A model generated the notes under the pieces. The model did not search any database. It was not told the origin of the DNA and was given only the letters and a program-made list of their open reading frames with translations. A stretch of DNA of 64,000 bases, taken from sequence record DRR723986_833; one strand, 5' to 3'. Of the stretch, positions 1-64,000 are shown piece by piece. The position numbers were made by a program, and so were the translations under genes. Positions within the stretch are counted from its first letter, which is position 1; the number at the start of each line of letters is the position of its first letter.

Positions 1-309
1 ACAGAGTCTGCCGCTGAGCATATAAAGCGCCAGCTTGCTGGCAGAGGGCGCGGCCTGGGAATTCGCTTAGGTGTGCGCACGTCAGGCTGTTCCGGTATGG
101 CTTACGTGCTTGAGTTCGTCGATGAAGTGCAGGCGGAAGACAAAGTATTTGAGGCCTTTGGGGCGTCGGTGTTTATTGACCCCAAGAGCTTAGTCTACCT
201 CGATGGTACGGAGTTAGACTTCGTTAAAGAAGGGCTCAATGAGGGCCTGAAGTTTAATAATCCGAATGTGTCTGCAGAGTGCGGTTGCGGGGAAAGTTTT
301 ACCGTTTAA
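1..309 (+). CDS. iscA: Fe-S cluster assembly A-type carrier IscA (5' truncated by window edge)
   Basis: Frame open from base 1 ([12 protein letters not shown]...[13 protein letters not shown]); SGCSG and C-terminal CGCGESF motifs; upstream of hscB. Confidence 0.95.
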
Positions 310-401
310 CAGGCTTGTCGGCATCTGCTGGCGCGTTTCGGTTTATGCCGATCGCGCCTTTTGCGTATTTGGGGCGGCGTTTTTTCGCCATGGGGTGAAT
401 C

Positions 402-938
402 GTGAGTGAGGGCTCTCAACTGGATTTCTTTACTTTGCTTGGGTTGGAAAAGTCGTACGACATTGACCAGACCGCGTTGACGGCAAGCTATCGGCAGTTG
501 CAGCGCAGTGTTCACCCAGACCGTTTTGCCGGTGGTGACGAGCGCCAGCGCTTGTTGGCTGTGCAGAAGTCGGCGCAAATCAACGAAGCTTACGAAACAC
601 TTCGCTCGGCAACCCGGCGGGCGGCCTATATGCTCAAACTCGCGGGGCATGCCGTCGACACCAGTGCCACCACCTTCCAGAACCCTGAGTTTCTAATGCA
701 GCAAATGCAGCTTCGAGAGGAGTTGTCGGACTTGCATGACGCGGAAGACCCTGAGCAGGCGCTCGATCGTTTTTATGCCGATGTGGATAATGCCTTGAGG
801 TCTCAACGGCAAGAATTTCAAGGCTTCTATGAGCTTGGTGACTACGACGCAGCAAAGTCGAGTTATGCCAAGCTGCAATTCTTAGAAAAGCTGCGCTACG
901 AAGCGGAACAAAAAGAAGGCGAGTTGCTGGATTTTTAG
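402..938 (+). CDS. hscB: Fe-S co-chaperone HscB
   Basis: J-domain with HPD motif, FLMQQM motif, isc synteny. Confidence 0.95.
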
Positions 939-969
939 TTCCTTTCACCGCAGCAAATGGAAAGACAAT

Positions 970-2820
970 ATGGCGTTAATGCAAATCTCTGAGCCGGGGC
1001 AGAGCCCCGAGCCCCACCAACGCAAACTTGCAGTGGGTATCGATTTGGGGACGACGAATTCCCTTGTTGCTACCTTCCGAAACGGCAGCCTGCAAGTGTT
1101 GGCTGACGAGCAAGGGCGTGCACTGCTGCCCTCCGTGGTTCACTACGCGGACAGCGGCAGTGTGATTGTGGGGGACGAGGCGCAGTCGTTTGCGGCAGAA
1201 GATCCCAGCAATACCCTGGCGTCAGTGAAGCGTTTAATGGGGCGTAGTTATGCCGACGTCAGTGCCACCGAACAGTTGTCAACGTATGAGTTGATCGATA
1301 CTGAGGGAATGGTGAGCTTGAACACGCGCGCGGGAGTGCGCTCGCCTGTGCAAGTGTCTGCAGAAATCCTTCGCGCGCTGGCTGAGCGCGCTCAGCAGAG
1401 TTTAGGTGGTGAGCTTCAGGGGGCTGTGATCACGGTGCCTGCGTATTTTGATGACGGTCAGCGCCAAGCAACCAAAGATGCGGCCAGGTTGGCCGGGCTG
1501 AATGTGCTGCGCCTGCTTAACGAACCCACTGCGGCCGCTGTTGCCTACGGCCTGGATGAAAAAGAAGAGGGCGCCATTGCCGTTTTCGATCTGGGTGGTG
1601 GCACCTTCGATATTTCTGTGTTGCAGATGAGTAAAGGCGTCTTTGAAGTGCTTTCCACGGGGGGCGATTCTGCTTTGGGCGGTGACGACTTTGACCAAGT
1701 TATTGCTGCCTGGGCAATGGAGCAGACCGGCGAGTCGAACCTTGATGCGCGCCAGCGCCGCCAATTACTCGATGCCTGCCGCGCCGCCAAAGAATGCTTG
1801 ACCAGCGCAGAGACGGCAGAGCTGCGTGTTGCTGAGCAGACGCTGTCCTTAGCGCGAGAGCAATTCAATGCGCTGGTGGACCCCTTAATTGACCGCGCGA
1901 TTCGTGCCTGCAAGCGAGCCTTGCGTGATGCCAAGCTAAGCAGTGACGATATTCTTAACGTGGTGATGGTCGGCGGCTCGACGCGGGTACCGCGTGTGCG
2001 CGAACGTGTCGCCCAGTGGTTTGGCCGTGAGCCGTTGGTCGACCTTGATCCGGACAAAGTGGTGGCGCTGGGAGCGGCCTCGCAGGCGGACCAGTTGGTG
2101 GGTAATCGCAGCGGAGACGAAACCCTGCTACTCGATGTCATTCCCCTGTCTTTGGGTATTGAAACCATGGGTGGCTTGACCGAAAAGGTGATTCATCGCA
2201 ACACCACTATCCCGGTGGCGATGGCCCAGGAATTTACCACCTTCAAGGATGGTCAAACGGCCATGGCGATTCACGTGGTGCAGGGCGAGAGAGAGCTGGT
2301 CGACGACTGCCGATCACTGGCGCGCTTCGAGCTTGGCGGTATTCCGCCGATGGTAGCCGGGGCTGCACGGATACTGGTGACTTTCCAGGTTGATGCCGAT
2401 GGTTTGTTGCAAGTATCGGCCCGAGAAGAAACCACCGGCGTGGAGAGTCAGATTCAAGTTAAGCCCTCTTACGGGCTAAGCGACACCGATATCGCCGATA
2501 TGCTGACGGCGTCGTTCGATGCCGCTGGCGAAGACAAAGAAGCGCGCGCGCTTCGCGAGCAGCAGGTTGAAGCAGAGGCGCTGTTGCAGTCGCTATCTGC
2601 GGCATTGCTCGCCGACGGCGAGGCTTTGCTCAGTGAAGAAGAGCAGCGCGAGCTGCTGGCCAAGATGGAGCAGCTCCACAATGAAAAAGCCAGTGGCACT
2701 GCGGCGAGTATCGCCCGCCAAATAGAAATTGTAGGCGCTGCGAGTGAAACCTTCGCCGAGCGCCGCATGGACGCGAGTATCAAAAAAGCCCTCGCCGGAC
2801 GGCGAGTAGACGAACTGTAA
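970..2820 (+). CDS. hscA: Fe-S chaperone HscA (Hsp70 family)
   Basis: [10 protein letters not shown] start, GIDLGTTNS and DLGGGTFD Hsp70 motifs, isc synteny. Confidence 0.97.
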
Positions 2821-2830
2821 GGAGCGCATC

Positions 2831-3169
2831 ATGCCGCGCATAGTTGTATTGCCAAACGAGACGCTTTGTCCAGAAGGTGAGGTGCTGGAAGTTGCCAGCG
2901 GCGAGACCATCTGCGACGCCATGCTAGCCAATGGTATCGAGATTGAACACGCCTGCGAGAAGTCCTGTGCCTGCACGACCTGCCACGTTGTCGTTCGCGA
3001 AGGGTTTGAGTCACTCGACGAAGCTGACGAGCTTGAAGAAGATATGCTGGATAAGGCCTGGGGGCTGGAGCCGGAATCCCGGCTCAGTTGCCAGGCAGTA
3101 GTAACGGATAAAGACCTCGTGGTCGAAATACCGCGTTACACCATCAATATGGTGTCTGAACGCCACTAG
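2831..3169 (+). CDS. fdx: ISC [2Fe-2S] ferredoxin
   Basis: HACEKSCACTTCH and SRLSCQ motifs. Confidence 0.97.
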   Translation: MPRIVVLPNETLCPEGEVLEVASGETICDAMLANGIEIEHACEKSCACTTCHVVVREGFESLDEADELEEDMLDKAWGLEPESRLSCQAVVTDKDLVVEIPRYTINMVSERH

Positions 3170-3197
3170 ACTTTCTGTGTCGCAAGGGGAGTAAACC

Positions 3198-3398
3198 ATG
3201 GGTATAAAATGGACGGATGTACTGGATATCGGCATTGAACTCGCCGAAAAACACCCTGATATCGACCCAACATACATTAACTTTGTGGATCTGCACCGCC
3301 TGGTTGTGGAGCTGGATGAGTTCGATGATGATCCTAAGCGCAGTGGCGAGAAAGTGCTGGAGGCGATTCAAGCGGCGTGGCTGGACGAGCGCGACTAG
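3198..3398 (+). CDS. iscX: Fe-S assembly protein IscX
   Basis: KWTD..DI, F.DL, EK.LEAIQ.AW pattern; position after fdx. Confidence 0.93.
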   Translation: MGIKWTDVLDIGIELAEKHPDIDPTYINFVDLHRLVVELDEFDDDPKRSGEKVLEAIQAAWLDERD

Positions 3399-3460
3399 CC
3401 CTCGGTAATTGTGCCTGAGCCCAGCGCAGCGAGTGCGTACCTATTTGGGGCGAATACGCG

Positions 3461-3466
3461 TATAAT
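3461..3466 (+). promoter_or_regulatory. Candidate sigma70 -10 element for the ndk-rlmN operon
   Basis: Perfect TATAAT about 60 bp upstream of the ndk ATG; no strong -35 identified. Confidence 0.4.
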
Positions 3467-3524
3467 TCCGTCGATTTTTCGGGGGCTTGCCCCAATTTTT
3501 GAACTTTAAGCTGGAGATACTCAA

Positions 3525-3953
3525 ATGGGCGTTGAACGCACCCTTTCCATTGTAAAACCCGATGCAGTTGCCAAAAACGTTGTCGGTGAGATTTACAGCC
3601 GCTTCGAAAAAGCGGGCCTGCAAATCATCGCGGCAAAAATGCTGCGCTTGAGCCGCGAGCAAGCCGAAGGCTTCTACGCTGAGCACAAAGGGCGTCCATT
3701 CTTTCCCGCTCTGGTTGACTTCATGACCTCTGGTCCTGTCACTGTGCAGGTGCTTGAAGGTGAAGGCGCAATTTTGAAAAACCGCGAGCTGATGGGTGCG
3801 ACTAACCCGAAGGAAGCGGAAGCAGGCACCATTCGCGCGGATTTCGCCGAGTCTATCGATGCCAATGCAGTACACGGTTCTGACTCTGAGCAGTCTGCTG
3901 CGCGTGAAATTGCCTACTTCTTCGCCACTAGCGAGCTCTGCGAGCGCGCATAA
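3525..3953 (+). CDS. ndk: Nucleoside diphosphate kinase
   Basis: [12 protein letters not shown] start and NAVHGSD catalytic His motif. Confidence 0.98.
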
Positions 3954-3965
3954 GAGGGGTGGGGC

Positions 3966-5114
3966 ATGGAAGTGCAAGAGGCAGTCACTCAACACACTGA
4001 GCGGGTAAACCTGCTTGGAATGACGCGCTCAAAAATGGAGGCTTGGTTGGTCTCCATTGGCGAGAAGCCCTTCCGTGCCCAGCAAATCCTGAAGTGGATT
4101 CACCACTCCGGTGTTGACGATTTCGAGCAAATGAGCAACCTCGGTAAGGCGCTGCGTGCCAAGCTGGGTGAGCTTGCCGAGATTCGTCCGCCAAAAGTGG
4201 TGCGCCAGCTCGACTCCAAAGACGGCACGCGAAAGTGGGCGATTGAAGTCGGCGGCAATAATTTAGTTGAAACGGTGTTTATTCCCGACGGCCAACGCGG
4301 CACGTTGTGCGTGTCATCTCAGGTCGGCTGCAGTCTCGATTGCAGTTTTTGTTCAACGGGTAAACAGGGTTTCCAGCGGGATCTCACCGCCTCAGAGATC
4401 CTCGGCCAGGTGTGGCTAGCAATCAAATCCTACGATGCCTTTGGCCCCGGTAAGAATCGCGTCGTCACCAATGTAGTGATGATGGGCATGGGTGAGCCCC
4501 TGCTGAATTTTGAGAATGTGGTGGATGCCACCAACCTGATGATGGACGACTTTGGTTACGGTTTGTCCAAGCGCCGGGTTACGCTCAGCACATCGGGTGT
4601 GGTGCCGATGCTGGATAAGCTGGGCGACGTATCAGAGGTGTCACTGGCGGTGTCACTTCACGCCCCTAATGACGCGCTCCGCAATGAGTTGGTGCCCATC
4701 AACCGCCGCTATCCTATTGCAGAATTGTTGGCGGCATGTCGTCGTTACCTCGATAAGCAGCCCGACAAACATCGTGTGGTCACCGTAGAGTACACCCTTA
4801 TTGCAGGGGTTAACGACAGCATGGATCAGGCAAGAGAGCTTGCTCAGGTCTTGCGTGATTTACCCTGTAAGGTCAATCTTATCCCCTTTAACCCTTTTTC
4901 TCTGTCAGACTATCAGCGGCCGTCGAAGTCGGCGGTATCGCGATTTTGGCAGGTGATGACCGACGCCGGTTACGTGACGACGGTGAGAACGACGCGTGGC
5001 GACGATATTGACGCCGCCTGCGGCCAGCTAGCCGGCCAGGTGCAAGACCGCACCCGTCGCGCAGAGCGTCATCGTCGAAAAGCGGAAGAAACACAAATCA
5101 TTCGGGTGATGTAA
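3966..5114 (+). CDS. rlmN: 23S rRNA/tRNA C2-methyltransferase RlmN (radical SAM)
   Basis: CSLDCSFC radical SAM motif, [15 protein letters not shown]. Confidence 0.97.
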
Positions 5115-5125
5115 AGGGGGCACAG

Positions 5126-5914
5126 GTGCCAGCAGGACCGAAAAAGTACCCATTAATCGTGAGCTGTGCGTTGGCAGCGTTACTGTCTGCGTGTGTAACG
5201 ACTCACAAGGGCGGCTTCGCCGAGAAAGCCGACGAGCAAAAAGCATACGAGACCTCACTCCAGCTCGCGAAAAGTTATATCGCCCAAGGTAATTGGGAGC
5301 AGGCAAAGCGCCACCTTCAGTACGTTGAAGAGAGCAACCCCCATAACGCCGAAACCATGGAAGCCCTCGCTCTGGTATACCAGAATACCGGAGAGTTGGA
5401 GATGGCTGAGAAGTATTACCGGCGCGCAGTGGCCGAAGCGCCTAAGTCGATGCGCATTCGAAACAATTTTGCGGCGTTTTTGTACCAGCAAGAGCAGTAT
5501 CGCGAGGCCGCTGAGAACCTTGAAATTGTTACCGCTGAACTACTTTACGAACGCCGTTTGGAAGCCTTTATCAACCTTGGGCGCTGCTACCTGAAGCTGG
5601 ATGAATTGCCCAAGGCTGAAGCCGCCTTTAAGCGTGCACTCCTGATGCAAAGCAGCAATGCGCAAGTTCTGCTGTCGATGGCTGAAGTGACCTATCGCCA
5701 GAATAAATACCCGGAGTCTCAGCGCTTTTACGATGCGTTTCGTGAGCAGGGCGTTCGCCCCTCAGCGGCATCGCTGTGGCTGGGGATTCGCCTGGCTCAG
5801 ATCTTTGACGACCGCGATGCCTATGCCAGCAATGTACTGGCGTTAAAAAATCTTTACCCTAAATCAGAAGAATATCTGCTGTATAAAGCCTCGCTAAACT
5901 CGGTGGGGCAGTAA
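5126..5914 (+). CDS. pilW: Type IV pilus biogenesis/stability TPR lipoprotein PilW/PilF
   Basis: Lipobox LSAC, TPR repeats (RNNFAAFL, AFINLGRCY), SLWLGIR; rlmN-pilW-rodZ synteny. Confidence 0.85.
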   Translation: MPAGPKKYPLIVSCALAALLSACVTTHKGGFAEKADEQKAYETSLQLAKSYIAQGNWEQAKRHLQYVEESNPHNAETMEALALVYQNTGELEMAEKYYRRAVAEAPKSMRIRNNFAAFLYQQEQYREAAENLEIVTAELLYERRLEAFINLGRCYLKLDELPKAEAAFKRALLMQSSNAQVLLSMAEVTYRQNKYPESQRFYDAFREQGVRPSAASLWLGIRLAQIFDDRDAYASNVLALKNLYPKSEEYLLYKASLNSVGQ

Positions 5915-5919
5915 GGGCT

Positions 5920-6696
5920 ATGGGCCAAGGTTCAAACGACAACTATACCGCGCCGCCCGGGTCCGTGTTGCTCGATGCACGGCTGAGCGCCGGCAAAAGC
6001 GTTGAAGAGGTGGCCGAGGCGCTTAACCTGTTGAAGACCCACGTTGAGGCGCTGGAGAGTAACGACTACTCCCGTTTTAACTCGCCAATGTTTGCCCGGG
6101 GATATATACGCAGCTACGCGCGTTATTTTGGGCTGGACGAAGCACCGCTGCTCAATGACTGCGAACGTATTTGTCGCCGCGATGAAGAGCAGGCCGCCAA
6201 AAAACGCCCCCAGGGACAAACGCGCGCGCCGGGTCAGGCGAAGTTACTATTTGCCCTGCTGGGAACGCTGCTGATTTGGGGGTTGAGTGTGCTGCTCTTC
6301 AACGGCCAAAAACAGCCGGAAATACAGCTCAGCTTGATTGAGGAGCGCTATGCGCCGCTGGTAGAGTTGCGCGCGAGGCCGTCGCTGGGTGAGTCGCTGC
6401 TACAACTTCCGGACAGCGGCACGGCCCCGCGAGTCCCACCCGAACTATTGCATGATGTCAGCATGACGCTGCTCGCCGACGAAACGGTCTGGGTGGAAGT
6501 GCGCGATGCCAACAACGCTATGCAGTTCAGCGGCAATATTGACGCTGGGCAAAAGCAGGAACTCGACCTCCAAGGGCCAGTGCAAATCGCCATAGCGTAT
6601 TGGCCGGCACTGGAAATTACCTACAACCAGCAGGCTGTTGACCTCAATGGCTTGGCAGAAAGCAACGCCGTGCGTGTGCAGATTGGTGAATTATGA
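5920..6696 (+). CDS. rodZ: Cell-shape protein RodZ (HTH, TM helix, periplasmic domain)
   Basis: [16 protein letters not shown] motif, one TM segment, WVEVRDA C-terminal domain. Confidence 0.85.
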
Positions 6697-7805
6697 AGAT
6701 GGAATCACCCATTAAACGCCGCAAGTCTCGCCAGATATTTATCGGCGATGTCGCTGTGGGCGGCGACGCACCGATTTCGGTGCAGAGTATGACGAATACC
6801 GACACCTGTGATGTCGACGCGACGGTGGCCCAAATTCGACGTCTGGAAGATGCCTGTGCAGATATCGTGCGGGTTTCGGTGCCGAGCATGGACGCCGCAG
6901 AAGCCTTTAAGAAAATCCGCGAGCAAGTCAATGTGCCGCTGGTGGCCGATATTCACTTCGATCACAAAATTGCCTTGAAGGTCGCGGAATACGGCGTGGA
7001 TTGTCTGCGCATCAACCCGGGCAATATCGGCAGGGAAGATCGCGTGCGCGCTGTTATCGACGCCGCAAAAGCACGCAATATACCCATTCGTATTGGCGTG
7101 AATGCCGGGTCGTTGGAAAAAGAGCTGCAGCGCAAGTATGGCGAGCCCACTCCCGAGGCATTGGTGGAGTCGGCGATGCGCCACATCGACATTCTCGATC
7201 GTCTCGACTTTCAAGACTACAAGCTGAGTGTGAAGGCCTCCGATGTCTTTATGGCGGTGGCGGCCTATCGGCAAATAGCCAGTCAAATTGAGCAGCCTCT
7301 GCACCTGGGTATTACCGAGGCCGGTGGCTTGCGCGGCGGTACCGTCAAGTCTGCCGTGGGCTTGGGTATGCTATTAATGGATGGCATCGGCGATACAATT
7401 CGAGTGTCTCTGGCTGCCGATCCGGTAGAGGAAGTAAAAGTTGGTTACGAAATCCTCAAGAGCCTGAAGCTGCGCACCAAGGGCATCAATTTCATCGCGT
7501 GTCCGAGTTGTTCCCGCCAAAACTTTGATGTTATTGGCACCATGAACGAACTTGAATCGCGCTTGGAAGATGTCACCACACCTCTCGATGTCGCCGTGAT
7601 CGGCTGTATTGTTAACGGCCCTGGTGAAGCGAAAGAAGCGGAAATTGGCCTGACTGGCGGTACGCCCAATAACCTGGTGTACGTTAACGGCCAGAAAGAT
7701 CACAAAGTGCAAAACCCCGAGTTGGTGGATCACCTTGAAAAACTGATCCGCGAAAAAGTGGCTCTCAAAGAACAACAAGACAAGGACCTGATCGCCCGCA
7801 GCTAA
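6693..7805 (+). CDS. ispG: HMBPP synthase IspG
   Basis: [38 protein letters not shown]. Confidence 0.98.
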
Positions 7806-7835
7806 GCATCGGGTGCAGTGGTAATAGGTAAACAC

Positions 7836-9110
7836 TTGGCTAGAATTCAATCGATCCGCGGGATGAATGACATCCTCCCCGAGGACTCGCCGTTATGGCA
7901 GTACCTGGAGTCCACAGTGGCGACGCTGTTGGCGCGCTACGGCTACCGGGAAATTCGCTTCCCCATTTTGGAGCAAACCGAGCTGTTTAAGCGCTCTATT
8001 GGCGAGGTTACTGATATCGTCGAGAAGGAGATGTATACCTTCGAAGACCGCAACGGCGATAGTCTGACTTTGCGCCCGGAAGGCACCGCAAGCTGTGTGC
8101 GCGCCTGCGACCAAAATGGTTTGCTGCACAATCAAGTTCAGCGGCTGTGGTATGCCGGGCCGATGTTTCGTCACGAGCGCCCGCAGAAGGGGCGCTTGCG
8201 TCAATTTCATCAAATTGGTGTCGAAACCTTTGGCTTAAATGGCCCGGACATTGACGCCGAACTGATTTTGCTCAGCGCGCGTCTATGGCAGCAGTTGGGA
8301 ATCAGCGATGCCCTGACGCTGGAGTTAAACAGCATTGGCAACAGCGAGTCCCGCGGCCGCTATCGCCAGGCCTTGGTGGATTATCTCAGCCAGTATAAAG
8401 ACCAGTTAGACGCTGACAGCCAGCGTCGTTTGGACACCAACCCGATGCGGATTCTCGACAGTAAAGTGCCCGAAACTCAGGCTTTGCTGAGTGATGCGCC
8501 GTTATTGTCTGACTATTTAGACGATGCCTCCAAGGCACATTTCGACGGCCTTTGTGCGCGCTTGGACGCGGCTGGCCTGAGTTACACCCTGAACCCGAAA
8601 CTGGTAAGGGGGCTGGATTACTATGGCCTCACAGTGTTTGAATGGACGACGACGGCGCTGGGGGCTCAGGGAACGGTTTGCGCTGGCGGGCGCTACGATG
8701 GCCTGGTGCAACAATTGGGCGGCAAAGCGACCCCGGCGGTGGGCTTTGCAATGGGCTTGGAGCGGCTGTGTCTGCTGCTGGAAACCCTAGAGGCGCTGCC
8801 GGAATCAAAACCCCTTGCTGATGTCTATATCATCGCCAATGGCGAAGCCTGCGAAATTCGCGCTCTGAGCCTGGCGGAGTCTCTGCGAGACGCGCTGCCT
8901 GCGGTGAAGGTCGTGCTTAACTGTGGCGGTGGCAGCTTTAAAAGCCAGTTTAAGAAAGCGGATAAAAGTGGCGCCGCCGTGGCCGTTGTTCTCGGTGAAG
9001 ACGAGCTGGCCAACGAGCAGGTAACGGTCAAGGTCTTGCGTGGTGAACCGAACCAGCAACAATTGGCTATCAGCGATCTGGCTGAACATATTAAAACAAC
9101 GCTGTTGTAA
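7836..9110 (+). CDS. hisS: Histidine--tRNA ligase (start TTG 7836 or GTG 7818)
   Basis: [37 protein letters not shown]. Confidence 0.97.
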
Positions 9111-9135
9111 GACAGCTGAAGGCTTGAGGAAGAAC

Positions 9136-9822
9136 GTGGAAACCTACCGTACAGAAGAAGAACAAGTAGAAGCTATCAAGCATTGGTGGCGCGAAAACGG
9201 CAAGTCTACCGTGCTGGGCGTGGCGATTGCGCTGAGCTTGGTATTCGGCTGGCGTGGCTGGAATAACTATCAGGCTGACCGCGCTGCTGAGGCCTCGGTA
9301 CTCTATGAGAATCTGCTGCAGGCCGACGCCGCCGTGCAAAGTAACGGCAGCAAGCGCGAAACCGCTGAGCACTTGGCGAATACGCTAAAAGACGGGTTTT
9401 CAGGCCATAGCTATGCCCAATACGCGGCGCTTATCCAGGCGAAATATGCTGTCAATGACGGCGATTACGACGCTGCAGAAGCTGAGCTGAACTGGGTGTT
9501 GGCGCAGGGGCCAGATGCGGCGATAAAGGCGCAAACGCAGTTGCGCTTGGCTCGCGTGCAATTTGCCAAGGGCGAACTCGATGCCGCGCTGGCGATTGCT
9601 GAGGGGCTGAAAGACGGCAGTGCTGCTGTACAGGCTCTGGAATTGCAGGGCGACGTGATGCGTGCGCAGGGCGACAAGGCTGCAGCGCTTGAGGCCTACC
9701 GCCAAGCTGACGCTATCAATCGTCAACAGGAAAATCCGCTGAATAATCCGCTGTTAAAAATGAAAATTAACAGCCTGGCCGCCGAACAAGGCGCTGACAA
9801 AAATACCACGGCTCAAAACTAG
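9136..9822 (+). CDS. yfgM: Ancillary SecYEG subunit YfgM (TPR)
   Basis: TEEEQVEAIK.WW.ENG N-terminus, TM, TPR; GTG start after GAGGA. Confidence 0.9.
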   Translation: METYRTEEEQVEAIKHWWRENGKSTVLGVAIALSLVFGWRGWNNYQADRAAEASVLYENLLQADAAVQSNGSKRETAEHLANTLKDGFSGHSYAQYAALIQAKYAVNDGDYDAAEAELNWVLAQGPDAAIKAQTQLRLARVQFAKGELDAALAIAEGLKDGSAAVQALELQGDVMRAQGDKAAALEAYRQADAINRQQENPLNNPLLKMKINSLAAEQGADKNTTAQN

Positions 9823-9824
9823 GA

Positions 9825-10982
9825 ATGGCTATGTCACTGTTGCGCCCACTCGTATTTATTCTGCTAGGCAGTGTGCTGGCGGCCTGCTCCTCGACCCCGA
9901 AAAGCAGCGACCCCGCGCCGCTGACAAGCTTTGACGAGCAAAAACGACTCAAAAAGGTTTGGTCTTACTCTCTGGGAGATGGGCAAGGAGAGTCTTACTA
10001 CCGTATTGCACCGGCTATCGATGGCGATGAAATTTTCATTGCCTCGGCAGATGGTGGTGTCGCGGCCTTGAATAAAAAGACCGGCAAAAAACTCTGGAAG
10101 GAATACCACGAGCTGAACATCTCCGGTGGCGTGGGTGTTGCCTCGACGCAGTTATATGTGGGAACTGCCGACGGTGAAGTGGTCGCGTTGGATCGCCTCA
10201 GCGGCGACGAGCTGTGGCGCACGGCGGTCAGCGGTGAGGTACTTGGCGCACCGGCGGGCAATGGCAGTGTCGTTGTGGTGCAAACCTACAGTGGCTTGGT
10301 ACATGGCCTGAATGCCGAATCGGGAGAGCGCCTGTGGACTTATACCTCGCAGGTTCCTCGCCTTACCATGCGCGGCACCAGCAGCCCGTTGATTGTTCGC
10401 GGTGTTGCCCTGGTGGGCTTGGCCAATGGCCGTATTGTTGCCCTGGACGCCGATACTGGCACCGTGCGTTGGGAACAGCGCGTAGCGGTCGCTCAGGGCA
10501 GTACTGAAATTGATCGTCTGGTCGACGTCGACGGCCGCTTGCTGTTGATTGAAAACGAGCAAATAGTGGTCGTTAACGGATATCAGGGCAAAGTGATCGC
10601 CATTGATATTGCCAGCGGCCGACCGCTGTGGGCGAAAGACAATTCCAGCTACGTGGGCGCGGCCGAAGCACTCGGTAACATCTACGTGGTCGACGCCGAA
10701 GGCGGTGTTAGTGCGATTGCCGAAGGTGGCCAGAGCATTGTTTGGACGCAAACCGTATTGGCGCGTCGGCGCTTAACAGAGCCGGCGGCATTAAGCGGTG
10801 TTGTTGCGGTTGGCGATTTTGACGGCTACCTGCACCTGCTGGGCCAATTAGATGGCCAGCTTATCGGCCGCACGCGGGTAGATAGCGACGGCCTGCGAGC
10901 GCCCATGGCGGTGGATGGAAAGCTGCTTTATGTCTACGGCAACAGCGGTAAATTGGTAGCGTATAAAGTTACCGATCGATAG
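9825..10982 (+). CDS. bamB: Outer membrane assembly lipoprotein BamB
   Basis: Lipobox LAAC, PQQ-like beta-propeller repeats, EIDRLVDVD; yfgM-bamB-der synteny. Confidence 0.93.
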   Translation: MAMSLLRPLVFILLGSVLAACSSTPKSSDPAPLTSFDEQKRLKKVWSYSLGDGQGESYYRIAPAIDGDEIFIASADGGVAALNKKTGKKLWKEYHELNISGGVGVASTQLYVGTADGEVVALDRLSGDELWRTAVSGEVLGAPAGNGSVVVVQTYSGLVHGLNAESGERLWTYTSQVPRLTMRGTSSPLIVRGVALVGLANGRIVALDADTGTVRWEQRVAVAQGSTEIDRLVDVDGRLLLIENEQIVVVNGYQGKVIAIDIASGRPLWAKDNSSYVGAAEALGNIYVVDAEGGVSAIAEGGQSIVWTQTVLARRRLTEPAALSGVVAVGDFDGYLHLLGQLDGQLIGRTRVDSDGLRAPMAVDGKLLYVYGNSGKLVAYKVTDR

Positions 10983-11021
10983 TCGATTGGCTGACGCGGT
11001 GTATATTCAGGTAAGAGAAGT

Positions 11022-12437
11022 ATGGTTCCGGTAATCGCCTTAGTCGGCCGCCCCAATGTGGGCAAATCTACATTGTTTAATCGCTTAACCAAGAGCCGCG
11101 ATGCCTTGGTGGCGAACTTTCCCGGGCTGACCCGCGACCGCAAATACGGCGATGCCATTCTCGGCGATCGCCATTTCATCGTTATTGATACCGGCGGCAT
11201 CAACGGCGATGAAGAGGGCATTGATGAAGCGATGGCGCAGCAGTCATTGCAGGCCATTGATGAAGCGGATGCCGTGCTGCTGATGCTGGATTCGCGTGCC
11301 GGCTTGATGCCTGCTGACCAGGGGCTGGTCAACCACCTGCGTGGCTGCTCGAAGCCGGTATTTTTTGTTGCCAATAAAGTGGATGGCGCCGACCCAAATG
11401 TGGCCATGGCGGAGTTTTACCAAACCGGCGCCTCGACGATTTATCCTCTGACTGCGACGCACGGCAAGGGTGTGCGCAAGCTGATCGACGATGTTCTCGC
11501 CCTGTTTCCCGAGGCTGATGAAGCCGCCGAAAGAGAAAAAGCCACCGGTAAAAAAATAGCGGTAGTTGGCCGGCCAAATGTGGGTAAGTCCACCCTGGTT
11601 AACCGCATGCTCGGCGAAGATCGCGTTGTCGTCTACGATCAGCCGGGTACCACCCGCGACAGTGTGTACATCAATTATGAGCGCGATGGGGAACCCTATA
11701 CCCTGATCGATACCGCGGGCGTGCGCAAACGCCGTCACATTAACGAAGCGGTAGAAAAGTTTTCAATTGTTAAGACCCTCAAGGCCATCGATGACGCCAA
11801 TGTGGTGATTTTGGTGATGGACGGTCGCGAGAATATCGTCGATCAGGACCTTCACTTGTTGGGGCAAGTTGTCGATGCCGGACGCGCGGTGGTGGTCGCG
11901 ATCAACAAATGGGATGGCCTGACCACCGACCAGAAAAACCGTATCAAGACGGAGTTGGACCGCCGCCTGCAATTCATCGATTTTGCTGAAGTGCATTTCA
12001 TTTCTGCCCTGCATGGTACGGGGGTAGGGCATTTGTATGAGTCGATAGAAAAGGCCTACCGTTCTGCGACCCAAGACCTGCAAACCCGCCGTTTAACGAT
12101 GATCCTGGAAGGGGCGGTCTACGACCATGCACCGCCGATGATCAATGGTCGCAGAATCAAACTGCGCTATGCCCACCCCGGTGGACACAACCCGCCTATC
12201 GTGGTGATTCACGGCAATCAAACCAGCAAGGTGCCCAATAGCTATACGCGCTATCTGGAGAAAGTTTTCCGCCGCGAGCTGAATATGGTGGGCACGCCCA
12301 TCCGCATTGAGTACAAAACCTCCGACAACCCCTACGAGGGCAAGAAGAATCAGCTTAGCAAGCGCCAAATAGACCGCAAGCGACGCCTGGTCAGCTTTGT
12401 TAAGAAGAAAGAAAACAAGAAAAAACGCGGGCGTTAA
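11022..12437 (+). CDS. der: Ribosome biogenesis GTPase Der (EngA)
   Basis: Two [10 protein letters not shown]-domains plus C-terminal KH-like domain. Confidence 0.98.
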
Positions 12438-12468
12438 CGCGCAATCGTCCGTGAAAAGCGTTGTGAAT

Positions 12469-12861
12469 ATGTCTTTGCCTACCACGCCTGCCAATGCCGA
12501 TATGGATACGCCCGAGCGTATTCGTGAGTTTGTCGAGGCGTTTTACGAGCGCTTGCTGGCCGATGAGCGCCTGGCACCCATTTTTATCGATGTTGCCAAC
12601 ATCGATATTCGTGAGCATTTTCCGCGAATTCAGGCTTACTGGGAGAAACTGCTGCTGGGCGGTGATAATTACCAGCGCCACACCATGAATATTCACCGTG
12701 CGCTTCACGCCAAGCAAACCCTGACGCCCGCCGATTTTGAACGTTGGCTGGGCTACTTCGAGCAAACTGCGGACAGTCATTTTGCCGGCCCCAAAACTGA
12801 GCGCGCCAAAATGATCGCCAAGCGCATCGCCACCAATATGGAACACGCCCTGTCATCCTGA
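12469..12861 (+). CDS. Group III truncated hemoglobin
   Basis: FVEAFY, LAPIF, H.PRI..YW, M..H, FERWL..F pattern of 2/2 globins; ATG 12469 preferred over the ORF-track start. Confidence 0.8.
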   Translation: MSLPTTPANADMDTPERIREFVEAFYERLLADERLAPIFIDVANIDIREHFPRIQAYWEKLLLGGDNYQRHTMNIHRALHAKQTLTPADFERWLGYFEQTADSHFAGPKTERAKMIAKRIATNMEHALSS

Positions 12862-12874
12862 AGGGCGCCCAGTT

Positions 12875-13588
12875 TTAATGGCTAAGCATGGTGCCTGCCA
12901 GCGCCAGGCAAAACCCCATAACTGCCCCGAGAGGCGGTGCCCAGTGTTTGTCGAGCCGCGACTGCGGTGCAATATCCTGAAATATCAGGTACAAAATCCC
13001 GCCTGAAGCGAACAGCATAATCCCACCTAAGATGCCTGGTGCATCGCCCAGGAACAGATAACCGAGTAGGCCGGCGATCGGTCCCAGCGGCACAAAGGCA
13101 TACATTATTCTCAAGCTACGGCGCGCGTTGGCGCTAATTTGATTGAGCTCGCGGTAGGCGTTAAAGCCCTCGGGCAGGTTTTGTAATCCTATCAGCAGCG
13201 CCATCAGTGCTGCCGTCGGTGACCCCGTCGCCATCAGCCCGCCCAGGGCGATCGCTTCGGGGATGTAGTCGAGCATCATTCCCATTAATTGTGGTGACTC
13301 TCGTCGCCGCAAGCCCATTGCTCTCTCAATGGCGAAAAAACACAGGCCACCCAGCACAATGGTGATGATGGCCAGCGCTGGCATGTCCATGCCTTTCAGG
13401 CCTTCCGGTACTAAAACCAAGCTAACGGCGCCCAGCAAGATGCCGCCGCCAAAGGCGATAACGAAGTGGCGAAATTCGTTCTCTAGCCAATCCGGGCCGA
13501 GGTGTTCAATGCGTGCCAGCAGGCCGCCTATGGGAATGGCGACGCCGGCCAGTCCAGCGTAGAGCATTATTTGCAGGATGTCGGACAT
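12875..13588 (-). CDS. ZIP/GufA family divalent metal transporter
   Basis: Multi-TM; AFGGGILL, QNLPEGFNA, FASGGILYL motifs. Confidence 0.8.
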   Translation of the reverse strand: MSDILQIMLYAGLAGVAIPIGGLLARIEHLGPDWLENEFRHFVIAFGGGILLGAVSLVLVPEGLKGMDMPALAIITIVLGGLCFFAIERAMGLRRRESPQLMGMMLDYIPEAIALGGLMATGSPTAALMALLIGLQNLPEGFNAYRELNQISANARRSLRIMYAFVPLGPIAGLLGYLFLGDAPGILGGIMLFASGGILYLIFQDIAPQSRLDKHWAPPLGAVMGFCLALAGTMLSH

Positions 13589-13590
13589 AC

Positions 13591-14004
13591 TTATTCAGAC
13601 TCGCTCTGCTCAGCATCCGGGGTGGGCTGACGCAGTATGTAGATACTGACTAGCGCGGCGATGCTGCACAGCACGGCGCTTACCCAGGGGATTCGCACGA
13701 TCAAAAAGGCGCTACTTAACATCATTATCCACAGCACAGTGATGATCAGCGCCTTTATCTTTTTGGGAATGCCTTGCCCCTCAATGTAATAGCGAATGTA
13801 CACACCGAACCAGGGATGCTCAGTTAACCAGCGATAGAACTTGGGCGAGCTGCGAAGAAAGCAAGCGGCGCTGAGAATTAAAAAAGGCGATGTCGGCACC
13901 ACGGGCAGCAATAAGCCGATCATCCCCAAGACAAATGACAGCCAGCCTATGGCGATCAGGCTATAGCGGATGACGGGATTGCGGTGCTCGTAGGGTGACT
14001 TCAT
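13591..14004 (-). CDS. ybaN: YbaN (DUF454) family membrane protein
   Basis: LPVVPTSPFLIL.A.CF..SS..FY.WL..HP.FG motif. Confidence 0.85.
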   Translation of the reverse strand: MKSPYEHRNPVIRYSLIAIGWLSFVLGMIGLLLPVVPTSPFLILSAACFLRSSPKFYRWLTEHPWFGVYIRYYIEGQGIPKKIKALIITVLWIMMLSSAFLIVRIPWVSAVLCSIAALVSIYILRQPTPDAEQSESE

Positions 14005-14213
14005 GTTGAGTGGCGTACGACCTCTGGGTTTGTTGTCTGTGGCATTTTAGCGCGCTGATCGTTTTTGTCAGCAGAGTGATCAGCAGCGACATTGTCTGGT
14101 TTACCCCTCACAGAGATACTCCTCCGGCAAGCCAAATCTGGGCCTGCTATTGCACTATCGGCCATATGGCCTAAGTAGCTGCAGTGCAGGGTACATTACC
14201 AAGGAGAGACGAG

Positions 14214-15191
14214 ATGTCTTCATCGGCTGAAATTTTAAGTCAGGCCTTTACATTGGGGTATACCTATACCCGTTCAACCGGCCCTATTGTGGGCCAGTTT
14301 CTCACAGCGTTGCGCGACCGGAAAATGGTCGGTATCAAAGGCAGCGACGGCAAGGTGCTTATGCCGCCGGTCGAATTTGATCCAGTGAGTGCGCAAGCGC
14401 TGAGCGAGTTTGTGGATGTTGCCGATTGCGGGGTTGTGCAAACGTGGAGCTGGGTCAGTGAGCCGCGTAAGGCGCACCCAAGCGACAAACCCTTTGCCTG
14501 GGCGCTAATTAAGCTCGATGGCGCTGATACGCCCATGCTTCATTGGGTGGATGCAGATGATGCGGCGCAGATGTCTACGGGTATGCGTGTAAAAGCGCGC
14601 TGGGCAGAGAAAACCCAGGGCTTAATCTCTGATATCAATGGCTTTGTTCCCGAGGCGACCGCGCTGAGTGAAGACTACCAAGCTAATGAGGCGGAAGAGC
14701 CTATCACGGGTATCGACTCGCCCAGCTACCTGACCTACAACTTCACTGCAGGTGGCGCGACCGCGCGTTACTTGGCCAAACTGAAAGAAGGCAAGCTCGT
14801 AGGGCAGCGCTCGCCGGCAACCGGTGAGGTCTATATTCCACCTCGCGGATCTTGCCCTGCGAGTGGTTTGCCAACCGAAGAAGAAGTTGAGTTGTCGGAT
14901 AAAGCCACGGTGGAATCGTTCACCATCGTGTATATCCCCATTCCCAACAACCCCATCAAGCCGCCCTACGTGATCGCAAACCTGGTGCTAGACGGTGCCA
15001 ATATCAGTTTCCTGCACCTGCTTAGTGAGTGTAAGAACGAAGATGTGCGTATCGGCATGCGAGTCCAGGCGGTGTGGAAGCCCGAAGAAGAATGGGGCTA
15101 CGCCATGGAAAACATAAAACACTTTAAGCCCATCGATGAGCCCGATGTTCCGGTGGAAAAAATTGGCAAATTAAATAAAGAGGGCCGTTAA
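14214..15191 (+). CDS. Tandem DUF35 (Zn-ribbon/OB-fold) protein, Rv3521-like partner of thiolase-like aldolases
   Basis: Two DUF35 modules (FLTALRD...MPP...GMRVKARW; YL..LKEG...IPPR...IGMRVQAVW); AAGGAG RBS before ATG 14214. Confidence 0.85.
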   Translation: MSSSAEILSQAFTLGYTYTRSTGPIVGQFLTALRDRKMVGIKGSDGKVLMPPVEFDPVSAQALSEFVDVADCGVVQTWSWVSEPRKAHPSDKPFAWALIKLDGADTPMLHWVDADDAAQMSTGMRVKARWAEKTQGLISDINGFVPEATALSEDYQANEAEEPITGIDSPSYLTYNFTAGGATARYLAKLKEGKLVGQRSPATGEVYIPPRGSCPASGLPTEEEVELSDKATVESFTIVYIPIPNNPIKPPYVIANLVLDGANISFLHLLSECKNEDVRIGMRVQAVWKPEEEWGYAMENIKHFKPIDEPDVPVEKIGKLNKEGR

Positions 15192-15192
15192 G

Positions 15193-16251
15193 ATGCGCGA
15201 TGTAGCTATTGTAGCCTTTGCCCAGTCTGATTGTGTGCGCGATGCTGGCGCTCGCAATGAGGTCGAGCTGATCATGCCGGTCCTGCAGGAAGTGTATAAG
15301 CAAGCTGGGATAAACAGTGCCCAGGATGTGGACTTCACCTGCTCCGGCAGCTGTGACTACCAGCAGGGCGCAGCCTTTGCGTTTGTCGCAGGCGTTGACG
15401 CTCTAGGTGCAGTGCCACCCATTAAAGAGTCTCATGTTGAGATGGACGCCGCCTGGGCGCTTTATGAATCTTGGTTAAAGATTCAGACAGGTGAAACAGA
15501 GTCGGCGCTGATATACGGCTTTGGTAAGTCGTCGCCTGGCGAATTGCCGATTGTGCTTTCTCAACAGCTCGATCCTTATTATCTGGCACCGCTTTGGGTG
15601 GATACCATTGCCTTTGCTGCCATGCAGGCGCGGGTGATGCTGGAGCAGGGTTTGATTACTGAAGCCGAGATGGCTGAGGTCGTTGCGCGCTCACGCAAAA
15701 ACGCCGCCAACAACCCCCACGCTCAGTTGAAGGGTGATGTCAGTGTGGATGAGCTGCTCGCCGAGCCCGAGTATGAATCGCCACTGCGTCGCCACGATTG
15801 CTGCCCAATCTCTGATGGCGCCTGTGCAATGATTATCTGCACCGTCGAGAAGGCTAAAGAATGGGGTAAGCCCTATGCCGTGATTAAGGGGATTGATCAC
15901 CGCATTGAGACCCACCACATTGGCTCGCGCGATTTAACGCAATCAATCTCTACCAAACAAGCGGCTGAGGCGGCTGGCGTCGCGCAGGGGCCGGTGGATA
16001 TTGCTGAGTTGTATGCGCCGTTCAGCCACCAGGAAATCATCCTGCGCCGGGCGCTGAATTTATCCGATGACGCCAAGGTAAACCCGTCGGGCGGCGTGTT
16101 GGCGGGCAATGTGATGATGGCCTCCGGCCTGTCGCGCATCGGTGAAGTGGCCATGCGATTAATCAATGGTGAAGGCAAGCGCGGCGTGGCACACGCAACG
16201 TCGGGGCCGTGTCTGCAACAAAACCTGGTAACTGTACTGGAGGCCCAATAA
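15193..16251 (+). CDS. Thiolase-like lipid-transfer protein, Ltp4-like
   Basis: SGSCDY, ESHVEMDAAWA, PISDGACA, NPSGG, AHATSGPCLQQN; no canonical thiolase Cys at the HVEMD position. Confidence 0.8.
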   Translation: MRDVAIVAFAQSDCVRDAGARNEVELIMPVLQEVYKQAGINSAQDVDFTCSGSCDYQQGAAFAFVAGVDALGAVPPIKESHVEMDAAWALYESWLKIQTGETESALIYGFGKSSPGELPIVLSQQLDPYYLAPLWVDTIAFAAMQARVMLEQGLITEAEMAEVVARSRKNAANNPHAQLKGDVSVDELLAEPEYESPLRRHDCCPISDGACAMIICTVEKAKEWGKPYAVIKGIDHRIETHHIGSRDLTQSISTKQAAEAAGVAQGPVDIAELYAPFSHQEIILRRALNLSDDAKVNPSGGVLAGNVMMASGLSRIGEVAMRLINGEGKRGVAHATSGPCLQQNLVTVLEAQ

Positions 16252-17414
16252 TGGCTCAATTAGCTGCTGTGGTCGGCGTCGGTCAGACCAAATACAAAAC
16301 AAAGCGCGGCGACGTATCGATCGCGGGCTTGGTTCGCGAAGCGGCGCAGAATGCGCTCAATGATGCCCAGCTAACCTGGGATGACATCGATGCCGTCATC
16401 CTCGGTAAGGCGCCGGACATGTTCGAGGGCGTTATCATGCCCGAGCTGTACCTCACCGATGCACTGGGTTGTAACGGCAAGCCAATGCTGCGTGTGCATA
16501 CTGCTGGCTCGGTTGGGGGCTCCACGGCTATCGTGGCGGCATCCTATGTGCAGAGCGGCGTGTTCAAACGCATTCTCACGGTGTCGTTTGAGAAGCAATC
16601 CGAGTCCAACGCCATGTGGGCACTGTCCAACCCTCAGCCATTTTCCCCACATTTGAATGCGGGTGCTGGCGGTTATTTTGCGCCGATTATTCGCGAGTAT
16701 ATGCGCCGCTCTAATGCCCCTTATGACGCGGGTATTAAAGTTGCGGTGAAAGACCGCCTACACGGTGCCAAAAACCCGCTGGCGCATCTACAGCTGCCGG
16801 AAATTACCATGAAAGAGGTCGAAGACAGCCCAATGCTGTGGGAGCCACTGCGCTTCCTCGAGGCCTGCCCGTCGTCTGATGGTGCCTGCGCGATGGTGAT
16901 TGCCAACGAAGATCTTGCCGAGCAATCACCGGGCAAACCGGCGTGGATCCGCGGCGCGGCAATGCGCTCAGAACCAACTATGTACGCCGGTCGTGAGCAG
17001 GTAAGCCCGCAAGCAGGCCGAGATTGTGCGAAGGATGTGTACAAGCAAGCGGGTATCGACAATCCTCGCAAGGACCTCGATTGCGCCGAAGTCTACGTGC
17101 CATTTTCCTGGTATGAGCCTATGTGGCTGGAAAACCTCGGTTTTGCCGAAGAAGGTAAGGGTTGGGAGCTCACCATGAGCGGCGCAACCTCTTTGCTGGA
17201 AGGTGGCGATATTCCCTGGAACTGCTCTGGTGGCGTACTGTCGTCGAACCCGATTGGTGCCTCGGGCATGATTCGCTTTGCCGAAGCTGCTCAGCAGGTG
17301 CGCGGTGAAGCGGGAGACCATCAGGTGGACGGTGCCAAGACGGCAATGGGCCACGCCTACGGTGGTGGTGCCCAGTTCTACTCAATGTGGATAGTGAGCA
17401 GCGAAAAGCATTAA
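16251..17414 (+). CDS. Thiolase-like lipid-transfer protein, Ltp3-like
   Basis: GKAPD.FEG, RVHTAGSVGGST, CPSSDGACA, SGGVLSSNPIGASG, GHAYGGG; TAATG coupling to upstream gene. Confidence 0.82.
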   Translation: MAQLAAVVGVGQTKYKTKRGDVSIAGLVREAAQNALNDAQLTWDDIDAVILGKAPDMFEGVIMPELYLTDALGCNGKPMLRVHTAGSVGGSTAIVAASYVQSGVFKRILTVSFEKQSESNAMWALSNPQPFSPHLNAGAGGYFAPIIREYMRRSNAPYDAGIKVAVKDRLHGAKNPLAHLQLPEITMKEVEDSPMLWEPLRFLEACPSSDGACAMVIANEDLAEQSPGKPAWIRGAAMRSEPTMYAGREQVSPQAGRDCAKDVYKQAGIDNPRKDLDCAEVYVPFSWYEPMWLENLGFAEEGKGWELTMSGATSLLEGGDIPWNCSGGVLSSNPIGASGMIRFAEAAQQVRGEAGDHQVDGAKTAMGHAYGGGAQFYSMWIVSSEKH

Positions 17415-17425
17415 CAAATGGTCAT

Positions 17426-17464
17426 CAGCCATCCCCCTCAACTCGTCCCTTGGGAGGATGGCTG
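17426..17464 (+). other. Intergenic stem-loop (CAGCCATCC...GGATGGCTG), no U-tract
   Basis: 9-bp perfect inverted repeat just after the ltp3-like stop. Confidence 0.5.
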
Positions 17465-17617
17465 GGTGAGAATGGCCTTGTTACTGTGTTGGGCTAAACG
17501 CCGTTCTGGCCTGCCCGGCAATACGGTTGCGATACATTACTGCGAGTCATCGCAGAGATAACAATTAAACAAATTGGCGCCGCCGTCGAGGCGGCGTTGA
17601 TCTAACAGGGACCCACT

Positions 17618-19249
17618 ATGAGCATGCATTTTAACCTTGCGGATTTGTTTGAAGCCGTTGCCGATAAAGTACCCAGCCGTGAAGCGCTGGTATGTGGCAG
17701 TAGCCGTGCGACCTACGCCGAGCTGGATGCTGGCGCCAACCGTATGGCCCACTACCTGAGCAGTCAGGGTGTGAAGGCCGGCGACCACGTTGGTTTGTAC
17801 ATGTACAACTGCAACGAATATCTGGAAGCGATGCTGGCTTGCTTCAAAATTCGCGCGGTGCCTATCAATGTTAACTACCGCTATGTGAAAGATGAGCTGC
17901 TTTACATCTTTGATAATGCAGACATGGTTGCCTGTGTGCATCACCGCGAGTTCGCCCCGCATATTGCTGACGTTCGTTCGGCGGCGAAGAAACTGAAAGT
18001 ATTCGTGTCGGTGGATGACGGTAGCGATGCAGACATCGCCAGCATTGGGTCTATCGACTACGCGCAGGCCTGTGAAGGACAGAGCGCCGAGCGCGATTTC
18101 GCTGAGCGTGCCGATGACGACTACTTTGTGCTCTACACAGGTGGTACTACGGGCATGCCTAAGGGCGTTATGTGGCCGCATAAAAATGTATTTTTTGCGG
18201 CGATGGGCGGCGGCGGTCACTTTTCGCCACTCGGCCCCTGTGAGAAGCCCGAAGATATTACCGAGCGCGTTGGCGAGCACCCGCTGACCGGTATCGCACT
18301 GGCGCCGTTGATGCATGGCGCATCGTGGTGGTATGCCTGCATCCAGCTGCTTGCGGGCAACAAGCTGGTGCTTAATCACAATCGCTCCTTCGACGGTGCC
18401 GAGGTATGGCAGATCGTTGCGGACGAAAAAGTGAACGCTGTGCAGATCGTTGGCGATGCCATGGCCATTCCCCTGTTGGATGCACTCGACGCGAACCCCG
18501 GTCGCTGGGATTTGTCGGCAGTATTTAACGTTGGTTCAGGTGGTGCGATCTTCTCTGAAGCCAAGCAAGAGGCCTTCAAGAAGCATTTCCCCAATGTCTT
18601 TGTTACCAACGCGTTTGGTTCGTCTGAAGGCGGCCAAATGGGTATGGATAACGGCAGCAAGAAAACGGCATCGGGGCTTGGCAATGTTAGCCGTACCGAC
18701 TACATGGACGTGATTATCGACGAGCCAGACCAGCCGCGTCGTCACGCTGAACTCGGCGAAACCGGTATCTTTGCTCGCGCGGGTTACATCCCAATGGGCT
18801 ACTACAATGACCCTGAAAAAACCGCCAAGACCTTCGTTGAGGTGGACGGTAAAACCTGGTTGTTGACGGGGGATGCGGCCAAGCTGGAAGAAGATGGGTC
18901 AATTACTGTCTTCGGTCGCGGCTCAAACTGTATTAACAGCGGTGGTGAGAAAATCTTCCCTGAAGAGGTTGAAGACGCGCTTAAAGCCCACGACGGTGTC
19001 TTCGACGCACTGGTCATTGGTGTTCCCGACGAGCGTTGGGGTAGCCGCGTGAGTGCGGTTATTCAGGCGCGCGAGGGTGTCGACCTCGACCTTAAGAATG
19101 TTCAAGAGCATTGCCGCAAACATGTGGCGGGCTACAAGGTGCCACGCGAGGTGCATATCATTGCAGAAATTCCTCGCGCCCCCAGCGGCAAGCCCGACTA
19201 TAAAACAGCAAAAGCCTTTGCGCTGAGTGGTGAGGGGCAGGTTTCCTGA
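17618..19249 (+). CDS. Acyl-CoA synthetase, FadD19-like (steroid-CoA ligase)
   Basis: FNLADLFEAVAD start, YTGGTTGMPKGV, INVNYRYV, INSGGEKIFPEEVE, SGKPDY. Confidence 0.85.
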   Translation: MSMHFNLADLFEAVADKVPSREALVCGSSRATYAELDAGANRMAHYLSSQGVKAGDHVGLYMYNCNEYLEAMLACFKIRAVPINVNYRYVKDELLYIFDNADMVACVHHREFAPHIADVRSAAKKLKVFVSVDDGSDADIASIGSIDYAQACEGQSAERDFAERADDDYFVLYTGGTTGMPKGVMWPHKNVFFAAMGGGGHFSPLGPCEKPEDITERVGEHPLTGIALAPLMHGASWWYACIQLLAGNKLVLNHNRSFDGAEVWQIVADEKVNAVQIVGDAMAIPLLDALDANPGRWDLSAVFNVGSGGAIFSEAKQEAFKKHFPNVFVTNAFGSSEGGQMGMDNGSKKTASGLGNVSRTDYMDVIIDEPDQPRRHAELGETGIFARAGYIPMGYYNDPEKTAKTFVEVDGKTWLLTGDAAKLEEDGSITVFGRGSNCINSGGEKIFPEEVEDALKAHDGVFDALVIGVPDERWGSRVSAVIQAREGVDLDLKNVQEHCRKHVAGYKVPREVHIIAEIPRAPSGKPDYKTAKAFALSGEGQVS

Positions 19250-19353
19250 CCCCTGGGCCGGGGTAGCGATGCTACTCCGGCACACTCTGCCCGCATTCAT
19301 GGCCGCTGCTTTTCACTTATTCTCATAACAATGAATTGCGAATGGAGCCAATC

Positions 19354-20175
19354 ATGCCTACCGAACTGCCCATCAGTACCGAAAACTGTATCGTTGAAAA
19401 AGACGGCCACGTACTGATTGTTACCCTGAACCGCCCGGAAGCAAAAAATGCGTTCAGCCCTGAAATGCTGTTGGGGCTCTATAAAGCGTGGCGCTTGCTG
19501 GATGAAGACGACGATCTTCGCTGCGCTATTCTTACCGCCAACGGCGATACCTTTTGTGCGGGAATGGACCTTAAGGCCGGAGCGGATGGCCGACAGCGCA
19601 GCACGGAAGAGTTTATGGAATTGATGGCCACAGTGCCCAATATCCATTGGCAGGCACTGCTGCGTGACAACCGCCCCTGCAAGCCATTGATCCTTGCTGT
19701 GGAAGGTTATGCGCTGGCGGGTGGAACGGAAATTCTTCAGGGTACTGATATTCGCGTTGCGGCTGAGGATGCCATCTTCGGTGTGACGGAAGTGGCGCGT
19801 GGCCTATATCCGATGTCTGGCTCAACTGTGCGTCTGCGCAAACAAATTCCCTACTGCATTGCCGCTGAAATTCTGCTGCTTGGTGAGCACGTTAGTGCAC
19901 AGCAGGCGCTGGAATTTGGCTTGATTAACCGCATTGTGCCCAAGGGTGAAACCTTGAACGAAGCGAAGAAAATAGCCGAAAAAATCTGTGCAAATGGCCC
20001 GCTGGCGGTGAAAGCGGTGACGCGTTCATTGCGTGAGCACACCGAGCACCTGGCAGAAGACGAGGCGATGTTGAAGTCCGATGAGCTGGCAGGCCCGGTG
20101 TTTGCCTCCAAGGATGCCAAAGAGGGCATGCGCGCCTTCAAAGAAAAACGTCCCGCCGAATTCACCGGCGAATAG
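19354..20175 (+). CDS. Enoyl-CoA hydratase, EchA19-like
   Basis: FCAGMDLK, AGGTEILQGTDIRVA, FGVTE, LRKQIPY; follows fadD19-like gene. Confidence 0.82.
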   Translation: MPTELPISTENCIVEKDGHVLIVTLNRPEAKNAFSPEMLLGLYKAWRLLDEDDDLRCAILTANGDTFCAGMDLKAGADGRQRSTEEFMELMATVPNIHWQALLRDNRPCKPLILAVEGYALAGGTEILQGTDIRVAAEDAIFGVTEVARGLYPMSGSTVRLRKQIPYCIAAEILLLGEHVSAQQALEFGLINRIVPKGETLNEAKKIAEKICANGPLAVKAVTRSLREHTEHLAEDEAMLKSDELAGPVFASKDAKEGMRAFKEKRPAEFTGE

Positions 20176-20183
20176 TCCGTCGC

Positions 20184-20208
20184 AGCGGCGGACGATGCTT
20201 CCGCCGCT
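20184..20208 (+). other. Intergenic stem-loop AGCGGCGGA-N7-TCCGCCGCT
   Basis: 9-bp perfect inverted repeat after the echA19-like stop, no U-tract. Confidence 0.45.
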
Positions 20209-20262
20209 ACCCGCGATCCACTTCTCAATACGAATAATTCCCCCACTAAGAAGGATGAGGCT

Positions 20263-21402
20263 ATGTCTGGGCCACTAAACGGCGTGAGAGTTATCGAGAT
20301 GGCCGGCATTGGCCCCGGGCCTTACGCCTGTATGTTGTTATCCGACCTGGGCGCTGAGGTGATCCGAATTGATCGCAGCGGCGCACTGGGCCAGCCGGGT
20401 GATGTCAGTACCCGTGGTCGGCGCTCGATAGCCTTAAACCTGAAATCAGAAGACGGACTCGCGATTGCCCGACAGCTGATCGATAGTGCCGACATGCTTG
20501 TCGAAGGTTTCCGACCCGGTGTGATGGAAAAGCTAGGCCTGGGCCCCGAGGTTTGCTGTCAGTCAAATGAAAGGTTGATATACGGCCGCATGACGGGGTG
20601 GGGGCAAAACGGGCCGCTGGCAATGACAGCCGGTCACGATATTAATTACATCGCCTTAAGTGGCATGTTGGCAAGCATGGGCGATGCTGACCGCCCACCA
20701 CCGGTGCCCCTGAATGTGGCGGGCGATCTGGGTGGCGGCTCGCTATTTCTGGTGATGGGAATGCTGGCGGCGTTGCATGAGCGAAGCCAGTCAGGCAAAG
20801 GACAGGTTATCGATGCGGCAATTTGCGACGGCGCGGCATCGTTAATGAGCACCCTGCACGGCCTCAAAGCGATCGACTTCTGGGATGCCGAGCGAGAGCA
20901 CAACATGCTTGATGGCGGCGCGCCGTTTTACCGCAACTATGAGTGCAAAGACGGGCGCTATATCTCTTTCGGCGCAATCGAGCCACAGTTTTATGCGTTG
21001 TTGCTGGAAAAACTGGATATTGATTTTGGTGGCACAGACTACAGCGTGCAGTTGAACAAAGCCGATTGGCCGCGTCAGCGTGAGCAGATCGCTGCGCGAG
21101 TTAAGGGAAAGACTCAGGCACAGTGGTGCGCGATTTTCGACGGCACTGATGCCTGCGTAGCACCGATTGTGCCGTTAGATGAGGCAATCGACCATCCACA
21201 TAACGCCCAGCGAGGGAACCTTGTTGAACGCGATGGCGTGGTTCAAACTGGCGTCGCGCCGAGGTTGTCTCGCACTCCCGGTGAAATACAAAGTGGTCCA
21301 GCAGTGAGTGGCGCTCAAAGCCGGGAGCTACTGCAGGAACTGGGTTTCGATAAAGAAAAGATCGAGTCGCTAATTGCGGGGAATGCAGTTAGTACAGACT
21401 GA
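20263..21402 (+). CDS. CaiB/BaiF family protein, alpha-methylacyl-CoA racemase-like
   Basis: EMAGIGPGP, EGFRPGVMEKLGLGP, GHDINY, GDLGGG, N.LDGGAPFY. Confidence 0.87.
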   Translation: MSGPLNGVRVIEMAGIGPGPYACMLLSDLGAEVIRIDRSGALGQPGDVSTRGRRSIALNLKSEDGLAIARQLIDSADMLVEGFRPGVMEKLGLGPEVCCQSNERLIYGRMTGWGQNGPLAMTAGHDINYIALSGMLASMGDADRPPPVPLNVAGDLGGGSLFLVMGMLAALHERSQSGKGQVIDAAICDGAASLMSTLHGLKAIDFWDAEREHNMLDGGAPFYRNYECKDGRYISFGAIEPQFYALLLEKLDIDFGGTDYSVQLNKADWPRQREQIAARVKGKTQAQWCAIFDGTDACVAPIVPLDEAIDHPHNAQRGNLVERDGVVQTGVAPRLSRTPGEIQSGPAVSGAQSRELLQELGFDKEKIESLIAGNAVSTD

Positions 21403-21414
21403 TAGGGAGAGAGA

Positions 21415-22086
21415 ATGAATCACGCACACGCTTTTTACGAGGTGCTAGAGCGCAGGCGGTCAGTTCGCGCATTTCGCCCCGAGCCGATAGCCGAGGCGCG
21501 CTTACAGAAGATTTTTCGCGCTGCGCAGCAAGCGCCGTCGAACTGTAACACGCAACCGTGGTTGTGCGCGGTGGTCAGTGGTGAGCGATTGGAAGTACTC
21601 AGAGCAGCAATTCCGGAAGCATTTGCCGCAGGGCAGTGGACTATGGACTTTCCCTACGATGGCCAATACCAGGGGGTGTACAAGGAGCGCCAATACCAAG
21701 CAGCGACTGACCTGTACAGCGCGATGGGGATTACCCGCGAGGATAAAGCCGGGCGCAATGAACAATTCATGCAAAACTTTCGGTTTTTTGGTGCGCCGCA
21801 CGTGGCATTTATTTTCCTGCCCGAGCCCTTCGGTTTGCGCGAAGCAGCCGATTGCGGCATGTATGCCCAAAGCCTGATGCTGGCTCTGACAGCAGAGGGT
21901 TTGGCCAGTTGTCCGCAAACGGCACTGAGCTTTAATGCCGACCTAGTGCGAGAGGTACTGGGAATAGGTGCGGAAAATAAACTGCTATTTGGTATCTCCT
22001 TCGGCGAAGAAGACACCGATGCTGCAGTGAATAATTGCCGAACCCAGCGCGACACTTCAGACAATTGCCTGCGGTTCTTTTCCTGA
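21415..22086 (+). CDS. Nitroreductase family flavoprotein
   Basis: RRSVRAF, APSNCNTQPW, FFGAP, SCPQ. Confidence 0.88.
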   Translation: MNHAHAFYEVLERRRSVRAFRPEPIAEARLQKIFRAAQQAPSNCNTQPWLCAVVSGERLEVLRAAIPEAFAAGQWTMDFPYDGQYQGVYKERQYQAATDLYSAMGITREDKAGRNEQFMQNFRFFGAPHVAFIFLPEPFGLREAADCGMYAQSLMLALTAEGLASCPQTALSFNADLVREVLGIGAENKLLFGISFGEEDTDAAVNNCRTQRDTSDNCLRFFS

Positions 22087-22102
22087 ATAGAGCGAGATAA
22101 CT

Positions 22103-22873
22103 ATGAGCGATACAGTACTTCAGAAACTAGACGAGCACGGTGTGCTGCTGCTGACGCTGAACCGGCCAGAGAAAAAAAATGCTTTTAGCAATGAACAGTG
22201 GCTGGCCTTTGGCGAAGCGCTGGAAGCCGCCGATGAAAATCCGGCGGTCGCCTGTGTGGTGGTGACCGGAGCGGGCAGTGATTTTTCCAGCGGCGTAGAT
22301 CTAAACGATTTTTCAGAGGCGGGTGGGGAGCACCCTTTCGAGCGCTGCGCGCGACGTCTGGTCGACTTTAACAAGCCTATTGTGAGCGCGGCCAAGGGCG
22401 TGGCGATAGGTGGTGGCGCGACCTTACTGCTGCATACCGATGTTGTCTATGTGGGCGAATCCCTGCGTTTGCGTTTTCCTTTTACCGCGTTGGGCTTGGT
22501 GCCTGAGTGGGGCAGCAGCTACCAGCTTCAGGCCGTCATCGGTGCCCGTAAAGCCGCAGAACTGATGTATACCTCTGAGTGGCTGGGGGCTGAGCGCGCA
22601 GTAGAGCTGGGTATTGCCACGGCGGCTTACAGCGATGACGAGCTGCTGGAGCGGGCTATGGAGAAGGCAAGAGAAATTGCGAAGTGGCCGGTCAGCTCGT
22701 TGCGTGAGACGAAAGATCTGATGCGCCGAGTGCACCGTGCAGCGATTCATGCCGCTATTGATGCTGAACAAGCAGGCATGGCAAAACTGGCGGGTAAGCC
22801 CGAAAATATTGAAGCTGTCGTAGCGATTATGGAAAAGCGCGCACCGGATTTTTCCCAGTTTCGCAAGGCATAA
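22103..22873 (+). CDS. Enoyl-CoA hydratase/isomerase family protein
   Basis: LNRPEKKNA, FSSGVDL, AIGGG.T, LGLVPE.GSS. Confidence 0.88.
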   Translation: MSDTVLQKLDEHGVLLLTLNRPEKKNAFSNEQWLAFGEALEAADENPAVACVVVTGAGSDFSSGVDLNDFSEAGGEHPFERCARRLVDFNKPIVSAAKGVAIGGGATLLLHTDVVYVGESLRLRFPFTALGLVPEWGSSYQLQAVIGARKAAELMYTSEWLGAERAVELGIATAAYSDDELLERAMEKAREIAKWPVSSLRETKDLMRRVHRAAIHAAIDAEQAGMAKLAGKPENIEAVVAIMEKRAPDFSQFRKA

Positions 22874-22918
22874 CTCTCTGTGAGGTGAGGGTTGCCAATA
22901 TTTGATTGAGCCCAGGGA

Positions 22919-23419
22919 GTGAAAATGAATCAGCCCTATATTGGTTATCGCGGAGCGGTAAAGCCTGAGTGGATCGATGTAAACGACCATATGAATGCGA
23001 CGCACTTTGGTTTGGTGATCTACGAGGCGCACGCCGCGCATAGTGAATGGCTAGGCTTTAATGAGGAGTATGTCGAGCGGGCCCGGTGTGGCAAAGCCGT
23101 GCTGGAAAGCCATATGCGCTATGAGCGTGAGGCCGGGTTGGGCGACCAGCTGGAGGTGCGGTGTTGGCTGCTGGCGGTCGATAATAAGCGTCTGCATTTC
23201 TTCCACGAGCTGTATAACTGCAGCCGGCAATGCCGCAGCGCCACATCTGAGCAAGTGGACATTCATATCGACTTACAAGCGCGGCGCTCAGCAGACATGC
23301 CCGAATCGCTGCAGCGCTTTTTGCGTAAGCAAGTCCGCGAAAATCTGGCGCAGCCGCTGCCGCTAAATATTGGTAGTCAATTGCGGCCGCCGCGAAATAC
23401 CTGGTTGGATGGCGAATGA
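22919..23419 (+). CDS. Hotdog-fold thioesterase family protein
   Basis: V.PEWID.N.HMN, E.H.RY.RE, DNKRLH; start 22919 or 22925. Confidence 0.8.
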   Translation: MKMNQPYIGYRGAVKPEWIDVNDHMNATHFGLVIYEAHAAHSEWLGFNEEYVERARCGKAVLESHMRYEREAGLGDQLEVRCWLLAVDNKRLHFFHELYNCSRQCRSATSEQVDIHIDLQARRSADMPESLQRFLRKQVRENLAQPLPLNIGSQLRPPRNTWLDGE

Positions 23420-24360
23420 TCAAGCCTTGGTATCGGCGTCCGCTGATACATTTTCTTGTGCTGGGTTGCCTGTTGTATGCGGCAGAGCAGTGGCGGCTGC
23501 AATACGCCGCTTATCAAATTACGGCGCCCGATGCGGCGTTTTTGATCGATGCTGCTGTGCAAGTCGAAATACTGCAGGGGCGACCGCTTTCCCCGGCGCA
23601 GCACGCGGCGCTGCGTCAACATGAAATTGACCAACGCATATTGTTTAGCGAAGCACTGCGCCGAGAGCTGCATTTGAGCGACCCTGTTGTCAAACAACGG
23701 CTATTGCGCAACGCGGCTTTCCTGGGGATGGACGGCAGCGCTGAGCAGCAGATGAATACGGCGTTGTCCTTGGAGCTCCATCGCGGTGACGAAGTGATTC
23801 GGCGCCGTTTAATACAGCGCATGGAAGCACTCGGCAGCGCTTCCGGAGCGTTAACAGCGCCAACGGAAGCCCAGCTGAGGGCTGCTTACGAGGCCGATAG
23901 AGCGCGCTGGAGCGGTGAACCGAGTTATAGCTTCCAGCATATTTTTATCAGTGCAGACAAACGAGGTATGCAACAGCGGGCCCAAGACCTACTCCAACGG
24001 CTACGTAGTGGGGCACTCAGTGACGCCGCGGCTCTCTCACAGGGAGACAGCTTTCTGCTTGGTTCTGAGATGTCTCAAGTCTCGGCATACCACCTGGAGC
24101 GCAGTTTTGGTGAATCTTTTTCCCAGTGGATGCAGCAGCACTCAGCAGCGTCGTTGCAGTCCTCGCATTGGCAGGGCCCCGTTGCCTCGGCGTATGGTTT
24201 ACATCTGGTTAAGATAACGGGCTTTCATCCTGCTACTGAGCGCGCATTTGACAGCGTTAGGTCGCCGCTGCGCGAGGAGCTGTTACAACAGCAGCGCGCA
24301 GACAATCTCCAGGGCTTCATAGAGCAATTACGCCAACGTTACCGAGTGCGCAGCCCATGA
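23416..24360 (+). CDS. Membrane-anchored PpiC/parvulin-type peptidyl-prolyl isomerase-like protein
   Basis: PL.HFL.LG..L N-terminal anchor, D.VIRRRL.Q.ME, FQHIF, WQGPV.S.YG.HLV; ATGA overlap with upstream gene. Confidence 0.75.
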   Translation: MIKPWYRRPLIHFLVLGCLLYAAEQWRLQYAAYQITAPDAAFLIDAAVQVEILQGRPLSPAQHAALRQHEIDQRILFSEALRRELHLSDPVVKQRLLRNAAFLGMDGSAEQQMNTALSLELHRGDEVIRRRLIQRMEALGSASGALTAPTEAQLRAAYEADRARWSGEPSYSFQHIFISADKRGMQQRAQDLLQRLRSGALSDAAALSQGDSFLLGSEMSQVSAYHLERSFGESFSQWMQQHSAASLQSSHWQGPVASAYGLHLVKITGFHPATERAFDSVRSPLREELLQQQRADNLQGFIEQLRQRYRVRSP

Positions 24361-25364
24361 ATGTATTTTGGCGCCTATCATTCCTGGCGGGACTACTGCT
24401 GTTCGCTGGGGCGAGCTGGGCACATAAATTAGCGCCGTCGTTGCTGGAATTTCGCGCAGTAGGCAATGCGGAATATCAGGTGCTGTTTCGCACGCCAGCT
24501 GACGCACAGCGACCGCCGCAGCCGCAGTTTCCCGCTGCGTGTTCACCTTCAGCGCCGAATATTTCGCCTCAGGGAACGGCCCTGGAGTGGCGCTGGGAAC
24601 TGCATTGTTCAAGCCCCTTACCTGGGCAGAGCATCGCCATCACTGGCTTGCAGCAGAGTCGTACAACGGCCTTATTGCGTGTTCAGAATGAACGCGGTGA
24701 GCTATTCGAAACACTCCTAACGGCGGATGCGCCGCGCTTTGAATTTGCCGAAAAAGCATCGCAGGGCAGCGTCTTTACACAGTATTTGGGCCTGGGCTTC
24801 AGCCACATCTTAATTGGTTTGGATCATTTATTATTTGTAGCGGGGCTGCTGTTACTGGTTAGCACATGGCGCCTGCTGTTGTTGACCATTACCGCGTTTA
24901 CGGTCGGGCACAGTATCACCTTGGTGCTGGTGAGCATCGACGTGTTGCCGCATTGGCCGGCCTTGGTGGAGTTGGCTATCGCGGCAACGATTTTACTGTT
25001 GGCCCTGGAATTAACGCGCCCGGCATCTGGCCGCGCTGGCGGTATTTTGCGCCGCCACCCCTGGCCGATGGCGCTGCTGTTCGGTTTGGTGCACGGGCTG
25101 GGCTTTGCCGGCGTATTGGCGGAACTGGGTCTGCCCAGTGGACACCTGCTCAAGGCGGTGTTGGCCTTTAATATTGGCATTGAGCTCGGGCAGCTAGTTT
25201 TTGTTGCAGCACTGGCCGCGGTGCTGGCAGCCCTGCGCTCGGTTTCGCGCTGGGAGCCGCCATTGCGCTATGCGCTGATATACAGCATGGGTGCGATATC
25301 GGTATTCTGGTGCCTGGATCGCGGCGTTAGCCTCGCGGCAGAGCTTAGCCGCGCCGCCATGTAA
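24357..25364 (+). CDS. HupE/UreJ family protein with N-terminal periplasmic domain
   Basis: Signal peptide ending AH; HIL.G.DHLLF, TAFTVGHSITL, FGLVHGLGFA, FN.GIELGQ. Confidence 0.85.
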   Translation: MNVFWRLSFLAGLLLFAGASWAHKLAPSLLEFRAVGNAEYQVLFRTPADAQRPPQPQFPAACSPSAPNISPQGTALEWRWELHCSSPLPGQSIAITGLQQSRTTALLRVQNERGELFETLLTADAPRFEFAEKASQGSVFTQYLGLGFSHILIGLDHLLFVAGLLLLVSTWRLLLLTITAFTVGHSITLVLVSIDVLPHWPALVELAIAATILLLALELTRPASGRAGGILRRHPWPMALLFGLVHGLGFAGVLAELGLPSGHLLKAVLAFNIGIELGQLVFVAALAAVLAALRSVSRWEPPLRYALIYSMGAISVFWCLDRGVSLAAELSRAAM

Positions 25365-25368
25365 GCAC

Positions 25369-25740
25369 TCAGCTGCTGAAGGGCGCCATATCAAAGTAGT
25401 CCCGCCACTGCTGAATTAACCCGTCGCGCAATAGAAATACCCCCATAACAGGTAGATCAATGGCCTTGCCTGCTAGGTTTATTCGGTCTGTGCGTTCATT
25501 CATGACAACGCCATTTGCGTCATCGCAAAGCTGGTGGTGCACAATGAATTCAATGTCTTCCAGGCTGTTGAGAAAACCCTCGATAAATTCGCGTATGGCG
25601 GCTTTGCCAATGTGTGGCGGTCCCATAGGAATGTTGCAGTATTCGGCGTCCTCGTGAAAGAAACCCATGATCTGTTCGAGATTTCGCTGGTTCCACGCCT
25701 GCATAAACTGGTCGATTGTTTGCTGATTCTTGTCACTCAT
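25369..25740 (-). CDS. Limonene-1,2-epoxide hydrolase family (NTF2-like)
   Basis: Y.N.P, V.NER.D and WRDYFD motifs; ATG 25740 preferred. Confidence 0.85.
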   Translation of the reverse strand: MSDKNQQTIDQFMQAWNQRNLEQIMGFFHEDAEYCNIPMGPPHIGKAAIREFIEGFLNSLEDIEFIVHHQLCDDANGVVMNERTDRINLAGKAIDLPVMGVFLLRDGLIQQWRDYFDMAPFSS

Positions 25741-25768
25741 TGCTTGTGTCTCGCCGTTATTATTTTCT

Positions 25769-25785
25769 AGTTTACAGTGTAAGCT
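25769..25785. promoter_or_regulatory. Candidate TetR operator AGTTTACAGTGTAAGCT
   Basis: 17-bp palindrome (7 of 8 pairs) between divergent epoxide hydrolase and P450 genes. Confidence 0.5.
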
Positions 25786-25836
25786 TGCTCGGGTAGTTTT
25801 ACCAGTACCTGCAATGAAGCTTGCTGAGGCTCTGCT

Positions 25837-27291
25837 ATGAATCGTCCGTTTTACCACAGTCGCCGTCGTTTACTTTCTCACCTCATTGAGCGGGGAATGC
25901 GGTTATCGGCGCGACGCTATACCCGTCGCACAAAGCGAGTTGACAGCCCAGGCGTCGAGACCGCCACGGGAAATATCGCCGTGGGGCAGCCCACGCGCCC
26001 GGAAGATTTTCGCCCGCTGGAAGACGCCTGTTTTCAGAACCCCTATGCCTTTTACAAAATGCTGCGCGACGACTACCCGGTTTACCAGTTGCCCAATGGC
26101 ATTTACTGCCTATCCCGGTATCAGGATATTGTTGAGGTGAGCCGGAACACTGACGTTTTTTCGTCTACCCATCAGGGCGTGATTGCAGGGCTAAAGCCTG
26201 GACACAGTGTCGAGCGCGAGGCGGCGAAGTTGCGCCCCCTTGAAATGATGGGAGTGATACCCAGCGACGTGTTGGCGCTGTCTGATCCGCCGGCCCATAC
26301 CGCCGAGCGCAAGGTCGGGCATCGCGGTTTAAATGCGCGGGTGGTCAAGGCCATGGAAGACGAGGTGACGGCACTTTGTCGGGAAATGATGGATGCGGTC
26401 ATCGACAGGGGGGAACTTGAGTTTATGCGCGACTTCGCCTGGCGGTTGCCCATGCGACTGATCATTCGCATGCTGGGCTTTCCCGAAGCAGACTATGAAA
26501 AAATAAAAGACTGGTGTGTGCACGGTATTGCCACACAAAGCGGTATCGCTCAGGGGGCGGCGCTAGCCCGCAGTCAGGCAGAGCTGGTGGTGTTTTATCG
26601 CTATTGCTGGCAGCAATTTATACTGGCCAAGCGGCGGCCACGCGATGATCTTAGCGCGGTGTTTGTGCAGGCGGCCACGGGCGAAGATGCGGTGATGGCT
26701 GAGCACACCGCGGTTTCCGCGATAATGCAGTTGCTGATCGCCGGGTCGGACTCCTCCGCGACCAGTATGGGAAATGCGCTGAAATTGTTAATTGAAAACC
26801 CCGATATCCAGGCGCAGCTGCGCGAGGATTTGGATGGCTTGCTGCCGGTCTTTATCGAAGAGGTCTTTCGCCTTGAAGCGGCCTTTCAGGGGCATTTTCG
26901 TTGGACCAAGAGCGCGACGCAATTGCACGGTGTACACTTGCCCGCCGACAGCCGGGTGTTTCTAATGTGGGCGGCGGGGAATCGCGACGAGCGCGTATTC
27001 ACGGCGCCCGATGACATTCGTCTTGACCGCAGCAACGGCAAAAAACACCTGACATTTGGTCACGGTATACACGCCTGCATTGGTCGCGAGCTGGCGCGCA
27101 TGGAAATTCGTATCGTATTGCGTGAGTTTCTGCTGCGCACCGAAAACCTATCCCTGGCGGGACCATCCCCCTATGTGGCGTCGATGTTTGCACGCACATT
27201 GCAGTGCTTGCCGATCCGCTTTACCGCTAAGCGCGGGCTCGCTGGCGGTGGTGGGGGAGCCGAGCGTCGTGACCACGCCGGAGCGGCATAG
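25837..27291 (+). CDS. Cytochrome P450 (start uncertain)
   Basis: NPY.FY..LR, DPP.H, I-helix AGSDSS, EEVFR (ExxR), heme motif FGHGIHACIG. Confidence 0.93.
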   Translation: MNRPFYHSRRRLLSHLIERGMRLSARRYTRRTKRVDSPGVETATGNIAVGQPTRPEDFRPLEDACFQNPYAFYKMLRDDYPVYQLPNGIYCLSRYQDIVEVSRNTDVFSSTHQGVIAGLKPGHSVEREAAKLRPLEMMGVIPSDVLALSDPPAHTAERKVGHRGLNARVVKAMEDEVTALCREMMDAVIDRGELEFMRDFAWRLPMRLIIRMLGFPEADYEKIKDWCVHGIATQSGIAQGAALARSQAELVVFYRYCWQQFILAKRRPRDDLSAVFVQAATGEDAVMAEHTAVSAIMQLLIAGSDSSATSMGNALKLLIENPDIQAQLREDLDGLLPVFIEEVFRLEAAFQGHFRWTKSATQLHGVHLPADSRVFLMWAAGNRDERVFTAPDDIRLDRSNGKKHLTFGHGIHACIGRELARMEIRIVLREFLLRTENLSLAGPSPYVASMFARTLQCLPIRFTAKRGLAGGGGGAERRDHAGAA

Positions 27292-27326
27292 TTGTGTTGG
27301 CTACAAATAAGATAAGTCGAGGTGAT

Positions 27327-27935
27327 ATGAGTGGCAGTTTGAATCGCCAGCGTTTTGTGGATGCTGCGCTAGACGTGATTGCCGATGTTGGCGTTGATAA
27401 ATTATCGATGCGCCGCGTTGCCAGTCAGCTGGGGGTTTCCGCAATGGCGATGTACAAGCATTTTGCGAATAAAGATGAGTTGCTGGGGGCAGCCTTTGAA
27501 GAATTTATCGCTCGCGCGGAGGTGCTGCCCGATGACCAATTGCCCTGGGATGAATGGCTGATTGTGAGCGCGCGGGGCATGTACCAGGCGCTGTGTAGCG
27601 AAATGTCCTGGGTGCCCTGGCTGGGAAAGTTGCGCCTTGGCGGCAACGCGCTCCGGGTGACAGAACGCTTTGCCGCCAAGCTGGCGGAAAGTGGATTGGC
27701 GACAGATGCCTCGGTGAGGGTCTATATGGCGACTATTCAGCTCGTGGTCGGCGCTGTGTGTATGCGGGCCTCTTTGCATGCCGGCCATTGGCAACAGGGC
27801 GAGGCTGCGGCGGCGATGCCTGAGGCACTGTCGCCGGAGATCTTTACAGGCTTGGCAAATGCGGTTGCTCAGGAGCCCATCGACATATCCTTACCCCTGT
27901 TGATTGAGGGGGTTCGCCACCAATTACTGGCTTAA
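27327..27935 (+). CDS. TetR family transcriptional regulator
   Basis: LSMRRVA..LGVS.MA.Y.HF..K HTH; GAGGTG RBS before ATG 27327. Confidence 0.9.
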   Translation: MSGSLNRQRFVDAALDVIADVGVDKLSMRRVASQLGVSAMAMYKHFANKDELLGAAFEEFIARAEVLPDDQLPWDEWLIVSARGMYQALCSEMSWVPWLGKLRLGGNALRVTERFAAKLAESGLATDASVRVYMATIQLVVGAVCMRASLHAGHWQQGEAAAAMPEALSPEIFTGLANAVAQEPIDISLPLLIEGVRHQLLA

Positions 27936-29414
27936 TGCCGCCTGCCGGCCCGCCAGTCGACCGAAAAATGTCGCATCACCCACCGACATGCCGCTGGCGT
28001 ATCCCTTTGCGGTGCGCGGCAGGCCCGCGGTTGCACGGCCTGCGGCGAAGAGGCCGGGGATCGCCCGGTTGTCGACATCGAGTACTTCGCCATTACAACG
28101 TGTTTTTAAGCCGCCGAGCGTAAAGATTAGCGGGCCATTGGTGCCCGGCATAATGATTGCGCGCATTTCACTGGCGGAATACTCCAGCAGGGCGTAAGGC
28201 GGTTTATTGAGCGGCTTTAGCCATTCGGAGGTTTTGTGGAAGAGCGGGTCGCGCCCTTCACTGGCATGTCGATTAAAATAGTCGACAGTATCTTCCAGCG
28301 CGCCGGGGGGGAAGGGGGCTTCTGATGCCACTTCAGCGATGCTGTTACCGCTGGCGATCAGCAGTGCACGCTCGAGGTAATGTGAGGCCTCGTAGTCCTC
28401 TTCCTGCACAAGTAAATAGAATTTTTGCTCAGGCTGCTGGCAGGAGTAATGCGCTAACCGGGCAAGGTAGGCATCTTCATTGATGTAACGCTGGCCACGC
28501 TGGTTGAGCAGCAGGCCGTAGGTAAGCTTGGCGGGTGGGTAGAGTGGGAACGACATGAAGGCCTGATCCATATTGATGGCTTGGCCACCCGCCGCGAGCC
28601 CAAGCTGGATACCGTCGCCCATATCATAGCTATTGCCGTAGGGCACCGCGTATTGATGAATCTCTGGCAGATATTGGCGGGTCATCGCCTCATTCATAAC
28701 AAAGCCGCCGGTGGTCAACACCACCCCGCGCGTGGCGCGAATCGCGATTTCGCGGTTATCGTGTTTTGCGATAACGCCACAGATTCGCCCCGTATTGTCC
28801 GCCAGCAGTGCCAGTGCCCGGCAGTCGTTAACAACGTCCACTCCCGCTTCATCAACGCGCTGCATAATTGCATCCATAAAAATTTTGCCGCCTTCGTCGC
28901 CTTCCTTTGAGGGGACATGGCCACGCGGCACTGGCTCAGCGATGGTATTGAAGGGGTAAGATTTTTCATTGCCGGTAAACAGCAGCGATTCGTCGCTGAG
29001 TGGCACCACGGTGCGCTCATGCATTACCGCACGCTTATAGCTAACACCCAGTGACTCTACCCAGTCGAAGTGAGCGGCCGCGCCCTCGGCGTAACAGCGA
29101 ATTTTTTCGCTGTCGCCGTAGGGGCCCAGCGCTTCGTGTAGGTAGGCGAGCAGGTTTTCAGTACTGTCGTGTATGCCCAGGTCTTTCTGCAGCGCGGTGC
29201 CGCCACTGCCGCCGAGATACATTTCGCAGCTGGATAACGCGGTGGCACCGCCACCGGCGCTGGCGCGCTCAATAATACAGACCTTCGCGCCGGCCGCGGC
29301 AGCCTCAAGGGCCGCGGCAGCGCCAGCGCCCCCGTAGCCGCAAATTAACACGTCGGTGGTGATATCAAAGTGAGTAACGGATTCAATCGGGCGTATGCGG
29401 GCGTTCGCTGCCAT
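27924..29414 (-). CDS. FAD-dependent oxidoreductase, 3-ketosteroid dehydrogenase/flavocytochrome c family
   Basis: GYGGAG dinucleotide motif, GGATALS, V.L.TGGF, FTLGGL, IPGLFAAGR, YASG.S.G. Confidence 0.8.
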   Translation of the reverse strand: MAANARIRPIESVTHFDITTDVLICGYGGAGAAAALEAAAAGAKVCIIERASAGGGATALSSCEMYLGGSGGTALQKDLGIHDSTENLLAYLHEALGPYGDSEKIRCYAEGAAAHFDWVESLGVSYKRAVMHERTVVPLSDESLLFTGNEKSYPFNTIAEPVPRGHVPSKEGDEGGKIFMDAIMQRVDEAGVDVVNDCRALALLADNTGRICGVIAKHDNREIAIRATRGVVLTTGGFVMNEAMTRQYLPEIHQYAVPYGNSYDMGDGIQLGLAAGGQAINMDQAFMSFPLYPPAKLTYGLLLNQRGQRYINEDAYLARLAHYSCQQPEQKFYLLVQEEDYEASHYLERALLIASGNSIAEVASEAPFPPGALEDTVDYFNRHASEGRDPLFHKTSEWLKPLNKPPYALLEYSASEMRAIIMPGTNGPLIFTLGGLKTRCNGEVLDVDNRAIPGLFAAGRATAGLPRTAKGYASGMSVGDATFFGRLAGRQAALSQ

Positions 29415-29458
29415 CTTTCAGGACCTCATTATTGTTGTTTGTGACGTCGATAATTTTA

Positions 29459-29476
29459 ACTTATCATTTGATAAGT
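29459..29476. promoter_or_regulatory. Candidate TetR operator ACTTATCA-TT-TGATAAGT
   Basis: Perfect 8-bp inverted repeat between the divergent flavoprotein and TetR genes. Confidence 0.65.
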
Positions 29477-29503
29477 ATTAATGTCGAGTCAAAAGAGCGC
29501 CCC

Positions 29504-30109
29504 ATGGCTAAGCCGTCATCACGAAATCACATTATTGCTGTTGCCACCGAGCTGTTTGCCGAGCGCGGTCTGTCGGTGTCGCTGCGGGAGGTCAATGAGG
29601 CGGCGGGTCTGAGCGCTGCGGCCGTTCACTATCACTTTAAAAACAAGGGGGCGTTGATTGATGCGGTGCTTCGCAGCCGCATGCGACCCAAGGCCGAGCG
29701 AGAAGGGCAGCTACGACAATTGGCCACCGCGCCCAAGGTCACCATCGACGATATTGTTCGGACCTTGCTTGCGCCGCTGCGCGAGGTGTTGTCGGAAGAC
29801 GCCATCGCGGGGCGGCAGTATGCCAGGGTGATTGCCCGGGTGTACGCCGAGCAGTCGGAAGAGCTTCCCTTGCTGGATGAATTCCTGTCGCCAGCCAATG
29901 CGCTGATTGCCATGCTCGCGCAACAGCGCCCAGATCTGTCATTGCTGCAGTGCCGACTCCGCTATGGCTTCGCTGTGGAAGCGATGCTCAACACACTGTC
30001 TTGCGTACACTTCCCCAGCCCCTTTGGTGGTGATGAGGTGGCGGACGATATGGCCATGTTGTTTGATGAATTGCAGCAGTTTTTGGTGGCGGGTTTGTCG
30101 GCGCCATAG
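29504..30109 (+). CDS. TetR family regulator (PsrA-like C-terminus)
   Basis: A.ELFAERG..VSLRE....AG...AAVHYHF..K; ATG 29504. Confidence 0.88.
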   Translation: MAKPSSRNHIIAVATELFAERGLSVSLREVNEAAGLSAAAVHYHFKNKGALIDAVLRSRMRPKAEREGQLRQLATAPKVTIDDIVRTLLAPLREVLSEDAIAGRQYARVIARVYAEQSEELPLLDEFLSPANALIAMLAQQRPDLSLLQCRLRYGFAVEAMLNTLSCVHFPSPFGGDEVADDMAMLFDELQQFLVAGLSAP

Positions 30110-30204
30110 CGGATCTGTGAATTCACGTTCTATTGCGAATAGCCACCACCAAAGCATTCTGTTATTAGTGTCTGGGAGTTTGTTTGCCAGCAAAGGATAG
30201 CGGT

Positions 30205-32463
30205 ATGTCCACCGAGCTAAATCAGCCTTGGTATGAGCGCGCCATTGCCGGAGTAGATCGCCGGCATTTCGTCAATAACAGTCAAGCTGACCTGGTCGTC
30301 GGGCGCAGCATTCCCCCAAAAGACCTGGTTGCCCGCAGCTTAGCCTTGCTCACCCTGCCGGAAAAGGCCCGCGTGCTTCATCTGGGGGCGGGTGTGGGAT
30401 ATGCCACGGCGGTGTTGGCCCAGATTGCCGATCGCGTGATTGCTATCGAAAGCAATCCTGCGCTGGCCGAGATTGCTAAACAGAAGTTGGCCGCGTTAGA
30501 TGCGAGCAATGTTGAACTGCGCGTTGGCGACGCCAGTGCCGGGGCACCTGAGGACGGCCCTTTTGATGTAATTTGGGTGTCGACGCCGGCGATTACGGAA
30601 CGTGAATCCCTGTGGGAGCAGCTCGCTGAGCGCGGCCAGTTTCTCTGCATGGAAATGGGTGAAGCCTCGCGGTTGGTGCTGGTGAAGTACCAGAACCGGG
30701 GACATCATAAAATCGCGCGCACCGAACATGGCTATGTCGATATCGCTCCGACGGAAGACCAGATATTTGTCGAGCTCGGCATGGTAACGCCTGAGGTGCT
30801 GGCACAGGCGAGGGCGCAGGCGGAAAAAAATAACAGCTTGATTGTCGATGAAATCAGCAAGCTGCAACACCTTGATGAATTAAAGCTATATCGCTCAATG
30901 GCTAAGCAGTGTGGCCTGCCGTTGCAAAGCATGGAGCAACTGCTCAGTAAAGTTGATCCCCGGGTTTTTTCGCGGTTTTCACAGGCATTTCTGGATAATT
31001 TGCAGGCCATTCCCCTGTGTGTTGAGCGCGGGCGTTTGCTGGTTGCCTGCACACGGCCAGGCACCTCGATGCGCGAAATTCAGCTGGTTTTTCCCGAGTT
31101 AAAAATCGAGAAAATACTGGTTACCCCCGTTGATTATCGACGCTTGTGGAGCTCGCTAACACGCGGCGCGAAAGGGGGGGAAGATGCTGGTGAGCAAGAA
31201 CGACCGTCTGACGACAAGACCGATAAAGACCTACTGGACAGCGAGACCGGTGAACCTGATGCGCGCCTGGTCGCCGTCTATGAGGCGCTGCTGCTTGACG
31301 CTGTCGCGGACCGCGCCAGTGATATTCACTTAGAAAAATACCGAGACCGGGTGCGGGTACGGCTGCGGGTGGACGGCGAGTTGCGTGATTTGCACCACTA
31401 CCAGATTAGTGCTGCGGGCTATCGCGGTTTAGTCAATGTGGTGAAACTTCGCGCCGAAATGAACATTGCCGAGCGGCGTTTGCCCCAGGGCGGTCGGTCG
31501 CAGGTGCGGGTAGGGGACGCGCGTTTCGATTTGCGGGTTCAGGTGCAGCCCTCGCTGCACGGCGAGCACGTGGTTATCCGTTTGCTGCCGCAAAATTCGC
31601 CGCTGATCAGCATCGACAGATTGGGGATGTCGCCGCTGGTGGCAGGGCACTATCGCCGCTTGCTGAACAACCCCGCAGGTTTGGTGTTGGTGGTGGGGCC
31701 AACCGGGTCGGGTAAAAGCACCACCTTAAATGCCGGCCTGCAGATGCTTGCCGACGATGCGCGGCGAAAAGTCATTACCGTGGAAGACCCCATCGAGTAC
31801 TCCATTGACGACATTCAGCAGACGCGTGTGCGGCCCGAGATTGGTTTCAGTTTCGCCGATGCGATGCGCTCCTTTGTGCGTCAGGATCCCGATGTCATTT
31901 TGGTGGGAGAAATTCGCGACCACGAGACGGCGCTGGAGTCGATACGCGCTTCGCAGACGGGGCATGTTGTCCTGTCCACACTGCATTGCAACGATGCCAT
32001 TGATGCCGTTCAGCGTTTATTTGATCTCAATGTGCACCCCAACTCGCTGGCAAGCGAGTTGCTCGCAGTGATTGCCCAGCGCCTGGCGAAACGTATTTGC
32101 CCGCATTGTAAATACGAGGCGGAGCCCGAGCCGGACATACTCAAGGAACTCTTTCCCGGCGACGCGCCCAAGCACTTTCGTAGCTACAAAGGCAAAGGTT
32201 GTGAGCGCTGTCATGGCAGTGGCACGCACGGGCGGGTGGCAGTGGTCGAGTATTTACAACTGAACGCTGAGCTGCGCGACAGTATTTCCCGCGGTCGTCC
32301 TGTGGGTGAGCTGCGTGCTCAGGCGCTGGATTCAGGGTTGATCACGATGCGTGACTCCGCTCTCGACCACGTAATTGCCGGCAACATCCCTTTGTCTGAA
32401 TTACCCCGTATTTTGCCGGAGGAGCGTATGGCACCGGAGAAGCGCGGCCAGTGGCAACGCTAA
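30205..32463 (+). CDS. Fusion of PIMT/Pcm-like methyltransferase domain, MshEN-like domain and GspE/PilB secretion ATPase
   Basis: N-term VLHLGAGVGY..AVLA, GDA..G.P..GPFDVI, EQL; C-term ASDIHLE, GPTGSGKST, TVEDPIEY, RQDPDVILVGEIRD, TGH.VLSTLH, CPHC...CERC. Confidence 0.85.
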   Translation: MSTELNQPWYERAIAGVDRRHFVNNSQADLVVGRSIPPKDLVARSLALLTLPEKARVLHLGAGVGYATAVLAQIADRVIAIESNPALAEIAKQKLAALDASNVELRVGDASAGAPEDGPFDVIWVSTPAITERESLWEQLAERGQFLCMEMGEASRLVLVKYQNRGHHKIARTEHGYVDIAPTEDQIFVELGMVTPEVLAQARAQAEKNNSLIVDEISKLQHLDELKLYRSMAKQCGLPLQSMEQLLSKVDPRVFSRFSQAFLDNLQAIPLCVERGRLLVACTRPGTSMREIQLVFPELKIEKILVTPVDYRRLWSSLTRGAKGGEDAGEQERPSDDKTDKDLLDSETGEPDARLVAVYEALLLDAVADRASDIHLEKYRDRVRVRLRVDGELRDLHHYQISAAGYRGLVNVVKLRAEMNIAERRLPQGGRSQVRVGDARFDLRVQVQPSLHGEHVVIRLLPQNSPLISIDRLGMSPLVAGHYRRLLNNPAGLVLVVGPTGSGKSTTLNAGLQMLADDARRKVITVEDPIEYSIDDIQQTRVRPEIGFSFADAMRSFVRQDPDVILVGEIRDHETALESIRASQTGHVVLSTLHCNDAIDAVQRLFDLNVHPNSLASELLAVIAQRLAKRICPHCKYEAEPEPDILKELFPGDAPKHFRSYKGKGCERCHGSGTHGRVAVVEYLQLNAELRDSISRGRPVGELRAQALDSGLITMRDSALDHVIAGNIPLSELPRILPEERMAPEKRGQWQR

Positions 32464-32478
32464 TTGCGAGGACCAGCA

Positions 32479-33570
32479 ATGACTGAAAAATCAATTCAAC
32501 GCCCGGCGGCAGAGGATGCCTACCGCGATGAGCTTGCGCTGTTAAAGCAGCGGGATCAGGGGCCGGTGCCGCCCGGTTGGTGCCTGTCTCCCTACGCCGT
32601 TGAGCAATTTATAATGGGAGATGCCGAGTTAGGTATCGAGCGTAAGTTTGTCGCGCCCCAGGCGCTGCTTAGCCGCGTGATTATTTCGTTGGCCACCAAC
32701 CGAGGAGTCATGTTGATTGGCGAGCCGGGCACGGCTAAGTCTTGGTTGTCAGAGCTATTGGCCTGTGCCATCTCTGGCCATTCCAAACTAACGATTCAGG
32801 GCGGTGCGATCTCTGATTACCGCCAGCTACTCTACGATTGGAATCAGGCCATTTTGCGGCGCGATGGCCCGTGTCGTGAGGCCTTGATTCCGGGGCCTAT
32901 TTATCGCGGGATGGCAGCCGGGCAATTGGTGCGCTTTGAGGAATTGGCGCGTTGCCCGCAGGCGGTGCAAGACGCCATCCTATCGGTAATGTCTGAGCGG
33001 CAAATGCAGATTCCCGAACTGGAAGGAGAGGATGCGACGCTCTATGCGCGCGAGGGTTTCAATATTATCGCCAGCTCTAACTCTCTGGATCGCGGCCTGT
33101 TTGATATGAGTGCGGCACTGAAACGCCGGATGAATTTTGAGACCATCGCGGCGATTAATGACCTTGCCGATGAAATGGATGTTGTCCAGCGCGAGGCGGG
33201 GAAATTACTTCGCGGCAGTGGTGTCTCGATGGATATCGAGCCGATGATCGTCGAGATGCTGGTAACGGTATTTCACGAACTTCGCAACGGTCAAACTCTG
33301 AGTGGCCGCAGTACTGACCGTCTCGCGGCGGCGGTAATGTCCACCGCGGAAGCGGTTTCGGTGTTGCATGCAATGGCGGTATACGCCTATTACTACCGCG
33401 ATGGTGTTATGCAACCAGCCGACTTGATCCACTTCCTGCTGGGCGCGGCGCTAAAGGACAATCCGCAAGACCGGCGGCGCGTGCGCCATTACTTCGAAAC
33501 AGAAGTGGTGAACAAGCAGGGCAGTCACTGGCAGGCGCTGTATGAACAGCGCCATTTACTAAAAGATTGA
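32479..33570 (+). CDS. MoxR-family AAA+ ATPase, YehL-like
   Basis: RP.AE..Y..EL..L, P.GW.LSP, Walker A GEPGTAKSWLSE, FEELARC, DRG..DMS.ALKRR, MSTAEAVSV. Confidence 0.85.
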   Translation: MTEKSIQRPAAEDAYRDELALLKQRDQGPVPPGWCLSPYAVEQFIMGDAELGIERKFVAPQALLSRVIISLATNRGVMLIGEPGTAKSWLSELLACAISGHSKLTIQGGAISDYRQLLYDWNQAILRRDGPCREALIPGPIYRGMAAGQLVRFEELARCPQAVQDAILSVMSERQMQIPELEGEDATLYAREGFNIIASSNSLDRGLFDMSAALKRRMNFETIAAINDLADEMDVVQREAGKLLRGSGVSMDIEPMIVEMLVTVFHELRNGQTLSGRSTDRLAAAVMSTAEAVSVLHAMAVYAYYYRDGVMQPADLIHFLLGAALKDNPQDRRRVRHYFETEVVNKQGSHWQALYEQRHLLKD

Positions 33571-33616
33571 TCGAGCCACCACCGCTCACCGCTCCGGTGC
33601 TTGGTGGCGGCAGCGT

Positions 33617-35296
33617 TTAGCTTGCTTTTAGCTGCTCGGCATATTGGCTTTGCGCTGCGGCGTTGATAACGGCCTGTAAGGACGCACTCACCACATCGTT
33701 GTTCACCGCCACGCCGATATAGCGCTGCTTGTTAATGCTCAGCAACACGTAGGCTATCGCTTCTGACGCAGTGCCTGATTTCAGGGCGTGCTCGCTGTAG
33801 TCAATCACTTCCACCGCGTCGCCATAGCGCTGTTGCCAGGCATCGGTCAGAGCACTGATCGCGCCATCGCCTTCACCTTCTAGGGAAACCGCTTGGCCGT
33901 TGATATGGGTGACCAGCTTGAGCCGGTCGTGACCGTGATGACTGGCATTGTCCTGACTAATGGAGAAATTCTGCAGTGACTGCTGCCCCTCAGGCTGAAG
34001 GTAACTGGCGGCGAAGACCGACCAGATCTCGGCTGCACTGAGCTCTCCCGATTGGGCCTCGGCTTCGGCCTGTACTTTTCGGCTGGCGTCAATTTGCAGC
34101 CAGCGCGGCATATGCAGGCCGTAGTCGTTCTCAAGCACCCAGGCGACACCGCCCTTGCCAGACTGGCTGTTAATCCGTATCACAGCCTCGTAGTTGCGAC
34201 CCAGGTCAGCCGGATCAATAGGCAAGTAGGCAACGTCCCACTGAGCATCTTTGTCCTGCTGGGCGAGGCATTTTTTTATCGCATCTTGATGGCTGCCCGA
34301 GAACGCCGTGAACACCAACTCGCCGGCGTAAGGGTGGCGGGGGTGCAAGGGAATCGCTGTGCAGTGCTCAACCACCGAGATGATTTCGTCCATATCGGAG
34401 AGGTTCAGCTTGGGGTCAATGCCCTGGCTATACAGATTCATCGCCATAGTGACGACATCCATATTGCCGGTGCGCTCGCCATTGCCAAGCAAGGTGCCCT
34501 CAATGCGGTCGGCGCCTGCCATCAATGCCAGTTCGGCAGCCGCAACCCCGCAGCCGCGATCATTGTGAGTATGAATCGACACCCGGTAGTCTGCGCGGTA
34601 CTGACTGTGGCGGCAGAAGTACTCGACCTGGTCGGCGAATACATTGGGAGTGGCGCATTCTACGGTCGCGGGCAAATTGACGATGAGAGGTTTACCACTG
34701 TCACGCCACTGAGCGATAACCGCATCGCAGACCTCAACGGCGTAGTCGACTTCGGTACTGCTAAAACTTTCGGGTGAGTATTGAAAGGTCCACTGGGTTT
34801 GCGGGTAGCGCTCAGCGTATTCCCGAACCCATTTCGCCCCTTGAACGGCGATGGCTGTAATACCCGCTTTGTCGAGACCAAATACCCGTTCGCGCTGCAC
34901 GGGGCTGGTGGAGTTGTAAACATGGACAATGGCGCGCTTGGCACCCTCCAATGCTTCGAAGCTGCGAGCAATCAAGCTCTCGCGCGCCTGCACCAAAATT
35001 TGGATAGTGACGTCGTCAGGTATACGTTGCCCCTCTATCAAGGCGCGTACAAAGTCGAAATCGGGCTGGGATGCAGAGGGAAAGCCAACTTCAATTTCCT
35101 TAAAACCGAGCTTGACCAGCAAGTCCCACATACGCAGTTTTTGTTGCACGGTCATCGGTTCAACCAGGGCTTGGTTGCCATCGCGCAGATCAACTGAACA
35201 CCAATCGGGGGCGCGATCGATAACGCGGCTTGGCCACTGTCGATCATCTAAGGCGATGGTGGGGGTGGGGCGGTATTTGCTGTGGTCAAAAGTCAT
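33617..35296 (-). CDS. leuA: 2-isopropylmalate synthase (LeuA type 2)
   Basis: WCSVDLRDGNQAL, YSPESF, NLPATVE, HTHNDRG, GNGERTGN, AFSGSHQDAI, NSQSGKGG. Confidence 0.95.
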   Translation of the reverse strand: MTFDHSKYRPTPTIALDDRQWPSRVIDRAPDWCSVDLRDGNQALVEPMTVQQKLRMWDLLVKLGFKEIEVGFPSASQPDFDFVRALIEGQRIPDDVTIQILVQARESLIARSFEALEGAKRAIVHVYNSTSPVQRERVFGLDKAGITAIAVQGAKWVREYAERYPQTQWTFQYSPESFSSTEVDYAVEVCDAVIAQWRDSGKPLIVNLPATVECATPNVFADQVEYFCRHSQYRADYRVSIHTHNDRGCGVAAAELALMAGADRIEGTLLGNGERTGNMDVVTMAMNLYSQGIDPKLNLSDMDEIISVVEHCTAIPLHPRHPYAGELVFTAFSGSHQDAIKKCLAQQDKDAQWDVAYLPIDPADLGRNYEAVIRINSQSGKGGVAWVLENDYGLHMPRWLQIDASRKVQAEAEAQSGELSAAEIWSVFAASYLQPEGQQSLQNFSISQDNASHHGHDRLKLVTHINGQAVSLEGEGDGAISALTDAWQQRYGDAVEVIDYSEHALKSGTASEAIAYVLLSINKQRYIGVAVNNDVVSASLQAVINAAAQSQYAEQLKAS

Positions 35297-35337
35297 GTCA
35301 GTTCCTGTCGTGAGGCTTGGCCTCATAGTTGTTTTTT

Positions 35338-35365
35338 AGCCCGCGGGTAGCGGGCTGTTTTTTTT
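35338..35365 (+). terminator. Intrinsic-terminator-like hairpin on + strand, antisense to the leuA leader
   Basis: AGCCCGC-gggta-GCGGGCT followed by G and T8. Confidence 0.5.
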
Positions 35366-35593
35366 CAGCCTTGTGGGCCTTTTAACGCGTCGGAGTCGCG
35401 GGGTGTTGCGGCTCGTTCGGTGAGGATGGAAGGGGTAACTTCCTGTAGTTGGGCTACGTGGAACAGTGTAGGGAAAACGGTAGGGCAGGCGATTGCGAAG
35501 TGCTGGTTAATTTGGGGTGAAAATTCTTTTTTATTGCCAATATTGCTTTTATTTTGGAATAATATTGCTATTGATCGTTATTTGGTGGTTTTT

Positions 35594-36055
35594 ATGAATA
35601 TAGATCGCTATGACAGAGCAATTTTGAGTGCCCTGCAGAATGACGCGCGCCTGAGTAACCAGGAGTTGGCTGATCATATTGGCTTGTCGCCGTCGCCCTG
35701 CTTGCGGCGGGTGCGGCGCCTGGAGGAAAGTGGCTTAATTGAAGGTTACCGGGCCCTGCTCAATGCCCGCCAACTGCAACTTAAGTTGATGGCCTTCATC
35801 CATATCAGCATGGACAAGCACACGCCTGAGCGCTTTGAGAATTTTGAGAAGAAAGTGGCCAATTGCGACGCAGTATTGGAGTGCCACCTGATTACCGGCC
35901 AGGATGCCGACTACCTGCTAAAAGTGATCGTCGAAGATATGGACGGGTTTCAGGCCCTGTTGCTGGAACAGATTACTCGAATAGAAGGCGTAAGCGGCGT
36001 ACACTCGAGCTTTGTAATGAAGTCGCCAATCAGTAAAACGGCGCTACCTATTTAG
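35594..36055 (+). CDS. Lrp/AsnC family regulator, divergent from leuA
   Basis: DRYDRAIL..LQ.DAR.SN.ELA..IGLSPSPCLRRV, ECHLITG..ADYLLKV. Confidence 0.93.
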   Translation: MNIDRYDRAILSALQNDARLSNQELADHIGLSPSPCLRRVRRLEESGLIEGYRALLNARQLQLKLMAFIHISMDKHTPERFENFEKKVANCDAVLECHLITGQDADYLLKVIVEDMDGFQALLLEQITRIEGVSGVHSSFVMKSPISKTALPI

Positions 36056-36080
36056 CGTAAAATGACGAAGGGGTGATGAT

Positions 36081-36446
36081 ATGGGCGGTCAGTTTATTGC
36101 TTCGCTTGAAGAGGTGAAGGACGGTGAATTTCTCAAGCGGGAAGTCGATGGCAAAAAGGTATTGCTAACCCGTGTGAACGGGCAAATCGCCGCTGTCGAA
36201 AACCGCTGCCCGCACCTGGGCTTGCCGCTGGCGAAAGGGGAGATTTGTGACGGCGCGGTTACCTGCCCTTTTCACGGTAGCCGCTTTGATTTGCTCAGTG
36301 GTGAGAACCTGGATTGGACGCACTCATTCTTTGGGGCAGAGCTGCCTAAATGGAGTCATAAGCTGATTGCATTGGGTAAAGCCCCGCAAGATCTACATAC
36401 CTTTGATATCGAGTGTGTTGATGGTGCGGTGTATCTGCGCGGGTAA
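36081..36446 (+). CDS. Rieske [2Fe-2S] ferredoxin-like protein
   Basis: NRCPH and CPFHGSRFD Rieske motifs. Confidence 0.9.
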   Translation: MGGQFIASLEEVKDGEFLKREVDGKKVLLTRVNGQIAAVENRCPHLGLPLAKGEICDGAVTCPFHGSRFDLLSGENLDWTHSFFGAELPKWSHKLIALGKAPQDLHTFDIECVDGAVYLRG

Positions 36447-36484
36447 GGTATGTTGTGCTTTTTGTGTAAGGGCTTGAGATAGTA

Positions 36485-36922
36485 ATGGCGGTAGATATTT
36501 CCGTTGTCCCGATTACCCATGCCATTCAGCAGGCGGTTGCGCCGGTTTTTTTGCTGGCGGGCATCGGTGCAATATTAAATGTGCTCACCAATCGCTTAGC
36601 CAGGATTATTGACCGGTCGCGTAATTTGCACGCCAGGCTCGAGATGGTGGGGCGGGAGAAATCTGAGACAATACACGCTGAGTTGGTTGTGCTCACCAAG
36701 CGCGCTCGGGTGGTTAATCGCGCTATTGGCTATGGCACGGTGAGTGCCTTGCTGGTGTGTACGGTGATTGCGACGCTGTTTATCAGTGCTGTGGGCGAAT
36801 GGAATAGCGGTATGTTTGTCGTCGCGCTGTTTGTGTTGGCAATGTTGTTTCTTATTGTTTCGCTTTTGAGTTTCTTGCGAGAGATTCAAATGGCGATGAA
36901 AGTGATCCTCAACGGGCCGTGA
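36485..36922 (+). CDS. DUF2721-like membrane protein
   Basis: APVFLL.GIGA.LNVL.NRLARIIDR.R and FLREI motifs. Confidence 0.7.
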   Translation: MAVDISVVPITHAIQQAVAPVFLLAGIGAILNVLTNRLARIIDRSRNLHARLEMVGREKSETIHAELVVLTKRARVVNRAIGYGTVSALLVCTVIATLFISAVGEWNSGMFVVALFVLAMLFLIVSLLSFLREIQMAMKVILNGP

Positions 36923-36947
36923 CGACGCCAGCGCTTTTTACTGTCGC

Positions 36948-37352
36948 TTACGCGTCTTTGTTGTCGGGCGCTTCGGCCCGCGGAACCTGGTGTTGTTTGC
37001 TAACCTTCTGCAGCATAAATACAGGGTAGTGCTTGCGAATATAGGTTTGTTCGCGAAACAGCTGCCCAACATCCAGGCTTTTGTCGAGGGCAATTGCCAA
37101 ACCGTCACTGTCTTGCCGAATAGCCACACCTTCAGCTTCCAGCGTTTTTCCGTCATGAAAGATAATGACGCCGCTGAGCCGGGTGGAGATGGCTAAGTCG
37201 GGCTCATTGACCGCCGCGATTTTTAGCCCCTTTTCTGAGACATCAATGACCGAGTAGCGCTGACCGGAGTGCGCGTGAAAGGGGGGCTGTTCATTATCTG
37301 GGTAGGGCACCCGGAAATACCGTCGCTGGCTAGGCGGCTTTTGTTCGCTCAT
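36948..37352 (-). CDS. PilZ domain protein (c-di-GMP receptor candidate)
   Basis: QRRYFR (RxxxR) and DVSEKG (DxSxxG) motifs. Confidence 0.8.
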   Translation of the reverse strand: MSEQKPPSQRRYFRVPYPDNEQPPFHAHSGQRYSVIDVSEKGLKIAAVNEPDLAISTRLSGVIIFHDGKTLEAEGVAIRQDSDGLAIALDKSLDVGQLFREQTYIRKHYPVFMLQKVSKQHQVPRAEAPDNKDA

Positions 37353-37458
37353 TGCGTTTTCCCTTCATCTCTGAGCATGAGCATAGCAGAAACCGTATCC
37401 GGCAGCGTGCGACAGCGGTTTACAGAATTTATTTACTTTTATTATTTGGAGAAAATCT

Positions 37459-38739
37459 ATGACCGACAAAATCGTCATTGTGGGAGGTGGCGCCGGAGGC
37501 CTGCCGCTGGCAAGTAGCCTGGGTAAAAAACTGGGGCGCTGGGGCCGTGCAGAAATCACACTGGTGGATAATTCTGCCAGCCATATCTGGAAACCTCGCT
37601 TCCACGAGGTGGCCACGGGCGCGATTGATGCAGACTTAGACGCGGTGGATTATCGAGCCCATGCCCGACGCAACCACTACCATTTTGCCTTGGGCAAGAT
37701 GCAGAGCGTGGACAGGGAGAACAAGCAGTTGGTGTTGGCGCCTCATTGCAATGCAGCGGGCGAGGAAGTCTTGCCTGAGCGGCGACTGGACTACGATTAT
37801 CTTGTGTTGGCAGTGGGCAGTCGCGGGAACGATTTCAACACGCCCGGTGTACGCGATTATTGCTTGTTCCTGGACAGCCGCGCGCAGGCGGACCGCTTTC
37901 ACGACCGTTTTCTCGATCTGTGTTTGCGCGCCAACCATCGCGCTGAGCCACTTTCTATCGCCATTGTTGGCGGCGGCGCAACCGGCGTTGAGTTAGCGGC
38001 GGAGATTCATCACGCCGTTGCCTTGTTGAAACTTTACGGACATGAGCAACTGGATCGCAGTCGCCTGAGGGTGGATGTTATTGAGGCGGGTCCCAGCTTG
38101 TTGCCGGTGCTTAAGCCGGCACTGGCGGCGACGGTGAAATCTGAGCTGGAGAAAATGGGGGTGAATGTTCACCTGAATACCAAGGTGAAAAGCGCTGATG
38201 CCGAAGGCTTTGTTACCGCTGACGATCAGCGCATTGATGCGGACATCCGGGTTTGGGCGGCCGGCATCAAGGCGCCATCGTTTTTGGCGGAGCTCGGTTT
38301 GGCGCACAATCGCATCAACCAGCTGATGGTTTCGTCCACCTTGCAGACCGAAGATCCCAGTATTTTCGCCATTGGGGACTGTTGCGCCTGTGAGATGTCG
38401 GAAAACAAATTTGTGCCACCGCGCGCGCAGTCTGCCCAGCAAATGGCTAAACACCTGTCCAGGAACTTGCAGCGACAAATTGCCGGCGAGGCGCTAAAAC
38501 CCTTTACTTACCGCGACCATGGTTCCCTGGTATCGCTCTCCAACTACACCGCGGTAGGGAGCCTGATGGGAAGTTTGCGTGGCGGCTCGGTATTTGTAGA
38601 GGGCTGGTTGGCGCGAATGATGTACATCAGTTTGTACCGCATGCATCAAGTCGCCCTTTATGGCTGGATCCGCACGGCGATGCTGCTGCTCGCCGGGCGT
38701 TTTAATAAACTGTGGCGCCCGCGCCTAAAACTACATTGA
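37459..38739 (+). CDS. ndh: Type II NADH:quinone oxidoreductase
   Basis: GGGAGG, HIWKP..HEVA.G, GGGATGVELAAE, PPRAQ.A.Q, D.GSLVSL. Confidence 0.92.
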   Translation: MTDKIVIVGGGAGGLPLASSLGKKLGRWGRAEITLVDNSASHIWKPRFHEVATGAIDADLDAVDYRAHARRNHYHFALGKMQSVDRENKQLVLAPHCNAAGEEVLPERRLDYDYLVLAVGSRGNDFNTPGVRDYCLFLDSRAQADRFHDRFLDLCLRANHRAEPLSIAIVGGGATGVELAAEIHHAVALLKLYGHEQLDRSRLRVDVIEAGPSLLPVLKPALAATVKSELEKMGVNVHLNTKVKSADAEGFVTADDQRIDADIRVWAAGIKAPSFLAELGLAHNRINQLMVSSTLQTEDPSIFAIGDCCACEMSENKFVPPRAQSAQQMAKHLSRNLQRQIAGEALKPFTYRDHGSLVSLSNYTAVGSLMGSLRGGSVFVEGWLARMMYISLYRMHQVALYGWIRTAMLLLAGRFNKLWRPRLKLH

Positions 38740-38766
38740 CGTAGCGCTGGCCGCTGCTGCGTCGGG

Positions 38767-40947
38767 GTGCTAAAAAGGAAGGCACACGACAAGCAGGAGG
38801 CCGTAGTGGACGGACAACATGAGCAGGCCACTGCCCGTAAGGCGCAGTGGTTGCACTCCGAAGCAGAGTGCGTTGAGCAGGTGCGCCAGCGCTTGGGGAA
38901 TACATTAACGCTGGCGCTACCGCTGGGCTTGGGCAAGCCCGTTGCCCTGGTCGATGCGTTTTACCAACAAGCCTGCAAGCACCCTGAGCTTTCCCTTACG
39001 GTGATGACAGCGCTTACCCTGGAGCGTCCGCAAGAGAATGACCCGGTACGCGGGCGCTTATTAACGCCGGTATTTGAACGCCTGTTTCGCCGTTATCGCG
39101 AGCCCTTGTATACCACTGCTGAACGTCGCGGCGAGCTACCGTCGAATGTGCAGGTGCACGAGTTTTATTTTAAGGCTGGTGCCCGCCTTGGTAATCCGAT
39201 AGCGCAACAAAACTATGTAAGTAGCAACTATACCCATGCGGCTCGTGATATCAGTGAGCGCGGTTGCAATGTGGTCATGCAGTTGCTCGCCCGGCATGCC
39301 GATGGTCGGCTGAGTATGAGTTGCAACCCGGATACCTCCAATGCCTTGCTAGAGCGATTGCGCGCAAAGGCTGAGCCATTTGTCGCTATTGGCGTGGTAC
39401 ACGACGAGCTGCCTTTTATGGTTGGCGATGCCGAAGTCAGTGAACAGCACTTTGACTATCTGTTGAACAATGACAGCCAGCAGCACGGCTTGTTTGCGGT
39501 GCCGCGTTTGCAGCCGGTTCCCGCTGCCGACTATGCAATTGGGCTGATCGCCAGCAGTTTGGTTAAAGATGGTGGAACGCTTCAACTGGGCATTGGCAGT
39601 ATGGGTGATGCGATTGTGCAGTCGCTAATGCTCAGGGATCAGCGCAATGACAGCTATCAGCAACTGCTAAAGCAATTGGGTATTAGCGCCTCGCTCAGCG
39701 ATCAAGTAGGTGGGCGTTTACCGTTTGAACACGGCCTTTACGGCGCCACCGAGATGTTTGTGGAGGGTTTTCTTTCGCTATTCGACAGCGACATTTTGCG
39801 CCGCGAAGTATACGATTTCTGGGCGTTGCAGCAGCTGATTAACGAGGGGCGTTGCCAGCCCGACAATTTACAGGCGGACTGTTTGACCGCTATGGCAGAC
39901 GTCGGTGTGCGAGAGCTGCGCGGTAAGGACTTTGAGGTATTGCAGTACCACGGTTTTTTCCGGGATGAATGCCGCTATCGCGAGGGCCGCCTGATCGCGG
40001 CAAGTGGTGAATCCTGCGCGGCGAATATGGCGAACCCGTCGAGTCAGCGGTTTATCGCCGAACACTGTCTGGGAAGGGCGTTGCGCAATGGCAAAGTATT
40101 GCACGGGGGCTTCTTTCTGGGCAGCGAAGACTTTTACGCTCGATTGCGCGCGCTACCAGAGGAGCGCCGTCGACAGCTTGCGATGTGCGGTGTCGATAAG
40201 ATCAATCAACTCGATCTGAATCCACGGCTATTCCGTGCGCAGCGGCGCGATGCACGCTTTATCAACACAGGGTTGAATGTGAGCTTAAACGGCGCCGTCG
40301 CCTCCGATACATTGGAGAGTGGCCAGGTTATTTCCGGTGTTGGCGGGCAATACAATTTCGTTGCGATGGCCCACCAACTTCAAACGGGGCGCTCTGTGCT
40401 GATGATCCGCTCGCATCGTCGGGGCGCTTCCGGCCCGGAGTCGAATATTGTGCCGCACTACGGTGCCTGCACCATTCCGCGTCACCTGCGGGACCTTATT
40501 GTTACCGAGTACGGTGTTGCCGATTTGCGGGGTAAGTCAGATCGCGAGGTAGCCGAGGCGCTTATTGCCATTGCCGATAGTCGATTCCAGCCTGAGTTGA
40601 TCCGCTATGCGCAGCAAGCGGGTAAGCTTCCCGCTGACTTTGTATTGCCTGAGTCGCAGCGCGGCAATACGCCGCAGCGCATTCAGACAATCATTGCCCG
40701 TGCGGCAGAGCAGGGCCTGTGTCCGCCGTACCCACTGGGCTGCGATTTTAGTGATGTTGAGCTGCGCGCGGCTAAACGGCTTCTCAAGGTAAAGAATATG
40801 AGCGCCTTGCAGCGATGTCGCACATTGTTGCAGTCAACGCCGATAGATAGTGCCTCAGATGAACTGTTAGAGTTGCTCGCGCTGAAGCAGGTAAGCGGGC
40901 TAAAACAGCGCCTTTTGCGGCGACTATTGCTGGCAGTCGACGATTGA
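38767..40947 (+). CDS. Acetyl-CoA hydrolase/CoA-transferase family protein (start uncertain)
   Basis: PLGLGKP, SNYTH, DGGTLQLGIG, SGVGGQ.NF, VTEYGVADLRGK. Confidence 0.85.
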   Translation: MLKRKAHDKQEAVVDGQHEQATARKAQWLHSEAECVEQVRQRLGNTLTLALPLGLGKPVALVDAFYQQACKHPELSLTVMTALTLERPQENDPVRGRLLTPVFERLFRRYREPLYTTAERRGELPSNVQVHEFYFKAGARLGNPIAQQNYVSSNYTHAARDISERGCNVVMQLLARHADGRLSMSCNPDTSNALLERLRAKAEPFVAIGVVHDELPFMVGDAEVSEQHFDYLLNNDSQQHGLFAVPRLQPVPAADYAIGLIASSLVKDGGTLQLGIGSMGDAIVQSLMLRDQRNDSYQQLLKQLGISASLSDQVGGRLPFEHGLYGATEMFVEGFLSLFDSDILRREVYDFWALQQLINEGRCQPDNLQADCLTAMADVGVRELRGKDFEVLQYHGFFRDECRYREGRLIAASGESCAANMANPSSQRFIAEHCLGRALRNGKVLHGGFFLGSEDFYARLRALPEERRRQLAMCGVDKINQLDLNPRLFRAQRRDARFINTGLNVSLNGAVASDTLESGQVISGVGGQYNFVAMAHQLQTGRSVLMIRSHRRGASGPESNIVPHYGACTIPRHLRDLIVTEYGVADLRGKSDREVAEALIAIADSRFQPELIRYAQQAGKLPADFVLPESQRGNTPQRIQTIIARAAEQGLCPPYPLGCDFSDVELRAAKRLLKVKNMSALQRCRTLLQSTPIDSASDELLELLALKQVSGLKQRLLRRLLLAVDD

Positions 40948-41166
40948 ATTTGTGGCTCTGCTCACATTTTGAACAATTGGCTTGTTGGTCATTGAGCTCC
41001 GCAAGTTATTGATAATGAGGCTAAATATAGTCGTTAGCGATAGTGGGGTAGGGGAAAATGCCTGCTGCTGTCGCCGCCTGTTTTCGCTAGTGTGAAGGCT
41101 ACTGAATTGCACGCCGCGACATAAGTTCTTGTTTGCGACGGCCCAGCGAAAAGCAATAGGTGACGT

Positions 41167-41517
41167 ATGAAGGCAGTAATGGCAACGAAAGTATTGATTG
41201 GGTGTTTGAGCGTGTCGGCGTGGTGTTATGGCGCGGAACCTGAGCAGTGCTTGAACTGGACAGTTGAAACCCATAATTCCGCCTCGAAAGCCTCCAGTTG
41301 CGCCTATTACATGCGCGACAAGGTGTCCACGCGCTTCCTCGTACAAAACCAGTGTGAGAGTAGAGTGTCAGGGGTTTTCAGTTACACGCGAGAAGATGCG
41401 GTACGGCCGCTGAGTGTACAGGCCTTTGATGTTGAACCGGGGGAGGTTGAAGAGGTGGCGAACCCTTGTGACGAAGCCGGTGACTGGCGCATCCAGGTGT
41501 CGCAAGTCAGTTATTGA
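41167..41517 (+). CDS. Hypothetical exported small protein
   Basis: Signal-peptide-like N-terminus, 4 Cys in mature part, AGGTG RBS; family not recognised. Confidence 0.6.
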   Translation: MKAVMATKVLIGCLSVSAWCYGAEPEQCLNWTVETHNSASKASSCAYYMRDKVSTRFLVQNQCESRVSGVFSYTREDAVRPLSVQAFDVEPGEVEEVANPCDEAGDWRIQVSQVSY

Positions 41518-41561
41518 GAGCCTGCCTTGTCGCCGCCCTGTTGCGGTAGTTTTCGCCAGAC

Positions 41562-41597
41562 AAAAAAAAGCGCTGCATATTTGCAGCGCTTTTTTTA
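41562..41597. terminator. Bidirectional intrinsic terminator
   Basis: A-tract, GCGCTGCA-tatt-TGCAGCGC, T-tract between convergent genes. Confidence 0.9.
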
Positions 41598-41608
41598 TGC
41601 CAGAAGAC

Positions 41609-43411
41609 CTAGCGAAGTTCGAAGCGAGCCGGGTCCATGCCCATAACGCTTTCGGTGCTGCTGTCCATTGACGCTGCGTGAGCTTTCGCGCGAGGTAATA
41701 GGCGAGAGAAGTAAAACTCAGCCGTTTCCAGCTTGGCTTTGTAGAACTCGCTGTCGCCTTCACCGGCTTCCAGCTTGTTCGCGGCAACTTCCGCCATCAT
41801 CGCCCAGTAGTAGGCCATAGACAGATAGCCTGAGTACATCAGGAAGTCATAGGACGCGGCTGATACGGCATCGCGGTTACGGCTGGCGCGCGCGACCATT
41901 TTGATGGTTTTCCAGTTCAGGCCCAGGGTGTAACCGATCAGCTTGGCGCTGTGGCCACGGCGCTTGCCGCTGATCAGGTTTTTGAAGCCAAATTTGTAAA
42001 GCTTTTTGCTGAAGCCTGCGTACAGCTTAAAGCCATCCAGAACCACTTTTCGGCCGATCAGGTCCATCGCCTGAATACCGGTTGTGCCTTCGTACATGGT
42101 GGCAATACGTGCGTCGCGGTAAATCTGCTCCATGCCGTGCTCAGTGATGAAGCCGTGGCCACCGTAAACCTGCATGGCATTGCTGGCAGATTCCAAACCG
42201 GTTTCTGTCAGGAAGGCCTTCAGGATAGGAGTTAAGAAGCCCAGCTCGTTTTCCGCTGCGTCGCGCTCTTCCTGAGTGTTGGCGTGAACCATTACGTCAG
42301 AGTATTTGGCGGCGTCGTAAATCATTGCGCGTCCACCTTCAGCAAAGGCGCGAGCTGTTAGCAGCATGCGGCGCACATCGCCGTGGTGGATGATTGCATC
42401 ACCGGCTTTGTCGGGGTTTTTAGTGCCTGACAGGGCGCGCATAGAGTGGCGCTCCATCGCGTAGGGCCAGGCGTTCTGGTAAGCCAACTCTGACGCAGCC
42501 AGGCCTTGGATGGCCGTGCCGATACGGGCGGTATTCATGAAGGTGAACATGGCCGCCAAGCCTTCGTTCTCTTTGCCCAACATATAACCGGTGGCATCGT
42601 CGAAATTGATAACGCAGGTCGCGTTGCCGTGGATACCCATTTTCTTTTCGATGCTGCCACAGGCAACGCCGTTGCGCTCAGTGATGTTGCCGTCGTTGTC
42701 AGACAGGAACTTGGGCACGATGAACAGGGAAATACCCTTTGTGCCTTCCGGCGCGCCGGGTGTGCGGGCGAGTACAATGTGGACAATATTTTCGGCCAGG
42801 TCGTGTTCGCCAGCAGAAATAAAGATCTTGGTGCCGGTCAGTTTGTAACTGCCGTCTTCTTGTGGCTCGGCCTTGCTCTTCATTTGACCGAGGTCAGAAC
42901 CGCAGTGGGGTTCGGTCAAGCACATGGTGCCGGTCCAGGTGGCTTCGCAGAGCTTGCGCAGGTAAAGGCCTTTCTGCTCTTCAGTGCCGTGTACGTAAAG
43001 CGTGTTCATCGCGCCGAGGCTCAGGCCTGGGTACATGCCCCAGCTCCAGTTGGCGGTGCCGACCAGCTCTGATTTGATCAAACCCATTGACATCGGCAGG
43101 CCCTGGCCGCCGTATTCTGCAGGGTGAGACAAGCCCTGCCAGCCGCCCTCTACCCACATATCGTAGGCTTCTTTGAAACCGGGAGGAGTGGTGACTTCGC
43201 CGTCTTTCCATACGCAGCCGTGCTCGTCGCCGCTTTGGTTGAGAGGCGCAAGGACTTCTTCAGAGAATTTTGCCGCTTCGCCAATGATGGCATCGATCAT
43301 GTCGGGGGTGGCTTCTTCGCCGCCGGGGATCTGGGCATAGTGTGCTTGGTAGTCGAGCACATCGTTGATCACAAAATCGATATCGCGTACCGGGGCCTTG
43401 TAAGTAGTCAT
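41609..43411 (-). CDS. Acyl-CoA dehydrogenase (about 600 aa, FadE5-like class)
   Basis: GTMCLTEP..GSD, KIFIS.GEHD, MN.ARIG, Q.YGGHG, YEGT.GIQA.DL. Confidence 0.93.
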   Translation of the reverse strand: MTTYKAPVRDIDFVINDVLDYQAHYAQIPGGEEATPDMIDAIIGEAAKFSEEVLAPLNQSGDEHGCVWKDGEVTTPPGFKEAYDMWVEGGWQGLSHPAEYGGQGLPMSMGLIKSELVGTANWSWGMYPGLSLGAMNTLYVHGTEEQKGLYLRKLCEATWTGTMCLTEPHCGSDLGQMKSKAEPQEDGSYKLTGTKIFISAGEHDLAENIVHIVLARTPGAPEGTKGISLFIVPKFLSDNDGNITERNGVACGSIEKKMGIHGNATCVINFDDATGYMLGKENEGLAAMFTFMNTARIGTAIQGLAASELAYQNAWPYAMERHSMRALSGTKNPDKAGDAIIHHGDVRRMLLTARAFAEGGRAMIYDAAKYSDVMVHANTQEERDAAENELGFLTPILKAFLTETGLESASNAMQVYGGHGFITEHGMEQIYRDARIATMYEGTTGIQAMDLIGRKVVLDGFKLYAGFSKKLYKFGFKNLISGKRRGHSAKLIGYTLGLNWKTIKMVARASRNRDAVSAASYDFLMYSGYLSMAYYWAMMAEVAANKLEAGEGDSEFYKAKLETAEFYFSRLLPRAKAHAASMDSSTESVMGMDPARFELR

Positions 43412-43668
43412 GGCTGCCTCGTGGTTGTCTATTCGCTGTCGGAGGAATTCCCAGTGAGGAATTCAGCTAGGTGGCGGAGCATAACGAAAGCGTTGCGGCG
43501 ACAAATTGGCCGTGCCAACCAATAAAAAATGACAATTGGGTCAATGTAGACACGAGCTGTTGTCAAAAAAGCGCGAGGTCGCTGGCTCAGCGGCGCCCGC
43601 TATGCTTGAGAGATATGCGGTCAGGAGGGATACTGGGGGTTCGCGTTCTCGCAGGTGGAGTTGTCAGC

Positions 43669-44790
43669 ATGAATGTTGATTTTTCAATTTGCATGGAGCG
43701 CCACCCGCTACCCGCGGGTGGCTATTTGGCCCAGCTTACGCTGAATGCGCCGTCGCGGCGCAATGCCATTACCCCGGAGATGGCCGAGCGTTTGCACCGG
43801 GCGCTTCTTAGCCTGCGCGACGATCCCGAGGCGGTGGCAGTACTGCTCGATGGCGCTGGCGACGGCGGTTTTTGCGGCGGTGCTGATGCTCAGCGTATGT
43901 TGGCGTCGGCACTGGCCAATCCGGGTGGCGCCGCCGTCGAAGCGGAGGCCTTTCTATGTTGTGGCTATATTTCCGCGTTTTTGATTCACACTTTCCCAAA
44001 ACCAGTAATTTGCTGGGGTGACGGCAGAGTAATGGGGGCCGGCTTGGGCCTGATGGCGGGTGCCAGCCACCGCATTGTCACTGAGCACAGCCGCTTATCG
44101 GTGCCCGAGGCGAGTATTGGTTTACTGCCGAACGCGGGCGCGGGCTGGTATTTGGGGAAGATGCCCGGTGAAACCGGTTTGTATATGGCACTGACCGGCG
44201 TGCAGCTGGGTGCGGCGGATGCCCTTTATGCCGGGCTTGCCGACTACTGCTGGGCATCGGCGGAAAAATCGACCCTGTTGCGCAGTTTATTGCACTTGCC
44301 CTGGTGCGACGACTCCTCGGCGAATCACGAGATGCTGACCGATGCACTCACTGACTGGGAAGTGGAGCAGGGTATTTGCTTGCAGCACGCGCCGCTGAAA
44401 ACGCACCGGCAATGGATAGACCAGCATTGCCGTGAATCCTGCCCGGCAAGCCTTGAGTCCGCTTTAGCGGGCGCCGCGCCGCGCGACGCCTGGCTGTCGG
44501 AGTCGCTGGCGGGCCTTCGTCGAGGCGCCGCGAGTGCTCATAAACTAATTGTTCGCCAGTTTGAGCGCAGTCGCGGTTTGGGGCTGGCCGATGTGTTGCG
44601 TCTGGAAATGACCCTGGCAGCGAACCGGCTTCGCGACCCGGAGTTTGCCGAAGGGGTGCGCGCGCGCTTCAAAGACCGCGACCAGGACCCTCACTGGTGC
44701 TACCGCAGCGTCGCCGAGGTGCCAGACGAGGAAATTGAAGCGCTTTTTGTGCCGCCCTGGCAGCAGCACCCCCTGACCGCGCTGGGATAA
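43669..44790 (+). CDS. Enoyl-CoA hydratase/3-hydroxyisobutyryl-CoA hydrolase family
   Basis: FCGGAD, G.VMG.G.GL, PE..IGL.P..G, F.EGVRA...D.D..P.W; ATG 43669 preferred. Confidence 0.8.
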   Translation: MNVDFSICMERHPLPAGGYLAQLTLNAPSRRNAITPEMAERLHRALLSLRDDPEAVAVLLDGAGDGGFCGGADAQRMLASALANPGGAAVEAEAFLCCGYISAFLIHTFPKPVICWGDGRVMGAGLGLMAGASHRIVTEHSRLSVPEASIGLLPNAGAGWYLGKMPGETGLYMALTGVQLGAADALYAGLADYCWASAEKSTLLRSLLHLPWCDDSSANHEMLTDALTDWEVEQGICLQHAPLKTHRQWIDQHCRESCPASLESALAGAAPRDAWLSESLAGLRRGAASAHKLIVRQFERSRGLGLADVLRLEMTLAANRLRDPEFAEGVRARFKDRDQDPHWCYRSVAEVPDEEIEALFVPPWQQHPLTALG

Positions 44791-44804
44791 GAGGCACCGG
44801 GCGT

Positions 44805-45710
44805 TTATTGCGCTTCAGCCAGGATGTCCTCGTTGGTGTCTATTTGACGCGGCGCCGATATCCAGTTGTCGAGAGCATCTAGCATGTCGCTGCGCCGCCG
44901 TTTCAGGCCACTAAATGCCAGCAGCGGCGCAACATGGCCACCGTCGCTTACAAACAACTCCGCAGCGCTCCCCGCTGACTGCAGTAATTCAACCAGCCGC
45001 TGACTATTGCGCACACTAACCGTTGTGTCGTCGCGACCGTGTATGAGCAGCGCTGGTGGGTGATTGGCGCTGACAAAGTTCACCGTGTTGCCCTCTGGGT
45101 AACGCTCTGGTGGGCCGAAGATCGCCGCCACTTTCTTTGCCTTCGGTGGCAGGAAGTCGTAGGGGCCAGACAGCCCGAAGACACCACTCAGCCACGCTGG
45201 GCTGCCACCTTCTGCACGAAGGTAACGTTCATCCAAGGCGAGCATCAGGGCACTGTGTGCACCGGCAGAGTGACCACCGACATAGAGTTGCTTCGGGTCG
45301 CCGCCGTACTGCGCGGCAATTTTGCGCACGGCTGCCACGGCGCTCGCGGCATCTTCAATAAACGCGGGAAAACGCACTTCGGGGAATAAGCGGTAACTGA
45401 TGATGACGGCAAGATAGCCTCGCTGAGCCAGGGTCTCGCCCACAAAGCGATACTCGCTGCGCTCGCCAGATGACCAGTAACCGCCGTGAATAAAAACCAC
45501 CACAGGAAGATTATTGCCCTGCTCGGGGCGATACAGGTCAAACTTGTGTCGGGGGTGCTCGCCATAGGACAGCGCTGGTATATGCGTGGCACCGGAGCCG
45601 GGCGTCAGGGCATTGATAAGATGCATGGCGCAGCCGGTTATTGAAAAAAATGCCATAAGGAGTCCTGTCCACCGAAGAGCACAACTGAGATTGCTGAAAA
45701 TAGGGCTCAT
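44805..45710 (-). CDS. Alpha/beta hydrolase (HSL-like carboxylesterase), possible lipoprotein
   Basis: HGGYW, GHSAG nucleophile, HG.DD..V, GH; ITGC lipobox-like. Confidence 0.88.
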   Translation of the reverse strand: MSPIFSNLSCALRWTGLLMAFFSITGCAMHLINALTPGSGATHIPALSYGEHPRHKFDLYRPEQGNNLPVVVFIHGGYWSSGERSEYRFVGETLAQRGYLAVIISYRLFPEVRFPAFIEDAASAVAAVRKIAAQYGGDPKQLYVGGHSAGAHSALMLALDERYLRAEGGSPAWLSGVFGLSGPYDFLPPKAKKVAAIFGPPERYPEGNTVNFVSANHPPALLIHGRDDTTVSVRNSQRLVELLQSAGSAAELFVSDGGHVAPLLAFSGLKRRRSDMLDALDNWISAPRQIDTNEDILAEAQ

Positions 45711-45776
45711 TAGAGCGTGATTCCGTATTGGATAAAAGTGTGTTTACGGTGTGGTGCCGCAGTTGTGATCAGCAGA

Positions 45777-45813
45777 ATAATTTTTGCCTATCAATTTTAT
45801 AGGTATAATCGAA
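45777..45813 (+). promoter_or_regulatory. OxyR-type (LysR) binding site candidate
   Basis: ATAA-N7-CTAT-N7-ATAG-N7-CGAA, matching the spacing of ATAG-N7-CTAT-N7-ATAG-N7-CTAT. Confidence 0.55.
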
Positions 45814-45875
45814 TTTATCTATTTTTGGTGCGCGGTTAAGGTGAAAGCCAGCAATGAGGATTGAGGGCAAATACC

Positions 45876-46079
45876 ATGAAAAAAACTCTGAGCTTTGCCG
45901 TGATGCATTTCAGCGTGGCCTTTGCCGTGGCTTATATACTGACCGGCAGTGTATTGCTCGGTGGGCTGTTAGCCTTGGTTGAGCCAGCAGTGAACACGGT
46001 GGCGTTTTACTTCCACGAGCAATTTTGGCAGCGGCTGCAGTCATCCAGACCGCAGCCAGCGGAGGTGTTATCCGTTTAA
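45876..46079 (+). CDS. DUF2061 family small membrane protein
   Basis: MKKT.SFA.MHF.VAF.V.Y.LTG, EP..NTVAFYFHE..W. Confidence 0.8.
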   Translation: MKKTLSFAVMHFSVAFAVAYILTGSVLLGGLLALVEPAVNTVAFYFHEQFWQRLQSSRPQPAEVLSV

Positions 46080-46250
46080 CAGATGCTGTATCAGTGCCAC
46101 CACGATACCGACGGCAACCAGGGGCAGTATCCAGCGGCTGATCCGCTGTTGCTGCTCAGGGCTTGCCCGCGGCGCGTATTTTTCAATTAGTGGTACAAGC
46201 AAAAACAGCGAGATAAATATCGCCGCAACAAGGGCTAGCATGGTAGCCAT
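46068..46250 (-). CDS. Small hypothetical two-TM protein
   Basis: 60 aa, two hydrophobic segments, AGGAGAGG RBS. Confidence 0.6.
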   Translation of the reverse strand: MATMLALVAAIFISLFLLVPLIEKYAPRASPEQQQRISRWILPLVAVGIVVALIQHLLNG

Positions 46251-46278
46251 AGCGTCGCCTCTCCTTTATTGAAAACGC

Positions 46279-47868
46279 CTACTGGCCGCGCCACTTTACC
46301 TGGTACAGGTCGTGACGTCGGTCGCGAAGATTCTGCACGGTGCCACTATTGCGGGCGACGTGCAGGCTTTCTGGTCGCAGGTCTGCAATGGCAACGGTTT
46401 CGACATTGGGCGTGGTGTCAGCGGCAATACCGTCGCGGGCAAAGGAGAAATCGCAGGGTGTCAGAATGCAGCTCTGTGCATACTGAATGTCCATATTCGC
46501 CACGTTGGGAAGGTTGCCGACATTGCCCGACATCACGACATAGATTTGGTTTTCCACCGCCCGTGCCTGACAACAGTAGCGTACGCGCATATAGCTCTGG
46601 CGTTCGTCTGTGCAAAACGGCACGAACAGGATCTGAGCGCCCTGGTTCACGAGGTGGCGTGATAATTCGGGGAATTCCGAGTCGTAGCAGATCAATACGC
46701 CAATGGGGCCGCAGTCGGTGTCGATAGTATTTAGGCTGCTGCCGCCCTCAATATTCCACCAATACGCCTCGTTGGGGGTCGGGTGGATTTTCGGTTGCTC
46801 GTCGATGCGGCCATCGCGATGAAAGACATAGGAGATATTTTCCACCCGACCATTGGCGACGCGGGTAGGGTGGGAGCCGCCGATAATATTGATGTTGTAG
46901 CGCACGGCGAGGTCTTGCATGGCTTCGCAGTAGCGCGGCGTGTATTTGGTTAGGGCTTCAATGGATTCCGCTGGGCTGAGCTCTTGGTCTTCAATGGAGA
47001 GGAGCTGGAGGGTAATCAGCTCAGGGAAGACCACAAAATCCGCTTTGTAGTCGGCGACGACATCGACGAAGTATTCCACGAAGGACATGAATTCCGCGAA
47101 CGACTGCACTTTGCGCTGCATGTATTGCACTGTGCCGACGCGCACGGTATCCGCTTGCCTGCCACCAAATTCGCTGGTTTGGGTGATATAGGCGTCTCTG
47201 GCGATCTTCGGGTTGTGCCATACCAGGTGGGCGCCAAAGCCCAGCGAGTCCCGGTCGGCGCTGAGGTAGTTTTCAACCACACCCAAAACCTCAAAACCGT
47301 TGCCAATCTGGAATGACAATACCGGGTCGCGCACCTGTTTTTGCATTACAGCGTCAAGGTAGGCTTCGGCACTGCCGAAACGGCGCAAACGCTTGGCCAG
47401 CCCTGGCAGGCGACCGACAAAAACAATGCCCTTCAGCGACAGGGACTCGCAGAGTTTTTTACGGGCATTGTAGAGCCGTTGGCCAATGCGATAACCGCGC
47501 ACACTTTTGTCGACACACACCTCCATGCCATACAGCCATTCGCCATTGGGGTCGTGCCGGGTGCCGTAGCCATTGGCCGTTATCGACTCCCATGTGTGGG
47601 GCTGCAGGCATACTTTACCGCTGACGCGAAACGTGGCGCAGTAGCCGACGATGTCTTCGTCGAGGGTGACCACAAACTTCCCCTCCGGGAAGTGGCTGAG
47701 CTGACCGCGCAGTTCTGCCGGTGAGTAGGGGTCGATGCCGGTGCCCTGATACACCCGACGGGACAAATTGACGATGCCTGGAATATCGCCGCGTTGGGCG
47801 GTTCTTACATGCAGCCGTTTGCCCGAGGCGGTGAGCTTTTCGCCGCCTCGTGAAGCCGATTTTGCCAT
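46279..47868 (-). CDS. Bifunctional GNAT acetyltransferase / carbon-nitrogen hydrolase
   Basis: N-term LYGMEVCV....RG..IG.RLY; C-term triad motifs FPE, QPKIH, ICYD. Confidence 0.88.
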   Translation of the reverse strand: MAKSASRGGEKLTASGKRLHVRTAQRGDIPGIVNLSRRVYQGTGIDPYSPAELRGQLSHFPEGKFVVTLDEDIVGYCATFRVSGKVCLQPHTWESITANGYGTRHDPNGEWLYGMEVCVDKSVRGYRIGQRLYNARKKLCESLSLKGIVFVGRLPGLAKRLRRFGSAEAYLDAVMQKQVRDPVLSFQIGNGFEVLGVVENYLSADRDSLGFGAHLVWHNPKIARDAYITQTSEFGGRQADTVRVGTVQYMQRKVQSFAEFMSFVEYFVDVVADYKADFVVFPELITLQLLSIEDQELSPAESIEALTKYTPRYCEAMQDLAVRYNINIIGGSHPTRVANGRVENISYVFHRDGRIDEQPKIHPTPNEAYWWNIEGGSSLNTIDTDCGPIGVLICYDSEFPELSRHLVNQGAQILFVPFCTDERQSYMRVRYCCQARAVENQIYVVMSGNVGNLPNVANMDIQYAQSCILTPCDFSFARDGIAADTTPNVETVAIADLRPESLHVARNSGTVQNLRDRRHDLYQVKWRGQ

Positions 47869-47902
47869 TCTATGATCTCGCTAGCGTACGGGAAGGTGGG
47901 AG

Positions 47903-48217
47903 CTATTCACTGGTTTTCGCGCTGGACGCACGGCGCTTCGCAGGCGTTTTACGGGCGGATGGCTTGGCCTTGGTTTGGGTTTTGCTCTCCGAGTCGCGCT
48001 TGGTTGCCAGGCCGCTCACTGTTTTCAACAGGCGAGTGGTCATATCCAGCGTTTTCATGCCCTCGGTGAAAGCCGTTTTGGCGATTTGCTGCACCATCTC
48101 CGTATCGCCTTCGGTGATGCGTTTTTGCACAGAGTCCCAAATAGGCTGCATATCGGGCAGGCCGACTAAGCGCCGCAGCTCTTCGGGTTCGATCTCCAGT
48201 TCTAAATGTACTTTCAT
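47903..48217 (-). CDS. Small protein (DUF6489-like) with basic Lys/Ala-rich tail
   Basis: MKV..E....PEE.RR..GLPD.QP N-terminus; C-term KAKPSARKTPAKRR; AAGGAG RBS. Confidence 0.6.
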   Translation of the reverse strand: MKVHLELEIEPEELRRLVGLPDMQPIWDSVQKRITEGDTEMVQQIAKTAFTEGMKTLDMTTRLLKTVSGLATKRDSESKTQTKAKPSARKTPAKRRASSAKTSE

Positions 48218-48294
48218 TCAAGGTGCTCCTTGTGGATATGCTGAGTATGCCACTGGCAAAGCAAGGGTCAATCACCTGTTGTTCGCGAATCGCA

Positions 48295-50943
48295 TTATTT
48301 TTGTAGCTGTCTCAAAACGTACTGCAAAATGCCGCCGCAGCGGAAGTATTCGGCCTCTTGCAGGGTGTCGATCCGGCTGTGGGCAAGCACCTCATGACGA
48401 CTGCCGTCGGCCCGCGACAGAATAACTCGCACGGCTTGCTTGGGCGTTAATTCAGCGTCGCAGGGAATCAAATCAACCTCTTCCAAGCCATTGAGATCAA
48501 GCATGGTCAAGGAAACTTCACCGTCCAGTTCAAGTGGTAAAACACCCATACCAATCAGGTTGGAGCGGTGAATGCGCTCAAAGCTCTCTGCAATCACGGC
48601 GCGAACGCCCAGCAGCAATGTGCCTTTGGCAGCCCAGTCACGGCTAGAGCCCGTGCCGTATTGCTTGCCGGCGATAATAACCAATGGCGTGTTGGTCGCG
48701 CGGTACTTTTCTGCCGCTGCGAAAATGGTGGTGACATCCTCACCATTGGGGGCCAGTGTAAAGCCGCCTTCTTTCTCGACCATGCGATTGTTCAGCCGGG
48801 TATTGGCGAAGGTGCCCCGTAGCATCACTTCGTGGTTGCCCCGCCGCGAGCCATAGGAGTTAAAGTCAGCAGGCTCGATACCCAGGCTTTGTAGATAGTG
48901 GCCGGCGGGACTGTCGTCGGCGATTTTACCCGCAGGCGAAATATGGTCGGTGGTGATGCTGTCGCCAAATACGCCAAGTATTCTGCCGTTGCGCAAGGCA
49001 TCGAGCTGTTGCTTGGGGGCGGCGATATCGCTAAAGAAGCCGGGCAGGCGAATATAACTGGAGTCATCTTGCCAGTGGTACGTCTGCCCGGTGGGGGCGT
49101 CGAGCTGGCGCCATTCCTCGGTGCCTTTAAAAACGTCGTCGTAGGCCTCTCGATACATGCCACCGCTGACGATTTTGCGCACCTCATGGATTTCTGCGGT
49201 GGTCGGCCACAGGTCTCGCAGAAACACCGGTTGCTCCTTGCTGTCGTGCGCGATGGGGTCGTTTTGCAGGTCGATCAAACTGGTACCGGCCAGCGCGAAG
49301 GCGACGACCAGCGGCGGTGAAGCCAGCCAGCTCGCTTTAATTTGCGGGTGAATGCGGCCTTCGAAGTTTCGGTTGCCGGAGAGCACCGCCGACACCAGCA
49401 TATCGCCGTCGTCGATGGCTTTGGCAACAGGCTCCGGCAGCGGACCGGAATTGCCGATACAGGTGGTGCAGCCGTAGCCAACGATATCAAAGCCCAGTGA
49501 ATCCAAATCGTCCTGCAGGCCGCTATCGGCCAGATACTGGCTGACAACTTTGGAGCCGGGGGCCAGGGAGGTTTTCACCCAGGGTTTAACACGAAGACCG
49601 CGCTCGCGGGCTTTGCGTGCCAGCAGCCCAGCGGCGATCATCACGTCAGGGTTGGACGTGTTGGTGCAGCTGGTAATCGCCGCCAACACAACATCGCCGT
49701 GCTGCAGGGGTTGGTTCATGTCCGGGATGGGTGTCTGCTGATCGAGGTCGCGCCCCTGCAATTCAATATAGTCGCGCATTGCCTGGCCTAATTGAGGCAG
49801 TGCGACGCGGTCCTGTGGCCGACTGGGGCCAGCCAGGCTGGGTTCAACAGCGCTCAGGTCGAGGCTCAATGTGGTGGTAAATACCGGTTTGTCGCCAGCG
49901 GAGCGCCACAGCCCCTGCGCTTTGCAATAGGCCTCTGTCAGCGCAATAGTGTCGGCGCTGCGGCCGGAGAGCTTCATGTAGGCCAGAGTGGCGTCGTCGA
50001 CGGGAAAGTAACCACAAGTGGCGCCGTACTCGGGTGCCATATTGGCGATGGTCGCCCGGTCGGCAACGCTCAGTTCGCCGAGGCCGTCGCCGAAAAATTC
50101 CACAAACTTGCCAACAACGCCCTGTTTGCGCAGTAGCTCTACCACGGTCAGCACCAGGTCGGTGGCGGTAACTCCCTCGCGAAGGGCGCCGCGCATTTCA
50201 AAACCGACAACATCGGGAACCAGCATGGAATAGGGCTGGCCCAGCAGCGCCGCTTCGGCTTCTATACCGCCCACTCCCCAGCCCAATACTCCCAGGCCAT
50301 TGACCATCGGGGTGTGGCTGTCGGTGCCCAGGACGGTGTCGGGATAGGCGAGAGGGCCGTCGTCATCCTGCCCTTGAAATACCACCTGCGCTAAGTATTC
50401 GAGGTTAACCTGATGGCAAATGCCTGTGCCCGGTGGCACAACATTGAAGTTTTCAAAGGCGGACTGCCCCCACTTTAAAAACCGGTAGCGCTCGACATTG
50501 CGCTGCATTTCCTTGCTAACGTTTTCCTGAAAGGCCTGGGCGGAGCCAAATTGGTCGACGGTCACCGAGTGGTCGATAACCAAGTCCACGGGGATTTGCG
50601 GGTTGATTACTGAGACGTCGCCACCGCGCTGGGCGACAGCATCGCGCATGGCCGCCAGATCGACTATGGCAGGCACCCCAGTGAAGTCCTGCATCAGTAC
50701 ACGTGCCGGCGAGAAGTTGACATCGGCACCGCCGCTGGCCTTATCCGCCCATTGGCACAGGGTGTCGATGATGTGTTCATCGACCTGCGCGCCGTCGAAG
50801 TGACGCAACTGATTTTCCAGCAAAATTTTAAGCGACTTGGGCAATCGCTCAACGCCGGGTGAATCGAGTTTTTTCAGGTCGTAATAGCGGAAGTGTTTTC
50901 CTGAACAAGTCAGCTCAGAGAGCCATGATTCCCTACTTTTCAT
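48295..50943 (-). CDS. acnA: Aconitate hydratase AcnA
   Basis: RVLMQDFTGVP, GTDSHT, AITSCTNTSNP, GYGCTTCIGNSG, GSSRDWAAKG. Confidence 0.96.
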   Translation of the reverse strand: MKSRESWLSELTCSGKHFRYYDLKKLDSPGVERLPKSLKILLENQLRHFDGAQVDEHIIDTLCQWADKASGGADVNFSPARVLMQDFTGVPAIVDLAAMRDAVAQRGGDVSVINPQIPVDLVIDHSVTVDQFGSAQAFQENVSKEMQRNVERYRFLKWGQSAFENFNVVPPGTGICHQVNLEYLAQVVFQGQDDDGPLAYPDTVLGTDSHTPMVNGLGVLGWGVGGIEAEAALLGQPYSMLVPDVVGFEMRGALREGVTATDLVLTVVELLRKQGVVGKFVEFFGDGLGELSVADRATIANMAPEYGATCGYFPVDDATLAYMKLSGRSADTIALTEAYCKAQGLWRSAGDKPVFTTTLSLDLSAVEPSLAGPSRPQDRVALPQLGQAMRDYIELQGRDLDQQTPIPDMNQPLQHGDVVLAAITSCTNTSNPDVMIAAGLLARKARERGLRVKPWVKTSLAPGSKVVSQYLADSGLQDDLDSLGFDIVGYGCTTCIGNSGPLPEPVAKAIDDGDMLVSAVLSGNRNFEGRIHPQIKASWLASPPLVVAFALAGTSLIDLQNDPIAHDSKEQPVFLRDLWPTTAEIHEVRKIVSGGMYREAYDDVFKGTEEWRQLDAPTGQTYHWQDDSSYIRLPGFFSDIAAPKQQLDALRNGRILGVFGDSITTDHISPAGKIADDSPAGHYLQSLGIEPADFNSYGSRRGNHEVMLRGTFANTRLNNRMVEKEGGFTLAPNGEDVTTIFAAAEKYRATNTPLVIIAGKQYGTGSSRDWAAKGTLLLGVRAVIAESFERIHRSNLIGMGVLPLELDGEVSLTMLDLNGLEEVDLIPCDAELTPKQAVRVILSRADGSRHEVLAHSRIDTLQEAEYFRCGGILQYVLRQLQK

Positions 50944-51156
50944 TACCGCCCCCTCAATCGTGTGATAACGCCAGTGCAGGCCTAATGGCTTTGACTACAA
51001 CCCTAGCACAAGGTTGCGTGGATGAAAGCGGCTTACCTTGCCGCGCCGCCGCTAAAGCATCGCGTTTTTCAGGTCGCGACGGCGGGGGCGAAGGTGTAAG
51101 CTTGCAGGCGTTTTGCCCTGTTATGGGGCGTGATAATGGAAAGCGGCGAGGATGCT

Positions 51157-52509
51157 ATGACAGTAATTGAAAACACCATCAACGGACTGATGAGCAGTAG
51201 TCCAGCACAGTCGGAGTTCTACCAGGCCGTCGAGGAGGTGTTGGAGTCGCTGGAGCCGTTGTTGGAGAAGGAGCGCCGCTACACAGAACACAGCATTATC
51301 GAGCGGATGGTCGAGCCAGAAAGACAAATTATGTTCCGGGTGCCCTGGGTCGACGACGCTGGCTGCGTGCAGGTAAACAAGGGGTATCGCATTGAATTCA
51401 ATTCGGCGCTGGGGCCCTACAAAGGCGGCTTGCGCTTTCACCCGTCGGTAAACGCAGGGATTATCAAATTCCTCGGCTTTGAGCAGATATTTAAAAATGC
51501 CCTGACGGGCCTGGAAATTGGCGGGGGCAAAGGGGGCGCGAATTTTAACCCCAAGGGCCGCTCGGATCGCGAGATCATGCGATTTTGCCAATCGTTTATG
51601 ACGGAGTTATACCGCCATATCGGCCCTCACACTGACGTTCCCGCGGGGGATATTGGCGTTGGTGCGCGTGAAATTGGCTATATGTTTGGTCAATACAAGC
51701 GGCTGACAGGTCGCTACGAGGGTGTGCTAACTGGCAAGGGGCCCCTGTGGGGAGGCTCGTTGGGACGGCGCGAGGCCACCGGTTATGGCTGTGTGTATTT
51801 TGCGCAAACGATGATGAAGGCCCACGACGAGAGCCTGGAAGGGAAAACCTGTTTAGTTTCCGGTGCGGGCAACGTGGCGATTCACACCATTGAAAAACTC
51901 CGCCAGATTGGCGCCCGTCCAGTGAGCTGCTCCGATTCCACGGGCACCTTGTACGACGCTCACGGCATCGATGTGGAAATTTTGAAACAGATCAAATTGG
52001 AGCGGCGGGAGTCCCTTGAGGCCTACCTGCACGAGTTTCCCAAAGCCGAATTCACGCCGATTGATGATTACCCCGAAGACGGTCACGCGGTATGGCGAAT
52101 GGAGGGCGAGGTCGCCTTTCCCTGTGCAACGCAGAACGAATTGACGGCGGCCGATGCCCAGGCGCTATTGGCTAACGGTTGCCTGTGCGTCTGCGAGGGG
52201 GCCAATATGCCTTGCGAGCCCGCGGCGGCCGAGTTATTGATGCGTGAGGAAATCCTCTACGGCCCGGGTAAAGCTGCCAATGCTGGTGGCGTGAGCGTCA
52301 GTCAGTTTGAGATGAGCCAGAATGCCAGCATGCGCCGCTGGACTTTTGAACAAGTGGATGAGCGACTGCAGCGAGTGATGGCGGATATTTATGCCCGCTG
52401 TAGTGCGGCAGCGAAGGAATTTGGCGAGCCGGAGAACTTGGTTGTGGGTGCAAATATTGCGGGCTTTCGCCGCGTCGCTGATGCGATGATTGAGCAGGGT
52501 GTGGTGTAA
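51157..52509 (+). CDS. gdhA: Glutamate dehydrogenase (GdhA type)
   Basis: GPYKGGLRFHP, GGGKGG, DVPAGDIGVG, EATGYG, PGKAANAGGV; start 51157 or slightly upstream. Confidence 0.93.
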   Translation: MTVIENTINGLMSSSPAQSEFYQAVEEVLESLEPLLEKERRYTEHSIIERMVEPERQIMFRVPWVDDAGCVQVNKGYRIEFNSALGPYKGGLRFHPSVNAGIIKFLGFEQIFKNALTGLEIGGGKGGANFNPKGRSDREIMRFCQSFMTELYRHIGPHTDVPAGDIGVGAREIGYMFGQYKRLTGRYEGVLTGKGPLWGGSLGRREATGYGCVYFAQTMMKAHDESLEGKTCLVSGAGNVAIHTIEKLRQIGARPVSCSDSTGTLYDAHGIDVEILKQIKLERRESLEAYLHEFPKAEFTPIDDYPEDGHAVWRMEGEVAFPCATQNELTAADAQALLANGCLCVCEGANMPCEPAAAELLMREEILYGPGKAANAGGVSVSQFEMSQNASMRRWTFEQVDERLQRVMADIYARCSAAAKEFGEPENLVVGANIAGFRRVADAMIEQGVV

Positions 52510-52553
52510 GGGCACAGGGTAGCGGTGCAGGGCAATCTTGCCGCGGAGGATAA

Positions 52554-53171
52554 ATGTCTTCAGTAATCGTGTTTCTCGATTTTTTTGGTATCGCGGTGTT
52601 TGCGATGTCGGGTGCGCTGACCGCCGGCCACAAGCAGCTGGATATATTCGGCGTACTGGTTGTGGCCCTGATCGCCTGCCTCGGCGGCGGCACGCTGCGC
52701 GATGTGATCCTCGGCGCGCACCCTGTGATATGGGTGGCTAACCCCGCCTATCTCTATGTGGGCATTAGCGCGGCGATGGTGGTTTTTGTGCTGGCGAGAT
52801 TTGTGAGGCTACCGCTGCGCACGCTGGAGGTGTGCGATGCGATCGGGCTGGCCTTCTTCACCTTGGCAGGCTTGCAAAAAGCGCAGTCGCTGGGTCACAG
52901 CGCTGATATCGCCTTGTTGATGGGCCTGATGACAGGGGTTGCCGGCGGTATTCTTCGCGACGTGTTATGCAATGAAATCCCGCTGATATTTCAGCGGGAA
53001 ATCTACGCAACCGCGGCGATCGCCGGTGGCGCGCTGTTCCTTGTTTTACAGGGGCTAGGCGTTGCGGGCAGCGTTGCGCTGTTTTTGGCCATGGCCACCA
53101 TACTTGTACTGCGCCTAACAGGCGTGTTTTTTGGTCTGTCGCTGCCGCGCTTCCTGCTGAGCAAGCCCTAG
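52554..53171 (+). CDS. Trimeric intracellular cation channel (YadS/UPF0126) family
   Basis: FA.SGAL, GGGTLRD, G..TGV.GG.LRDVL, EIYAT. Confidence 0.88.
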   Translation: MSSVIVFLDFFGIAVFAMSGALTAGHKQLDIFGVLVVALIACLGGGTLRDVILGAHPVIWVANPAYLYVGISAAMVVFVLARFVRLPLRTLEVCDAIGLAFFTLAGLQKAQSLGHSADIALLMGLMTGVAGGILRDVLCNEIPLIFQREIYATAAIAGGALFLVLQGLGVAGSVALFLAMATILVLRLTGVFFGLSLPRFLLSKP

Positions 53172-54181
53172 CGATCACGCTGCTGGTGGCGGTATTGCGC
53201 CGGCGTGAGCTGCGTCCAGTTTTTAAAGGCGCGACTGAAGGCACTCTGCTCTGAAAATCCCAGTAGCGCCGCCACCTCACCGAGCTGCAGCCGTGGGTCG
53301 GCCAGATAATCTTCAGCCAGTTGCTGGCGGGTCTGTTGAAGAAGCTGTCGAAAGTTGCAGCCTTCCGCGGCGAGTTTTCGGTGGAGGTGGCGCACCGAGA
53401 CATGCAGGGTGTCGGCGATGCGTTCGGCGCTGGGTGGCCCCTGGCGCAGTTGGCTAACCAAACGCTGCCTGACGATATTTGCCAGCTCCTGGCCCTGCGG
53501 TGCTTCAAGGCTGTTTAAGAGTTTCCGCGCCTGGCCCTCCAGCACCTCGATGAGAGCAGGGTCGGCGGTGCGCAGCGGAGTACTGAGCAGGTCCAGCGAG
53601 ATACTCACCCGCGTTTGGCTGTGGCCGAAACTCACCGGGCAGGCAAACCATTGCTGGTATGGCTGCACATTTGCGGGAGCGGGGTTAATAAACTCGACCT
53701 TTAGCGGCGCGGCGCCTGGCTGATTGGTGATGTCCCGGCAAAACTGCAGCAGGGCCGCAATGGCAGTCTCGTCGACCAGGGCGCCGGGCCTGCCATTCTC
53801 AGCGCTCCAACACAAGTCAATGTAGTCACCGCAGTCCACGCGCTGCATGGGATTCACGTCGTAGATCAATTGGTGGTAGCGCTCCAGGCGTTGCAGCGCG
53901 CCGGCAACACTGCCACAGGCCAGCAGTACATAGCCGAGAATTCCCAGGTGACGGGGGGTAATGCGTTGTCCCAGGTGCAGGCCTAGCAGCGGGTCATCCA
54001 GAGCAGCTGACGCGCGCTGCAGGTAGTTGCGCCAGCGCAATACCGGAAAGCGGCCCATGCCTTGCGGCGCGGGTTCACCGAGTAGCTGCTGCGCATCAAT
54101 CTGGTGTTCGGCCAAATGCTCGTAGAGCAATTGAACGTAGGTGTGGGGCACCACGGCGTTTTGAAGTCGAGTCTGGGGCAT
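53168..54181 (-). CDS. AraC family regulator (OruR-like)
   Basis: LG.LGY, C-term SVR.L.RKL, LGFSEQSAFSRAFK.W. Confidence 0.92.
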   Translation of the reverse strand: MPQTRLQNAVVPHTYVQLLYEHLAEHQIDAQQLLGEPAPQGMGRFPVLRWRNYLQRASAALDDPLLGLHLGQRITPRHLGILGYVLLACGSVAGALQRLERYHQLIYDVNPMQRVDCGDYIDLCWSAENGRPGALVDETAIAALLQFCRDITNQPGAAPLKVEFINPAPANVQPYQQWFACPVSFGHSQTRVSISLDLLSTPLRTADPALIEVLEGQARKLLNSLEAPQGQELANIVRQRLVSQLRQGPPSAERIADTLHVSVRHLHRKLAAEGCNFRQLLQQTRQQLAEDYLADPRLQLGEVAALLGFSEQSAFSRAFKNWTQLTPAQYRHQQRDR

Positions 54182-54193
54182 TGCGGCACCTTA

Positions 54194-54233
54194 ACATGTC
54201 CGAAATGGTCAAATACATGTCGTGTGGCGTCAA
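54194..54233 (+). promoter_or_regulatory. Tandem direct repeat ACATGTC-N7-GTCAA, 21-bp period (AraC-site candidate)
   Basis: Copies at 54194-54212 and 54215-54233, followed by CATAAT. Confidence 0.6.
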
Positions 54234-54282
54234 TCATAATGCCTCGGCAGCGGGAATAATAGCGACAAAAAACGGAGTCCCT

Positions 54283-55188
54283 ATGTTGAATGATGTGATC
54301 AGCCAGGTTCAGGCAATTTTCGGCGCCCATGTAGATTGGAAGCAAGTCGTGTTGATGGCGGCAACGCCAATCTTTATTGTGGCATTTATCGTCGAGCTCT
54401 ATGTGCGCAAGGCCAAAGGGCCTGGCCACCGAATGTGGTCGCAGTTTGAATGGCGGGAGATTCTCACCAATCTCGGTTTGGGTGGAAGCTACCAGGTTTT
54501 TGAGTTGCTGCTGCACATCGCCATCACCGGGGCGGTGATTAATTGGATCTATCAGTTCCGCGTATTTGATATTCCGGTGAATGCGTGGACGGTTGTGCCC
54601 TTGTTCGTGCTGATGGAGTTTTGTTACTACTGGTTCCACCGCGCCAGCCATCGCATCCGCTGGTTTTGGAGTGCGCATGTTGTTCATCACTCCAGCGAAA
54701 CCATGAATATGACGACCGCAATGCGCCAAAGCCTGCTGTATTCAGTGACTGGCTGGTGGTTGTTCTTCATGCCGATGGTGCTGTTAGGTGTGCACCCTGG
54801 CGTTGTGTTTACCCTGTACGCGGTGAACCTGTTTTACCAGTATTTCATTCACACTGAGGCGATTGGCAAACTGCACCCCTGGCTGGAGTTTTGGTTTAAC
54901 ACGCCCAGCGCCCACCGCGTTCACCACGGCCGCAACCCCGAATATATCGATCGCAACTACGGCGGTGTGCTGATTATTTTTGACCGTATGTTCGGTACCT
55001 ACACCGAAGAGCAGGACGATAACCCGGTTGAATATGGCATTGTCGACCAGATCCACTCTCACAATATCATCACGCTCAACTTCCACGAGTTTAACGATAT
55101 GTGGCGGGATGTATTCGCTGCCGATACGGTAAAAGACGGGATCAAACAGTTGGTGCTGCCGCCCAAGTGGGATCGCCCCCAGTCGTAA
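54283..55188 (+). CDS. Sterol desaturase/fatty acid hydroxylase family (alkylglycerol monooxygenase-like)
   Basis: His boxes YWFHRASH, AHVVHHSS, FIHTE, TPSAHRVHHG; NYGG.LIIFDR.FGT. Confidence 0.88.
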   Translation: MLNDVISQVQAIFGAHVDWKQVVLMAATPIFIVAFIVELYVRKAKGPGHRMWSQFEWREILTNLGLGGSYQVFELLLHIAITGAVINWIYQFRVFDIPVNAWTVVPLFVLMEFCYYWFHRASHRIRWFWSAHVVHHSSETMNMTTAMRQSLLYSVTGWWLFFMPMVLLGVHPGVVFTLYAVNLFYQYFIHTEAIGKLHPWLEFWFNTPSAHRVHHGRNPEYIDRNYGGVLIIFDRMFGTYTEEQDDNPVEYGIVDQIHSHNIITLNFHEFNDMWRDVFAADTVKDGIKQLVLPPKWDRPQS

Positions 55189-55206
55189 CGCCTATATTGG
55201 CCACCG

Positions 55207-55238
55207 GCGCCGCGTGCTGAAAAGCCCGCGGCGTTTTT
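55207..55238 (+). terminator. Probable intrinsic terminator
   Basis: CGCCGCG...CGCGGCG stem followed by TTTTT. Confidence 0.6.
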
Positions 55239-55365
55239 GTATCGCGTGGCCGCAAATGCCTACTAATCTTATTCGTTATAATGTGTCTTAGTGCGAGGGT
55301 CTGCGCTATGATTAAGACACTTGCCTTAACGGCATAACAATAATGAAAACGTAGGAAGTGATGCG

Positions 55366-57831
55366 ATGATGAAGTGCAGTTGTCGGCGGTGGGCCAGTGG
55401 CCTGCTTATTGCCTCGCTCGGGGTGGCAGGTTCAGCGGGCGCGCAGCCAGCTTTGGAAGAAGTGGTGGTGACCGCGCAGAAAAAAGCAGAGAGTTTGCAG
55501 GACACGCCAATCGCGCTGGATGCCTTTGGTGAAGAGGCACTGGAGCGCGAAGGCATTGGCGGCGTGGGCGATCTTGCCAACAACGTGCCGGCAATGACCA
55601 TCCAGCCGTTTCCGATCAATACCACCACTCTGCGTATCTATATTCGCGGTATTGGCCTGATCGATGCCCAGATCACCCAGGATCCGCCAGTGGGCGTGTA
55701 TGTCGACGGCGCTTATATCGCCCGTTCTGCGGCTTTAGCTACTGACCTTGCAGATCTAACGCGAATTGAGGTTTTGCGCGGGCCGCAGGGCACGCTATAT
55801 GGCCGCAATTCCACCGGCGGCGCCGTTAATCTGATTACTCGCCGCCCCAATGTCGATGCGGCGCAGTTCAAGCAGGCATTTACCCTTGGCGACCGCAATC
55901 TCTTCAGTAGTAAAACCATGCTGAATACGCCGCTCTGGCAGGGCGCTGCGGCCAAGTTTGCCTACTTCACCAAGCAGGTAGACGGTTATATTGAAAACAC
56001 CGGCGCCGGTGGTGACTTTGGCGATTCCGATACGATGGGTTACCGCATTGATTTCGCCTGGGATGTTTCAGATAGCGTCCATATCGATTACGCCTATGAC
56101 CTGGCTGAGGTGACGAACACCAATATGGCGTATTCCCATATCCGGCCTTCCGATCCCATTCCCAATCCAGAGGTCAATCAGGGCATCGCCTTCACCAATT
56201 TAATTAACTCGGGGGCGCGGCAGTTTTACAACTTTAATACCTCGGGCAACCGCCCCGACCGAATACACTCGGCTATCCCTATGGAAGAGGCCGACAGCGA
56301 AATTTCCGGCCATCAACTGTCGGTCGACTGGCAGATTAGCGAAACACTGGCGGCGAAATACATCTATGCCCAGCGCGAGCTCTACGACAACACGCCAACC
56401 ATTTTGGCAACTGGCGCACGCAGCGATGGCTACCGTCTAGATAATAGCCCGGTGTTCAGTTTTCCCGTGGCGGCAATACCCGGTGATTCGGCAGTGTGTA
56501 GTCCCTGTGTTGGTCGCAGTGAGCAGTACGGAGCGGTTCATCCATTGATCGATCAGGATCAGTTCTCTCACGAATTGCAGTTATCCGGCAGTGCGTTTGC
56601 GGGGCGTTTGTCTTACATCACCGGGCTCTATTACTTTGAAGAAACGGCTACCCAGGGCGCGGGCAAGATAGGGCACCTGCTGTCTGCCCCGTTGGGCAGC
56701 ACTGCCGATGGCAACAACACCGGCAACCGTATTGAGGTGCTCACCGAGGCGCGTTTTGATATTGAAAACACCGCAATGGCAATGTTTGCGCAGTTTACCT
56801 GGCAGCCACCGGTGCTGGACGACCGCCTCAGCCTGACCTTTGGCGCGCGCCATTCCGAAGACAACCGAAAGTCCGCCGCGCTGCGCCGCCAGATCAGTTT
56901 TGTGGTGGTGCCGGGCGATTTGGATAACACCGACCGCGACGACAACGACATTGCCACCCAGTTGTCTGATGTCTTTTATGATGTGCGCGGCGATAAAGAC
57001 TTTAAAGACGACTCCTTTAGCTTCATTGCCGAGTATGAGCTGAGCGACGATATCAACCTCTACTTCAAGGTCAATGAAGCCTACAAAAGCGGTGGCTTCA
57101 ATACCCGCGAGCAGGTTACCGAAGAGGGCGCTCAGCGTTATATCGACGGCTTTGATGAAGAGAAGGTGACTGCCTATGAGCTGGGGCTGAAGTCACGTTT
57201 ATTTAGCAATCGCTTACAGGTGAACGCCGATATTTTTCAGCAGGACTTTGTCGATCAGCAGTTGAACTTCAGTGTGCCCAATACCACCAGCGACACCACC
57301 GTAGCCAATGCCGGCGAGTCCACACTCAAAGGTTTTGAGATGGATACCACTTGGCTGGCGACAGAACACCTTATGCTCGTGCTCAACTATGCCTACCTCG
57401 ATGCGGAAATTGCGCCCAGCCGCAATCCGCTATCTGGCGATGTCGACGATGGCTTCGTGTTTGATTCGGCGCCGCGATACGCATACACGGCGATGCTTGA
57501 TTGGACGCTGTGGAGCAGTTTGGACAAGGGTAATATTGCCTTCAATGCCACCTACTCATTTACTGATGAACGCAATGGCGGCGGGCGCAAGGAATTTGCG
57601 ACCTTCCAGGCGGACCGTCAGGACGACTTTGCCGTGTTGAATGCGCGCTTGGGTTGGTATCAGTTGCCGGTATTTGACGGAGTGTTGGATGTGGCGGTGT
57701 GGAGCAAAAATGTGCTCGACGAGGAATACAGTGTTAACAACGTTCACAATTTACCGCAGGCGGGGCGCTCAGTAATGTTTGGTGAGCCGCGCAGCTACGG
57801 TCTGGATTTGATCTACAACTGGGGAGGCTAA
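55366..57831 (+). CDS. TonB-dependent receptor
   Basis: Signal peptide, LEEVVVTAQK TonB box, RIEVLRGPQGTLYGRN.TGG plug, C-term GEPRSYGLDLIYNW. Confidence 0.95.
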   Translation: MMKCSCRRWASGLLIASLGVAGSAGAQPALEEVVVTAQKKAESLQDTPIALDAFGEEALEREGIGGVGDLANNVPAMTIQPFPINTTTLRIYIRGIGLIDAQITQDPPVGVYVDGAYIARSAALATDLADLTRIEVLRGPQGTLYGRNSTGGAVNLITRRPNVDAAQFKQAFTLGDRNLFSSKTMLNTPLWQGAAAKFAYFTKQVDGYIENTGAGGDFGDSDTMGYRIDFAWDVSDSVHIDYAYDLAEVTNTNMAYSHIRPSDPIPNPEVNQGIAFTNLINSGARQFYNFNTSGNRPDRIHSAIPMEEADSEISGHQLSVDWQISETLAAKYIYAQRELYDNTPTILATGARSDGYRLDNSPVFSFPVAAIPGDSAVCSPCVGRSEQYGAVHPLIDQDQFSHELQLSGSAFAGRLSYITGLYYFEETATQGAGKIGHLLSAPLGSTADGNNTGNRIEVLTEARFDIENTAMAMFAQFTWQPPVLDDRLSLTFGARHSEDNRKSAALRRQISFVVVPGDLDNTDRDDNDIATQLSDVFYDVRGDKDFKDDSFSFIAEYELSDDINLYFKVNEAYKSGGFNTREQVTEEGAQRYIDGFDEEKVTAYELGLKSRLFSNRLQVNADIFQQDFVDQQLNFSVPNTTSDTTVANAGESTLKGFEMDTTWLATEHLMLVLNYAYLDAEIAPSRNPLSGDVDDGFVFDSAPRYAYTAMLDWTLWSSLDKGNIAFNATYSFTDERNGGGRKEFATFQADRQDDFAVLNARLGWYQLPVFDGVLDVAVWSKNVLDEEYSVNNVHNLPQAGRSVMFGEPRSYGLDLIYNWGG

Positions 57832-57873
57832 TCGCCTTCGGTTAGGTGAACACCATCTTGTTTTTCCCGTATG

Positions 57874-57899
57874 AAGGTCGGCTCTGCCGGCCTTTTTTA
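57874..57899 (+). terminator. Intrinsic terminator after TonB receptor
   Basis: AAGGTCGGC-tct-GCCGGCCTT followed by T-tract. Confidence 0.8.
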
Positions 57900-57988
57900 T
57901 TAGCTGATGCCGCTCGTTAGTGGCATCAAGCTAGGCGGCTTAACATGGTCTTGAGAGGCGGGTAACAACAGTTGATATGGAAGAAAGC

Positions 57989-58011
57989 GCCCACCAGTCG
58001 TGCTGGTGGGC
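57989..58011 (-). terminator. Hairpin downstream of minus-strand hydrolase gene
   Basis: GCCCACCAG-N5-CTGGTGGGC; followed by GCTTTCTT on the minus strand. Confidence 0.5.
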
Positions 58012-58018
58012 AAGCGGC

Positions 58019-60430
58019 TTAGGGCGCCGTTTGTTGCGGTGCCAGCAGTGGAACCGCTACCGAGCCGCTAATTTGCACGGGAATGGGTAGGGGAGACGCT
58101 GAAGTGGCGTACTGGCTGGGGTAGGAGCCATAGACCATTAGCACCAGCTTGTCGCCGCTTTGCATGCGGCTCATTACCCCGACCAAGTCGACCTGGTGGT
58201 CGGCGAAGCCTCTGAAAGGTGTTACCTGATTCATTAGCGGCGTGGGTGGCTGAAGCGGGTTGCTGCCGGATTCTCTAATGGCAAGTCCGACAAACACAAT
58301 GGGCTCAAGCAGCGGGGCATCTGCTTGCTGGTCGGCAATGCTCATGCTCAAGCTGATTGTCGGTACGCCGGCGATTACCTCATTGTCGGCCTGGGCGGTG
58401 TAGAGTTCGATCTCAGTGGGTAGCAGGTTGGCTTCGTGGGCAATGATCGGCAGCGGGCTGCTAAAGGCAAAGTTGTCGCCGCCGTAGGGCACATCGTTGA
58501 GTACGATGCCATCATTACCTTCACTGCCTAAGTTGAAGCAAACCTCTGGAATCTCATCGGCCGCGCCTTGCACAAACTGTAGCTTTTCTTGAAACCAGCT
58601 CACGGTTGTGTCGGTGGTGTTTAAGCGTCCGCAGACACTTTGACCGTCGCCACTGTCGATGCCGTGGCCGGCGGCTTTGGTGAACAAGCGCACATCGCCG
58701 CCCTGATCACTCAAACAGCGGTAGTTTCGGTAGGCATCATTAAAGTTAAACAGGGTATCCATGTGGGACTGGGTAATGAACGCATCAATCGACCGCAAGC
58801 TGCCGTCGGCCGTCGTGTCGTTCTCACCGGCGCAGTGTGAGGCCGGGCTGTGGCGGTAGAGTAGCGCCAGCTTATCGTCGGCCAGGGTGTTTGCTGCCAA
58901 GCCGGTGGCGAGGCCTTCGTTGACTTCCTGGTCTTGGTTGCCTGCCAGGTTGCCGCCAGCCGACAGTACGCTTGCCCAAAATGTTTTAAACACGTTGTTT
59001 GGGTATAGGGAATAGCGCAGGTCGTTCCAGGTAATGTCTGGGGCAATGGCGTCCAGGCGGTGTTCTGGGTCAATTGCGTAGATCATTAACTGATAGCCGC
59101 CACCGTAGGAGCCACCCACGGCGCCGATCAGCGGGTTGTCTTTCTCGGTAGCGGAAGTCGGGCCATTATCTGCATAGGCAAGCTGACTCAGATTCTCTTC
59201 GGCCCAGTCCAGCACTTGTAGCCAGTCTTTGCCTTCCAGGTCGGGGTCCAAAATGCGGATGGTGCCACCGGAGTCACCGTGGCCACGTTCATCCAGGCTC
59301 AGTACGTAAAAGCCTTCGTCGAGTAAGGCTTTCAGCAAGCCACCAGTGGGTCGACTTGACTGACGGCTGCCAGAGTAGCCATGGCTGTGCAAAATCAGCG
59401 GATAGCTTTCCTCTGAAGACAGCGACGTGGGTTCGTGCAGGGTGAACGCAATATTTTCGCCATCGACATTTGATGCAAGGTTTACGTCGTAGGAAACGCC
59501 GTCGGTAATGGTCGCTGGCGGGCAGCCATCGGCTTCAACAGCGGTGCCTGGCGGGGTGTTGGGGCACTGGTCATTGCCATTGAGCACTCCATCGCCGTCG
59601 TTGTCATCTTTTTGCACATTACTGCAGCCCTCGCTGTCGACGGCTGCGCCGGCAGTGGTATTGGGGCAGATGTCGTCGGCGTTATTGACGCCATCGTTAT
59701 CGTCGTCCAGTTGTGAGGGCGAGCAGCCCTGAACATTGGCGGTTTCCGTTGCCGGAGTGGCCGGGCAGTCGTCTTGACCATTGCTGACACCGTCGCCATC
59801 GTCGTCGCGCTGTGCGTCGGAGCAACCATTTTGGTCAACGCTGGCACCTGCCGGTGTCAGTGGGCAGAGATCCTGGGCATTGCCAACGCCGTCGCCATCG
59901 TTGTCGCCGTTTTGACTGTTACTACAGCCATTGGCATCCACCGTGGCGTCTGCCGCTGTATTCGGGCAGTTGTCGCTGCTGTTGTTAACGCCGTCATTGT
60001 CGTCATCCAGCTGTGAGGCGGAACAGCCATTGGTATCGACGCTTTCTCCCGCCGGCGTGGCTGGGCAGCTGTCGTTGGCATCTGCAACCCCGTCGCCGTC
60101 AGCATCTTCAACCGTAATCGCGCAGCCCTGAGCATCGACATCGGTGTTGCTTGGGGTTGCCGGGCAACTGTCAGATTGGTTGCTCACGCCGTCGCCGTCG
60201 TCATCCAACTGCGAGGCAGAACAGCCGTTGCTGTTGGCGATTTCGCTACTGGGCGTGGCGGGGCACTGATCTCGGGTGTCGGCAATGCCGTCGCGGTCGC
60301 TGTCAGTGCTGCCTCCTGAGTTATTGCTAGAAGAGTTGCTGCTCGAGCCACCACAGGCGGCGAGCATGAGGGTGAGCAAGAGTAAGCTGAGCGACTTCCT
60401 CGACGGGAAAAGCAGCGTGCGTAACGTCAT
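58019..60430 (-). CDS. Lipoprotein with thrombospondin type-3 repeats and CocE/NonD (S15-like) hydrolase domain
   Basis: Lipobox LAAC, Ser-rich linker, 8 Asp/Cys repeats, HSHGYSG, DERGHGDSGG, GGSYGGG nucleophile; ATG 60430. Confidence 0.85.
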   Translation of the reverse strand: MTLRTLLFPSRKSLSLLLLTLMLAACGGSSSNSSSNNSGGSTDSDRDGIADTRDQCPATPSSEIANSNGCSASQLDDDGDGVSNQSDSCPATPSNTDVDAQGCAITVEDADGDGVADANDSCPATPAGESVDTNGCSASQLDDDNDGVNNSSDNCPNTAADATVDANGCSNSQNGDNDGDGVGNAQDLCPLTPAGASVDQNGCSDAQRDDDGDGVSNGQDDCPATPATETANVQGCSPSQLDDDNDGVNNADDICPNTTAGAAVDSEGCSNVQKDDNDGDGVLNGNDQCPNTPPGTAVEADGCPPATITDGVSYDVNLASNVDGENIAFTLHEPTSLSSEESYPLILHSHGYSGSRQSSRPTGGLLKALLDEGFYVLSLDERGHGDSGGTIRILDPDLEGKDWLQVLDWAEENLSQLAYADNGPTSATEKDNPLIGAVGGSYGGGYQLMIYAIDPEHRLDAIAPDITWNDLRYSLYPNNVFKTFWASVLSAGGNLAGNQDQEVNEGLATGLAANTLADDKLALLYRHSPASHCAGENDTTADGSLRSIDAFITQSHMDTLFNFNDAYRNYRCLSDQGGDVRLFTKAAGHGIDSGDGQSVCGRLNTTDTTVSWFQEKLQFVQGAADEIPEVCFNLGSEGNDGIVLNDVPYGGDNFAFSSPLPIIAHEANLLPTEIELYTAQADNEVIAGVPTISLSMSIADQQADAPLLEPIVFVGLAIRESGSNPLQPPTPLMNQVTPFRGFADHQVDLVGVMSRMQSGDKLVLMVYGSYPSQYATSASPLPIPVQISGSVAVPLLAPQQTAP
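59522..60304 (-). repeat. Eight tandem 33-34 aa TSP3-like Ca-binding repeats (DxDxDGVxxxxDxCPxT...GC)
   Basis: Counted directly in the translation. Confidence 0.9.
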
Positions 60431-60761
60431 GGCAAATGTCCGTATTGTTAGTATTGTTCGGGTGCTGGCGAGGCGGGCGATGTCACGTTGTAGCAGGGGC
60501 AGCCACTGGCTGTGCTTGTGCGAGTCGCCGCCTGACTGCGAGCAGCAGTCAGAAGTGTGCGCGGCTGACACAGTTATGTCAATTCGTGAAATTGAGTGCG
60601 GGCAGGGTCGCTACAGCAGGGCGACTCATCTGAATGGCGTAATCCGCATAGATGAGTTGCCAGGATTCTCACCTACTGGGACGAGGGGCGGGCTTTACAA
60701 AGCTGACTAGATTCGACGTGTGCCCACGAGCACCACAATAATCATTGAATGGAGTCACGTC

Positions 60762-61673
60762 ATGTCACAACAATGCTCGCCTTTTCCTCCCTACCAAATT
60801 CAGGCGGAGGACATACCCGATCGCTACCCGAGGGGGTGGTTTTGCCTCGGATTACTCGACGACTTTCGCCCGCCTGCGGACAGCCCGCAAAACATCGACG
60901 GTTTTGGTGGCAAGGTCGTCGTGCGTTGTCGCGGCTCACAGATTGACGCGAGTCTCAATGGCCAGCGTCTGCCGACCCTGGCCCGCAACCGCTTGTTGCT
61001 CTGCTGGTACGACCCCGATGGCAATCCGCCGCTGGCTGTCCAGGAGCCGCCAATTATGGGCGAGTGCGATACGCGCCAGTGGAGCCGCTGGCAGATGCGG
61101 GAGTACCGCATACATGCCAATTGCCGCGAGCTGATCGACAATATGGCCGATGCGGCGCACTTTGGCCCCGTGCATGGTGCAAATGTGCGCAGCTTTCGCA
61201 ACGTTATGGATGGCCACACCTTTGTGCAGGAAATGCGCGGCCACAGCGAACGCCTGTCGGCAGAGAGCGAGCTGTATAGCTACGCCAAATACTATGGCCC
61301 GGCCTACCAAACAACGTATATGCGCGGCAGTTACGACGGCCACACCGTTGAAAGCTACCTGCTGCTCAGCCACTTGCCGGTGGCGCGCGAATGCTTTGAT
61401 ATTCGCTACGCGGTGATGGTGAAGCGCCTGCCCCATTTGAACGAGGCGCAAAATGCTGAGCTGTGCAAAATGTATGCGGAGAAGGCTTTTGAGGCCTTTG
61501 CTGAGGATGTGGCGATATGGCACAACAAGACGCGCATCGACAACCCCATTCTCTGCGATGGTGATGGCCCGATCCACAAACTGAGAACCTGGTACGCACA
61601 GTTTTATCAGCCGCTGGCGGAGATCAATGAAGAGCGTCTGCGCTACCGCGAGTACCAGTTGCGTTATGACTAA
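60762..61673 (+). CDS. KshA-like (3-ketosteroid 9-alpha-hydroxylase oxygenase) protein lacking the Rieske cluster motif
   Basis: RYPRGWFCLG, NCRELIDNMADAAHFGPVH, EDVAIW.NKTRIDNP.LC.GDGP...LR.WY.QFY; no CxH...CxxH. Confidence 0.8.
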   Translation: MSQQCSPFPPYQIQAEDIPDRYPRGWFCLGLLDDFRPPADSPQNIDGFGGKVVVRCRGSQIDASLNGQRLPTLARNRLLLCWYDPDGNPPLAVQEPPIMGECDTRQWSRWQMREYRIHANCRELIDNMADAAHFGPVHGANVRSFRNVMDGHTFVQEMRGHSERLSAESELYSYAKYYGPAYQTTYMRGSYDGHTVESYLLLSHLPVARECFDIRYAVMVKRLPHLNEAQNAELCKMYAEKAFEAFAEDVAIWHNKTRIDNPILCDGDGPIHKLRTWYAQFYQPLAEINEERLRYREYQLRYD

Positions 61674-61677
61674 TATC

Positions 61678-61697
61678 GCGGCCCCAATTGGGGCCGC
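61678..61697. other. Perfect 20-bp palindrome GCGGCCCCAATTGGGGCCGC
   Basis: Immediately after the kshA-like stop. Confidence 0.6.
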
Positions 61698-61772
61698 TAT
61701 TCACCGCTCATGGAAGCAGCGCCGAGCAAAGCAATGTTAAGCAAAGCAATACCAGGGAAAGGAGAGACAAGC

Positions 61773-62243
61773 ATGCGCAGTTTGAAAGATCGCTTAAATA
61801 TTGATGTTGTCGACAGCATACGCATTCGTGCACCCGCTCAACGGGTATTCGCCACCGTGGCGAATTATCCGGCAATCGCCAACTGGTTCCCGCCCTATTC
61901 ATGCAGTGTGGAGGGCGGTGGCGATATCAAGGAGGGCGCGCTTGTGCAGCACCGCTATGGTCGTCCGCCATTTGTGCTGAGCCGCTTTACACGCCGTATA
62001 GAGCGTATCGTGGACGGCGAGCGCATTGAGGAGCGGTATATCGATGGAGACTTGCGTGGTACCGGGGTATGGTGTTTCGAGCAGCACGGGCAGGAAACAT
62101 TGGCCAGTTATCACTGCCGGGTGGAGGCCCTGAGCTGGTTCGCTCGACTCGGCTTTGTTCTTCAGGGCAGTCGCGCCCACAGCGAGGTGTACCAGCAATA
62201 CCTAGCGGCCTTAAAGCAGCAGTGCGAGGCCGCTGGCGTTTAA
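61773..62243 (+). CDS. SRPBCC/START-like (polyketide cyclase-type) protein
   Basis: I.IRAP..RVF..V.NY.....WFP and G.G.W.F pattern; AAGGAG RBS. Confidence 0.72.
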   Translation: MRSLKDRLNIDVVDSIRIRAPAQRVFATVANYPAIANWFPPYSCSVEGGGDIKEGALVQHRYGRPPFVLSRFTRRIERIVDGERIEERYIDGDLRGTGVWCFEQHGQETLASYHCRVEALSWFARLGFVLQGSRAHSEVYQQYLAALKQQCEAAGV

Positions 62244-62261
62244 CGTATCAAGGAAGAAGTC

Positions 62262-63140
62262 ATGTCTAAAATCGATCAAGCCCCGCAACATGCCGCGTTA
62301 CCCGGCGGTGGTATTCAGTATTACGACGCGGGCAATGGTCCCTGTGTGATGCTGATCCACGGTTCTGGCCCAGGGGTGAATGCCTGGGCGAATTATCGCG
62401 ATAATTTGCCGATATTTGCCGAGCATTTTCGCTGCATCATGCCTGACTTGCCCGGCTACGGCGGCAGCGATGCGCGAGACGGAGACCCGGTACAAAGCTG
62501 CGTGGCCGCCTGTGTTGAGCTGCTCGATACCCTGGACGTTTCCCGCGTACATATTATTGGTAACTCCTTGGGTGGCATCGTCGGTTCGTATATTGCGGCG
62601 CAGTATCCCGAGCGGGTCGCCAGCTTTATGACTATCGGCGGAATTGGCTTGAATCTGTTCAGCGCTTTTCCTGGGGAGGGGCTGAACTTGCTAACGGCCT
62701 TTACCGAGCAACCCAGCCGCGAAAATTTACGACGTTGGTTGGCGTCCATGGTTTACGATCAGTCAATTATTACTGACGAACTGCTCGAGGCGCGATACGC
62801 GGCGGCAACCGAGCCCGTCACCCTGGCGACCACTCGGGCGCTGTATTCTCGGTCGGCGATCGCTGCAATTGCCGATTATCGGCGGGGAGAAAACGCCGCG
62901 CAGGTGGTCGCGCATTTGCCCAGCATTCAGGCGCCGACGCTAATTACCTGGGGGCGGGATGACCGCGTGAGTCCGCTGGATATCAGCCTGTTGCCCATGC
63001 GGATGATCCCCAATGCCGAGTTGCATGTTTTCCCCAACTGCGGTCACTGGGCGATGATTGAGTGCAAAGCGCGCTTTGAGTCTTTGGCCATCGACTTTAT
63101 TAACGACGCGGAGCGCCGTTATGCGCAGGTGCAGCCATGA
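62262..63140 (+). CDS. Meta-cleavage product C-C hydrolase family (HsaD/BphD/MhpC-like)
   Basis: HGSGPG...W.NY, GNSLGG, WGRDDRV, FPNCGHW. Confidence 0.85.
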   Translation: MSKIDQAPQHAALPGGGIQYYDAGNGPCVMLIHGSGPGVNAWANYRDNLPIFAEHFRCIMPDLPGYGGSDARDGDPVQSCVAACVELLDTLDVSRVHIIGNSLGGIVGSYIAAQYPERVASFMTIGGIGLNLFSAFPGEGLNLLTAFTEQPSRENLRRWLASMVYDQSIITDELLEARYAAATEPVTLATTRALYSRSAIAAIADYRRGENAAQVVAHLPSIQAPTLITWGRDDRVSPLDISLLPMRMIPNAELHVFPNCGHWAMIECKARFESLAIDFINDAERRYAQVQP

Positions 63141-63748
63141 GCGTCGCAGCGATGCTGGGCTTGGCGCTGGCAATGATGGCGCTGGCAGCGCTACCAAGCA
63201 GTAGTGTGTTGCTAGTAGTCGCCTGCAGTTTGCGCGGTGGTCGGCGCCACGGTCTTGCCGCAGCGCTGGGTATTGTTATTGGCGACCTGCTGTTTGTCGG
63301 CCTCGCGATTGGCGGTGTTGCCGCGCTGGCTCAGGCTATGGGCGCGGTGTTTATCGTGGTTAAGGTGGCCGCAGCGCTGCTTCTGCTGAGCGTGGGCTTA
63401 CGCTTGTTGCTATCATCCCGCGCCGGTCACTCTCAGGCCTTACCGGCGGCGCCCGGCTCGCTTTGCACTAGCGCTATCGCGGGCTTGGTGGTGACACTTG
63501 CAGATGTGAAAGCGGTGGTTTTCTACGCCAGTTTATTGCCGCTATTTGTCGACATGCAAAGCGTGTTGCCGGGAGATGTCCTGGCAATTGCGGCAATCAC
63601 GGTGGCGGCCGTTGGTGGCGTGAAATTGTTATATGTGTTGCTTGCTCAGCGACTGGTGCAAGGATTGCCGGTGATCGCCAAGCGGGGTGAAGCGGTGGCG
63701 GGAGTTGGGCTGATCGCTGCGTCTGGGGTATTGCTGTTGAAGGATTAG
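63137..63748 (+). CDS. LysE/RhtB family exporter
   Basis: Multi-TM, P....L.V...L..G...G..AALGI..GD; ATGA overlap. Confidence 0.8.
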   Translation: MSVAAMLGLALAMMALAALPSSSVLLVVACSLRGGRRHGLAAALGIVIGDLLFVGLAIGGVAALAQAMGAVFIVVKVAAALLLLSVGLRLLLSSRAGHSQALPAAPGSLCTSAIAGLVVTLADVKAVVFYASLLPLFVDMQSVLPGDVLAIAAITVAAVGGVKLLYVLLAQRLVQGLPVIAKRGEAVAGVGLIAASGVLLLKD

Positions 63749-63757
63749 TTGTCGCCG

Positions 63758-64000
63758 CTACAGAAACAGGCGACCAATAATGCTGGGTACGGCGGTCTCA
63801 ACTTTTAAAATGCGCGGCCCCAGGCTAAAGCCCTGCATTCCGGCGGCCAGCAGTTTTTCCACCTCATAAGGAATAAACCCGCCTTCCGGGCCGATGGCGA
63901 GTAGGCGCGGCTGGTTACTTGCCGCCGGCACACCATGGCTGTGGTAGGGGTGGGCCAATAGGCCTTGCCGATGTTGCAGCAGTGCTGGCAATACATCTTC
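63758..64000 (-). CDS. rsmE: 16S rRNA m3U1498 methyltransferase RsmE family (5' truncated)
   Basis: AIGPEGGF and SLGPRILKVETA motifs; frame open to the window end. Confidence 0.85.
   Translation of the reverse strand, partial: EDVLPALLQHRQGLLAHPYHSHGVPAASNQPRLLAIGPEGGFIPYEVEKLLAAGMQGFSLGPRILKVETAVPSIIGRLFL

Follow-up and report, generated by a model that had tools for sequence, protein, structure and literature searches.

The window examined here, a stretch of 64,000 nucleotides, carries two adjacent genes, A and B, that form a conserved, patchily distributed two-gene unit for which we found no published description. Gene A encodes a fusion of a PIMT-like methyltransferase domain, an N1 domain and a PilB/GspE-type ATPase, and gene B encodes a MoxR AAA+ ATPase of the YehL subfamily. 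Our search of the literature returned no paper on a PCMT-PilB fusion or on yehLMPQ function, and YehL, DUF4132 and PilB have no occurrence in the main text of the eLife 2020 paper on MoxR-vWA conflict systems. We tentatively propose, as a possible though not yet a probable explanation, that A and B form an obligate unit of two ATPases, with the MoxR protein acting on a specialised auxiliary PilB-like motor. The features of the locus are as follows.

29432-30109, plus strand: TetR gene, the 5' neighbour of the pair
30040..33740, no strand: tract differing from the pair-less nearest genome, G001 (flank alignment)
30110..30204, no strand: spacer of 95 nt from the TetR stop to the start of gene A, the presumed promoter region (read from the sequence)
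30205..32463, plus strand: gene A, 752 aa, PIMT-like methyltransferase, N1 and PilB/GspE-type ATPase (ATG at 30205; Pfam)
30226..30738, plus strand: PIMT-like SAM-methyltransferase domain of A, residues 8-178 (Pfam PCMT, 1.9e-22)
30760..31179, plus strand: N1 (GSPII/MshEN-like) domain of A, residues 186-325 (Pfam MshEN, 6e-07)
31180..31260, plus strand: acidic, variable, disordered linker of A, residues 326-352 (pLDDT below 50 for residues 322-351)
31261..32439, plus strand: N2 and C-terminal ATPase domains of A, residues 353-745 (Pfam T2SSE, 2.9e-108)
31696-31719, plus strand: Walker A of gene A, GPTGSGKS (sequence)
32468..32472, plus strand: GAGGA ribosome-binding site of gene B, within the A-B spacer (read from the sequence)
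32479..33570, plus strand: gene B, 363 aa, YehL-subfamily MoxR AAA+ ATPase (ATG at 32479; AAA_5)
32719-32742, plus strand: Walker A of gene B, GEPGTAKS (sequence)
33571..33616, no strand: spacer of 46 nt to the stop of the convergent leuA, with a GC-rich hairpin (RNA fold)
33617-35326, minus strand: leuA, convergent with gene B (NF002991, 848 bits against a cut-off of 455)

The ORF list and translations place both genes on the plus strand with a spacer of 15 nt (32464-32478). Together with the Pfam matches, they bear out the coordinates and anatomy of the initial annotation, which had described two co-oriented genes 15 bp apart, flanked by a TetR gene and a convergent leuA. The 95-nt spacer upstream of gene A is unrelated to the corresponding spacer of G001, and a consensus scan of 30110..30204 found no sigma-70-like site. 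At the other end, folding of 33560-33630 gave a hairpin of -26.5 kcal/mol (z -2.4; equalled by 4 of 200 shuffles). This GC-rich hairpin in 33571..33616 is a possible two-way terminator, and no terminator was called there by consensus scan. Four RNA-library runs, available as assembled contigs only, yielded short contigs on A and on B, a weak signal for which DNA carry-over is possible, and no contig in these runs bridges the A-B junction.

A 10-nt direct repeat, AGCCACCACC, is present in both spacers flanking the pair. Flanking repeats of at least 10 nt were found in 3 of 56 pair loci, each of them different, and in the window a length of 10 nt was reached in 4 of 200 shuffles. We therefore set aside the repeat as a mobile-element scar; it is probably due to chance.

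Gene A matches PCMT (1.9e-22, residues 13-173), MshEN (6e-07, residues 238-322) and T2SSE (2.9e-108, residues 353-733), and its full-length homologs, at 52-99% identity, have the same Pfam set. The Asp box, Walker A, Walker B and His box of the secretion-ATPase core (PF00437) are all present in A. The ATPase motifs are invariant in 45 sequences (Walker A G498-K504, E527/D528/E531, D561-D572 and H587/H594), as are the four cysteines (C632, C635, C666 and C669) of a tetracysteine motif in the C-terminal domain, a motif that presumably binds zinc in PilB/GspE-type ATPases. Median identity to the window's A, taken over 44 homologs, is 76% for the C-terminal domain, 69% for N2, 21% for the linker and 38% for the PIMT-like domain, the least conserved folded part of the protein.

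The nearest genome has a resident PilB and GspE, to which the ATPase part of A is 40-41% identical, and A scores below the equivalog cut-offs for PilB (TIGR02538, 417 against 675 bits), GspE (TIGR02533, 412 against 630 bits) and TfpB (NF053534, 351 against 850 bits). A search of the ESM Atlas with A returned matches of its own kind only, in PCMT and PCMT+MshEN clusters. The whole-protein model was poor (pLDDT 66, pTM 0.34) and was left out of fold searches; the PIMT-like domain was modelled at pLDDT 85-93. Judged by its sequence, A is predicted to be a catalytically competent hexameric motor of the PilB/GspE superfamily, in a clade of its own and with a docking-type N1 retained.

N1 domains dock to machine parts in GspE/PilB relatives. 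The c-di-GMP-binding motif of MshEN is a tandem 24-residue repeat, RLGxx(L/V/I)(L/V/I)xxG(L/V/I)(L/V/I)xxxxLxxxLxxQ (PMC5013675). The strict form of this motif was found in none of 45 sequences of the A family, and a relaxed form in one, a planctomycete protein with a single copy.

Gene B has an AAA_5 match (2.1e-27, residues 76-218). Its alignment with E. coli K-12 YehL spans 357 aa at 51% identity (E 3e-125), so its earlier description as YehL-like was correct. YehL is listed as a MoxR AAA+ subfamily in PMC3893208. The catalytic motifs of B are invariant in 37 sequences (Walker A G81-S88; Walker B E154/E155), and its model (pLDDT 90.2, pTM 0.86) has a predicted MoxR fold whose nearest solved relatives are CbbQ (6l1q, E 7e-11) and NorQ (9qh4, 9qh9). 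Only 4 class-specific positions separate PilB-linked B proteins from the YehLs of yeh operons, and hence no remodelled binding surface is evident in B.

In 62 of the 80 loci retrieved with B alone, spread over at least 10 named genera, gene A is the immediate upstream neighbour of B, a pairing far beyond chance; the same arrangement is seen in 7 of the 28 loci retrieved with A. The YehL-like neighbour that the initial annotation suggested looking for across genera is thus indeed kept. Linkage is strict and tight: all 55 full-length pairs have an estimated gap of -6 to 47 nt (median 17). Homologs of A and of B diverge from the window's copies in step (Pearson 0.90 between their identities, n=55, among kin that are not independent). 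Clustering of 63 loci revealed no third conserved gene, the best neighbour cluster reaching 23 of 63 and reflecting mostly Marinobacter synteny; what is conserved is the stand-alone two-gene unit seen in the window. One A-type fusion, from a planctomycete (L007), has no adjoining YehL, and two PilT-like genes lie ~1.8 kb away from it on the other strand; a search for relatives of this fusion returned this locus alone. In two Polyangia loci (L008 and L009) an A-like ATPase lies near AAA_5 and VWA_CoxE genes, which is a weak hint. We rejected a single operon of these three genes, as the intervening ORFs are spurious and a real MFS gene is on the other strand.

In a tree of 81 YehL-like proteins, a 100/100 branch splits the PilB-linked members (62 plus one orphan) from those of yeh operons (18, including that of E. 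coli). The PilB-linked YehLs form one clade in this tree, which shows a single origin of the PilB-YehL pairing. Relatives of B in Planctomycetota and Verrucomicrobiota belong to DUF4132 / AAA_5 / DUF5682 / VWA_CoxE / SWIM operons, as in E. coli. In the E. coli yehI-yehK-yehLMPQ locus the counterpart of B is YehL, to which B is similar over its full length; YehM, YehP and YehQ do not adjoin B, whose partner is instead a PilB-type ATPase. No DUF5682 (YehM), VWA_CoxE (YehP) or SWIM (YehQ) gene adjoins the pair in any of the 62 PilB-linked loci. DUF5682 was found in none of five pair-bearing genomes, and the VWA_CoxE genes of the pair-bearing genomes searched, two per genome, lie away from the pair. 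We also considered A as a mimic of YehM, YehP or YehQ, and rejected this on hhalign comparisons of the A family with the E. coli proteins (probabilities of at most 1%).

B descends from a family otherwise found in yehI/yehLMPQ-type operons, which could suggest that the pair is what remains of a larger, decaying yeh or pil locus, as the initial annotation had allowed, or consists of two unrelated neighbours. Some loci are indeed damaged: one (L086) retains just the last ~110 residues of A, and in another (L067, from a MAG) gene A is in two frames, with the break at the linker region. We nevertheless regard this origin as highly improbable, because both ORFs of the window are intact, the catalytic residues are all invariant in the 45 A and 37 B sequences, full-length pairs with short gaps recur in many genera, and the PilB-linked YehLs are one clade.

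The pair is accessory and patchy in its distribution. It is carried by 9 of 28 genomes of the genus, by none of the 12 genomes searched from the three other genera of the family that were covered, and by 4 of 121 in a sample of the order. Its presence or absence differs between near-identical strains, and within one genus it is found at different loci. In the tree the pair does not keep to family boundaries: Pseudomonas abyssi and Halopseudomonas, for instance, fall inside a Spongiibacteraceae group. In G001, tetR and leuA are adjacent, ~115 nt apart, without the pair, and the flanks align with those of the window at 97-100% identity, dropping to 78-90% over the final ~70 nt of tetR and ~120 nt of leuA. 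Each of these aspects of the distribution would fit a different explanation from the one we prefer, namely a self-contained cytoplasmic two-motor machine unrelated to filaments, in which a platform-free PilB-type hexamer, a YehL MoxR and a methyltransferase domain act on a soluble protein or nucleic-acid target. Its role could be stress-related, regulatory or in biological conflict.

To our knowledge, PilB/GspE ATPases are thought to work solely on a PilC/GspF platform. A tblastx comparison of the 64-kb window with the PilB-PilC, GspE-GspF and third-paralog loci of the nearest genome found no platform gene; the 33 matches were 24 inside gene A and 9 outside it, fragments of 12-62 aa at no more than 27.6 bits. 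The initial annotation's statement that no pilin, platform or secretin gene is adjacent holds for the window, and none recurs among the 63 loci clustered. T2SSF counts in the genus are 6-10 in the 9 genomes with the pair and 6-12 in the 19 without it. These counts are no higher with the pair, and therefore no dedicated platform is seen and the use of a resident one is assumed. The absence of an adjoining or recurring platform, pilin or secretin, the flat T2SSF counts and the scores of A under the PilB, GspE and TfpB cut-offs all count against an auxiliary motor, and the lack of a platform that adjoins or co-varies with the pair favours the cytoplasmic machine, as does the absence of the canonical c-di-GMP input of an MshEN-type N1.

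A cytoplasmic machine is harder to reconcile with the retention in A of N1, the machine-docking domain of its relatives, and with profile searches that found no effector-like domain in A or B. Nor does the genomic context suggest conflict: PADLOC 2.0 gave only generic matches for A and B (mad2 on the methyltransferase, mad3/mad8 on the P-loops), and at 1e-10 matched 4 of 137 neighbouring ORFs (two PLD-like, one ABC ATPase and one split gene A), which puts the pair outside defence islands. An anti-phage defence system was accordingly left without support by PADLOC on A, B and the 137 neighbours. We consider the cytoplasmic machine somewhat unlikely, though nearly as likely as the auxiliary motor. 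It is likewise doubtful, by a shade more, that a PilB-type hexamer without an envelope platform, a YehL MoxR and a re-purposed protein-carboxyl methyltransferase domain would constitute a new self-contained, horizontally mobile machine of the cytoplasm.

The N-terminal domain of A is of PIMT descent, as its Pfam match indicates; its closest solved structures are PIMTs (4l7v, 2.8e-19; 3lbf, 5.8e-15). It shares with PIMT/pcm the fold and the SAM-binding motifs, with G61, G63, G65 and Y66 of the GxGxG loop invariant and E82 nearly so. These features are in keeping with the initial annotation's idea of a quality-control module, in which a PIMT recognising or repairing isoaspartate damage is coupled to two ATPases. 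However, the PIMT motif GQTISQP (G-Q-T-I-S-Q/A-P in general form), on alignment with 4l7v and 3lbf, reads GRSIPPK in the window's A and G[HR]SIP in the family consensus, and Pro37 of A is invariant where PIMT has Ser. We take this Ser to contact the isoaspartyl carboxyl. The PFD motif is also lost from the domain in Marinobacter, and the domain, poorly conserved as noted above and fused to an ATPase, scores under the pcm equivalog cut-offs (98 against 188 and 80 against 159 bits). A canonical stand-alone pcm (214-220 bits) is a separate gene in all four related genomes searched, whether or not they carry the pair. Given the replaced isoaspartate motif and the canonical pcm encoded elsewhere, the protein-repair idea is unsupported, and we judge it very unlikely.

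In the explanation that we prefer, an auxiliary motor served by its own MoxR, A and B would be one operon and one functional unit. B would be a YehL MoxR parted from its usual partners (YehM/DUF5682, YehP/VWA and YehQ/SWIM), and its task may be to remodel or activate A as a dedicated chaperone, much as CbbQ and NorQ act on their targets. A, in turn, may drive, as an auxiliary or conditional motor, a type IV filament or T2SS machine whose genes lie elsewhere; the initial annotation had put forward such an accessory motor as its alternative. The domain at its front, predicted to bind SAM and lacking the isoaspartate-recognition motif of its PIMT ancestors, could be a SAM-dependent regulatory or modifying module. 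We infer that A and B touch, that B acts on A, and that A is tied to a filament machine. For the last of these we count the retained N1, the position of the planctomycete fusion near PilT-like genes, and two precedents.

The first precedent is TfpB, described in PMC8213720 as an additional extension ATPase of the type IV pilus, beside PilB, in Acinetobacter baylyi. According to that paper, TfpB resembles A in being a PilB-family ATPase distinct from the housekeeping PilB and without a co-encoded platform of its own, and it works on the resident pilus machine, which for A is a proposal only. A differs in its score well below the TfpB cut-off, in its PIMT-like domain and in the YehL-type MoxR that follows it, and its pilus role is putative. 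The second precedent comes from Thaumarchaeota, where gene pairs of vWA and MoxR/GvpN linked to T4P loci are predicted regulators in PMC4858521, so that a MoxR-type ATPase is linked in the genome with the ATPase system of a type IV filament. As presented there, those pairs are archaeal, include vWA and lie inside complete T4P loci, whereas the A-B pair is bacterial, has no vWA and lies outside pilus loci.

For the action of B, the CbbQ-CbbO and NorQ-NorD systems (PDB 6l1q, 9qh4-9qh9) supply the closest solved folds. CbbQ and NorQ are MoxR hexamers, each remodelling one dedicated target complex; they act via a VWA adaptor, whereas the A-B unit has no VWA gene, and their identity to B is 14-19%. 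Counted against our explanation are this missing VWA partner, the absence of DUF5682 from the five genomes, the lack of an RNA contig bridging A and B, and the small number of class-specific positions in B.

MoxR ATPases are, as far as we know, thought to work with a VWA partner. The A-B unit breaks this rule and the platform rule for PilB/GspE together, and many marine gammaproteobacterial genera have kept it intact. Should A prove to be an auxiliary motor for a pilus or for secretion, the pair would represent a new form of type IV filament regulation, with a dedicated AAA+ chaperone and a SAM-binding input domain. If A is platform-free, it would be a new kind of machine and the first case of a secretion ATPase used without a platform, and would offer a first functional way into the orphan YehL subfamily. 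On either reading, the pair offers a simple two-component system in which to test the action of the uncharacterised YehL subfamily, including its E. coli y-gene.

Prediction of ORFs and Pfam domains bore out the arrangement reported in the initial annotation, namely two co-oriented genes 15 nt apart with a TetR-family gene upstream and a convergent leuA downstream. Gene A encodes a PIMT-like methyltransferase domain fused to an N1/MshEN-like domain and a PilB/GspE-type ATPase, and gene B encodes a YehL-subfamily MoxR AAA+ ATPase.

Features of the locus
29432-30109, plus strand: TetR-family gene, upstream of the pair
30205-32463, plus strand: gene A, ATG to stop, 752 aa
15 nt: spacer between A and B, with GAGGA
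32479-33570, plus strand: gene B, from ATG, 363 aa
33617-35326, minus strand: leuA, convergent, downstream of the pair

A consensus scan found no promoter in the 95-nt spacer upstream of A and called no terminator; RNA folding placed a GC-rich hairpin (-26.5 kcal/mol, z -2.4) in the 46-nt spacer before leuA. Short contigs on A and on B were present in RNA libraries, which is weak evidence of expression. Each spacer flanking the pair also carries one copy of the 10-mer AGCCACCACC (30141-30150 and 33574-33583), with no third copy in the 64-kb window; because other loci lack a comparable repeat, this one is probably due to chance.

A search of public genomes with B alone brought up 600 candidate stretches, of which at least 579 were confirmed as relatives, and we kept the best 80. 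An A homolog lay directly upstream of B in 62 of these best 80, and the YehL-like neighbor of the PCMT-T2SSE fusion is thus conserved across genera, which answers the question posed in the initial annotation. Full-length pairs numbered 55, all with an estimated A-B gap of -6 to 47 nt (median 17); in the other seven, a contig end cut A (L035, L041, L065, L085) or B (L102), or the locus was L067 or L086. Among the matches listed, the named carriers are Zhongshania, Spongiibacter, Porticoccus, Marinobacter, Halioglobus, Wenzhouxiangella, Alishewanella, Alkalimonas, Arsukibacterium and Pseudomonas abyssi/Halopseudomonas, to which are added several gammaproteobacterial MAGs and MAGs binned as Geobacter (binning as given). 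That the pair is a remnant is at odds with the data, and we consider it extremely improbable. Three MAG loci have an unusual A: two overlapping frames at the linker (L067:851-3119), only the last ~110 residues (L086:4667-4996), or a frame change near the C-terminus (L087:5747-7965). In these A may be damaged or oddly assembled, whether by sequencing error or by real decay.

Clustering of five ORFs per side at 63 loci revealed no third conserved gene. The largest neighbor cluster, present at 23 of the 63, was mostly Marinobacter synteny, and the neighboring Pfam families were mutually unrelated (VIT1, permease, Met-zincin, redoxin, PLD, aminotransferase and histidine kinase, among others). Upstream of the pair in Marinobacter are ParA-like, CheW and DUF2802 genes, and at many of these loci (for example L042:4715-5665 and L043:4850-5656) the pair follows them in the same orientation where a chemotaxis/flagellar cluster ends. 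At four Halieaceae/Alteromonadaceae loci a co-oriented cytochrome P450 gene lies directly upstream, at a gap of roughly 110-190 nt.

Cytochrome P450 genes near the pair
L056:3271-4530: directly upstream
L075:304-1566: directly upstream
L078:4299-5594: directly upstream
L080:4216-5613: directly upstream
Window 25837-27291: related to those four, four genes upstream of the pair

This proximity, at 5 of 63 loci, may be a trace of old synteny, or the genes may be loosely linked in function. Supplements aside, our literature search found no paper on the combination of an A-type fusion with a YehL-type B.

The AAA_5 core of B (Pfam, 2.1e-27) and its 51% identity to E. coli K-12 YehL (357 residues, E 3e-125) place it in the YehL subfamily, one of seven among MoxR ATPases (PMC3893208). 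Its structure model (pLDDT 90.2, pTM 0.86) is nearest to the solved MoxR remodelers CbbQ and NorQ. The 18 loci without A among the best 80 belong to Myxococcota, Planctomycetota, Verrucomicrobiota and one alphaproteobacterial MAG (45-53% identity), plus L090. Two of them, L095 and L107, encode DUF4132(+WGR), AAA_5, DUF5682 and VWA_CoxE, with SWIM too in L107, in the gene order of E. coli yehI/yehLMPQ; the remaining A-less loci have comparable ORF sizes, Pfam assignment covering L095 and L107 alone. In a maximum-likelihood tree of 81 proteins, a 100/100 branch parts 18 yeh-operon YehLs, E. coli included, from the 62 PilB-linked ones and L090. This branch fits a single switch of partner in the B lineage. 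Only 4 positions separate the two YehL classes. DUF5682 was found in none of five pair-bearing genomes, VWA_CoxE genes occur in such genomes but away from the pair, and A has no similarity to YehM, YehP or YehQ. L090 (7809-9080), from a Wenzhouxiangella MAG, is a divergent orphan of the PilB-linked clade with no adjoining A; its neighbors are an MtrB/PioB-type porin gene and OEP and HlyD/CusB-like efflux genes.

Domains of A (Pfam)
Residues 13-173: PCMT, 1.9e-22
Residues 238-322: MshEN, 6e-07
Residues 353-733: T2SSE, 2.9e-108

Walker A, Asp box, Walker B, His box and four Cys are invariant among 45 members of the A family, and the motor therefore looks active. Its scores set A apart from ordinary PilB and GspE proteins: it falls below the NCBIfam cut-offs for PilB (417 vs 675), GspE (412 vs 630) and TfpB (351 vs 850). 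The ATPase part of A shares 40-41% identity with the PilB and GspE resident in the nearest genome, and 33% with a third paralog. Median identity to the window's A over 44 homologs declines from the C-terminal domain (76%) and N2 (69%) to N1 (42%), the methyltransferase domain (38%) and the linker (21%). The tandem c-di-GMP motif of MshEN (PMC5013675) is missing from the N1 of the window's A; among 45 family members it was present in 0/45 in strict form and 1/45 in relaxed form. In the AlphaFold model only the methyltransferase domain is confident, and the acidic linker (residues 322-351) is disordered. Among relatives of A that have no methyltransferase domain, the closest (50-54% identity) are from Polyangia, where the A-like loci have two tandem T2SSE genes, and Gemmatimonadales. 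At L008:5908-13635, L009 and L010:992-7701, A-like genes lie 2-2.5 kb from AAA_5 (MoxR-type) and VWA_CoxE genes or a CbbQ_C+VWA protein, a weak hint; they are separated by an MFS gene on the opposite strand and so do not form one operon.

The initial annotation had suggested a possible protein quality-control or sensing module with a damage- or SAM-binding domain. PIMTs are indeed the best solved relatives of the methyltransferase domain (4l7v, 2.8e-19; 3lbf, 5.8e-15), and its SAM loop is kept across the family (G61-x-G63-x-G65-Y66 invariant, E82 nearly so). The Ser of the PIMT motif GQTISQP binds the isoaspartyl carboxyl. At that position the family has an invariant Pro37, within GRSIPPK in the window's A and G[HR]SIP in the consensus. 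The domain also scores under both pcm equivalog cut-offs, and an ordinary stand-alone pcm (214-220 bits) was present in 4/4 related genomes searched, the pair-less genome among them. These features make it probable that the domain binds SAM and unlikely that it acts in isoaspartate repair, and we regard a repair function for A and B as improbable. The second-best solved match (2e-16, A residues 22-149) is PDB 8qby chain t, a PIMT-like protein that likewise departs from TISQP (GRVLLEP); we take 8qby to be Paracoccus respiratory complex I, of which chain t would then be an accessory subunit.

Within the genus, B occurs in 9 of 28 genomes, one with a fragment only; it was found in 0/12 genomes from three other genera of the family, and in 4 of 121 genomes sampled from the order (>=90% complete), or 4 of 77 genera; one of these four matches, at 45% identity, may belong with the yeh-operon YehLs. 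The nearest genome, G001 (L029), lacks the pair: its flanks are 97-100% identical to the window, with tetR and leuA ~115 nt apart. Across window 30040-33740, identity to G001 is only 78-90% over the final ~70 nt of tetR and the final ~120 nt of leuA, and this confinement of divergence to the ends beside the pair suggests that homologous recombination replaced the whole tract with another allele. In G040, another species of the genus, the pair sits in the same p450-tetR-FADox-tetR-A-B-leuA-lrp context. Six others (L113-L119 except L117) have the pair with none of those flanking genes within ~8 kb, and the only such match near the pair in L117 is a weak one (47%) to the FAD oxidoreductase. Families are intermixed in the YehL tree. 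Taken with the patchy distribution and the absence from G001, these contexts and this tree indicate that the pair is accessory, often lost and sometimes transferred.

We found no support for a defense role of A, B or their neighbors. As initially reported, no pilin or platform (PilC/GspF) gene is adjacent; none lies in the 64-kb window and none recurs near the pair elsewhere. This argues against a filament link, as do T2SSF counts in the genus (6-10 with the pair vs 6-12 without), and a platform-free cytoplasmic machine of A and B, doubtful in itself, is nearly as likely as a filament or secretion motor. Such a link is favored, however, by retention of N1 in A, the proximity of two PilT-like genes to a planctomycete fusion (L007), the TfpB precedent (PMC8213720), and archaeal vWA and MoxR/GvpN pairs tied to T4P loci (PMC4858521). 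We tentatively prefer, as a possibility still short of an even chance, that A and B form an obligate two-ATPase unit in which B would act on A, a specialized PilB-like motor; A would most likely serve a resident filament or secretion machine as an auxiliary or conditional motor, and its SAM-binding domain may be an input or modifying module.

What the first reader, a model, noticed from the sequence alone, without database searches (positions are those of the whole stretch)
30205..32463. Unusual architecture: methyltransferase fold fused in frame to an intact secretion ATPase
Seen: one uninterrupted ORF of about 752 aa. The first ~180 aa follow the Pcm/PIMT pattern (VDRRHFV, VLHLGAGVGY, VIAIE, GDASAGAPEDGPFDVI, EQL). 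The C-terminal part keeps Walker A, Asp box, Walker B, His box and the four-Cys Zn site. I do not know of a characterised GspE/PilB with this N-terminal domain.
Basis: partly seen in the sequence, partly recalled or inferred. Interest (0 to 1): 0.75.

Follow-up and report, generated by a model that had tools for sequence, protein, structure and literature searches.

The report
Methyltransferase-headed pilus-type ATPase with MoxR partner
This is a real, widely conserved but unstudied gene that joins a methyltransferase-like domain to a pilus/secretion-type motor ATPase; it travels with a second ATPase as a small two-gene cassette that some strains carry and close relatives lack.

Summary
Window 30205..32463 (+) is one open 752-aa gene with three Pfam domains: PCMT, MshEN and T2SSE. 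All ATPase motifs and the four-Cys site are intact. It is not an assembly artefact. 119 of the 120 best database relatives share the architecture, and contigs from two other sequencing runs cover it without gaps.

- The gene is half of a 3.5-kb cassette. A YehL-type MoxR AAA+ ATPase gene (32479..33570) follows 15 nt later. It is adjacent in 7 of 8 related loci and in 8 of 9 positive genomes of the genus.
- The cassette is accessory. The nearest genome has 96-98% identical flanks and 116 unrelated bases in its place.
- The methyltransferase domain keeps the SAM-binding motifs but has lost the isoaspartate-repair signature (Ser to invariant Pro). Two carrier genomes checked also have a normal pcm.

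The ATPase belongs to a deep, orphan clade with no platform, pilin or secretin genes nearby.

My reading is that the methyltransferase domain regulates or modifies a motor that the MoxR partner remodels. The target is unknown. I found no paper on it. This scan met the same family twice before on other DNA. I rate it a new variant of a known kind, of moderate interest.

The parts
30110..33618 (+). Accessory two-gene cassette between the stop of a tetR-family gene (30107-30109) and the stop of convergent leuA (33617-33619)
   Evidence: In the nearest genome G001 the flanks match at 96-98% identity, but this 3.5-kb stretch is replaced by 116 unrelated bases. A loose end at 30105 in metagenome run X2 reads the G001-type empty site. 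G+C is the same as in the flanks.
30205..32463 (+). Fusion gene, 752 aa: PCMT-like domain, MshEN-like domain, linker, PilB/GspE-type ATPase
30241..30723 (+). PCMT-type class I methyltransferase domain (aa 13-173). The SAM motifs are kept and the isoaspartate-pocket signature is changed (P37).
   Evidence: Pfam E 1.9e-22. PDB PIMT 4l7v E 3e-19, aligned without gaps. Column comparison with 67 free-standing relatives. AF2 pLDDT 84-92 over most of the domain.
30760..31170 (+). MshEN/GSPII-like domain (aa 186-322) without the c-di-GMP binding motif
   Evidence: Pfam MshEN E 6e-7. The motif from PMC5013675 was searched by regex: strict 0 of 28 and relaxed 1 of 28 family rows.
31171..31257 (+). Variable acidic linker (aa 323-351)
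   Evidence: pLDDT under 50 and poorly conserved columns
31261..32403 (+). T2SSE ATPase core (N2 plus C-terminal domain). Walker A at 31696-31722; four-Cys site at 32098-32211.
   Evidence: Pfam E 2.9e-108. PDB PilF 3.3e-94, GspE 3.8e-93, PilB 2.5e-88. Invariant motif residues.
32398..32460 (+). Clade-specific, nearly invariant C-terminal tail (aa 732-752)
   Evidence: E732, L737, R741, A743, P744 and E745 are invariant in 28 sequences. The tail is shared by the non-fused sister proteins of L009-L011 and absent from the PilB, GspE and MshE-type proteins compared.
32479..33570 (+). YehL-type MoxR AAA+ ATPase gene, 363 aa, starting 15 nt after the fusion's stop, with GAGGA 5 nt before its ATG
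   Evidence: AAA_5 E 2.1e-27. 51% identity over 357 aa to E. coli K-12 YehL, E 3e-125. AF2 pLDDT 90.5. Foldseek top hits NorQ, CbbQ2 and McrB. Sequence at the junction.

Best explanation
The ORF is a genuine single gene of a conserved, uncharacterised family. A PCMT-type methyltransferase domain sits on the N-terminus of a deep-branching, orphan clade of PilB/GspE-like ATPases. Here, as in other Gammaproteobacteria and in Geobacter, it forms a self-contained and horizontally mobile two-gene cassette with a YehL-type MoxR AAA+ ATPase. Shown: the architecture, the intact ATPase and SAM-binding motifs, the changed isoaspartate pocket, the conserved adjacency of the partner, the presence/absence polymorphism, and the lack of pilus or secretion genes nearby. 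Inferred: (1) the C-terminal part forms a Zn-containing hexameric ATP-driven motor like its solved relatives. (2) The N-domain binds SAM or SAH but does not repair isoaspartate. It acts as a regulatory or carboxyl-methylating head, placed in front of an MshEN-like domain that lacks the c-di-GMP motif. (3) The MoxR partner remodels or activates the fusion protein or its client, as MoxR ATPases do for proteins encoded next to them. The output of the machine is not known. I think it acts as a cytoplasmic ATP- and SAM-dependent switch rather than as the dedicated motor of a secretion system.
For: Architecture and motifs. Family-wide fusion: 119 of 120 listed relatives, and ESM Atlas clusters of 52, 70 and 178 members with PCMT on 92-96% of members. 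SAM motifs (G61, G63, G65, Y66; E/D82 in 28 of 28; P119-F-D121-x-I123) are shared with 67 free-standing relatives, whereas position 37 is Pro in 28 of 28 against Ser in 43 of 67. A separate canonical pcm (216-220 bits) exists in the two cassette-bearing genomes checked, G040 and G025. Partner adjacency: 7 of 8 fusion-family loci; 8 of 9 fusion-positive and 0 of 31 fusion-negative genomes of the taxonomic family. Identities of the two proteins fall together: fusion/partner 80/81, 80/79, 77/78, 74/76, 58/60, 55/60, 49/57%. The only genes shared among the loci are these two. Accessory status: empty site in G001, both alleles in one metagenome run, and 9 of 28 species genomes of the genus positive. 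Orphan status: neighbours are housekeeping genes in the window and in related loci, and all T2SSF platform genes of G001 lie on contigs other than the one holding the empty site. Separate clade: SH-aLRT 100, branch length 2.3. The partner is an intact MoxR-class AAA+: Walker A, Walker B and Arg residues are invariant, with structural matches to NorQ and CbbQ.
Against: No binding or activity was measured, so SAM binding is inferred from motifs alone. The acidic residue before the glycine loop (E/D in 62 of 67 free-standing relatives) is H or Q in 24 of 28 family members, which could weaken or change ligand binding. The partner is absent from the planctomycete fused form (L008) and from the non-fused sister proteins, so the ATPase clade can work without it. 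The retained extension-ATPase layout (MshEN-like N-domain, N2 domain, four-Cys subdomain) fits docking onto a resident pilus or T2SS platform, which would make it a filament motor after all. The tree is the quick version, because the careful search did not finish. The RNA evidence is only four metatranscriptome contigs on 30529-31783, and these could be DNA carry-over.
Confidence: 0.5

Rival explanations
1. It is an accessory extension motor. The fusion protein docks onto the platform of a type IV pilus or T2SS encoded elsewhere in the genome and drives or tunes filament assembly. The methyltransferase-like head acts as a metabolic sensor and the MoxR protein as an assembly chaperone.
For: The full extension-ATPase layout with the four-Cys subdomain and all catalytic boxes is kept. 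The best sequence and fold matches are PilF, PilB and GspE. The nearest genome G001 has PilB-, GspE- and Tad-type systems with platform genes that could be shared. From recall, not tested here: a PilB paralogue, TfpB, acts as an extra motor in Acinetobacter.
Against: Each canonical ATPase in G001 sits next to its own platform gene, whereas this one never does in the loci read. The clade is separated from PilB, GspE and MshE types by a branch of 2.3. The cassette occurs at 49-60% identity in Cellvibrionaceae, Geobacter and Planctomycetales, whose platforms differ, which is hard to reconcile with specific docking. Scores are far below the PilB, GspE and TfpB cut-offs.
Confidence: 0.2
2. It is a conflict or defence module: a small mobile system in which two ATPases and a methyltransferase-like domain sense or act on invading phage or plasmid components.
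For: There is a strain-level presence/absence polymorphism, with both alleles in one natural sample. Distribution is patchy and crosses phyla. The unit is compact and self-contained. PADLOC gives a domain-level match of the PCMT region to mad2 of the MADS system (E 2.1e-19). The partner gives a weak Pfam match to the MoxR of MoxR-vWA conflict systems (PF20030, E 6.4e-4 here and 4.3e-5 in Geobacter).
Against: No known defence system model matches as a system. Only 1 of 10 neighbours read in related loci has a nuclease-like domain, and the rest are housekeeping. No integrase or defence island surrounds it. No fused form was found on 72,556 plasmid or 50,697 phage records. There is no nuclease or other effector domain in either protein. 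The main text of the MoxR-vWA conflict-systems paper, searched by terms, mentions no PilB, GspE or methyltransferase partner.
Confidence: 0.15
3. It is a true protein-repair enzyme: an active isoaspartyl methyltransferase tethered to an ATPase, which repairs damaged proteins, perhaps the motor itself.
For: It scores above the Pfam PCMT cut-off, and its closest solved structures are PIMTs.
Against: The pocket Ser is replaced by an invariant Pro, and the flanking Q and P are lost. The Pcm equivalog cut-offs are missed: 98.2 against 188 and 80 against 159. The carrier genomes checked keep a canonical pcm.
Confidence: 0.05
4. It is an assembly or frameshift artefact that joins two separate genes.
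For: None found.
Against:: the same fusion appears in hundreds of independent records and in two independent contigs that cover the whole stretch without indels.
Confidence: 0.01

Closest known systems
Type IVa pilus and T2SS extension ATPases PilB, PilF and GspE (PDB 6f8l, 5tsh, 4pht, 1p9r)
   Same: MshEN/GSPII-like N-domain, N2 domain, RecA-like C-domain with Walker A/B, Asp and His boxes, and a four-Cys Zn subdomain. E 1e-86 to 3e-94 by sequence, and these are the top Foldseek hits.
   Different: An extra N-terminal PCMT-type domain. No c-di-GMP motif. A clade-specific invariant C-terminal tail. Scores below the PilB, GspE and TfpB equivalog cut-offs. No platform, pilin or secretin genes nearby. 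A separate deep clade.
Non-fused sister proteins of the same ATPase clade (about 560-600 aa; Gemmatimonadota, Myxococcota, Planctomycetota and others)
   Same: 54-63% identity over the MshEN-like and ATPase parts, the same C-terminal tail and the same clade.
   Different: No PCMT domain: 111 of the 120 best relatives of the L009 protein lack it and 9 carry it. No YehL-type partner in L009-L011.
Protein-L-isoaspartate O-methyltransferase Pcm/PIMT (PDB 4l7v, 3lbf, 1jg1)
   Same: Class I fold with the glycine loop followed by Tyr, an acidic residue after strand 2, and the P-F-D-x-I motif. About 35-40% identity to free-standing enzymes.
   Different: The pocket signature seen in the solved enzymes is changed (Ser to Pro, Gln and Pro lost). 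The acidic residue before the glycine loop is mostly His or Gln. The domain is fused rather than free-standing. Scores are below the equivalog cut-offs.
E. coli K-12 YehL (putative MoxR AAA+ ATPase of the yehLMPQ operon)
   Same: The partner protein is 51% identical over 357 of 363 residues and has the same length.
   Different: YehL is followed by YehM, the VWA protein YehP and the SWIM protein YehQ. On plasmids, YehL-like genes lie beside DUF5682 genes. Here none of these is present, and the neighbour is the PCMT-ATPase fusion, which is unrelated to YehM (E 1.3).
NorQ and CbbQ MoxR remodelling ATPases (PDB 9qh4, 6l1q)
   Same: Best structural matches of the partner model: Foldseek E 6.7e-11 and 2.7e-10, TM-score by target 0.71-0.81.
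   Different: 14-20% identity. Those enzymes work through a VWA adaptor (NorD, CbbO) that is missing from this cassette. The partner also has a conserved N-terminal extension of its own.

Membership tests
Pcm/PIMT protein-L-isoaspartate O-methyltransferase | Match to Pfam PF01135 above the gathering score | tested here: met
   80.5 bits against 20.3, E 1.9e-22
Pcm/PIMT protein-L-isoaspartate O-methyltransferase | NCBIfam equivalog score (NF001453, TIGR00080) | tested here: not met
   98.2 against cut-off 188; 80.0 against cut-off 159.05
Pcm/PIMT protein-L-isoaspartate O-methyltransferase | SAM-binding glycine loop, acidic residue after strand 2, P-F-D-x-I motif | tested here: met
   G61, G63, G65 and Y66 are invariant, E/D82 is present in 28 of 28, and P119/D121/I123 are present in 26-27 of 28, as in 67 free-standing relatives
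Pcm/PIMT protein-L-isoaspartate O-methyltransferase | Substrate-pocket signature before motif I (the Thr-Ile-Ser-Gln-Pro stretch seen in solved PIMTs). Its role in isoaspartate binding is recalled, not tested. | tested here: not met
   An ungapped alignment to 4l7v and 3lbf puts P37 at the Ser. Pro in 28 of 28 family members against Ser in 43 of 67 free-standing relatives; Gln 45 of 67 and Pro 58 of 67 are also lost.
Pcm/PIMT protein-L-isoaspartate O-methyltransferase | Methylation of isoaspartyl peptides | not testable with these tools
   Needs an enzyme assay
T2SS ATPase GspE | NCBIfam equivalog score TIGR02533 | tested here: not met
   411.6 against cut-off 630.25
T2SS ATPase GspE / T4P ATPase PilB | Walker A, Asp box, Walker B, His box, four-Cys site | tested here: met
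   All are invariant in 28 sequences
T4aP ATPase PilB | NCBIfam equivalog score TIGR02538 | tested here: not met
   417.3 against cut-off 675.65
T2SS ATPase GspE / T4P ATPase PilB | Encoded with a platform protein (T2SSF) and other machine parts | tested here: not met
   None among the neighbours scanned in the window and in related loci. In G001 all 8 T2SSF matches are on contigs C10, C8 and C3, not on C4, which holds the empty site.
MshEN c-di-GMP receptor domain | Pfam PF05157 above the gathering score | tested here: met
   29.8 bits against 23.1
MshEN c-di-GMP receptor domain | Tandem 24-residue binding motif (PMC5013675, abstract and passages read) | tested here: not met
   Strict motif 0 of 28 and relaxed motif 1 of 28 rows (L008 only, one copy). 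The same regex finds a copy in 4 of 24 non-fused relatives.
MoxR AAA+ ATPase, YehL subfamily (partner gene) | AAA_5 domain, intact Walker A/B and Arg residues, full-length similarity to YehL | tested here: met
   AAA_5 E 2.1e-27; invariant motifs; 51% identity to YehL, E 3e-125; NorQ and CbbQ fold matches
MoxR AAA+ ATPase, YehL subfamily (partner gene) | Adjacent VWA-domain adaptor | tested here: not met
   No VWA protein in the cassette or among the neighbours scanned
MADS defence system (PADLOC) | Match to the system's proteins over their length, and presence of the other mad genes | tested here: not met
   Only positions 271-391 of 492 of mad2 match the PCMT region (E 2.1e-19). The mad3 and mad8 matches are P-loop only (E 1e-5 to 2e-4).

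The most novel reading that the evidence does not exclude
A PilB-like hexamer has been taken out of filament assembly altogether. With a SAM-dependent carboxyl-methyltransferase head and a YehL-type MoxR remodeller, it forms a self-contained, horizontally mobile, ATP-gated protein-modification or conflict (anti-phage or anti-plasmid) machine of a kind not yet described.
Probability: 0.2. Interest if true: 0.8.

Novelty: new variant of a known kind. Interest (0 to 1): 0.55.

Why it matters
PilB/GspE-type ATPases are known as motors bolted to a membrane platform, and their known N-terminal sensor domain binds c-di-GMP. This family lacks the c-di-GMP motif and carries a SAM-type domain ahead of that position. 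It lives away from any filament genes and always brings its own MoxR ATPase in the Gammaproteobacteria and Geobacter loci read. Working out what it does would show either a new regulatory input into pili or secretion (a link to methyl-cycle metabolism) or a use of this motor fold outside filament assembly. It would also give a first client for the uncharacterised YehL branch of MoxR ATPases, which E. coli K-12 also carries. Carriers and near-isogenic non-carriers coexist in marine samples, so natural comparisons are available.

Tried and rejected
1. Complex prediction of fusion residues 186-752 with the partner gave no verdict (score 0.09, mark 0.32). It says nothing about binding. The PCMT domain was left out because of the size cap.

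2. A class-wide sample of 400 genomes gave 0 matches at E <= 1e-150. Only 2 candidates per genome were scored and no known positive genome was in the run, so no conclusion on rarity is drawn from it.

3. The full-length AF2 model had pTM 0.33 and a low-confidence ATPase half, so no inter-domain arrangement could be read. Foldseek on it returned only ATPase matches.

4. I looked for repeats or target-site duplications at the cassette ends by aligning the 116-bp empty-site spacer to both ends. Only chance matches of 9-12 bases were found.

5. The promoter and terminator scan of 29900-33750 found 0 promoter-like sites and 1 terminator-like site, below the shuffle expectation. It is not informative.

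6. My first motif controls used wrong frames and found nothing. They were repeated properly.

7. The plasmid and phage collections hold no fused form: 0 records cover 80% or more of the protein.

8. The YehM comparison shows no similarity to the fusion protein.

9. The MANTIS preprint (passages only) describes ATPase-activated DNA methylation by unrelated proteins. It is an analogy at most and I did not use it as evidence.

10. The careful tree search did not finish in 300 s, so the quick tree is reported.

11. The tool that would give gene neighbourhoods for database proteins was closed, so the neighbourhood census rests on 11 loci and 40 genomes.
Full report
**Observation.** Window 30205..32463 (+) translates without a stop into 752 residues. 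The ORF lister extends it to a TTG at 30184. The ATG at 30205 gives the length of the closest relatives (751-752 aa) and has AGGA 7 nt upstream. Pfam finds three domains:
- PCMT at residues 13-173 (E 1.9e-22, 80.5 bits against a cut-off of 20.3).
- MshEN at 238-322 (E 6e-7).
- T2SSE at 353-733 (E 2.9e-108).

In a 28-sequence family alignment, Walker A (498-506), the Asp box, Walker B, the His box and the four cysteines C632, C635, C666 and C669 are invariant.

**Not an artefact.** Of the 120 best database relatives (52-99% identity, about 750 aa), 119 carry PF01135 together with PF00437. The exception is a 608-aa record named 'partial'. The ESM Atlas holds clusters of 52, 70 and 178 members with the same three domains. 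Contigs of two other public runs (X1, 31.9 kb; X12, 197 kb) cover window 29500-34200 in one piece, with 46 and 73 substitutions and no indels. A metagenome contig (X2) covers 30074-31045, across the domain junction. Four contigs of a metatranscriptome run (X14) lie on 30529-31783. This is only a weak hint of transcription, because DNA can be present in such libraries.

**The gene is half of a cassette.** A 363-aa gene starts at 32479, 15 nt after the stop of the fusion gene, with GAGGA 5 nt before its ATG. It has an AAA_5 domain (E 2.1e-27).
- Among 28 related loci fetched from species genomes, 8 hold a member of the fusion family (L001-L008). A tblastn search finds this second gene directly downstream in 7 of them: Zhongshania (four loci), Geobacter (two loci) and Cellvibrionaceae (one locus). 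The planctomycete locus L008 lacks it.
- An all-against-all comparison of the ORFs of 11 loci and the window shows that these two genes are the only shared ones.
- In the 40 genomes held for the taxonomic family of the nearest genome, the fusion is found in 9, all within the 28 genomes of one genus and in none of the 12 genomes of three other genera. The partner is found in 8 of those 9, always adjacent, and in 0 of the 31 others. The ninth genome, G030, is 86% complete in 440 contigs.
- Identities of the two proteins to the window's copies fall together from 80/81% to 49/57%, as expected for co-inherited genes.

**The cassette is accessory.** The window's own assembly is not held. The nearest genome, G001, shares 61% of the window's sampled words. 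Its contig C4 matches window 27000-30108 and 33619-36500 at 98% identity. A direct BLAST puts the junction pieces at 97.5% and 95.9%. Between them G001 has 116 bases unrelated to either end of the 3.5-kb stretch 30110-33618.
- The cassette therefore sits exactly between the stop codons of a tetR-family gene and of convergent leuA.
- In metagenome run X2, two contigs end at 30105 and continue with 16 letters identical to the G001 empty site. Other contigs of the same run carry the cassette, so both alleles occur in one sample.
- G+C does not differ from the flanks.
- No integrase, repeat or target duplication was seen.
- No fused form occurs on 72,556 plasmid or 50,697 phage records.

**The methyltransferase domain.**
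- By sequence, the closest solved structures are PIMTs: 4l7v (E 3e-19), 8qby chain t, and 3lbf.
- A search of 1.84 billion representatives with residues 1-190 gave 7580 hits at E <= 0.001, mostly proteins of about 200-230 aa at 35-45% identity.
- Aligning the 28 family N-domains with the 67 representatives of 195-240 aa (out of the 150 listed) shows that the SAM-binding features are shared. These are the glycine loop followed by Tyr, an acidic residue at position 82, D109 and P-F-D-x-I.
- The stretch before motif I differs systematically. Free-standing enzymes have Gln-Thr-Ile-Ser-Gln-Pro (Ser in 43 of 67, Gln in 45 of 67, Pro in 58 of 67). The family has His/Arg-Ser-Ile-Pro, with Pro37 in 28 of 28. 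From recall, not tested here, that Ser contacts the isoaspartyl carboxylate in PIMT-peptide complexes.
- The acidic residue before the glycine loop (E/D in 62 of 67) is His or Gln in 24 of 28.
- NCBIfam's Pcm equivalog cut-offs are missed.
- The two cassette-bearing genomes checked, G040 and G025, and the cassette-free G001 each have a separate canonical pcm scoring 214-220 bits.

I conclude that the domain is a PCMT-family fold, probably still nucleotide-cofactor binding, but not a protein-repair enzyme.

**The MshEN-like domain.** The c-di-GMP binding motif of MshEN is a tandem 24-residue pattern (PMC5013675, abstract and passages read). The strict pattern is absent from 28 of 28 family rows. 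The authors' relaxed pattern is found once, in L008 only. The same regex finds a copy in 4 of 24 non-fused relatives, so it works. c-di-GMP sensing is therefore unlikely here.

**The ATPase.** The C-terminal 567 residues match PilF, GspE and PilB equally well (E 3e-94 to 2e-86) but miss the equivalog cut-offs of PilB, GspE and TfpB.
- A quick maximum-likelihood tree was built from the last 400 residues of 52 proteins. It puts the 28 fused proteins together with three non-fused proteins (L009 Gemmatimonadales; L010 and L011 Myxococcota) on one side of a branch of length 2.3 with SH-aLRT 100. All other PilB-, GspE- and MshE-like proteins compared lie on the other side, including the three of G001. 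The careful search did not finish.
- The clade shares a nearly invariant C-terminal tail that the others lack.
- A search with the L009 protein shows a large non-fused sister group of 560-600 aa. Of its 120 best relatives, 111 lack PCMT and 9 carry it, at similar identity. No other N-terminal domain takes the place of PCMT.
- None of the contexts read contains a platform protein, pilin or secretin.
- In G001 each canonical ATPase has a T2SSF gene beside it, on contigs other than the one with the empty site.

**The partner.**
- The alignment of 25 family members has 69% mean column identity, with invariant Walker A, Walker B and Arg residues and a conserved N-terminal extension.
- The AF2 model is confident (pLDDT 90.5).
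- Its best fold matches are the MoxR ATPases NorQ (E 6.7e-11) and CbbQ2, followed by McrB.
- It is 51% identical over 357 of 363 residues to E. coli K-12 YehL (E 3e-125).
- YehL lies in an operon with YehM, the VWA protein YehP and the SWIM protein YehQ. YehL-like genes on plasmids lie beside DUF5682 genes.
- The fusion protein is unrelated to YehM.
- I found no functional study of YehL: one search gave three listings that only name the genes.

**How it most likely works.**
- Shown: two intact ATPases of different superfamilies, one carrying a PCMT-type head, are inherited as a unit that moves between lineages and is dispensable.
- Inferred from the solved relatives: the fusion protein forms a hexameric motor.
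- Inferred from motif conservation: the head binds SAM or SAH.
- Inferred from the established habit of MoxR ATPases to act on proteins encoded beside them (NorQ-NorD, CbbQ-CbbO): the partner remodels the fusion protein or its client.

I commit to a cytoplasmic ATP- and SAM-dependent switch whose target is not in the cassette (confidence 0.5). The rivals are:
- An accessory motor for a resident pilus or T2SS (0.2).
- A conflict or defence module (0.15).
- A true repair enzyme (0.05).
- An artefact (0.01).

The PADLOC match to mad2 covers only the methyltransferase core, and only 1 of 10 neighbours in related loci is nuclease-like. The defence reading is therefore possible but unsupported.

**Novelty.** The proteins are in public databases under generic names such as 'ATPase, T2SS/T4P/T4SS family', 'PilB', 'protein-L-isoaspartate O-methyltransferase' and 'MoxR-like ATPase'.
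- Full-text searches for the domain pair and for the gene pair gave nothing relevant.
- The MshEN paper's main text, searched by term, has no occurrence of 'methyltransferase'.
- The MoxR-vWA conflict-systems paper, searched by terms, names no PilB, GspE, methyltransferase or YehL.
- Supplementary tables were closed and could list the architecture.
- Two earlier notes of this scan describe the same family on other DNA. One is a Marinobacter pair and the other a planctomycete fusion without the repair signature. I re-tested pair conservation, the YehL likeness and the lost signature here, and they hold.

I rate it a new variant of a known kind, with interest 0.55.

Noticed in passing
window 30105 (left cassette junction); run X2: In one marine metagenome run, two contigs end at 30105 and continue with 16 letters identical to the cassette-free site of G001. 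Other contigs of the same run carry the cassette, so carriers and non-carriers coexist in that sample.
   Followed up: partly
L007:2979-6017 (+) and L005:3379-6411 (+): In both Geobacter loci the pair is followed directly by a gene of about 1010 aa with a winged-helix Trans_reg_C domain, an AAA_16 STAND-type ATPase and TPR repeats. It could be a third, lineage-specific component or a regulator.
   Followed up: partly
L010:5968-9272 and L011:5908-9269: The Myxococcota loci have two tandem T2SSE genes. A 519-539-aa copy has a stronger MshEN match (5e-15) but only a partial T2SSE match, and it precedes the 582-601-aa clade member. Two paralogous proteins lie upstream, and the larger has an fn3 domain.
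   Followed up: no
L009:7685-9142 (+): The gene overlapping the end of the non-fused clade member in a Gemmatimonadales genome has an inward-rectifier potassium-channel C-terminal domain (IRK_C, E 1.8e-22), an unusual domain to find in a bacterium.
   Followed up: no
PDB 8qby chain t (also 9g83, 9g9y, 9g9z, 9gae): The second-best solved match of the N-domain (E 1.7e-16) is a chain named protein-L-isoaspartate O-methyltransferase whose chain letter suggests a very large complex. From recall it is an accessory subunit of a bacterial respiratory complex I, which would be a precedent for a PCMT fold used structurally. I did not check this.
   Followed up: no
plasmid hits H9-H12; E. coli L036:8597-14945: YehL-like MoxR genes (about 50% identical to the partner) recur on rhizobial and other plasmids next to DUF5682 genes, and in E. 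coli K-12 in yehLMPQ with VWA and SWIM proteins. The YehL branch of MoxR ATPases seems to be a swappable module with at least two different neighbour sets.
   Followed up: partly
window 25837-29414: Upstream of the cassette lie a cytochrome P450 gene, a tetR-family gene and a divergent FAD-dependent oxidoreductase gene, then the second tetR-family gene that abuts the cassette. This looks like an ordinary catabolic cluster and is also present in G001.
   Followed up: no
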